DNA of 38,393 nt from Salisapilia sapeloensis CBS 127946 (GCA_023334545.1 JAADVB010000185.1:1-38393), one strand, 5' to 3'; shown: positions 1-38,393, counted from the stretch's first letter. Numbers and translations are program-made. Notes: generated by a model not told the origin, from the letters alone.

Positions 1-354
1 AGACCAAGGCAAGGTTACCAAGGCTTCAGCAGCGAGGTAGATGGTACCTTCGGCGTTCAGGTACGCTTGAATGAATGGGTAGATGGTAGCGGGGAGCACA
101 CCGTAAATGAGGCCGACGGCAGCGTACTGAATGGGAATGCCGATAAACTCTCGGCTAAAGAGCTCAGGGTTTCCACCAGGACGAAGAGCACCATCTTCTT
201 GGATAACGGTCGGGATGACAGCATCACGCTCGGGTGTCTTGATAGTTTCGTACGCACTAGCGAGGTCTTGCTCTTTGGAGACAGCGCTGGCGTTGGAGAG
301 GCGGGCAGCTAGTTCGGCCTTGCCCGCAGTGAAGTGGGCGTCTATTCCAGACAT
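1..354 (-). CDS. BT1 / folate-biopterin transporter family (MFS), 5' part only, runs off the window start
   Basis: Not in the ORF track; my own translation from ATG at 354 gives 118 open codons, MSGIDAHFTAGKAELAARLS...EDGALRPGGNPELFSREFIGIPIQYAAVGLIYGVLPATIYPFIQAYLNAEGTIYLAAEALVTLPWS, closely matching the N-terminus of 1930..3663. Confidence 0.9.
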   Translation of the reverse strand, partial: MSGIDAHFTAGKAELAARLSNASAVSKEQDLASAYETIKTPERDAVIPTVIQEDGALRPGGNPELFSREFIGIPIQYAAVGLIYGVLPATIYPFIQAYLNAEGTIYLAAEALVTLPWS

Positions 355-394
355 TGCTTTTAAGGCGGAAGGATGCTGTTGGGCAGTCGACGTC

Positions 395-410
395 AAATTC
401 GGGAATGAGC
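395..410 (-). promoter_or_regulatory. Oomycete INR+FPR core promoter element
   Basis: Minus strand GCTCATTCCCGAATTT, one mismatch to the oomycete consensus GCTCATTYYNCAWTTT, about 40 nt upstream of the ATG at 354. Confidence 0.75.
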
Positions 411-1929
411 TTGGAAGTGTTGTCGATCCGAAAGCAAAGCAAAGGAGCTGCAGTTAGCTACTGTTCAAACAGCAGGTGGTCGCTGAGGCGGAGTTGGAAG
501 CGGCAATGAGAACCCTGAATGGCGTCTGATTCTTGTCGTGACCGATCATTGTGTGAAAGAAGCGGCGGTGTGCTTCGAATTGCTGAGTTGGGCTGACCGC
601 TAGGACACAAACTGGCCTACATTTTCTTCTGGTCGGGAAGATCGTTACAGCTCATTTCAACGGTATGGAAAGTAGATCAAGACAGCTTCTAATAGGTTTT
701 GGTCGTTTAAGAGATAAATAATAGGCTCTTCCAAGACTAGTTTTAGTAGTCGCTTGCTCAGAGGATGTATCTACGACGTGCCCCTTCTCACTGCCGACTT
801 TTCGTCGACAGCACATCTTCGTGGCTGTGCTCAGCGTCGATTTGTCGAATATGCATGGGTTCGGTTTAATATTCATGAGAGAATAGTTTCTATGATAAAG
901 TTAAAGAAAGAGTGTATAAAACGACATGCGTCTGCGCAAGCGTACCATGAGCTTCTTCACGTCTACTACTTTTCGAATACGTATGGTGATAAGTACTTAG
1001 TACTACGAGCATTTCGTCTGCCATTGCCAGCACCGCGAGAACTAGCAAAGTGTATCGAAGGAACACAATAGAGCATAGGAAGCTACAAACAGCAGCTATA
1101 AACTTGATTGAAACCTGTTATCTGCTCGACATGTCATGTAGCTGCGGAAAAGATCTGTATACGAAACGTCTCGATAGAGATCACGGCGTTTCGTGATCGC
1201 CTGATTTCGTGAGCCTCGAGTTGATACCACTGTTCCCACACAATCGTATGAACATGAGTCGGGGCACTTATACCTTACGGCGATAAATGCAAACAAGTGC
1301 ATGTTAGAATCGCTTGCTAAAGCCAGGCGGACTGACATTGTACAGATCCCGTATGGAAATTTAGTACCAACGCATGCACATTCTCGTGGCGACGATAAGA
1401 TACCTATTTTCCGACTGACGAAACTATATCGATACCTAGACGACGAAGCTACGCTGGAAGCATCCCCTCACGTCTACAATTGTTAGTGTCGACGTTACCA
1501 CACACGAATAATGCAAGTTACCCTGGAGTCTTTGACGATAAATTAGTGATTGATACATATACTTTTACCTAAAGCCATGCATTCATTGATAGTGGGTGCC
1601 CGCCACAGGCGCTAAGGCAACAAGTACTCACATACGCACGTATGTATGAAAAGAAGAGATCGAGATTCAATGAAAACTTGGCATTCTCTTCGACAGCGTC
1701 GTGCGCTAGAGAATTACAATTTAATATGGAAAATATTGGAGAGGAATGTACATACAAAACGATTTATTTCGTCATGCCAATTCTACGCATTAAAGTTTTA
1801 CGCACACACAGAGCCCAAGCCGTTGTGAAGGATCCACGCTTAAACAGACATTCGAAGCAAAGTGCTCGCATCCGGCCATTTTCACGCTGGCAATAGAGGC
1901 TAAGCATGGGCACTTCCGTCTACCCGAAC

Positions 1930-3663
1930 TTAGCATCCGGTGCCGCCAGCGATGGCAAGGCAGCCCGTCTCCGGGAAGATACCCATCAGGTTGGTCATAA
2001 TAGACCAGATGAGTGCGAAGGCCATGTAGAAGAGAGTAATGCCGCCAATGAGGGCACTGTCGTTCTGCTTGCGCTTAAGTTCCTGCGTCTCAGCCTTCTG
2101 GCGAGGCAAGAAGACCAAGAAGCACCAGGATACGACCTGCATGCCGTACATGAGCATCACCTGGCGCGTAATGTTGAGGCGTGTCTCGTGCGAGTCGCCC
2201 TGGACATCCTCGTTCGATGCGTTCCAAGAGGCATTGATGTTACGAGAGATGGTCATCGCGAACGGCTGCGCGAGGTTGTACACGGTCGTGATCATACCGT
2301 ACAGCATACCTTCGTTACCATCTTCGACCAGCTCGACAGTCACATAAGTACCGATGATGAACTGAACACCGTACGGGACCTGGATGGCGATTGGCGGCCC
2401 AAGCCAGAACCACTGGCTGCGGAACACATCCCAGACTGTGATCATGGTAATCGTACAATCGATAACCATGACGATAATACCTGTGATCACCGTCATCGTT
2501 CGCCAGTTCCACTGTAGACCCCAGCGACTAGTGACCATGATACCAGCCATAAAGGTACCCTGTCCGAGCACTTGGGCGATGGTTCTATTGATCGGTGTCA
2601 CACCAGCCATGTACGATTCCACAGGAGTTGATGCCGTGAACTGGAACGTGTTGAAGAAGGACGAGAAGAAGTTGTAGAAGACAATCTGGTAGATTGCACG
2701 AGTCTTGAGCAAGCGCCAGAAGTCCTTGATGTATCCCTTGAAGTTGATCCGCTCACGCTTCTCTTCTTTAATAAAGAACCAGGTGCACGGAATCGCAGGG
2801 GCAAGGCAGCAAGCAAGAACGAGCATGAGCTGCGGGAATGTCAGAGATGCGTCGAAGTCACCACCGTAATCCTCACCGTTGAAAGCAAAGCCAGTCAGCA
2901 AGATACCCACGATCTGAAGCGCCGTACGAACCGTGTAAATGGCGGATTGGACCTTGCCACGGGATTCCAACGGTTCACGCTGAGCTAGCTCGGACATGCA
3001 CGAATCGGCAGCAACATCGGCCATCAAGTAGCCGACAGCAGCAAGCATCATGAGGACGATGTACTTGCCACCACTGGTAGCAGCGCCTTTGTTCAGGCGT
3101 GTTTCAATTCCGGGATGGTCACCGTAATTTTCTGGTCTGATATCACGGTCCGAAGGCTCGAGGTAGTACGGCTTCTCGACTGGAGTCGCAGCCATGATAA
3201 TAAGCATGATCAGACAAACCGTCCAACCGATGATCATGTACGGGCGGCGACGGTAACCTTTGATCGGGACACAGTCGGACAGCATACCGTAGAAGACCTT
3301 GAAAGACCAAGGCATGGTCACGAGTGCTTCAGCAGCAACGTAGACCGTACCTTCGGAGTTCAAGTAGTTCTGGATGAACGGATAGAGAGTAGCGGGAAGC
3401 ACACCATAGATGAGACCGACGGCGGCATACTGGATGGGAACACCGATGTATTCCTTGCTGAAGATTTCAGGGTTTCCACCGGGACGGAGCGCACCATCAG
3501 CTTGGATTTCGTGACGGACAACGGCATCACGTTCAGGGGTTCTAGCTTCTTCGTAGCCGGCAGCAACATCCTTTTGCCTTGATACATCGCTAGCGTGCGA
3601 GAGGCGGGTGGCAATTTCGGCCTTATCGGCACTGCCCAAGCCGTCGAATGTTGTTCCTGCCAT
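1930..3663 (-). CDS. BT1 / folate-biopterin transporter family MFS permease, 577 aa
   Basis: Intronless ORF with many hydrophobic helices and family motifs PWSFKVFYG.LSD..PI.GYRRRPYMIIGW, DVAAD and QREP.E.RG..QS.IY. Confidence 0.88.
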   Translation of the reverse strand: MAGTTFDGLGSADKAEIATRLSHASDVSRQKDVAAGYEEARTPERDAVVRHEIQADGALRPGGNPEIFSKEYIGVPIQYAAVGLIYGVLPATLYPFIQNYLNSEGTVYVAAEALVTMPWSFKVFYGMLSDCVPIKGYRRRPYMIIGWTVCLIMLIIMAATPVEKPYYLEPSDRDIRPENYGDHPGIETRLNKGAATSGGKYIVLMMLAAVGYLMADVAADSCMSELAQREPLESRGKVQSAIYTVRTALQIVGILLTGFAFNGEDYGGDFDASLTFPQLMLVLACCLAPAIPCTWFFIKEEKRERINFKGYIKDFWRLLKTRAIYQIVFYNFFSSFFNTFQFTASTPVESYMAGVTPINRTIAQVLGQGTFMAGIMVTSRWGLQWNWRTMTVITGIIVMVIDCTITMITVWDVFRSQWFWLGPPIAIQVPYGVQFIIGTYVTVELVEDGNEGMLYGMITTVYNLAQPFAMTISRNINASWNASNEDVQGDSHETRLNITRQVMLMYGMQVVSWCFLVFLPRQKAETQELKRKQNDSALIGGITLFYMAFALIWSIMTNLMGIFPETGCLAIAGGTGC

Positions 3664-3699
3664 CGCTGTATTCCAAAGTTGGCTTGCGCAGTCGAAGGC

Positions 3700-3715
3700 G
3701 AATTTGAGAATGAAA
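3700..3715 (-). promoter_or_regulatory. INR(+FPR-like) core promoter element
   Basis: Minus strand TTTCATTCTCAAATTC (INR TCATTCT plus AAATT), 37 nt upstream of the ATG at 3663; same position as in the paralog. Confidence 0.55.
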
Positions 3716-5129
3716 CAAACCGGATGAAGGCTTCTTGAAATACCTCGTCCTGATTCTGGCTGACGCGTACGAAACAGTCGGGTTGAAGCCGTATCGTCTT
3801 CACGCGTATCGATTCTTTAAAAGTACAGACAAATGAGTGCAAACTTCGATGTATATAACTTTGGCAACTCGTATCCTTAGATCTAGGTTTCCATATCGTC
3901 TACATAGCACAATCTTTCGTCTTTAATCTCCACACCATAAGCTCCAAACAAGATTAAAGGAATTAAAAGCCGTAATGGTCTTGGAGGTATCCACGACGAT
4001 GATAAGAGAGGGTAGAAACGAAGAGGTCTACAGTCGGCTGTAGAACATGCGACGACATGGATGCGTGACGTCTGATTCAGGATTCTTTTTTGTATACCTC
4101 TTAAACTCGTATACTTTCACCGCGCATCAGGAGAGGCGTACGCATGCAACGGTAGCTAGGATAAAAAGGAGGATGCTTAAGTGTAGGCTCACTTTCAAGC
4201 AAGGAGCCCTGTGTTGGAGATGAATGGCAGTGATCATGATCGAGTCCCACTTTAGCAAGTTGGCACCCAGCTGACATGGTCTCTTGGGTGTGAAACGAGC
4301 ACATCTGAATAACTAACATAGAGGACACGAATGAGTGATCCTCTCCAATATGTGTACACTCGGAGGTCCCACGGTTTATTTTGCATCTGGCGTCTAGGAT
4401 CGTTTCTGATTTTGGACCAGCGGCACCATCAATATCGAGAAAGAGGAGGGTATTTGCGGGAACCTAGGTTAATGACTATTGAAAGAGAGAGTGAATGCCA
4501 ATGAGAAACTTTGATACAGAGAGAGTGAACGGTAAAAATGCTGGTAACAAAGTATCGCTAAATGTGATTGTATCAGCATTGTCGGTAAGATGGGGCTGAC
4601 TGGAGTGGGATCAGACACAGCCCACATGCACTTGCAGATCGGCCGATGGGACGATGTAGACGGAGTCGAACAAGGACGGGGCGATCTGTTTCTGGCTTCG
4701 TTTGGTAAACGCTGCAGTTGCTTGGTCAGGTACAAACGATTTGCATCACGTCGCGTGATATGCCTCCTCTCCCACTCTCTCACGTAGACGAATGAGAAGA
4801 GAGTTCACATCAGCGAATGCACAAAGTGCCAAGCTGAACTGGTTCAAATCGCTTACGAAAGATACCTTCAGCGGCACTGTATCTCAAAGTCGTTCGGTAT
4901 TGGTTTCCCGCCAACCTCCATTCTCTGACCGTGCGCCGGTTCAAGATCAAAGAAATACTTCAACATCACGTGGTACACGTAATCGTACCATGCTCGTACC
5001 GCTTGTCTATGCACTTGACAAAAGTATGGTATATACTTTAACCAAGTGAAGTAGCTGTTGCCACGTTTTACAACTGTCGGGAGAGCACACGTCGCCCACG
5101 GTCGTGTTGGTGTCTAGTAGCTGTAAGAA

Positions 5130-8100
5130 ATGGAGGCTGTGGCACAATCTGCTCTTCGTAAACTGCGCAAGCAGACCTCGAGAAGCCACCGGGAAGTGCG
5201 AGAGTCGATCGATGGTGCCCTCGCGTCTCTATCGGCATCGGAAAAGGAGGAAAATGTAGCTGAAAAGATGACTGAGCCTCCCTTTGAGCCATTCCTTCTC
5301 GCGTGCCTCACACGACACGCAAAAGTCACCGCCGCATCGCTCGATGGAATCGAGCGCTTCCTGTCCTTTGGCTACCTTCGTGGAACCAGCACCGTGTCGC
5401 CGGATTTCCGTCAGAAGCTCAAGCAAAAGCTCGGGAACGTATCTTCGAGAGCTGAAGCGAGTAACTTGGTGGACAGTTTACTAGAAGGTAGTCTCGTGGA
5501 CTGTATCGTTGCTGTCGTGAGTTCTTGTGACGACCATCCGGATGAAACGGTGCAAGTACAGACTGTTCGTGTCTTGCTCACGGCCGTCACATCTTCCTCT
5601 TGTGAAGTCCATGGCCAAGCTCTCTTACGAGCCGTACGCGCGTGTTTCCACCTGCATCTTGTGAGTAAGAGTGTAACTGCTGCACGAGCATCGTTGCTTC
5701 AGATGCTCAGCGTCGTCTTCTCCCGGATGGAGTCGTTTGATGAAAAGGTACGCGTGGAAACAGCATCAACGCTAGAAGAGTATAACAGTCAAAGATCGAA
5801 CGGTACGAATGGAAAGCAGTTGTCGTGGTACCCCCAAATCGTCCAGAGTTTACAGATCCAATTGGAAAAGAAGGAAAAGGTACGTGACGTGGAGAATGAG
5901 ACTCGCTCTCGTAGTAGCTCCTTCACGTCGGTACTGCATAAAGACGCTTATCTCGTCTTTCGCTCTTTGTGTCGCATCTCATTAAGATCCGTCGCAGAGG
6001 ATACAGCCACCAGCACCGCGACGTCTATTCCGGAAGACCCGTTCGCGTTCCAGAGCAAACTTCTGTCGCTAGAACTCGTGCGGCACATCATCGACCAAGC
6101 CGGTCCATCCTTTGCCAGTAGCGGTCGTCTTTTAAAAGTCGTCCAGCAGTCCTTGTGCCAGTCGTTACTTCAGAACTGTACGAGCAATTATCCAGAAGTC
6201 GTCGAGCTCTCTCTCCAGGTGTTCCTCAGTTTGATGAAAAAACTGAAAAGAGAGCTCAAGAGAGAGTTGGAAGTCTTTATCAATGCCATCTTCCTCCGTC
6301 TCCTCCAGTCTGCCCATGCGTCTCGAACGCACAAGGCGCTCGTGTTAGAAGCTTTGCGGTCGATATGTGACGACCCAGTCGTCTTGTCTGAGATCTTTCT
6401 GAATTACGACTGCGATTGGCACACCAACGACTTGTTTCGACAGATCGTCGACGCCTTGGCACGTGTCGCGAAAGAACCGACGGACGGGAACCTTGCTAGT
6501 CGAGCTCTCGAGTGTCTTGCTGCAGCCGTCGCGTCGTTAAAGAAAGCAGCGAACTTTGTAGATGTGGAGCAGGAGGAAGAAGAGGAGGAAGACAGCGAGG
6601 CGGAGGAAGTGCTTCCGTCTCCACCGGTGCATGGCGAGACCATGTCGGCCGTCGAAGCGTTCGATAAGAAGCAGCGGAGGCAGGAAGAGCTGCTGACTGG
6701 AATTCTCAAGTTCAACGTGAAACCGAGCGCCGGCATCACGTACTTGCAACAGAGAGGGTATCTAGGTAAAGGCACCCCGAAGGACGTAGCACGGTTTCTA
6801 CTTCAGTACGCCCACCGCCTCGACAAGACGATGGTCGGAGACTATCTTGGGAGAGAAGCCCAGTATCAAGACGGCTTTTGCGTCCAAGTGCTGCACGAGT
6901 ACGTCGATTTGTTTGACTTCCACAATATGGAGATTGACGATGCGATGCGTGTCTTTCTCGCTGGCTTCCGTCTCCCGGGCGAGTCTCAGAAGATTGATCG
7001 TATGATGGAAAAGTTTGCACAGAGGTATCAGCGTCAATGTCCGAGTGATAACTTCCCGACGGCCGACACGGCGTTCATTCTATCGTTCAGTATCATCTTG
7101 CTCCAAACAGATTTACATAACCCGAGCATTGCTGAAGAGAAGAAGATGGATAAGAATGGCTTTGTGCGTAATAATCGAGGTATTAAGGACGGAGAAGACT
7201 TGCCGGAAGAGTTTTTGCACGGCATCTTTGACCGCGTGAAGGAGACGCCGTACTCCTTGCAAGAAGATGACGAGATGCGAACTCAGAGCAACAAGAGTAG
7301 AGGCGCAGGGCTGTTTGCCAGTCAAGCTGCTGCCGACCGGATGCGACGAGATGCGTTTCTGAGGGAACGTGAGAGCATGGTGCGACTTAGTGAAGCCTTG
7401 TTCAAGCAAAAGAGCAGCAGCCAAATGGTTGGGAAGGACGACTCGGACTTTCGACAGGCGCCACGAGCAGAAAAGACCTACGTGCGTCCTATGTTCCAGA
7501 CACTGTGGGCGCCGTTGCTCGCGGCATGCAGCGTCGCCTTCGAAGAGCTCGATCAGGATGTCGCGATTCAGTTGTGTCTCGACTGTTTCCGAGGAGCAGT
7601 CCACCTCGCTTCTCGACTGCGCATGCCGAGTGAACGAGATGCGTTCGTAAGTGTCTTGGCAAAGTTCACTGGTCTTCAGCACGCTCGAACAAGAAGATTA
7701 CGGCGGAAGCATGTGGATGCGGCACGTGCGCTTATTGCTATTAGTCTCAAGGAAGGGAACTACCTTGGAGATGCTTGGAGAGACATCTTAGCATGCTTGT
7801 CGGAACTCGCGAGACTGCAGAGTCACGCCCAGTCCCTCGCACCGGAAGCTCTGGCAATGGCCAAGGAGAAGGCGCAGGGGACGCCCACCTCTAGCTGGTA
7901 CACGTCGACATCGACGAGACGGTCCACTTCGACCGTGGGTCTATCACCTGTGTCGAAGGAAGCTATGAGCTCGTCGACGTCCAACGCTTCTGACGATGGT
8001 CTCGGGACGTCCCAACTAGATGAGAACGCTGCGTTAGTCCAACAGGACTTAGATAACGCTGCGACTGACCGAGTGTTCAGCAGCTCTGTCCAGCTTCGAG

Positions 8101-10091
8101 ATGGATCGCTGCAGGACTTTGTCATCCAGCTATGCGTCGTGTCTCTTGGAGAATGCGCCTCTCTCTCGAGTGACAAGGATGTGTCTCCGTCTGCTGTCTT
8201 CTCTCTGCAGAAACTAGTCGAAGTAGCGGATATGAACATGCATGTACGCTCTCGTATCGTCTGGACGTCTACGTGGCAGACGCTGTCGAGACACTTTACT
8301 GCCATTGGATGCCACGACGTCCACTGGGTGGCGCTTTATGCCGTGGATTCGTTACGACAGCTGAGCATCAAATTCTTGGAGCGAGAGGAGCTGCACAACT
8401 TTAACTTTCAACGTCTCTTCTTAGCTCCTTTTGACACGATCATGGCGAATGCAGATAGTACAGATGTCAAGGAACTTGTCTTGAGGTGTGTGGACAACCT
8501 CGTGCGTGCGAGGCATGGACAGATACGCAGTGGATGGAAGACGCTGTGGCGAGTGCTCCGACAGGCTGCGGATGATGATTCGGATGAGCTTAAGCTGCTG
8601 TATCTCGGATTTGAAATCAGCGCCAGAGCGGTGAAAGAGCTGACGGGAGACATGCAGGACGTCTTTTCGGATGCAGTCGATACGCTCGTGGCGTTTGCAA
8701 CTGCGGGGGAAACCTCCGGTGGAAAACGACTGACACAGATGAGCTTACAAGTAGTAGATATCCTTTCCAGTGTTTGTGTTCCATACCTATCCAAAGCATA
8801 CTTCGCAACTTCCGAGTCCAGTCCGAGAGACACCAAGAGTAGGAAGCTGTCGATGATCGAAACGTCTCCGAAGCTTCCGGATCGAAGGAGTAGTACACCT
8901 ACCTTTACCACGAAAGAGCAGCTTTTCACCGACTGTGCGCTCCACACTGGACTCTGGTGGCCTATCTTCAGTGGACTGGCAACACTCGCGGCGTCCCAAC
9001 GCGTGACGGTACGTGCATCCGCCACTTCTGCTCTCTTTACGGCACTGGAGCATCACGGACATGTCTTGGCGCCAAGTCTATGGCGACTGGTGTTCCACGG
9101 CGTGCTCCTACCTTTGCTAGATGAACTGAGGCACGTGGAGGATCGAGCGAATGCTGCCACCACATGTGTAAGTGGCATTTACCATCTCTATGGCATCTAC
9201 TACGAACGTGTCGGACTCGTTCCGGACGTCCTCTTTGTCCTTCGACGTTGCCTGAGCGACGCAAGTCTTGCGTCGAGTGCTGCCAACGCGTTGGAAGGAA
9301 CACTCAAGGAGTATGGTCACAAGCTCAGCGAGAATGCGTGGGGACTCGTCGCAGATGAACTACGAGCTGTGCTAGCCTACCTCCTTCCGTCCAAGACGTG
9401 CCAAGTGGTGGCCATGTACCCGTCTGTGGTAGAGTGCTTGGGCATGCTTCTCGCACAAGATGGAAAGGCACGTAGAGATCAATCGATGCTGCATGTAGTT
9501 TTAGCGTTGCAAGATGTGGTCGGTACTGTCCTCGTGAGGAGGGCGAGAGGGCAGGTGAAGCTCAGTACAGGGCATGCTGCGTCATTACTACAGGCTTTGC
9601 AACAGAGCTGCGATGGCACGTTGGAGCAAGAGATGAATGGAAAGAAAAACTACTGCCAAGTGCTCTTCCAACCTCTGGTGCGTACTTGTGGAGAAGAAGG
9701 AGAGTCGGAGATGGCGAGAGAAGAGGTGAAAAGCGTCGCGTGGAAGTGTCTGAGGGAATATGTCGCATGGACCAAAGGCGATCCTTTATCTGTGGAGGAC
9801 GGCGAAGAGCTGCGTAGAGAATGGCCGAAAGATGCAGCTACTAGAGCAGAAGCATATGAAGGTCTGGTGGTGGGTATTCTACAGCAGGTGGCCAAGTTAC
9901 CGTCGGAAGAGGTACGTTGATCTACTGCTTGCAGAAAAGGAAAGAAGCTGATAATGATGTAGATGAAAGCGCATTGGGGATGGGTGTACCCATTGCTGAC
10001 AGCGATGATTGCATTGCCGAGCACCGAAGTGCGACTGGCGTTGACGGCTGTGTTACGAGGGAGTATCGCGACACTACTGCCGTTTGACTAG
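5130..10091 (+). CDS. SEC7: Large ARF guanine-nucleotide exchange factor, BIG/Sec7 subfamily; join(5130..9911,9963..10091), 1636 aa
   Basis: DCB-like N-terminus, HUS box (FLNYDCD), Sec7 catalytic motif FRLPGESQKIDRMMEKF (BIG-type QKIDR rather than GBF1-type), HDS-like regions (MF...WAP.LAA, DSLRQLS.KFLE..EL.NF.FQ..FL.PF, IRSGWK). The spliced final exon restores a BIG-like C-terminus, WVYPLLTAMIALPSTEVRLAL. Confidence 0.93.
9912..9962 (+). other. Predicted 51-nt phase-0 spliceosomal intron
   Basis: Donor GAG|GTACGT, branch-like GCTGAT at 9947-9952, acceptor GTAG|ATG; it removes the TGA at 9918-9920 and joins in frame to a 42-codon exon. Confidence 0.8.
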
Positions 10092-12099
10092 TGTACTCGC
10101 CAAAGAAGGGCAAATAAACAATTGAAGTTATATGTCGTTCCATCTCTTGGGCATCTTGTTGAGGTGCTCTACATGCTATTGGAAGCATACACGGACAGAA
10201 AAGTGTATTTGATGGCCAACGACAAGTCTACATAGGAAAGTAAGTTGAAATACAGCAATTGGTTTTGAGCAAGCGAGTCCTTAGACTTAAATGCGATTTA
10301 CGCCACGTTTAACTCATTTACAATTATCGACTACGCCAGCTACATTTACGTGGACTGCCGTGCTGAGTCATAGTCCTATGGTTATTGCTGTTGCTATATG
10401 AACATATAGCTCAAGAGTGTGGCTTTCGGATGGATCTAAATGCACAAGTCGTCAGTGTGTTCGTCACTGTATGGAAACTTGAAAAGTTCAAGTCGCTCGT
10501 AGATTACCACAAGGAAAGAACTGCAATTAGATAGAAATTTGACGAACTGGTCATGCTCGGTTAATCTACCCCCAACTTATGCCAAGGTGTAAATATATAT
10601 ACCGAATACCTTAATGCACGCGTATCCATTTAAGCTCTAATAGTCAGTTGCTTTAGAATTTCCCCATTCAGGCTTGTCCGATAATGGCGAGTTATAAATG
10701 AGCTTCCAAACCTGAAGGATAACAACGCTGTTGATTCGTACTACCTACCCTTCTATCTGACATTAAACCGAAGAATATGGACGAGTTGAGAGATACCAAG
10801 TATAAAGTATTTGCATTCATAGTTGGCGGATACAGCTACGAGATAACTTCGGACTAATTTATAGAAATGGAGTGCGAGTATGTCATAGCTAGTGAGCACT
10901 GAAATTCCGCAGCAAGAAGGAAAAAGCGATGACGTGCTGAAAACTTTGTTCTGTCTTTGCTCTCGCATGCGAATGAGAGTTAGAAAGTCCCTGGATACAA
11001 TGAGATCTTTTAGAGGATGAGAATGGTTACTGAAACCTGGGGATGACCACTTTCCTGTTATCCGAAATCTCTACTCTAAAGCATCAAGTACGTCAGGCTT
11101 CATGTCGGCTCGCGTAGTAAGACCGTTACAAAGTTAGTGAGACGTAGTGGTCAGAAAGTCTGAGCGAGTTTAGCGTTTGATCGATGGAAAGATAAAGCGG
11201 CAGGGTGGCTTCATATAGATATCCACTTTGGTAGAACTATATACCTCGTGTTTTTCTTTTAAATAAGTTTACTTAAGTCGGAGGTTACAAAAAAGAAACA
11301 AGCATATAAGATACAGAAACCTCAAGAAAAGAAATATTTGACGAGTCTCCTGCGATGATATCAGTATGCAAGTCCCTGATCGTCTTCTTTTACCATTCCT
11401 GCAAATGATTTTGAAGCAACCTCGAACGTTCACTTGAGCCATGGGCCTTGTTACTTTGGCGCAGTTTCTGTCGCCACCGTGTTACTTGGCTTTTGAAGAG
11501 TTATGGACATCTATGCATAACGGCTGAGTGACGCTTCAGTAGGCTGTCTGGCCTGACGCTTAAGTATATGAAAGCTGCATTAGCAGTAGAAAGGGCGCTG
11601 CTTGGACTCGGACGCAAAAAGAAAACCCAAGTTGAATTTCATTTCACTAACTCGCTATCAGTTCTGTTGTTCGTGCGAAGAAGTAGCGAAAAAGAACCTT
11701 AGAGCAACGTCGAACTAGCTGGGATCCGACCTAGAGGTCCGTTACTTAGGATCGCCGTATCATCTACCTGACATCAACTTGTTCCTCAGAATGACTACGC
11801 TACCATAGCATTCAAAATAGCGCATATGCATTCATTGTGGTGATCTATATCGTCAGTGATATCATAATGAAGCCCGGGTATTTTACCACGCAAGTCGTAT
11901 GTAGCATGATTTGGTGTATGTTAAAATTCGATTGTATCTGCCCTTTCTTCTTCCATTGCAGGCTTGTTACCAGAAAATGTTTCTAATTACCGCACACATA
12001 AGACGCTTGTGTCTTGCGACTTTCTCTTCATTCCCACTTTTGATCCTTCCTGCGTAGGTCGTCTTTTCGATCACTACGCGCTAAAGGACGATTCTATCG

Positions 12100-13539
12100 A
12101 TGCGCACAAATTGTAGAGGCCCAACCCAAAGTCCCTTCGCGGACCTCCAAATCACTGAAGAGGATGAAATGAAGTTGGACGAGCTTGCCCAGATGCTTGT
12201 GCGTAGCACTTGCCGTCAATATGACCGCCACATTACCGATCGTAAGAGCTATGTCAATCCCGACCGCTGGCGCCGTGTTGCGACTAAGGACGGGCTTACA
12301 ATATACACCGAGCAGAAGAAGAAAAAAGAAAAGAAGCCAAAGTTGAACTTAGCTACATCCACTACTGCGCATCGTTCAGCGTCAAGCAATCGGTCTGGAG
12401 ATACCTCCAATTCCACAGCAGATTTTCCTGTCATACTCGGTTCAGGAACTCTATCGGGAACGCTTGATGATGTAATGTACGGAGTTGTATCTCCGACACC
12501 TGAATTAATGCAGTTGAGAACTTCTTACGTCGGAGAGAACGGCGATGATGGCACAGTGCTTGCAACGCTTTCGGATCCGATCCTCAGTCTACCTTACGAC
12601 AGTCTCGTCATCAAGTGGTTTACCACGAATGGTCCCAACATTATATCCGCAATGCCCATGGCAAAGAAGCAAGACTTTGTCGTGCTCGAAGCGACTGGTA
12701 TGACCGACCTTTTACACGACAATGGTGAAGCGACAAGAGTTGGATATCATATCTGGCACTCTGTTCATTTCCCTCAAACAGTCCACCTCGACTGGGCCCA
12801 CCGTGGTAACATCAGCATCTGCACCATGTACCGTCAGGTTTCCGATGATATGGTAGATGTCTACGTTCGCGGCATTTTCTCGCCTGTGGGAAAGCTGCAG
12901 CGATCTCTTCATATTCGTTCTGCTGCCCAAATGATACTTGGAATCGCAAAATTACCCCATTGTAGCCACATGAAGAAGCTTGCCTACACCATGAGAAGGT
13001 CTGGTGGTAACCTCAAGAGTATGAACATGAGGAAACTTGCCATCGCAAACACTAATGCATCTTCAAATGGAGCTCCCAGACCGAGCAACGGCCCCCCTTG
13101 TGGTTGCTGCCTAAAACTCCCATCTCAAGCGTCTAATCTGCTACCACGAAGTACATGCAAAGCTTGTCTGCAAGTCGTTTGCTCCTCGTGTAAAATCAAG
13201 CACAAAGTGATGTTGCTACCTGCTGTATCGCGCCATTCTTCTTTTGGCTGCTCGGATGACGGTGTGCATGATGCAGAGACTAGTTCGAGCTCAAATCAGT
13301 CGTTTAGTGAAAAACCCAGGGCTATTCAGAAACGGATTACATTCTGCACGAAGTGTGTTGAACGAGCAAGAGGAGCATCGGCAAGTGAAATTGCGACGGA
13401 TGAAATTGCTTGCAAAGACTCTGTAGCTGGATATGCAGAACTCACGTCAGCATTGACATCGATGCTGTCCATCGACCCGCTCGAGGCGGAGGAAGACGCG
13501 GACGATGAAAATAATGAACGTCGATCCTCGACTTTGTGA
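12100..13539 (+). CDS. Oomycete START-like (SRPBCC-fold) domain plus FYVE-like 8-Cys zinc finger protein, 479 aa
   Basis: N-terminal SPF..L.I motif, W...KDGLTIY, GTLDDVMYG, GYHIWHSVHFP, MKKLAY; then CxxC...CxxC...VCxxC...FCxxC. The START assignment is by recalled family pattern. Confidence 0.8.
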   Translation: MRTNCRGPTQSPFADLQITEEDEMKLDELAQMLVRSTCRQYDRHITDRKSYVNPDRWRRVATKDGLTIYTEQKKKKEKKPKLNLATSTTAHRSASSNRSGDTSNSTADFPVILGSGTLSGTLDDVMYGVVSPTPELMQLRTSYVGENGDDGTVLATLSDPILSLPYDSLVIKWFTTNGPNIISAMPMAKKQDFVVLEATGMTDLLHDNGEATRVGYHIWHSVHFPQTVHLDWAHRGNISICTMYRQVSDDMVDVYVRGIFSPVGKLQRSLHIRSAAQMILGIAKLPHCSHMKKLAYTMRRSGGNLKSMNMRKLAIANTNASSNGAPRPSNGPPCGCCLKLPSQASNLLPRSTCKACLQVVCSSCKIKHKVMLLPAVSRHSSFGCSDDGVHDAETSSSSNQSFSEKPRAIQKRITFCTKCVERARGASASEIATDEIACKDSVAGYAELTSALTSMLSIDPLEAEEDADDENNERRSSTL

Positions 13540-14262
13540 TAGCCCAAGACACTGTGAAGAGAAGCAGTGACACTGTACAATAAGCACACTAAAAATAAAA
13601 ATGAAAATGAAGTACTTAAAACTTGTCATTCGTCAACCATTCTGCTATGTCAACGCCCTACTAGATCACATTCAAAAAATATTCCTTTTATGTACTATCA
13701 TTTAGATTGATAATCCAGGAAACATGTAAAATGAACACTCGTGAAGTTGTATGTATCGACAGGGGGCTTTGCACGAGGTAAGAGCTCTTTTCATGATGTT
13801 TATTCTTCTTCCATTCCGAAAAAGCGAAGTGAATATGCTGTGAAGTTACCAAGGTAGCGCTCAACTACTTGGTATAAGGTTGCTGACCATGCGAGTTCTT
13901 GCACAAACTCAATCGAACAATCGGCAGCATGACGCAGAGCTAGCGCCGATATTATCTATATCTGGCAATAAGAGAGTATGAGCTCGTATTCGGTGTACAA
14001 AATACTTTATGAGTTACAGCTAGATCCATGCTAATTTACTTTCGTCGACGCCTCCAGTAGTAGCACAGCCTTCTTATGCTCAGAGCTTTCCTGCTGATTC
14101 AATTCCTCTTCCTAACTAAGGTGCGCACACGCGCACACCTTTAAGTGTTTGCCATATGAAAGTATGTTGAAAACGGAAGACATGATAAAAACTGGCAAAA
14201 TGACTGCATTGATGGAGTACTGAACTGACACAAAATCGCTGGCATGAGGAAGTCTACCTGAC

Positions 14263-15660
14263 CTACAAGATACTCGCGTCCTGATGATTAGTTACTGCAG
14301 GTGTCGAATGATGACCGAACGCTTGAAGAGGTCTCGGATCGTCCTCAGCCTTGGCATCGAGTGCACGACGCCTCGCTTTGACGGCAATCACGACTGCAGC
14401 AGCGATAGCCAAAGCGCCAACCGAGGCAAACACGGCAATCATTATGCCAGTTCCTCCGCTAGAAGTTCCCTTGGACTCTGTGTTCACCGAATTTGACTCG
14501 TCTTCACCCTTGGACTTGGATGCATCAGCAAGTTGAGTTTTATCCGCGTCACTCAAGGATGGAGTGGATGTGGGTGCTGTAGTGTCCTGTACGAATGTGC
14601 TCTCACCAGCAATGCTGGATTCATTTGCGACGTTCACTTTACCAGCGACATCGTCGGACGACTGTGCTTCTTTAGCAGGAGCCTTCGTGCTTTCAGTAGG
14701 AGGAGGCGTTAAAATAGCTCCGTAGGCATTGTTCGACGACGAGCTCGATGTGTCGGGTACAGGAGGTGTTGTTGTTGGATTGGGAGATTTCGGTGGTGGA
14801 CTCGAGGGCTGCATCGTTGGACTTGGGGGTGTCATGGCTGGAGGCGGAGGCGTGGGACTTGAGGGTGTCGTCGCTGGAGGCGGAGGCGGCGAACTTGGCG
14901 ATGGAGACGGCGAGGGGTAGCTTGGTGGTGAAGGTGGAGGATTTGAATAGCTGGACGGTGACGGTTGATTATCTGATGGTGAAGAAGCTCCACCATTGGA
15001 GAATTGATGCGAGCCTTCCGTACATGAACCGGCTTCCAGAGAGACTGTGTCCTCGATCGTTTCTCCGCTGACCGACGTAAGCGAAATCGTGACGCTACTC
15101 AAGTCCGTTTGCGTCTGACTTTGCCCGTCCAATAGAAAGTAGTAAGCACTAGCCAGCATCGTTGTCTCTGCACCGTTGATCTGCATGCTCTTTACGCCTG
15201 CGGCCATGTTGGTCGGCTGAATGGCAGTCCAGAATGCGTTGGAGCCTCCTTTTAGGCAGTACTTGATGTTCCCAGTCACCGGGCAATCGGTGAATTCCCA
15301 CTCGATATCAAGACGAGATGGACCACTTCCAGTCACCTTTGTAAAAACAGTCGGCGACAAGTCCAAGTCTCCGTGGACACATTCAGGACACCGGTCGAGA
15401 ATGTACACCACTTCCGAGTTGTCCGGCGTACTTGGTGACCAGACTTTGGCACATCGTCCACAGGCTTTGGAGCCGTCCCACTGATCATTATTGATAGCGG
15501 CATAGTTATCGTTTGCTGCAGACTCCGCGAACATCATGTTACAGTTGCCCGCCGATGTTTGTCCGAGGGTGTACGTGGTGCCATCGCCTCTGTAGTCTCC
15601 GGCGTGGACAACCGCCGCAGTGGTTGCCAATAGCGCGTATAGCATCTCTGGAGCGTGCAT
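14263..15660 (-). CDS. Expansin-like protein (DPBB + CBM63-like) with Pro/Ser/Thr stalk, TM helix and short cytoplasmic tail, 465 aa
   Basis: Signal peptide to about residue 20; GDGTTY, YAAIN, CGRC, LDRCPECVHGDLDLSP (both conserved Asp); D2 FWTAIQP and SAYYF; hydrophobic helix at about 406-427 followed by KARRR. Confidence 0.9.
   Translation of the reverse strand: MHAPEMLYALLATTAAVVHAGDYRGDGTTYTLGQTSAGNCNMMFAESAANDNYAAINNDQWDGSKACGRCAKVWSPSTPDNSEVVYILDRCPECVHGDLDLSPTVFTKVTGSGPSRLDIEWEFTDCPVTGNIKYCLKGGSNAFWTAIQPTNMAAGVKSMQINGAETTMLASAYYFLLDGQSQTQTDLSSVTISLTSVSGETIEDTVSLEAGSCTEGSHQFSNGGASSPSDNQPSPSSYSNPPPSPPSYPSPSPSPSSPPPPPATTPSSPTPPPPAMTPPSPTMQPSSPPPKSPNPTTTPPVPDTSSSSSNNAYGAILTPPPTESTKAPAKEAQSSDDVAGKVNVANESSIAGESTFVQDTTAPTSTPSLSDADKTQLADASKSKGEDESNSVNTESKGTSSGGTGIMIAVFASVGALAIAAAVVIAVKARRRALDAKAEDDPRPLQAFGHHSTPAVTNHQDASIL
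14815..14886. repeat. Two 36-bp tandem units in the expansin stalk (PPPPATTPSSPT / PPPPAMTPPSPT)
   Basis: 14815-14850 versus 14851-14886 match at 32 of 36 positions. Confidence 0.9.
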
Positions 15661-15974
15661 CTCGACTTTCAGTGCTTCGACCTTCTAAATCAAGGGCGGA
15701 AAGCAGACTGGTCCATTCAGCGAGGTAAGAGCATAAAGCCACTTTCGATTGACGACTGGTCATGCCCTTGACTTGACCTGAGTATCGATTTCTAGAAACC
15801 ATAAGTTTTTCACAATCGAACGCTCGGCATCAGGCAGAGAAAGTACAGAAGTAGGAACGATAGCAAATTTGGGCCCAAAGTTGAAAAGACGAGCAAGATG
15901 GATAGAAGAATAGGACGCTCAAAAGGGCAAGATACATGACGTTTCAACCCAACAATGGATGGTATATTCTGAAG

Positions 15975-16721
15975 TTAAATTTCGGCAATGTCCTGACGAA
16001 CGTTCACTGGCGACGCAAACGTATCAAAGGACCTCTGGAGCGAGGGATCGTGCTTGCTCTTTTTACTCGCTTTACTCTTGCTGCCGGTTTTTTTAATGAT
16101 GAGCACAACCATGAGGACGACTGCGACTGCTCCACCGACTGACGCAGTGACGGCGATCCAGCCTACCCCACCCTTATCTTTGTCCGAGTCTGAACTAGGT
16201 GCCATTTTGATTTTCGCAATGTCAGCGTCATCGGCATTGGCAGCAAAGACCTTGGCAGTAGCATCTTCGAGAGTGGCTTTCTGTGCACTTACAGATGGGT
16301 CCTCTTCATCTTCAGGTTCCAACAGGTCATCGCTGTCGGCCGATCCGGCAACAAAGTCGTGACAGCTGCCAAAGACATACTCGACTTCAGCGTCATCGCC
16401 AAACTCATCGACGAGAGATTGCCCCAGATGAATGTCTCCGTCATCACAATCGGTGCATTGACCCATGACCATGGCAACGAATGCATGTTCCTTATCGTCG
16501 TCGCCCTTGGGTCGAATCGCCATGCATTCCTTACAGGCATCTCCATTGTCATATAGACTCTCGCTGACGGCAGCATAGTATCGATTGTGAAAGCTATCAT
16601 AGTTTATGCCCTTACATAAGGAGTCCTCATCTGTCTTTGCAGCGATTTTGCCGCTTTGAACACCGTGAGCTGAAGCGACCAGCGCTGCGCATGCTAATAT
16701 AGTGTAGAATGTACGCTGCAT
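15975..16721 (-). CDS. Single-domain DPBB (RlpA/loosenin/expansin-D1-like) protein with acidic stalk, TM helix and tail, 248 aa
   Basis: Signal peptide, YYAAVS...G.AC.EC, QC.DC..GDIHL pattern collinear with expansin D1; no D2; TM helix at about 188-209 then KK. Confidence 0.8.
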   Translation of the reverse strand: MQRTFYTILACAALVASAHGVQSGKIAAKTDEDSLCKGINYDSFHNRYYAAVSESLYDNGDACKECMAIRPKGDDDKEHAFVAMVMGQCTDCDDGDIHLGQSLVDEFGDDAEVEYVFGSCHDFVAGSADSDDLLEPEDEEDPSVSAQKATLEDATAKVFAANADDADIAKIKMAPSSDSDKDKGGVGWIAVTASVGGAVAVVLMVVLIIKKTGSKSKASKKSKHDPSLQRSFDTFASPVNVRQDIAEI

Positions 16722-16744
16722 GCTGTCTGCGGTGCGTATCTGGT

Positions 16745-16760
16745 GAATCGAGAAATGGCG
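16745..16760 (-). promoter_or_regulatory. INR-like element
   Basis: Minus strand CGCCATTTCTCGATTC (YCAYTYY = CCATTTC), about 25 nt upstream of the ATG at 16721. Confidence 0.4.
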
Positions 16761-17158
16761 AGATCGAATACGGCACTACAAAAATCAAGTCGCTCTAGTA
16801 GCGATGAAGGCATGACGTGTCATCGGTGGTCTTGTGGGAGCCAAAGAGTGCAAGCTGAGTCATATGAGGCCAGCTGGCGATATCACCGGGACTTCCTCTT
16901 CGCTATACTAGGACTCATATAAAAGGCTCTTGTTTTGGCCGATAGACGGAGTCAAAGTCCCCTAGGGTACAACATTGAATCATGTAAAAGTGAAACTACT
17001 GGCAGAAACGTAGGAAATACCTATCGTAGATATTTTCGTATAAAAGAAGTACACGTAAAAATGTCTTTTCAGAGCCAAATGGCTTCATGGGAAATATTGT
17101 TTGATGCATAAATTGGACAAGTTAGTTTTACATCCGGTTGGAGCCTGCCAACTCACCT

Positions 17159-19474
17159 ATGGCTCGGACGGAACGGCTTCAACTCGCTCAAGAGACTCTC
17201 GCTCGTCTCAGTATACTCCAACACAGCCCTGCTCTATCCTATGAAGTGTACGATGCCCTGTATTCGTACTACCGACTGCCTCTTTCGACTTTAGAGCGAA
17301 TAGAATACCTGACGCCAACCTTTTCGAAGCTTGATACGGATGACAGCCATACAATAAATCTTATATGGGAAGAGTATCTGCAGCTTATAAACGCCTATAA
17401 CAACCTCATCACGCCTACGGAAGCAGCCACGTTGATTGCTATTCGAGCAGAGCAATGCTTCGACGGGATGGTTTGTCATGATGATCTATCGTTCTTTACG
17501 ACGACTACAAATAAAATTAAGCACGGTAAAAAACTCGAATCCTTACTAGGTTTACTTTACGTTAATGCAGGGGACTACTATCTTGCTTTCGAAGTGCTCA
17601 TTACCATCCTCGAAAGCACCTTATACGACTTGTATTACGACAATAACGACCAAGCGAAGAAAAATATTATTCTACGAGATCTATTGCTCTCTACTACACT
17701 GGAACAGCGACTTCCACCAGGCCTATTATCACTCCTTCGCACTCTTTTCCTGCCTTCCGGACTCAACTTGCGAAATCTCGTTTGGCATGGCTTTCTACAT
17801 CCATCCGAGCTACCTCGGTGCTATGGCTGTCTCTCTGCTCTGCTACTTGTGATCCTGTCAAATTACTTGCCTCGAGCTACGAGACCGACAGATTCTGCAG
17901 AATTATTCCACATGCATACATACGATCACCGCTTTCATCTCTCCTCCGCCTTAGCTGCACAACTCGATAAGGTTCCATCAGAGATTTTCATCGAACAAGT
18001 TCTCCACAGTCCTTATATTCCCATCGGTCGACACCATCTAGTCGCACGTGCCTTTAACGCAGTGGTCATTGCCGGTGATGAAACGCTGGCACTGTTCCTA
18101 TTGTTACCAGTGCTCGAGCACTCTCTACGTCTCCACTTTATAGAGGCCAACAAACGGCTTGTACCTTCATGCCAGTCGTACGCCAAGGCCCATGTCCACC
18201 AGTACTTTTCGACTTTAGATGGCTTTGGGCAGAGGACGAAGCATCAAGTGATGCTGCATCCGCAGCTGGCAGACACTATAGAAGGCAAAGTTATTGCGAA
18301 TGCCTTGTACGACCAATTGCCAGTGGCAGTCCTGTCAGTACTTTTGGATATGTTTATGATGGCAGATGGACCGAATGTAAGGGCAAAGTTGTGTCATGGA
18401 GAAGCATCATTAGATGGCTTGTTTAAGAACAAGTCCTGGAGAGAGACGTCAGTGTCGACTAAACTACTCATTTATGCTTACTGCCACCTCTGTGATTCAG
18501 CCACTGGCCTAAGCGACGAGTTCTCGAAACGACCTGTCTTCAACAAAGAGTACGTGAGCTCTTTCCATCCGTTCCTAGAGCTTCAAAGGAAACTGCTAAA
18601 TCATCGAGATATGGCCGTGAAGTTCAATATACTCCGCCAAAAGTTTAAATGCGTCGAACTAGAGGAACTGGACGATGACACCATGACGACTCGAGTGACC
18701 TTTTATAACCAAACTGCAGCACCACAAAAATATGCTGCAATGACTCTACCATCCTCCAAGGTTGATGAATGGAAACTAGTGATGCATAAGCTCGATATGA
18801 TGGAGGACGACGGCCGGATGGTTAAATCGAGTGCCTTTAGTAACCTCGTATATGCACTAGACAGCACATTAAATCGCATTGTGGACAAAATGGAGGAGGA
18901 GTACATGAGTCACCATGCGACTTGCTCAAGCACTAGCTCATTTCTTTCTCTTCTACGGCATAGGAGTTTGAAGCAGGAATCAAATATACTTATTCGAGGA
19001 CGGCTGTCAGATCAAGTTGAGAAAGCCCTGTTGGCGCTTTCTGACAGCGATGGACTTGGTGTTGCACCCTGCATGTTCGAGACGTTGGAAAGTCTGCACC
19101 GATGTTTGCATTTCTTCACGTTGAAAGCAGAGGAGCTAGCTGCGATGGTAGATGACAAAAGTGCTCGAACGAATCATCGAAAGTCGCTCTTCACTCTTAT
19201 ATGCGTGTTCCCGGTTGTTGAAAAGATCTTGTTTGTGTGTCTAGCAGCAATTGAGCATCATGTCGTTCACTTACTCGAGACTGGATTGCGCAATGACATC
19301 AGGTGTCCACATACTAAGGCGTACGAACAGCTACAAAAGAAGCTGCTGCAGTTCGTCACTGCTTTCGAAGGATGTAGTGGCAGCCCAACAGTAGCTTCCA
19401 AAAGCTTGGAAAAGGGAATTCGACTTGCAAGTGAGTTCTCTACTTCAAAACCTATGAAAGCAGTTACAGGATAG
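17159..19474 (+). CDS. ERMARD: ERMARD/C6orf70-like (DUF4209) protein with two HEPN-type R-x4-H motifs, 771 aa from the first ATG
   Basis: PSGLNLRNLVWHGF and DGPNVRAKLCHGE match my recollection of the two conserved ERMARD blocks; also LLPVLEH.LR and YFSTLD. The ORF-track start at 17138 is TTG; the first ATG is 17159. Confidence 0.78.
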   Translation: MARTERLQLAQETLARLSILQHSPALSYEVYDALYSYYRLPLSTLERIEYLTPTFSKLDTDDSHTINLIWEEYLQLINAYNNLITPTEAATLIAIRAEQCFDGMVCHDDLSFFTTTTNKIKHGKKLESLLGLLYVNAGDYYLAFEVLITILESTLYDLYYDNNDQAKKNIILRDLLLSTTLEQRLPPGLLSLLRTLFLPSGLNLRNLVWHGFLHPSELPRCYGCLSALLLVILSNYLPRATRPTDSAELFHMHTYDHRFHLSSALAAQLDKVPSEIFIEQVLHSPYIPIGRHHLVARAFNAVVIAGDETLALFLLLPVLEHSLRLHFIEANKRLVPSCQSYAKAHVHQYFSTLDGFGQRTKHQVMLHPQLADTIEGKVIANALYDQLPVAVLSVLLDMFMMADGPNVRAKLCHGEASLDGLFKNKSWRETSVSTKLLIYAYCHLCDSATGLSDEFSKRPVFNKEYVSSFHPFLELQRKLLNHRDMAVKFNILRQKFKCVELEELDDDTMTTRVTFYNQTAAPQKYAAMTLPSSKVDEWKLVMHKLDMMEDDGRMVKSSAFSNLVYALDSTLNRIVDKMEEEYMSHHATCSSTSSFLSLLRHRSLKQESNILIRGRLSDQVEKALLALSDSDGLGVAPCMFETLESLHRCLHFFTLKAEELAAMVDDKSARTNHRKSLFTLICVFPVVEKILFVCLAAIEHHVVHLLETGLRNDIRCPHTKAYEQLQKKLLQFVTAFEGCSGSPTVASKSLEKGIRLASEFSTSKPMKAVTG

Positions 19475-19613
19475 ACTAGATATACCAACAAGATCGAATT
19501 GAATCAACAATTTCATTTTGTTTTATCAACGGTACGTACACTATCTTCACTTTCAGCTTATAGACAATAAAGCTAGTGATCATTCTGTTCACTGCAGAAG
19601 ATCGCTTTGCCTC

Positions 19614-21746
19614 TTAGACTTTCGACGATGGAACAGGCGAGAGCACCCGGTCATAGTTCGAAGCCGCAGGCGATTGAACTGGACCATTATAAACACGAGG
19701 AGATTCGCCATCAGCCACAAGATCGGTGCCAATGAAAGTTTCCTTCGCATATCTCCGCTGGAGTGCTTGCTTCTTTTTTGCGAGGACGACGATGACAGCA
19801 GCGGCGACCAGCGCAACTCCTGCGAGCACGACTGCCACAATGACCGTTGTGCTAGCTGGGGAGCTCTCGTCACTATCCTTGGTTGAGACTTCATTCGCCT
19901 CTGGAGGGGATGAGTCACTACTGTCCGATGGTTCCGGCACTTGCACTGGTGGCATCATATCATGGCGAGTCCGCAATTGCTGCTTTGTGGAACTCGAGGC
20001 CGATGCAGAGGCAGAGGATGCAGACATATCTACAGAGGCAGAAGAATAGCTTGATGAGTCAACTGGATTGAGAGACGAGCTGGCAGCACTTGAGAAGGAT
20101 TCCGTTGGAGCTGGAAGTACTGGTTCCGACACCAGGACCGGTTCCGAATTTGGTGAGTCCTCGATCGAGTAGGATGCCGAGCTGCTGAAAACAGAGCTCG
20201 CTTCCATCGTCGATTGAACCTCTACATCGTTTGAGCTGTCCGATACAGGTGGGGTAGTCGGTTCCACTACCGGATCTGAAAGTGGCAAACTCTCCATCGA
20301 ACCAGATAACGAGCTGACTGAGGCAGAGTTCGACCCCATGGATGAATGGGCTTCAAGATTATTCGAACTGTCCAATGTTGGTGACGTAGTAGGCTCCACT
20401 ACTTCCTCCGGGCTGGATAAGTCATCCATCGAATACGATTCCCAAGTGCCAGAAGCCGAGCTGGAGTATGAAGACGATTGGAGCTTACCTTCTTGTGAAT
20501 CTTCGGATGCTTCAGTACCCATCGAATCGGTCTCATCGCTAGACTTTGAATCTGTTCCAGAAGCAGAATAAGTTGCTGGGCTGGTTGGGGTAGGGACGGG
20601 AGACGGACTTGGGCTCGGTTCCGGAGGACTGGTTGTCTCTGGTTCAGGGGTCTCCGGAGGACTTGTTGTGAGCGCAGAAGTTTCTGGTGCGTCCGTTGTT
20701 TGCTCGGCGATATCATTTTGACCATTGTCACCAGAACTCGCATCCGTTTCCCGATTAAACGAATAAGACTTTTGTGACTTACCATCCTCTGGCGATTCCG
20801 GTGCGGGCGATTTTGTCTCATGACTCGTAAATGAGGACTCATCCTTTTCCGGTGACGGGGTTGGACTCGGTTCTGGTGGACTCGTCGTTGAAGGAGCAGG
20901 AGTTTCCGCAGGCTGAGGCTCAGGAGCCTCTGTTTCTTGCTCCAATTCAGCGGTTGGTGACGTAGGCGTAGCTTCTGAAGTATTGTCGCTATAGTCGTCA
21001 TCACCTTCATAGTCGAGATCCGCTCTGGTCATAGCAGAGCCCCTGGCAAACTGACGACTGCCTTTAACGCAGCTTTCCTTTTCGAACGAGACTGTATCTT
21101 CAATCTTCTCACCGTTGACGCCCTCCAGCTTAATCTTAACATTGCTCAGATCGGTCTTCTCTTGACTCAGACCATCTTTTAGAAAGTAGTACGCTGATGG
21201 CACCATGGATCCGCTTTCTCCGTTGATTTCCATGTTCTTCACACCAGCAATGAAGTTCGTGGGCTGAATCGCCGTCCAGAACTCGTTCGAGCCGCCTTTA
21301 AGGCAGTACTCGATGTTAGAGTCTTCTTCAGGGCAGTCAACGAATGTCCACTCGATGGTCAATCGGCTCGGGCCGGAGCCGGTTACTTTTTCGAAGACAT
21401 CTGGAGACAAGTCCAGGTCTCCATGGGCGCAGCCAGGGCATTGGTCGACAATGTAGACCGTTTCGCTTTTGGAGCTGGAGCATCGATCGTCAATGCACTT
21501 GACTCTGGCACACCGCCCGCAGTTCATGGTGGACTTGAACTGAGGTGTGTTTAAAGCAGCGTACTTCTTCTTGGCTGCGGCCGGGTAGCTCATAAAATTG
21601 CAGTTTCCGTTGCTGGGATCATCCAGGCCGTAGGTTGTTCCGTCTCCGACAAAAGCATCTCCAGCGCTGTTGAGCTTGGCCTCCGATGCAAGGAAGGAGG
21701 CAAAGAGGAGTGCAGTCGTGAAAGTGAAGTGCAAACACTTGATCAT
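19614..21746 (-). CDS. Expansin-like protein (DPBB + CBM63-like) with about 400-aa Ser/Pro/Glu/Thr stalk, TM helix and tail, 710 aa
   Basis: Signal peptide; GDGTTY, YAALN, CGRC, VDQCPGCAHGDLDLSP, FWTAIQP, SAYYF; TM helix at about 634-656 then KKK. Confidence 0.9.
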   Translation of the reverse strand: MIKCLHFTFTTALLFASFLASEAKLNSAGDAFVGDGTTYGLDDPSNGNCNFMSYPAAAKKKYAALNTPQFKSTMNCGRCARVKCIDDRCSSSKSETVYIVDQCPGCAHGDLDLSPDVFEKVTGSGPSRLTIEWTFVDCPEEDSNIEYCLKGGSNEFWTAIQPTNFIAGVKNMEINGESGSMVPSAYYFLKDGLSQEKTDLSNVKIKLEGVNGEKIEDTVSFEKESCVKGSRQFARGSAMTRADLDYEGDDDYSDNTSEATPTSPTAELEQETEAPEPQPAETPAPSTTSPPEPSPTPSPEKDESSFTSHETKSPAPESPEDGKSQKSYSFNRETDASSGDNGQNDIAEQTTDAPETSALTTSPPETPEPETTSPPEPSPSPSPVPTPTSPATYSASGTDSKSSDETDSMGTEASEDSQEGKLQSSSYSSSASGTWESYSMDDLSSPEEVVEPTTSPTLDSSNNLEAHSSMGSNSASVSSLSGSMESLPLSDPVVEPTTPPVSDSSNDVEVQSTMEASSVFSSSASYSIEDSPNSEPVLVSEPVLPAPTESFSSAASSSLNPVDSSSYSSASVDMSASSASASASSSTKQQLRTRHDMMPPVQVPEPSDSSDSSPPEANEVSTKDSDESSPASTTVIVAVVLAGVALVAAAVIVVLAKKKQALQRRYAKETFIGTDLVADGESPRVYNGPVQSPAASNYDRVLSPVPSSKV
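20142..20405. repeat. Degenerate 132-nt (44-aa) tandem repeat in the stalk
   Basis: EVVEPTTSPTLDSSN (20405), PVVEPTTPPVSDSSN (20273) and PVLVSEP (20141) start exactly 132 nt apart on the minus strand. Confidence 0.75.
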
Positions 21747-21803
21747 GATGTGAGCGAGGCACGAAAGCTAGAAGGTGAAGTACGAGCTTGCTGGTGGGCA
21801 AGC

Positions 21804-21819
21804 AAGATTGAAAATGAGG
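21804..21819 (-). promoter_or_regulatory. INR(+FPR-like) core promoter element
   Basis: Minus strand CCTCATTTTCAATCTT, about 60 nt upstream of the ATG at 21746. Confidence 0.55.
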
Positions 21820-21876
21820 CGAATGCAAGTCGACCGGAAGCTACGCCGAACTCGCTTTGTGTTCCGCGAAATGGAT

Positions 21877-21884
21877 TGATTGGC
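21877..21884. promoter_or_regulatory. CCAAT-box-like element (TGATTGGC / GCCAATCA)
   Basis: Lies about 60 nt upstream of the INR of the 710-aa expansin gene; short motif that could be chance. Confidence 0.35.
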
Positions 21885-23006
21885 ACATGGGGCCTTTGAG
21901 AGCGCGGTGCTTGCTTGAGACAAGCTCGACGTATTGCGTCAGCTTAGACGAGGCTGTGTTGTCTTCGTCCTACGTCAAATTTGCAGTAGCACGCCACTTC
22001 TTATCCATCATGTATCCCTTAAACCGTCTGACTAAGTCGGCAAATTGTTCGTCCACGACCAATGAGACCTGTCTATAACTCAGGTCGGAACAACGTGACG
22101 AAGATACTTTTTATCCACTATGTTAAAAATACGGTTGGTAAACTTCAGTTTCGACTCGTTTAGATCGACGAATTTGTATACTTTCGTGTTTTGTAATCTT
22201 TATTTGCATGTATCGAAAATGTCAATGCTTTATGGGTCTAGTACTCCCTTGAGCACCCCTCCAGTGAGGACTTGACAAAAGACAAGAAAGTTCACAGAAG
22301 GATGCGATATTGTCGTCGTACTTGCGCACGCTGGGATCCATGCATGATTTATCCATTGAAAATGTCGTCTCGTGTCGTAATTTGTATATAGGATGTACGG
22401 AGTAAATCATGCTGCAAATCCTGTCGCCAGACTCATGAAGATTTCGAACATGACGCACGGGCTTCATCCATTCTTTCAGCATCTTCATTATCGCTCAACA
22501 CCACATACGCTGACAGGTTTACACAATTCTATCCAAGTGCTCTATCGGCGAGATTTACCACGACCCGACTTACCACACATTCAGCGTAGCTTTAACTTTA
22601 AAATGGCCAAGGACTCATGTGGGAGCCAGGCGTATTTGTAACAATCTCCGATCACAAAAGTATATTTGCTAAACAAGAAAAATTTTCATTTACATCATAT
22701 TGCTGTGTGCGCTTCGAAAAAGATAATCAGACAGGATGCAAGCTGCTGAACGTCATGGATCCATCCCAGGAGTCACGCATCATGACCAGGCATCAGCCCA
22801 ACGAAGTTTCTTTTGTCAAGTGACTGGTGGAGAATCTTTGATGGATGCAACTGTCACGTGGCGATAGAAATACCTTATCCGCATGATCAATGAAGCTACG
22901 CCAATGAATGTCTTTTATTTACTGTTTCGTCCTTAGCCCTCGTTTAGATTAGAGGAATGGCCGGCAAGTGCTGGAAGAGCAAGTTGCTACATTAAATGGG
23001 AAAGAA

Positions 23007-23080
23007 TGATTTGTCCCACAGCATATGTACGTCTACAAAGCAGCAGACGCGAATGAACACTCGCACTGATTTGTCCCACA
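23007..23080. repeat. Exact 14-bp direct repeat TGATTTGTCCCACA, two copies 60 bp apart
   Basis: 23007-23020 and 23067-23080; the intervening and flanking sequences are unrelated. Confidence 0.85.
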
Positions 23081-24283
23081 CTTTAAAGCTTCATCCAAGC
23101 ACAGAGAGCTGCATCTCTTGCGTGCGTACATTGACTATCAATGCATGTATGAGGAAAATTTGTAGAAGCTGGTCCAAATTTGTGCAAACATGCGATAAAG
23201 ACAGTCAAAACGAAATAAATGCCAACACGAGTGGTCGGAGCGGTATATTCGACCAGGTTACCGGTAACGTTACTCTTATGTATCCATCACTGACAAGAAA
23301 TCTGCGCACTTACACCACTTAAAGCTATAATAGGTAAATCATTCAAAACCGCATCAGAAGCTCACGCGGTGATCAAGACCATGACAAAGTGTCAAGCTCA
23401 CAATTTTTGCTGACGAGACGAGTGCGTTTTCAACCTGCATTGTGCAGTACTTTGTATGATGAAGAGCATGGACAATACACCGAAGACTTGATGTCGAAGA
23501 CGGAATTTAAATCTTTCATGGCACATCAGCGCTTGCTACGATTTAAGGTTCCATTCTCCAAAAGAGGAAACAAAAGCTCGTTCTGTTCGAATAGACAAAA
23601 TCACATCGAACGACTCGCAATCTGAAGCTAGGCCCAGCGACTTTACATCCGACATTCGCGTAGAGCAGTTCACCTTCCCTTGCATGCGCCAAATAATAAT
23701 CCGCTTATCTGGAAAACACGCACCAAATCAGGGTATAAATACCGCTACGCGGCGCTACTTCCACATCTTCCTGTCATTTTAGTCGTGCGTCGCATACGAA
23801 AAGCAAGTTATTCAACTGGAGGAAGTCTGATAACAGTGCCGACTCCGCTACCAACAGTCCGAGGAAGGTGGGACTTGATCTTATTCCCTCGAAGGTTACA
23901 AAGAACATGCGAGTGGAGAGGAGGCAAGCATGGAGAGACTGGTATGGTGCCCTTTCGTGTGCTTACGATTTAAACTCACTGTCTTTAGCAGTCTACTCTC
24001 TAAATGTCTTATACGTATCGATATTGTTTGCCTCGGTCTAACCAAGGCAGATCCTGAACACTATCGTAAGCGGATAATCACATACCTCCGATAGATCAAC
24101 TACATTGTCCAGTTTTCTGTCCAAGGTATGTTACCATATCTAGCTAAACATAAGCCAAAGGCAACAAAGGGCTGCACATAAAGCACGCGAACAATTTTTC
24201 TGTCGCATCGTCTCCACCAAAATAGTTGGCACGGCTCATCCTTTTCATCGCCACATTAGCATGCTGGTACTATATCCGAGAGC

Positions 24284-25220
24284 ATGACGACGGAGTGGAG
24301 CGCAGATGCGTATCAAGATTTTCACCTCTCGGAGGAAAGGAAAGCTGATTGCAAGTACATTGCAATGATACTCGTTCATAAAGGGTTTCGACATTATTAA
24401 AAGTTCGATCGCTCCGTACCTCGGAAAATGGATTGTGAACGCTGGAAACCGATCAATTCCTCCAACAATGTGACCGTGTACCGTGAGTGGCATCCATCTC
24501 GGCGTGTGGTGAAAGATTCATAAACCGATAGTGCTGGATGGCAAATGCCTCGAGTCATTGCCGGCAATGGGACGATCTCAGATAACATGGACGACCTCTT
24601 CTTCGGTCTCGTCAATGGCGATGAGGCAGCACTTTTACAAAGCGCAAGTTACGCCGGGCAGCCGGCGACGAATGCCCAGATTCTCTCAACAATCGAGAAG
24701 CCGACTCTGGAGCATCCATATCGCTGCACTACTCTCCAATGGCGTGCTGCGAGTCCAAGTCTAGCACTCCAGGGGGTTGTCAAAGACCGAGATGCCGTTT
24801 ACATTCGAGCGAACGGCATTCTGCAAGTCAATAGAGACGAGCGAATCGGGTATTATCGCGCATTCAGTCGACTTGCCATCCACTCCGCCCCTGGAAGGAC
24901 GAGGCATCATACGATCCCGTGGTTCGACTTGTGTTCTTTTCAGGCCCACGTCGGATCAATCTGTTGAGGTATTTGCCAAATCGTACAATGAAGTGTTTGG
25001 AAATGAACTTCTCGATTCGATCGCTGTGGTCACACTGGCCAGTGGGCTTATGGGTGCTTGGTCCTCGGCCCATTGTGGGAAGATGAAGAAGCTCTCGTGG
25101 CTCCTTCAGAGAAAGAATGTAAACAAGAATGATGTCCTAAGCTTTATTGGCAACGGGGAAGCTCAAAACAAGTCGAACTGTCGAGGATTTCTCAGCTGGC
25201 GGAATGTAGCCATTTCCTAA
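24284..25220 (+). pseudogene. Pseudogene of the START-like/zinc-finger family
   Basis: ATG 24284 MTTEWSADAYQDFHLSEE...HY* (TAA 24398-24400), KFDR...RWKPINSSNNVTVY...DS* (TAA 24521-24523), GTISDNMDDLFFG...IGY, frameshift at 24854, IAHSVDLP...GKMKKLSW; the zinc finger is not recognisable. Confidence 0.85.
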
Positions 25221-27605
25221 TGTACGTCTTTCGAAGATCCAACGACTTTAAGCTGCCGACTTCGACTTTAACTTCTCTTCACAAAATGGGATCACGCAGT
25301 GATCCTATGCATTCTTCCTTAGTTTGTGCATGCGATGGAACAGAAGTTTCATATCATCTAATATGCGAAGCGGATCGTTAAGCAAAGCAGCAGGATCGTG
25401 TGAAACGGATACCGGCACTGCATAGCTTAGAGTAGGAACCAAGAGCTCAGCTTTCCAATTCGCAAGCAAATAAAACAATTTCAATTCAAGACTGTATTCT
25501 ATTGCGTGGATATCGCAAACGGAAGGACTGAGTGAGTTAGCTGGCAACGAATTTGGCGCTGGCAAAGTCTACAAGTTTGATTTAGATCAGCATAGTCTTT
25601 AACAGAAGGCTCGCTAAATGCTTTTGCCCAATTTACATCATTTAGCAATAAAGCTCAACTTGTAGAGCCCCAAAGAAGATCCTCGGATGAAGATGCTCCT
25701 GTACGAGGTGGTTCGGATAAGGACGACGAGTTGGATACGATGATTGAATAAGTTCGGAGGGGAAGCATTTCGATTTTTTCTTTAAACGATCAAGAGCGTG
25801 GTCGGCAGCTCGCGTGGATGAAAATGGCTGGGCTCCTGCTACGGTATGACGACCCAACTAGTGTGGGATCGAAGAAAGAAAAGAAAGATGACGCTTGAAC
25901 GACAACGAAGTTGGCTTTAAATGAAGTCGTCTGCAGTAACCTTTTTAAGATTCTCCTTGCGTGGTACCTTCAACTGTGATGTTTCCTGAATATCGTTCTT
26001 AATAAAAAATCGTGGTATCTGTCATCTCGTCTTTAAGCACTACTGACATTTACTGCTTGCGCGAAAGTGTCGATAATTTCAAGATTAGACTGAGCAATTT
26101 ATCGATCGTCTCTGCTGTCAGCGATGCTTCATCGAGGAAAAGTTGTACACGGGACCCAGCTCAATAACATCGAGTAAGTTTATTATAACATCTTCCTTTT
26201 GTAGTTTAAAAGACGAATGATCTTTTTTAATAATAAGTGAGGTATATTGACGTCAAGTTACTTACGATATCTAATGTCCGTCCTGGCGTGCGACAAGCAC
26301 ACGCCAGCCTACCGGCCTATCCGATGATCGATATTTGTTGCTTTATTGAATACATTTGAATGTAAAAGTTTGTAGTCAGCCCTTTAAAGGAAGTCCAGCA
26401 TGTGATATAACTTCGGGATAGCTGACATAATGAAGCTACATGAATACATAACGCATGGACCAACCAGCAGAGGTGGATAAGTTGGATCTAGAAGGTCTCC
26501 ACCTGGATGTTTTCATCATGATGTAGCCTTTGGCGGTACACGGAAGCTGAAGTAAAGAATTTAAATCTGAATATCGAGATACCAGCACGATGGCGATGTC
26601 GAACGTGATGCCAAGAGCCAAGTTGGATATTTGAGACGCAGGCGACAGCTGTGCACACTGCTTGGTTTCGATATATTCCGGCGCTTTCGTCATATAAGGA
26701 TTTTATAGTCGTATATCTTGGCGTACCGAATCTTGTGCGACTTCACTTGAAGTGCAATCGGTCATCTGGTCCAAATATAGTTGAGGGTCATGCTTGGTAC
26801 CTAGACCAGGTATCCGTACGTTGCGTTTAGCAATATCTGTTTCTGTAAGGGCGGGTGTTTGGTCTTTCAATGTACTGCTCATAAAGTAATTTCCGTTTGC
26901 TGTATAAGTAGTCATTGACGTGGCTTGATTCACTCTGCCGTCTTGACAATAGAAAGTACAATGGACAAGGACAGCACCTAATAGACCATAATCTTTTATC
27001 ATGTAGCATTGCCGCAGCATTTCATCCGTTGGTTTGGATAAGTTGTGCAACTCTACTAAGAAAAGGGTGCCCAATTGACACAAAGGACAGTTAGCGCAAC
27101 TGAAAGACTGGTAACGAGGGTAGAAGAGAATTTTAGCACTTGGTGACGTGGTCTCTTCTTGGTTTTGAACATCGCTGCTTCAATATGACTATTACAGAGC
27201 TCGGTTAGTGACAAAGAGTGTTAGACAGAAATTACGAGAAGCGTTGCTGTTTCGGACCTGTTATGACTCGCATAGTCGATCGTACACCAAGAAAGAATCG
27301 GGAGCTGCGATACCAATAAACCAGTATGATTGTAAGCGATATGGGTACAAATCTATGATCCAAGTGATCGTAAAGATGGTCATGCAGATGAACTTATAAA
27401 GCGAAGTTATTGTGTAGAAAATTAGACCAATACGTGTATGCTGTTCGTCCACAGCAGAGCAATGCACTACCAGAATGAGCTATGAAACTTATCGATGCAC
27501 TCGAGCGCGATAATCGATTCGGTTTCTGTACATGACAAAAGCTGCTCTATACTAGAGCCCAGGCAATCCGTTCAAATACAAAGGGGTATCAACAACGCTT
27601 GTGCT

Positions 27606-27908
27606 TTATTTTTCGCATTCACATTCTGCGTACTTGATGACACTTTTGAACGAGGCTTTGTCGTCCTCACTGCATTTCTTGTCGCCCTTGCATCTTTTAC
27701 TCATCGAACACAAATAGTCGCATGTATCCGCTTTGATGACCTCGTTCTCGCTGTCGTATTCCCGAGGATTCGAGGGATCCGTGTCCCAAGGAGTCGTCTT
27801 AAAGTGTTTGGCACCATGGGTCTTCACGTGAATGCTTGATGAAGCGAAAACACTGTGTGTCAAGACGAATGCTGTCGCGAGGAGGAGCGTACAAGTGGAG
27901 AATTTCAT
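27606..27908 (-). CDS. Small secreted cysteine-rich protein, 100 aa, 6 Cys in the mature part; unknown family
   Basis: Signal peptide MKFSTCTLLLATAFVLTHSVFA; clear paralog at 29000..29353; INR upstream. Confidence 0.85.
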   Translation of the reverse strand: MKFSTCTLLLATAFVLTHSVFASSSIHVKTHGAKHFKTTPWDTDPSNPREYDSENEVIKADTCDYLCSMSKRCKGDKKCSEDDKASFKSVIKYAECECEK

Positions 27909-27930
27909 CGTCGTGAAGTCTGTTCGATCT

Positions 27931-27946
27931 GAATTTGAAAATGATT
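27931..27946 (-). promoter_or_regulatory. INR(+FPR-like) core promoter element
   Basis: Minus strand AATCATTTTCAAATTC, 22 nt upstream of the ATG at 27908; nearly the same as the element at 3700..3715. Confidence 0.55.
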
Positions 27947-28999
27947 AAATGGGGGTAAGGTTGAAGCAGGTCGAGTCTGGTTACATCTTGTCAACCCAGA
28001 TTTAGTGGCTCCAATACAATTTGCGTATCAAAAGATCTTGTCAGTCACCAGCTTTAGCCTCGCCGATCAGAGAAAATCGATGCTGATACAAGTTGATTAC
28101 TCTAGCTGTCGTTGCTTATCGGCTAGAATAGAGTAGGAACAGGATCGAAATGTGTACCGGTGTAATTAAATGCTATTGTAGAAAGCTAAAAAGCGACTCT
28201 GGGTGTCACTACCAAACAAACTCAGTGCCTACTACTGTGTTTCAGCCGCTCAATTCTTCTAGTTGCTAGTCATGTCGTCCCTAGTATGCTGAAAAAAGGA
28301 AGAACACTCCGAAAGATAAGCAACATGACTTTGCATGCCTAGGAAATAAAGGGAGACTGTTTTAATCGGATACCCGTCGTTCGTAACATGCACTAGCCTC
28401 CTTGTGGCCTAAGTCAAATGGTCTTGCTCTTCTCATCCACTGCATCGTTCAATTTCTATCCAATGTTTCTGTCATAACTCTGAACATTTTAGACGCTCAA
28501 AGATCCATCACCCAAGAAAGTGAACTGAATGTATTCTCGTCATCAACCGTGGCACCACACTGATGCATCCTCATTTCAAAGTCACGTCTTCCATGCGCCA
28601 AATTAGGCAGCCTGATAATATTCGTGGGTGTCTTATAAAAGCTTTCAGTCCAAGTGTGTAAGCTTATTGATAGTTTTGCCAAGCGATGAGAAGCATGCCT
28701 CGATATTGTCGACTCCTCGCCATCACAGTCAAATTTACAGGCATAATGAGCCAGTTTTCTCGCGAAGTAGTCAGTTTATTGATAGTCTAAACAACTTCAC
28801 TACACGGTTTATGAAAAGAGTACCGACTGGGATGACAACATATCGACTACTCGAGACGAGCGAGAATGATAGTATGATAGAGAGGTAGTCAAATATAACA
28901 AGCGATATCAAGTATCCATCACAAATCGTCCCACGTACTAGAATATAAAGAAAGAAAAATATAGAAGGCATTTCATCAGTATGCTCTATTGTCGAGACT

Positions 29000-29353
29000 T
29001 TAGCACTCGCATTCAGCATATTTCATCACTGTCTCCATGGAAGACTTGGCCTCGGTGTACTCCTTACAAAGGCTGTTGGAGGTATCGCCGCGACAATTGC
29101 GACCTTTCTGGTGGGACCAAAATCCGTGCAAAGTGCACAAGTTCTCACAGCTTTCCTCCTTCTTCTTTTTCTGCTCCTCATCGACGGTCGAACTCGCAGG
29201 GTCTTGGTCGTACGGAGTGGCCTTGTAAAGGAGCTTGTGGTGCGATCGAAGATTTTTCTGGTGATGATGGTGATGGTGGTGGTGCGAGGCAGACACATCC
29301 ATGGTTAAACAAGCCATGGCAACGACCAGCGAGCAGACAGAGAGGAGCTTCAT
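29000..29353 (-). CDS. Small secreted His-rich, cysteine-rich protein, 117 aa; paralog of 27606..27908
   Basis: True ATG at 29353 (the ORF-track start at 29395 is TTG); signal peptide MKLLSVCSLVVAMACLTMDVSA, then His8, KNLR, YKATPYDQDP, CxxxC, C...C and KYAECEC. Confidence 0.85.
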   Translation of the reverse strand: MKLLSVCSLVVAMACLTMDVSASHHHHHHHHQKNLRSHHKLLYKATPYDQDPASSTVDEEQKKKKEESCENLCTLHGFWSHQKGRNCRGDTSNSLCKEYTEAKSSMETVMKYAECEC

Positions 29354-29355
29354 TG

Positions 29356-29412
29356 CTACAGAGATGAAAAATATCTTTTGATACGGTGTACGCAAATCAG
29401 TTCTCCTCTTAC
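29356..29412 (-). other. Predicted 57-nt 5'-UTR intron
   Basis: Minus strand CAG|GTAAGA...CTGAT...TTTTTCATCTCTGTAG|CAATG; ends 2 nt before the ATG, and the upstream exon has an in-frame TAA. Confidence 0.6.
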
Positions 29413-29980
29413 CTGTTATATTTTATGAATTTTATAAAACAATAGATATTCTCTTCAGTCTACCTCTACAAACACTTAACTGGACACTTAGCGAGTAAAG
29501 CGTGACAATGTCCCTCGTCTTAGACTTTGAGTCCGCTAATGTAGCTAGATCCTTTAAATATAAAATTGTGCATGCTATTACATGTGAACAACTATTTGGG
29601 ATATGTGGGCTACTGCTAAGGTAGATAGAATTCTGGAAACGTGCGAATTGGGTGTCTATAGAAGCACAAAAATGGATGGCACACTTGCAAGTCTGCCATC
29701 GATAAATAGAAGTTCGCACCTTTCTTTCTGGAAAGAAACGGTGTATCACCACTTGTAAGGAGTTCTGCGTGCCGCAACATGAGCAAAAAATCTTCGTTCG
29801 AATATCCGAGAGATTCGCTGTCAATTCGACGAGAGAGCGGTTCAATGTGAATTTACGAGCTTCCGACCTTGGATTTTGTTGGTATAAACCTGCCGATGTT
29901 GTTCTGCTGAATCAAACCCTCGGATTTTTTGTTGAAAATGCAAGGTAGTCCCAGCAGATCTATAGCTCACACAATGCACC

Positions 29981-30865
29981 ATGTCATTATCTAAATTGCT
30001 GACGAAAACAACGATGTCAATCCTGTTGTTGTTGTGCGCTCTCGTATACTCTGTGTCTGCTTCCACGCAAGTCTCCTTTGCCGACACCCCCGTCTTTATT
30101 AATGCGACGGACTCACATCCAGCTAGCAATCGTATTAATGGGCAAATTGTGCAAGACTGGGAGCTCAAAAAAGTCCCGTACGTTGGAAACATCATTGGGC
30201 CTGGAATCCAATGCACTGGTGTACTCATTCGACCGCGGTGGGTCCTCACAGCTGCTCACTGTCTTGTCAATGCATCATGGACTGTGACTTTTACGGATGG
30301 CAAGTCCATAGAGACTATAGCAATCGAAGACAGCAAATCTAGACCGGAATTTTATCAAGTTAACAATGTTCCTTATGGAAATGACGTTGGTTTGATTCAG
30401 CTGAACAGCCCCAGTAAATTTGATCCCATCGCAATGATGAGAGACGTAAAAAATCGCACTCAATCGATCGGTACAGCGTATGGGTATGGTAAGCATACTG
30501 AATCGGGTAATTTGGTGAATACCGGTGAGCTACGGACAACCTCGTTCACACTTACATCAAATGACGATGAAGAATGTGATGACAAAAGCATTAATACCAT
30601 ATTTTGCCCGCAAGTACAAGAAGAAAGAGATGGAATGTGTCCTGGCGATTCTGGTGGTCCTCTTATCATTGAGGAGAATGAACCGCTCGTCTACGGCATC
30701 CATTCCGCGTCCTACCCTTGCCTGACGTCAAAGTATCAACGCCCGTCGTTCGAGTTTGTACCATATCACTACCAATGGATTGTGGACACCATCGATGGAT
30801 ACGAGGAAAAGGATGTCAACGATGGAGCTGGTGTGAATACTGTTGCAAACATATCAGTGTCTTAA
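29981..30865 (+). CDS. Secreted chymotrypsin-fold (S1A) serine protease with intact catalytic triad; start at 29981 or 30014
   Basis: Signal peptide, pro-region ending R|INGQ, CTGVLI..RWVLTAAHC (His), NDVGLI (Asp), CPGDSGGPL (Ser); six Cys in the usual 42-58, 168-182 and 191-220 pattern. Confidence 0.92.
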   Translation: MSLSKLLTKTTMSILLLLCALVYSVSASTQVSFADTPVFINATDSHPASNRINGQIVQDWELKKVPYVGNIIGPGIQCTGVLIRPRWVLTAAHCLVNASWTVTFTDGKSIETIAIEDSKSRPEFYQVNNVPYGNDVGLIQLNSPSKFDPIAMMRDVKNRTQSIGTAYGYGKHTESGNLVNTGELRTTSFTLTSNDDEECDDKSINTIFCPQVQEERDGMCPGDSGGPLIIEENEPLVYGIHSASYPCLTSKYQRPSFEFVPYHYQWIVDTIDGYEEKDVNDGAGVNTVANISVS

Positions 30866-31766
30866 AGTCGTGATGATTTATTCACGTAGTCATGAAGAAT
30901 GCCTAATGACTTGAAATCCAAATTGATTTGAACTTTGTTAAAAACGGGCTGTGGAACGTTGTCAGTGGTAACCTGAAGTATAAGCTATATCACTGTCTTC
31001 CTCTATTAAATTGAAGTAAACAATGGTAACCAAGAGATCTACAGCTTACCTTCAGAATGGAGGCTCAATGATTATGTGCCATAACTAGGCTAAAGAATTT
31101 AAAGGTTGTGAGTGTCTTTCGTTGTGCGGTTGTAGCTGCATATGGTGAATAGAAAAAGCAATGGAAGATGGGTCTTAATAGTCAGCATAAGTATGGTAAG
31201 GCTTCGTGGTTGGGCAGCCCGTGCAAATGCATGTCAATCAAAGGTGCTGGATGGAAAAGGTACATAGCTTATGAAGAGCTCTTAATATCATTTGGTCATT
31301 TGTTTACTGGTTCCAGTCACGAATTTGTAGCATCATTTGTAGTAAAATTCCCACATAGACCTTTAGTTTAATCTACGCATGGTTTTATGCAAACCAGTAT
31401 TTACCATGCCGTGCATATACACTTCTTCGGATAATGCATAATGCGCTGTAGCATAGTGTAGCATTCCGCTAAGTAGACGACAGCATTAAGGCACGCGAAA
31501 TCCAGAAACGAGTGCATGAGCTACTTCAAGATGAATGAATCTAGCAACGGTGCTACCACAAGAACAATAAATATCCATTTCAGCATCCAGTAGGCTACCT
31601 TAATTGATATAAGCTATCCTGCTCTTTCACCGCAACATAACTTGTAAAGATGATATGAATTTCTTTGCTGACAGACCAAAGGAGTTCATTGTACTTCCTA
31701 ACAAAAGCAGGGTAAGTTGAAACGCTGATACGCAAGCATTAACAATGGAAGTAACCGAGAAACGGA

Positions 31767-33074
31767 TCAAAGATATATTATCGTGCCGCTGATCACTTGA
31801 TTATCTCGAAAGCAGGTGCTAGTGCGACGGTTGTCCATAAAATAGGAAGACTGCCTAGTACTTATCATATCGTTCGTCAAGTCCGACGACGTCATCTCTG
31901 TTTCAGACGTTTTGCTAGCGGTCAGCTTGCTACGCAGCATACTCTGTGGCTCCAATTCCGTCATTCTCTTTAAGCAAAAAGCGCATAGCGTAACTTGGTG
32001 GGAGCACAGCATATCAGCAGAGCTTAAGTAGTAAATTCGTCTCGTAATCTGGCAGCTAGTACAGAGTGCATGGACGCATTTATGGCAACCTGCTTGCTGT
32101 CGACTGGATTTTAATGCTTTGCTACAGGTGTAGCAACTCTTGCTGTAATATCCCCCATCTTCCTCTTCTGACAGCTGAATATCTGGACGAAGTGCCCAAG
32201 CAACTTTCTTCATCTGAGCGCAATACGCCACGTTCGCGAGTGATGTACCGATGGATTTGGCAGTTGCATGCACCATGGCGTTCCTTAACATTTTGCGTCG
32301 TGCAAATACGTTTCCGTGTGCGTATACCTGCATTTCTTCTCTAGATGTTTGACGAAAGAAGACGCAGAAGGCAAGATTGGACCGACTGATGCCAAGCAGA
32401 CTCTCTGTCGATGGAAAAGCGATGCTGTGCATGAGCTGGTAGCCGATGGTTTCTCCAGTCAGTAGATGCATAATACCGGTGGATTCGAGATAGACATAAT
32501 CTTGATCGCTTAAAAGTGGCCGCATCTGGTGGCGATGAAGACGCCATTTGATCGTGAGCGACTGCATTGGCTGCTCCATTGTTGGCTCTATCAATTCCTT
32601 TAGCACACAGCAGTTCTTCACTTTATCACCAACGTATGCGTTCTTCAGACGCATCTCTTCTGTCGTCCGAGCGATGGACCCGAAGACAGCATCGCCAAGA
32701 TTCCCTTGCACCCGTCCGACAGCAGTGAGACGAACAATGTGCCTGTTAGGGTAGTCCGTTGCTTTTCGAATGGAGGATTGAAGGATGTGCGAGAGAGGTC
32801 GATAGTCGGTGGCTTCTGCGTATGTCCATTCGCTAAGGTCGGTAGTAGACGTTTGGTCCTCTTCATTGACATAAACAGTAATATCCTTCTCCTTCCGCAC
32901 AGTATGCCAATGGGAAGGAATGATCTCTTTCTCTGTGCAGACAAATTGGTCATACTTGGCAACGTAGTGCTCCAAGAGCGCCTGTACGAGCTGCTCTATC
33001 TTTGTCTGGTCCTGCTCTGATACAATCAGAGGCGGAAATGGATTTGTGTGCTTGTGAGTGGTCTTTGTCGTCAT
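31767..33074 (-). CDS. START-like plus FYVE-like zinc finger protein, 435 aa
   Basis: NPFPPL, W..VRKEKDITVY, GRVQGNLGDAVFG, GYQLMHSIAFP, QMKKVAW and eight zinc-finger Cys. Confidence 0.82.
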   Translation of the reverse strand: MTTKTTHKHTNPFPPLIVSEQDQTKIEQLVQALLEHYVAKYDQFVCTEKEIIPSHWHTVRKEKDITVYVNEEDQTSTTDLSEWTYAEATDYRPLSHILQSSIRKATDYPNRHIVRLTAVGRVQGNLGDAVFGSIARTTEEMRLKNAYVGDKVKNCCVLKELIEPTMEQPMQSLTIKWRLHRHQMRPLLSDQDYVYLESTGIMHLLTGETIGYQLMHSIAFPSTESLLGISRSNLAFCVFFRQTSREEMQVYAHGNVFARRKMLRNAMVHATAKSIGTSLANVAYCAQMKKVAWALRPDIQLSEEEDGGYYSKSCYTCSKALKSSRQQAGCHKCVHALCTSCQITRRIYYLSSADMLCSHQVTLCAFCLKRMTELEPQSMLRSKLTASKTSETEMTSSDLTNDMISTRQSSYFMDNRRTSTCFRDNQVISGTIIYL

Positions 33075-33088
33075 CCTGAAAGTCGTAA

Positions 33089-33104
33089 GAAAGCAGAAAT
33101 GAGC
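33089..33104 (-). promoter_or_regulatory. INR(+FPR-like) element
   Basis: Minus strand GCTCATTTCTGCTTTC, 15-30 nt upstream of the ATG at 33074. Confidence 0.55.
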
Positions 33105-33430
33105 TACTTACTCTACAGGCAAGAGCAACAGGATGCATGCATCTAGATGCAACACAGATTTTTATTGAAGGAAGCTAGAAGAAAAGATAGTAGATAAGGT
33201 GCAGAGCGCAGGAAAATCTGATGTATAAAATGAGAAACGATGACGAACGGGATTGTTGACTCAGCAAGATCCAAAGTAGGCGATTGGTGGTAACCTAGAT
33301 TTTTATTCGAATGCTTGCTACACTAGATGACGCTATTTGGCTCTACGAACAAGAACACGTGCATGTCGTGTGGCAAATCATATTTTTGTCGTGCATGTAA
33401 AACTCATATTTGGAAGCAGTCGTACGACAA

Positions 33431-34708
33431 CTATTCATGTGTACTCTCCTGAGACCCACGGCTGAGCGAGCCAGACGTGGAAGAACGACGATACGTCGTC
33501 AGCCGTCGAGGTACCATCCAGCTTCCGACACCAGCTTCCACCTCTTCACTCGCGACCCAGCCTGCTGACAGATTCCGAGCTTCGATCAGACACTCACGAC
33601 AGAAAGAAAACGCTTGCTCGACCACCTTGCCGCAAGGCATCATAAACACCATCCGACGCTTCAGTCGGCAGCTGCTGCACACTGCTCTGTTGCACGCACA
33701 GCACTCTGTCCATGTCTTACGATTGCTTCCTTTCTTTTCATTTTGACAAAAAGCGCAGTTCTGGCTAATGCCATGCTCGTGTGAACTGATAGATAGTCTC
33801 GACCGCTTTCTTCGCACGAGCCACGCACGTTTCCTCATATGTCCTACCCTGGCCGACCGCCAGCAAGCATGCATACCTCGTTCCGTCGCGACGTTGATAA
33901 ACTGACGTAGTAATCCTCCCTTGGGATTCATCTTGCCGAGCACGAAGGAGCTGACACGGTTTTCTGCAAGAGACCGGTAGAATGTGCAGGTGGACATTTC
34001 GGCGCGGATGCTACGGGGTAGGACGTAGGTCTGAGGGAAATGGATCGAGTGATTGATGATAAAACCAACGACCTCGCCGCTTTCAACTTCCGTCGTGCCG
34101 CTATATTCGAGCATGACAAAGTCTCTGCTCTTCACAATCGGCCGGACTGCCAACGGCGTCGGCACTTCCTTCCACTTGACCGTAAGTGAATCAAACGGGG
34201 CGGAGGAAGTCGGTGTACGGAGGTTCGCCAAGATGGCTCCGTTGGTGGTCACGCCGCGTAGGTACTTGGCGTGCGTCTGTAGGAGCTCTTCCCTGTAGTT
34301 CACAGCCCCATAGAGCGCATCCGACATGTTCCCGTCGCACTCGCCAATAATGCAGGTGTGCGGGAAAGCATTCGGAGGCTTGCGACTAGAGGTCGGTCCG
34401 TCAGAATTAGTCAGATTAAAGCTGTCGGACAGTTTGTTTAAGAAGGGGACTTTGTTTGGCTCGTGGTCCTCCACATATGCCTTCACATCCACTGCCTCTC
34501 GAATGAGTTTCCACCTCGGATCGGAGAAATACGCATCCCCTCCCTTTCGAATGAACTTCTTATACTCAGCTAGATTCTGATGGAGAAGATACTCTGCAAG
34601 CAGCATGAGCTCCTCCTCATCCACGGCCGAGAGTCGGAGCGGAGGAAAGGGGCTTCCGCTGCTTGGACCAGGATAGAGAATGATCGCATCTGTCTCCTGT
34701 GCGGCCAT
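33431..34708 (-). CDS. START-like plus FYVE-like zinc finger protein, 425 aa; tandem paralog
   Basis: SPFPPLRLS, RWKLIREAVDVKAY, G.CDGNMSDALYG, GFIINHSIHFPQT, HMRKRAW and eight zinc-finger Cys. Confidence 0.82.
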   Translation of the reverse strand: MAAQETDAIILYPGPSSGSPFPPLRLSAVDEEELMLLAEYLLHQNLAEYKKFIRKGGDAYFSDPRWKLIREAVDVKAYVEDHEPNKVPFLNKLSDSFNLTNSDGPTSSRKPPNAFPHTCIIGECDGNMSDALYGAVNYREELLQTHAKYLRGVTTNGAILANLRTPTSSAPFDSLTVKWKEVPTPLAVRPIVKSRDFVMLEYSGTTEVESGEVVGFIINHSIHFPQTYVLPRSIRAEMSTCTFYRSLAENRVSSFVLGKMNPKGGLLRQFINVATERGMHACWRSARVGHMRKRAWLVRRKRSRLSISSHEHGISQNCAFCQNEKKGSNRKTWTECCACNRAVCSSCRLKRRMVFMMPCGKVVEQAFSFCRECLIEARNLSAGWVASEEVEAGVGSWMVPRRLTTYRRSSTSGSLSRGSQESTHE

Positions 34709-37511
34709 GGCTGGCTGGAGAGATTGGTCGGCTCTTGTCCTTTATGAGCAATTTGACAATTGAGATGTGGCCAGTCATCCGACTCTGTAAAGGCACCATC
34801 GAGTGGGACAATTTTCATGATGTCGTCATGTAGCTAAATTCTCCAGCTCCTTTGGATGCTCGTCGTTAACTCGGAAGATCTCGTTAGAACAATTACGAAG
34901 ATACCTAGGCTAGTACGAGCATCTACGTCCTTTGAGCACACCATGTTGAGCGGCATTGGCATGAAGCAGCGGTACTCCTGTGAGTAATTAGCCGTCTTAA
35001 CAACATGTTCCGATGTCTTCGAGCACTGAAATCTGTGCAGTAATATGGGACAGAGGAAGCTGCAGAAGAAGCACTTGAATGTATCCGAGCTCTCTTTATG
35101 GTATTTGCATATATGAAAGGTTTATTGGAAAACTAGTTTTATTACAAGCGCGGTAATTGGTATCAGCCGAATGGCGTGCGGGCATGTGGACTCTATACCT
35201 ATGCGAAGAATTCTTGATTTATACGTCACTCTTCCCGTAATTTCGCTTTGGGCTGATGGTAGCGTGCGAAGCATTGCTTGTAGAAGATGTTATGATGTGC
35301 ACACCAACCTAGAAACGAGATGACTCCATTCTCCGTGCACGATGATGTCACTATAGCAGATTTCTTTTAAAGTTGCGGCCATTTTGTTAGGTAGAGAGAA
35401 ATACTGGAGCGTAAATAAAGTCATTTCTAATTCTGACCATGTCCCACGAAATCTGCGGATATAAAGTCGCAATTTGTTTGCAAATGCAGTTAAATTGTGC
35501 ACCCACTTTTCCAATCATGCTCGTGCCTTCAAGATGGAGGCGTTCGTCAAAGCCCTGTAGAAATTGTGCGACGGCTTTCAACGAAGCGACACAAGAAACT
35601 CGCACGCAACTCTGAATCAATCGACATTGCGTTTCAATGTCTTCATACCGTTCTTCCGAATACGATTTTTGGAGTGTCAACTCTTCCATCGGTAGTACGT
35701 GAAGCTTGATGCACCAAGCAAAGAACTGACCTGCCATTTAATACTTACAACGCAACGCCCAAGCATTTCCAACCTTGATTGACGCCTGAAGCCATTTTTA
35801 ATAATGGGCATAGATAAAGATTGCAATCTAGCATGCATTCGGATCCTCTTCAAGGATTTACACAGGATACCGATTGTAGCTCATTGTGGCATACGGATCA
35901 GCATCACCATGACTTTAGCATATTATCCATACAACTTTTACATCATTTGAATACCTCTTTTAGCTACAGATCAGGAATCAGTTCTCAAGATATACTGCGT
36001 CCTGGAGTTCTGACCGAGGACGACCTAGGGCCTAGGCGTAGGCAAATCCATAACACTTCACAACCTACTTCCAGCTACTCAAAAGAATTTTTTATTAGCG
36101 AGTTGCGCCAAACTAAATATATTAGGGGGATCAAAGATACAATTTTTGCGATTGATATTACGCAGCCTATCGCTCTAACTTATAACCGCTTTAGGCGGCA
36201 ACTGTCAGTTGGTTTAAAGCTACAAATAAGCAGATCAATTTGCTTACTTTCGTGCATTAAGTTAAAATAATGAGCAAGTTGCTGTTTGAAGCGTCGCTTC
36301 TCTGCTTAAAATCATTTTAAGCCACCTCCATACGTAGCTTGAATTCATATTAAGCATAAGCAAGAACCGTGCATAGAAGTAAGCACAAACAAAGCCTCAA
36401 TTTAAGCAAAATTTTTAGTAACTTTGGCCCCTACTATTATGTGCATGACGCACTGACTGAAATACCCGAGAGGTGTCTACTTGCAAAACCACGAAGCGCT
36501 CTTCATTGTCAGAAGATCCATATCATGTTGCTCACGAGCGGTATACTTACTGAAAAGAATCATCAATTTGCCCAAAGTTACTTCAACTTACTTGGAAGTT
36601 GTAGCCTGAACTTCGTGCGTGGCTCTATCTTGAAACATAAACAATTTGTCGTATCCTTGACCGAGACTTCTGCTTGCATCTAGGTCTAGTATTAACGGAT
36701 ACCATTGCTTTTGGTGCATAGCGGTACTCAACTTTTTGTTCTGCGACCACCTAAAGCAGAAGCTCGATGAGGAAACGCAGATAAGTGCACTTAAGGATAG
36801 TTAATTATACATTGCAGCGGATCATTAAAGACCAGTTGTAGATCTCTGAATACCTTCCTCGACCAACTGAGCACTGACTAGAAGTTCGCTGTATGTTTAT
36901 GGCTGAATATTTTGATTGGCAGTAGATTTCGCAGTACGAGGTATGGCGCTTCTGTTAAGTTTACTGTCAATCTGGTCACTTTGAAGTGCGTAACAAATGA
37001 AGGTCACTCGACTCTAGATTACCAGGCAGCACTGCTGCCCCATATTGTATCGCGGACCTGAGCAGAGAGCAAGGAGACATGAACGGACTTCGTTTCAAAG
37101 CTTTGTAGCCACACGATGGAGAAACTGCAAAAACAGAGTGCTTAGCTCTAGCGCACAATCATACTTCGAATATTTGACCGTTTGCAAGTAGTTCTCGCTC
37201 GCCTTGGTAAAGCTAGCATCTGCAATGTGTTTGAGGTCAGTATGATATGCATACGGTGGGAAAGCTCCTCAGAATCTCAAGTATGACTCTTCTATCAAAG
37301 TATTGCTTATTCAGTCGCATCAGACTAAAAGATGTCAAGGCTCCGACGGAGTAACTTTGTCGTTAATACGTAGTCGTAAATTGCACGCATAGAAGGGGAG
37401 CTCGGCTCTCCTAAACTACTCATAGTTACCGTACAGAGTGCAAGTACGTCACTGCAATCCGTCATTCTAGCACAACTGGGCACCACACAATATCCCTGCA
37501 GTCACGACAAT

Positions 37512-37527
37512 CCTCATTTACAAATTT
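37512..37527 (+). promoter_or_regulatory. INR+FPR element
   Basis: CCTCATTTACAAATTT, 30 nt upstream of the ATG at 37557. Confidence 0.6.
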
Positions 37528-37556
37528 ACGTACTGTGACGAATACCACTTTTCATC

Positions 37557-38393
37557 ATGTTACACCGAGCCGAAGAGTTCTCAAGTCCTTTTCCTCCGTT
37601 AAACTTATCGGATGATGACAGAGGACAGATTTTGGATCTTTCGAATACGCTTCTCGATGAACACATTGCCGCCTATGACGAATATATGGAGAAAGGAGAA
37701 GCAGAGTTCAGTGACAAGGCCAGGTGGAAGCTCGTGCGAAAGGAGGAGAATACTCGATTCTACGCTTCACGTCCTGGCACTGGTGGTCAAGAGCAAATGT
37801 TCGGTACAAAGGATCAGAATGCGCACATTCAACTCGGTCTCCAAGGTCTGCGTCAAAGTGAGCTGGTGGATATGCGAGCAACTGGTACTGTTCGAGGTAC
37901 GCTAGAAGACTTTATGTACGGAGCAATGGGCTATGACATTGTCCGATTCCGGACGAAAGGAGAATACTGTGATGATCATGTCGCCAAAGCAGCAATTGTG
38001 GACACCGTCATCCCCGCGACACCAGAGAACCCATTTTCGGCACTCGTGGTCAAATACCGCGCCATTTCGATTGATGGCTTGAACGACTTGCTCATGAAGC
38101 CCCATCACTATGTCTACATGGACTATTCTGGCTACAGTCGCCTATCGAACGGTGACAAGGTCGGTTTCCTCATTGGTCATAGTATCAACTTTCCTCAGAC
38201 GGAGCTCCCAGAAGGTGCTATTCGAGGAAAGATTGCCTCATGCTTTATGGCACGACAGAAGAACGACAATGAGATTGAGACGTTCTGTCGCATCATTATG
38301 GAGAACCCGAAGAAGTACATGCGATCCATCTTCCTGAGCGTCTACGGCAAGATTTGCACTGGCCTTGCTAAACAGCACGCGCACGTTGCCAAC
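37557..38393 (+). CDS. START-like family protein, 3' end beyond the window
   Basis: Not in the ORF track; 279 open codons from ATG 37557: MLHRAEEFSSPFPPLNLS...RWKLVRKEENTRFY...GTVRGTLEDFMYG...GFLIGHSINFPQT. Confidence 0.87.
   Translation, partial: MLHRAEEFSSPFPPLNLSDDDRGQILDLSNTLLDEHIAAYDEYMEKGEAEFSDKARWKLVRKEENTRFYASRPGTGGQEQMFGTKDQNAHIQLGLQGLRQSELVDMRATGTVRGTLEDFMYGAMGYDIVRFRTKGEYCDDHVAKAAIVDTVIPATPENPFSALVVKYRAISIDGLNDLLMKPHHYVYMDYSGYSRLSNGDKVGFLIGHSINFPQTELPEGAIRGKIASCFMARQKNDNEIETFCRIIMENPKKYMRSIFLSVYGKICTGLAKQHAHVAN

What the first reader, a model, noticed from the sequence alone, without database searches (positions are those of the whole stretch)
14263..21746. Cluster of three membrane-tethered expansin/DPBB proteins with graded stalk lengths: candidate cell-wall remodelling or sensing array
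Seen: three same-strand genes, each signal peptide + expansin-type head + low-complexity stalk + one TM helix + basic stop-transfer + 38-54 aa tail. Stalks are about 65, 185 and 400 aa. Known: typical plant, bacterial and fungal expansins are soluble secreted proteins; oomycete walls contain cellulose/beta-glucan; yeast Wsc1/Mid2 sensors use the same head-stalk-TM-tail layout. Inference: these act on the organism's own wall at different depths, or report wall strain to the cytoplasm, rather than loosening host walls. I do not know of a functional description of tethered oomycete expansins as sensors, but that needs a literature check.
Basis: partly seen in the sequence, partly recalled or inferred. 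Interest (0 to 1): 0.7.

Follow-up and report, generated by a model that had tools for sequence, protein, structure and literature searches.

The report
Membrane-anchored oomycete expansin gene cluster
Three neighbouring genes of an oomycete encode cellulose-wall "loosening" (expansin-like) heads held on the cell membrane by a flexible stalk, one membrane helix and a short, unexpectedly well conserved inner tail; this anchored form is widespread in oomycetes and had been noted before, but what the anchor and tail do is still unknown.

Summary
Three intronless minus-strand genes (g1 14263-15660, g2 15975-16721, g3 19614-21746) each encode a signal peptide, a DPBB/expansin-like head, a low-complexity stalk (184, 63 and 400 aa), one TM helix, a basic stop-transfer and a 38-54 aa tail. 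A plus-strand DUF4209 gene lies between g2 and g3.

The g1 and g3 heads are two-domain microbial expansins that keep the key Asp and aromatic residues. g2 has D1 only and has lost both Asp.

The layout is not special to this window. About three quarters of 101 oomycete homologues share it, and Blackman 2014 already noted C-terminal TMDs on Phytophthora parasitica CBM63 proteins. The genome has at least two more tethered paralogues, with stalks of about 340 and 459 aa.

Stalk length is labile: tandem-repeat indels, internal duplications, and 86-271 aa within orthologue groups. I therefore read "graded stalks" as drift, not design.

The TM-proximal module is conserved: a juxtamembrane NTKS..GTSP motif and a tail motif, aromatic-x3-6-[ST]P-x4-16-hydrophobic-COOH (76 of 83 tails). 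This rules out a GPI signal.

Most likely these are type I anchored expansins working on the organism's own wall. A sensor role is possible but untested.

The parts
14263..15660 (-). g1: 465-aa tethered two-domain expansin-like protein (stop codon included)
   Evidence: ORF. Contigs of runs X2/X4 are colinear over 14200-15687. Homologues up to 67% identical in Phytophthora, Pythium and Globisporangium.
15001..15600 (-). g1 head, aa 21-220: expansin D1 (DPBB) plus D2 (CBM63-like)
   Evidence: phmmer against PDB expansins E 4e-18. AF2 pLDDT about 90. Foldseek hits 2bh0/3d30, 9ms5, 7wvr and 4jcw, TM 0.78-0.85. D89 and D100 align to BsEXLX1 D71 and D82; F143/W144 and Y173 align to W125/W126 and Y157.
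14449..15000 (-). g1 stalk, aa 221-404: 57% Ser+Thr+Pro, no Cys
   Evidence: Composition. AF2 pLDDT <50.
14815..14888 (-). 36-nt tandem repeat (2.1 copies) inside the g1 stalk; copy number differs in a related organism
   Evidence: TRF. A contig of run X6 skips 14818-14855 (36 nt) and carries +3 nt at 14733.
14380..14448 (-). g1 TM helix, aa 405-427
   Evidence: Hydropathy maximum 2.64. AF2 helix 405-438.
14266..14379 (-). g1 cytoplasmic tail, aa 428-465 (KARRR...QAFGHHSTP...ASIL)
   Evidence: Matches the tail profile, E 2.4e-11 in the own genome. Motif aromatic-x-[ST]P-x-hydrophobic-COOH.
15975..16721 (-). g2: 248-aa tethered D1-only pseudo-expansin
   Evidence: ORF. A contig of X2 covers 15903-16964. 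Pieces about 93-95% identical in run X6.
16356..16661 (-). g2 head, aa 21-122: diverged DPBB domain. Cys pattern kept; D71-equivalent is Gly and D82-equivalent is His; the GDGTxYT motif is lost.
   Evidence: hhalign prob 94.6%. Alignment A3. AF2 pLDDT 75, with fold hits to expansin D1, kiwellin and loosenin.
16167..16355 (-). g2 stalk, aa 123-185: acidic and Ala-rich (27% Asp+Glu, only 19% Ser+Thr+Pro)
   Evidence: Composition.
16095..16166 (-). g2 TM helix, aa 186-209
   Evidence: Hydropathy maximum 2.68.
15978..16094 (-). g2 cytoplasmic tail, aa 210-248 (...RSFDTFASPVNVRQDIAEI)
   Evidence: Best match to the tail profile in the own genome, E 5.7e-15. Same motif as Phytophthora, Peronospora and Hyaloperonospora D1-only and B-type proteins.
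19614..21746 (-). g3: 710-aa tethered two-domain expansin-like protein
   Evidence: ORF. 53% identical to g1 over the head. Contigs of X2/X4 lie on its 3' part from 19510/19572. Falls in a supported clade with Pythium insidiosum, Globisporangium and Phytophthora proteins.
21048..21677 (-). g3 head, aa 24-233: D1 plus D2
   Evidence: Pfam DPBB_1 30.9 bits and Barwin 24.8 bits. Alignment A1 invariant residues.
19848..21047 (-). g3 stalk, aa 234-633: 48% Ser+Thr+Pro, net charge -59, with internal duplications (269-337 ~ 348-432; 437-479 ~ 481-523)
19779..19847 (-). g3 TM helix, aa 634-656
   Evidence: Hydropathy maximum 3.19.
19617..19778 (-). g3 cytoplasmic tail, aa 657-710 (KKKQ...NYDRVLSPVPSSKV)
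   Evidence: Only the TM-proximal part matches the A/B tail profile.

Best explanation
g1, g2 and g3 are members of a conserved oomycete family of type I membrane-anchored expansin-like proteins.

Shown:
- Each has an N-terminal hydrophobic leader, an extracellular DPBB/expansin head, a disordered Ser/Thr/Pro- or acid-rich stalk, one TM helix, a basic stop-transfer and a short cytoplasmic tail.
- g1 and g3 keep the residues that BsEXLX1 needs for wall loosening and cellulose binding. g2 is a D1-only derivative that has lost both conserved aspartates.
- The juxtamembrane segment, the TM helix and the tail form a conserved module.

Inferred:
- The proteins enter the ER, the stalk is probably O-glycosylated, and they reach the plasma membrane with the head held in the inner layers of the organism's own cellulose/beta-glucan wall.
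- There g1 and g3 loosen or reorganise nascent glucan non-hydrolytically, close to the site of synthesis (growth, branching, cyst or appressorium wall remodelling).
- g2 binds without loosening, or modulates the others.
- The conserved tail (aromatic, then a proline-directed Ser/Thr, then a hydrophobic C-terminus) most likely controls traffic, turnover or regulation of the anchored protein.
- The stalk is a spacer whose exact length is not selected.
For: - Architecture.
- Expansin identity of the heads: (D89/D100 = BsEXLX1 D71/D82; F143/W144/Y173 = W125/W126/Y157).
- g2 as a degenerate D1.
- Conserved D1-only tethered relatives in Phytophthora capsici, P. citrophthora, P. oleae, Peronosclerospora, Hyaloperonospora and Peronospora.
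- Family-wide layout: 78 of 101 homologues have a stalk, a TM helix and a tail (about 26-65 aa's printed rows), in every major clade of the head tree.
- Selection on the anchor module: tail 65-76% and TM about 65% identity against stalk 34-39%. Tail motif in 76 of 83 unique tails against 0.3 expected after shuffling. Juxtamembrane NTKS..GTSP motif.
- Own-wall argument: the tethered members are retained in animal-pathogenic and mycoparasitic species and in obligate biotrophs. Literature proposes that membrane anchorage of oomycete wall enzymes points to own-wall modification (PMC4176579), and that oomycete expansins may serve morphogenesis (bioRxiv 10.1101/637728).
- Transcription: gene-bounded contigs in two older runs.
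Against: - No localisation, glycosylation, binding or activity data exist for any tethered member.
- The one functionally studied oomycete expansin-like protein, PcEXLX1, behaves as an apoplastic elicitor seen by the plant. Host-facing roles are therefore real for part of the family, and the heads could be shed.
- Purified heads of two oomycete expansins bind xylan and hardwood pulp (PMC11040781). That fits plant substrates as well as the organism's own cellulose.
- The runs that show transcription are only guessed to be RNA.
- Signal peptides were not scored with a dedicated predictor.
- The tail could be a signalling element rather than a sorting element.
Confidence: 0.55

Rival explanations
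1. Wall-integrity or mechano-sensors, analogous to yeast Wsc1/Mid2. The head grips wall glucan, the glycosylated stalk acts as a spring, and strain is passed through the TM helix to the conserved tail. The tail recruits a cytoplasmic partner and may be switched by phosphorylation of its [ST]P site.
For: - The order head-stalk-TM-tail is the same as in Wsc1/Mid2 (layout; sensors reviewed in PMC6685044, listed).
- The tail and juxtamembrane segment are under purifying selection across genera, with a nearly invariant [ST]P.
- g2 and the short-stalk Phytophthora paralogues have lost loosening residues but keep the anchor and tail. This suggests that the anchor module, not loosening, is the indispensable part.
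Against: - There is no homology to WSC or Mid2 (no PF01822).
- The tails are only 38-54 aa, with no recognisable domain.
- The tail profile finds no other receptor-like proteins.
- Stalk length and sequence drift freely, and the g2 stalk is not Ser/Thr-rich.
- No partner or pathway is known. No paper was found proposing it.
Confidence: 0.15
2. Host- or substrate-directed surface proteins. The anchored expansin is displayed on hyphae, cysts or haustoria to stick to and loosen plant cellulose at the contact site, or it is a membrane pro-form whose head is released by juxtamembrane cleavage into the apoplast.
For: - PcEXLX1 is perceived in the plant apoplast and affects virulence.
- Oomycete expansin heads bind xylan and hardwood pulp.
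- CBM63 genes of Pythium periplocum are induced during mycoparasitism of a cellulose-walled host.
- The conserved juxtamembrane motif could be a sheddase site.
- TMD proteins can be released from membranes (PMC4176579).
Against: - The family and its anchor are retained in Pythium insidiosum and Lagenidium giganteum, whose hosts have no cellulose, and in biotrophs with reduced wall-degrading sets.
- A pure pro-form would not need a conserved cytoplasmic tail.
- Soluble paralogues without a TM helix exist alongside the tethered ones for secreted roles.
Confidence: 0.2
3. The C-terminal helix is a GPI-attachment signal, and the mature proteins are lipid-anchored or wall-linked.
For: Only the presence of a C-terminal hydrophobic segment after a Ser/Gly-rich stretch.
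Against: The hydrophobic segment is followed by K/R and then 38-54 hydrophilic residues that carry a conserved motif. GPI signals end with the hydrophobic stretch.
Confidence: 0.02

Closest known systems
Bacterial and other microbial expansins (EXLX1 of Bacillus subtilis, PDB 2bh0/3d30; Clavibacter 4jcw; Streptomyces 9ms5; Talaromyces 7wvr)
   Same: The g1 and g3 heads have the same two-domain fold (D1 DPBB plus D2 CBM63-like), with TM 0.78-0.85. They keep D71, D82, W125/W126 and Y157 equivalents.
   Different: Those proteins are soluble and about 200 aa long. Here the head is followed by a 184-400 aa stalk, a TM helix and a cytoplasmic tail. The oomycete heads also carry extra disulphide-forming Cys (CGRC, CPEC).
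Phytophthora parasitica CBM63 expansin-like proteins with a C-terminal TMD (Blackman et al. 2014, PMC4176579)
   Same: Same family and same architecture. Six of 12 members were reported with a single C-terminal TMD. Homologues from P. nicotianae/parasitica are among the hits.
   Different: That paper only lists the TMD. The conserved tail and juxtamembrane motifs, the D1-only tethered subfamily and the lability of the stalk were not described there, as far as the passages I read show.
PcEXLX1 of Phytophthora capsici (Pi et al. 2022, seen only through citing papers)
   Same: An oomycete expansin-like protein of the same superfamily. A P. capsici relative named EXLX5 (P0005, 450 aa) has the stalk-TM-tail layout.
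   Different: PcEXLX1 is described as an apoplastic elicitor perceived through NbERK1/SOBIR1/BAK1. Whether PcEXLX1 itself is tethered could not be checked.
Yeast wall-integrity sensors Wsc1 and Mid2
   Same: Same order of parts: signal peptide, wall-facing head, long low-complexity stalk, one TM helix, short cytoplasmic tail.
   Different: No sequence or fold relation. The head here is an expansin, not a WSC domain. The tail is shorter and has no known partner. This is a functional analogy only.
Fungal loosenins and plant kiwellins/barwins (single DPBB proteins), for g2
   Same: The g2 head is a lone DPBB domain, and its model matches loosenin PcaLOOL12 (9ce9), kiwellin and expansin D1.
   Different: g2 is membrane-anchored and lacks both conserved aspartates. 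It derives from the oomycete two-domain family, with which it shares the tail and tandem linkage.
Dictyostelium expansin-like proteins (ExpL family, Darley et al. 2003)
   Same: Expansin-like proteins of a non-plant organism with a cellulose wall, thought to act on its own cellulose. From memory, several are annotated as single-pass membrane proteins.
   Different: The membrane anchoring of the Dictyostelium proteins could not be verified here because the paper is not held. They are only distantly related in sequence.

Membership tests
Microbial expansin (EXLX: D1 DPBB + D2 CBM63) | Two tightly packed domains with the expansin fold | tested here: met
   g1: Foldseek against 2bh0, 9ms5, 7wvr and 4jcw, E 1e-15 to 1e-17, TM 0.78-0.85 by target; phmmer E 4e-18. 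g3: 53% identical to g1 over both domains. g2: NOT met, only D1.
Microbial expansin (EXLX: D1 DPBB + D2 CBM63) | Conserved D1 groove residues (BsEXLX1 D71 and D82; D82 needed for loosening according to Georgelis et al. 2011) | tested here: met
   g1 D89 and D100 align to D71 and D82. D89 is invariant and D100 at least 90% conserved in the family alignment, which includes g3. g2 has Gly and His at these columns, so the feature is not met for g2.
Microbial expansin (EXLX: D1 DPBB + D2 CBM63) | Linear aromatic platform on D2 (W125, W126, Y157) | tested here: met
   g1 F143/W144 and Y173 align to these residues. W144 and Y174 are invariant in 28 family members. g2 has no D2.
Microbial expansin (EXLX: D1 DPBB + D2 CBM63) | Non-hydrolytic wall-loosening and cellulose-binding activity | not testable with these tools
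   Needs creep and binding assays. Related oomycete heads (NspEXLX1, PcaEXLX1) bind xylan and pulp (PMC11040781).
Oomycete C-terminally anchored CBM63/expansin-like proteins | Signal peptide, head, then a single TM helix near the C-terminus followed by a cytoplasmic tail | tested here: met
   for the window. 78 of 101 homologues have the same layout. Literature precedent.
Oomycete C-terminally anchored CBM63/expansin-like proteins | Conserved anchor module: juxtamembrane [AV][NTS]T[KRQ][ST]..GT[SD]P and tail aromatic-x3-6-[ST]P-x4-16-hydrophobic-COOH (defined here) | tested here: met
   Tail motif present in g1, g2 and g3. Juxtamembrane motif recognisable in g1 (VNTES..GGTG) and g3 (VSTKD) but absent from g2.
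Wsc1/Mid2-type wall-integrity sensors | WSC cysteine-rich head (PF01822), or the Mid2 N-glycosylated head | tested here: not met
   The Pfam scan gives only DPBB_1/Barwin.
Wsc1/Mid2-type wall-integrity sensors | Ser/Thr-rich stalk, single TM helix, cytoplasmic tail | tested here: met
   g1 57% and g3 48% Ser+Thr+Pro. The g2 stalk is acidic and Ala-rich with only 19%.
Wsc1/Mid2-type wall-integrity sensors | Tail binds a Rho-GEF and activates a wall-integrity MAPK pathway | not testable with these tools
   No candidate partner is known, so no complex prediction was attempted.
GPI-anchored surface proteins | Hydrophobic signal at the extreme C-terminus with no hydrophilic tail after it | tested here: not met
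   38-54 hydrophilic, conserved residues follow the helix.
Loosenin-like single-DPBB proteins (g2 only) | Lone DPBB domain that retains the polysaccharide-groove aspartate | tested here: not met
   DPBB fold supported, but both aspartates are replaced.

The most novel reading that the evidence does not exclude
The conserved juxtamembrane-TM-tail module makes tethered expansins the oomycete counterpart of fungal Wsc/Mid2 or animal integrin-type wall-membrane links. The head grips cellulose. The tail, switched by phosphorylation of its nearly invariant [ST]P and read through its hydrophobic C-terminus, reports wall strain or couples the wall to cytoplasmic machinery. Catalytically dead members such as g2 would act as pure sensors or decoys.
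Probability: 0.15. Interest if true: 0.8.

Novelty: new member of a known kind. Interest (0 to 1): 0.4.

Why it matters
Oomycetes build cellulose walls and include major crop and animal pathogens, yet how they loosen, pattern or monitor their own wall is largely unknown. Whether their many expansin genes serve morphogenesis or host attack is also an open question (bioRxiv 10.1101/637728).

Most oomycete expansins turn out to be membrane-anchored through a module that is itself conserved: a juxtamembrane motif, a TM helix and a tail with a proline-directed Ser/Thr and a hydrophobic C-terminus. This gives concrete, mutable handles for testing that question. It also singles out expansin-dead anchored paralogues as natural separation-of-function variants.

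For this window alone the finding is an ordinary new instance of a family whose anchoring was already noted.

Tried and rejected
- Word-index protein search with g2 gave no hit. Its relatives appeared only with the TM+tail profile in the exhaustive search.
- In the own genome, the tail profile matched beyond g1, g2 and g3 only at TM-plus-Lys level (positions 1-37, E 0.007 or worse). In the 1.84-billion library it returned only expansin-family proteins or short fragments, plus one 12-residue match in a 4429-aa protein. I found no evidence that the tail is a module shared with other surface proteins. Short motifs are beyond this method.
- The GPI hypothesis is rejected (see rival explanations).
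- 'Graded stalks' as a design is rejected on paralogue, orthologue and repeat-indel evidence. Length differences of 50-70 aa between database proteins with identical heads were not used as evidence. At least one (P0013) comes from a predicted intron inside an uninterrupted ORF.
- The promoters of the three genes share no 8-10-mers.
- The window ORF 12100-13539 showed no BLASTP match (E<=1e-3) to the FYVE-domain gene that flanks the P. capsici cluster.
- The Atlas structure search with the anchor module returned only generic single-helix matches, so it was uninformative.
- Self-BLAST of whole proteins gave nothing until the stalks were split.
- Literature: Darley 2003 and Pi 2022 are not held. 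There was no hit for PITG_07523. No paper linking oomycete expansins to wall sensing was found.
- The organism could not be named. Run names are coded and its own proteins are not in the protein database; the best identity is 67%, similar to Phytophthora, Pythium and Globisporangium.
- No complex prediction was run because no binding partner is proposed.

Full report
**What is there**

The stretch 14263-21746 holds three uninterrupted minus-strand ORFs:
- g1, 14263-15660, 465 aa
- g2, 15975-16721, 248 aa
- g3, 19614-21746, 710 aa

A plus-strand gene with a DUF4209/ERMARD-N domain lies between g2 and g3.

Each protein starts with a short hydrophobic leader. Each has exactly one strong hydrophobic segment near the C-terminus, followed at once by Lys/Arg and then a hydrophilic tail:

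| Protein | TM helix (aa) | Tail (aa) | Stalk (aa) |
|---|---|---|---|
| g1 | 405-427 | 38 | 184 |
| g2 | 186-209 | 39 | 63 |
| g3 | 634-656 | 54 | 400 |

The stalks lie between head and helix and contain no Cys. Those of g1 and g3 are 57% and 48% Ser+Thr+Pro. That of g2 is acidic and Ala-rich.

The AF2 model of g1, built with 27 homologues, shows a confident head (res 21-222, pLDDT about 90), a disordered stalk and one long helix at 405-438. The caveats are that the cluster is interrupted by an unrelated gene and that the g2 head is not a full expansin head.

**The heads**

g1 and g3 are 53% identical over 272 residues (E 7e-83). g1 matches solved microbial expansins by sequence: 9ms5 at E 4e-18, 7wvr, 2bh0 and 9ms4. 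It also matches them by fold, with TM 0.78-0.85 normalised by the target.

In the alignment to B. subtilis EXLX1 (2bh0), g1 D89 and D100 fall on D71 and D82. F143/W144 and Y173 fall on the D2 aromatic platform W125/W126/Y157. D89, W144 and Y174 are invariant, and D100 is at least 90% conserved, in a 28-member family alignment that includes g3. g1 and g3 therefore have what a working expansin needs, as far as sequence can show.

g2 has no Pfam hit and no word-index relatives. A profile comparison with the family heads gives 94.6% probability (E 7e-8) over residues 1-103. Its Cys pattern (C36, C63/C66, C89/C92, C120) is that of D1, and the model built on that alignment is a DPBB barrel similar to expansin D1, kiwellin and loosenin. 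g2 lacks D2. It has Gly and His at the two aspartate columns and has lost the GDGTxYT strand.

**The layout is a family trait, not a peculiarity of this locus**

A search with the g1 head found 101 oomycete proteins at E 1e-35 or better. They come from Phytophthora, Nothophytophthora, Plasmopara, Peronospora, Hyaloperonospora, Peronosclerospora, Pythium, Globisporangium and Lagenidium. The best is only 67% identical, so the source organism itself is not in the database.

Of these, 78 have a stalk, one TM helix and a tail (about 26-65 aa's printed rows). On a quick maximum-likelihood tree of the heads, anchored members occur in every major clade and TM-less ones are nested among them (quick search, midpoint root, so only suggestive).

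The literature already records the anchoring. Blackman et al. 2014 noted a single C-terminal TMD on 6 of 12 P. parasitica CBM63 expansin-like proteins. For other anchored wall enzymes, the same authors argued that anchorage suggests action on the pathogen's own wall (PMC4176579). Chase et al. state that it is unclear whether oomycete expansins serve morphogenesis, plant interaction or both (bioRxiv 10.1101/637728).

**Graded stalks**

The same 22.4 Mb assembly holds at least two more tethered paralogues. C566 is 734 aa with a stalk of about 459 aa. C126 is partial, with a stalk of about 340 aa. Soluble paralogues also exist: C586 (249 aa) and C88 (stalk but no TM). The stalk series is thus 63, 184, about 340, 400 and about 459 aa, spread over several loci.

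Several results show that stalk length is labile:
- Within three orthologue groups the stalks range 151-271, 86-196 and 99-231 aa. Mean pairwise identity is only 18-39%, against 60-83% for the heads.
- The g1 stalk contains a 36-nt tandem repeat. A related organism (run X6, roughly 92-95% identical) lacks one unit (14818-14855) and has 3 extra bases at 14733.
- The g3 stalk contains two diverged internal duplications.

Stalk length therefore looks like a freely drifting spacer property. I reject the idea of a designed depth series.

**The conserved anchor module**

This is the part that seems not to have been described. Tails align across subfamilies and genera. They have an invariant Pro and nearly invariant Ser-Phe before it:
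- ...SVQSFDVQNTPSDRRQAFGIL in one group
- ...RSFDTFSSPVRINETIAKI in another

Mean pairwise identity is 65-76% in the tail and about 65% in the TM helix of the two large groups, against 34-39% in the stalk.

A relaxed motif, aromatic-x3-6-[ST]P-x4-16-hydrophobic-COOH, is present in 76 of 83 distinct tails, against 0.3 expected after shuffling. It is present in g1, g2 and g3. The sequences are related, so this measures conservation, not independent origin.

Just outside the membrane, most members carry [AV][NTS]T[KRQ][ST]-x5-8-GT[SD]P. g1 and g3 have recognisable versions; g2 does not.

These facts exclude a cleaved GPI signal. They also show that the cytoplasmic end is functional.

An exhaustive profile search with TM+tail returned 31 proteins. 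All of those long enough to judge are expansin-like. In the own genome only g2 (E 6e-15) and g1 (E 2e-11) match over the whole profile. The module therefore belongs to this family.

**g2 has relatives**

The same search uncovered D1-only, anchored proteins of 242-255 aa in P. capsici, P. citrophthora, P. oleae, Peronosclerospora sorghi, Hyaloperonospora and Peronospora matthiolae. Their tail is RSFDTFSSP...IVKI.

In P. capsici the D1-only gene sits between a 310-aa short-stalk anchored two-domain paralogue, whose D82 equivalent is Gly, and a 407-aa anchored two-domain gene. A three-gene anchored cluster thus exists there too.

In Globisporangium polare two anchored expansin genes lie next to a DUF4209/ERMARD-N gene, as in this window. 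The locus is therefore an old tandem array. It has repeatedly produced anchored members that have lost loosening residues but kept the anchor.

**Expression**

One run holds the stretch completely and may be the source of the assembly. Four older runs of the same organism hold 88-92% of its words.

The contigs of two of these runs end at gene borders:
- g1: 14200-15687
- g2: 15903-16964
- DUF4209 gene: 17125-19499, with a GT..AG joint that skips 56 bases
- g3: from 19510/19572 onward

The intergenic DNA has gaps. That pattern, together with the spliced joint, is what transcript assemblies give. The library type is only guessed, and depth cannot be used to rank genes. The contigs over g1 and g2 show no joints, so these genes are unspliced. 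The 5' two thirds of g3 were outside the 6000 letters laid.

**Mechanism**

Shown: anchored type I topology by sequence logic; expansin heads that look competent in g1 and g3 and incompetent in g2; a disordered spacer; and a conserved juxtamembrane-TM-tail module.

Inferred: the proteins sit in the plasma membrane with heads in the inner wall, and they act on nascent cellulose/beta-glucan of the organism itself. The main arguments for this are:
- the anchoring itself;
- retention of anchored members in Pythium insidiosum (mammals), Lagenidium giganteum (mosquitoes) and Pythium oligandrum (mycoparasite);
- retention in obligate biotrophs;
- the coexistence of soluble paralogues for secreted roles.

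I give this reading about 0.55.

The tail most likely carries sorting or regulatory information. From general knowledge, a hydrophobic C-terminus and acidic patches are typical ER-export or sorting features, and [ST]P is a proline-directed kinase site. This step is inference only.

The sensor reading (0.15) rests on the architectural analogy with Wsc1/Mid2 and on the survival of the anchor in loosening-dead members. It lacks any partner or pathway.

The host-directed or shed-effector reading (0.2) rests on PcEXLX1 biology and on xylan and pulp binding by oomycete heads.

**Verdict**

These are new members of a known, already noted kind. The conserved anchor module and the D1-only anchored subfamily are the points worth follow-up.

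Noticed in passing
window 17125-19499 (+): DUF4209/ERMARD-N gene between g2 and g3. Contigs of run X2 show a GT..AG joint skipping 56 bases (17247 to 17304), so the mechanical TTG start at 17138 is probably not the true start. Its 3' end lies within about 10-70 bases of the 3' end of g3 (convergent). A homologous gene lies next to two tethered expansin genes in Globisporangium polare (L023 15343-17991).
   Followed up: partly
L012 7-1083 (G000 C88); L022 13989-15149, 15855-16913, 17461-18231: TM-less paralogues with a stalk end in a shared Cys-plus-basic C-terminus: ACRKIKKHMRRHL here, and KCRVRSSRHRN, KCGVRSRRN and KCYVRRSRH in P. oleae. This may be a second, unexplained C-terminal module of the family.
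   Followed up: no
L024 8551-9483 (P. capsici); L026 8649-9590 (Peronosclerospora sorghi): Short-stalk (about 30-40 aa) anchored two-domain paralogues with Gly at the D82-equivalent position (GLGLSP). They lie directly upstream of the D1-only anchored gene. In P. capsici this forms a three-gene anchored cluster.
   Followed up: partly
L022 10001-11599 (P. oleae, P0013): The database protein is 464 aa, but the locus is one uninterrupted 532-codon ORF. The annotated intron inside the repetitive stalk is probably an artefact. Several pairs of database proteins with identical heads differ by 50-70 aa in the same way (P0002/P0003, P0005/P0008, P0026/P0028).
   Followed up: partly
P0102 (Lagenidium giganteum, 820 aa); P0001 (P. 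kernoviae, 615 aa): These look like gene models that fuse two adjacent expansin genes. P0102 contains two complete head-stalk-TM-tail units in series.
   Followed up: no
window 12100-13539 (+): 479-aa ORF convergent with g1, with a Cys-rich C-terminal region (CGCC...CKAC...CSSCKIKHK). It has no Pfam hit at E<=1 and no BLASTP match (E<=1e-3) to the FYVE-domain gene that flanks the P. capsici cluster.
   Followed up: partly
G000 as a whole: The assembly is only 22.4 Mb in 1365 contigs, and the best protein identities (about 67%) are similar to Phytophthora, Pythium and Globisporangium. It is either an incomplete assembly or a small-genome oomycete lineage that is absent from the protein database.
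   Followed up: no
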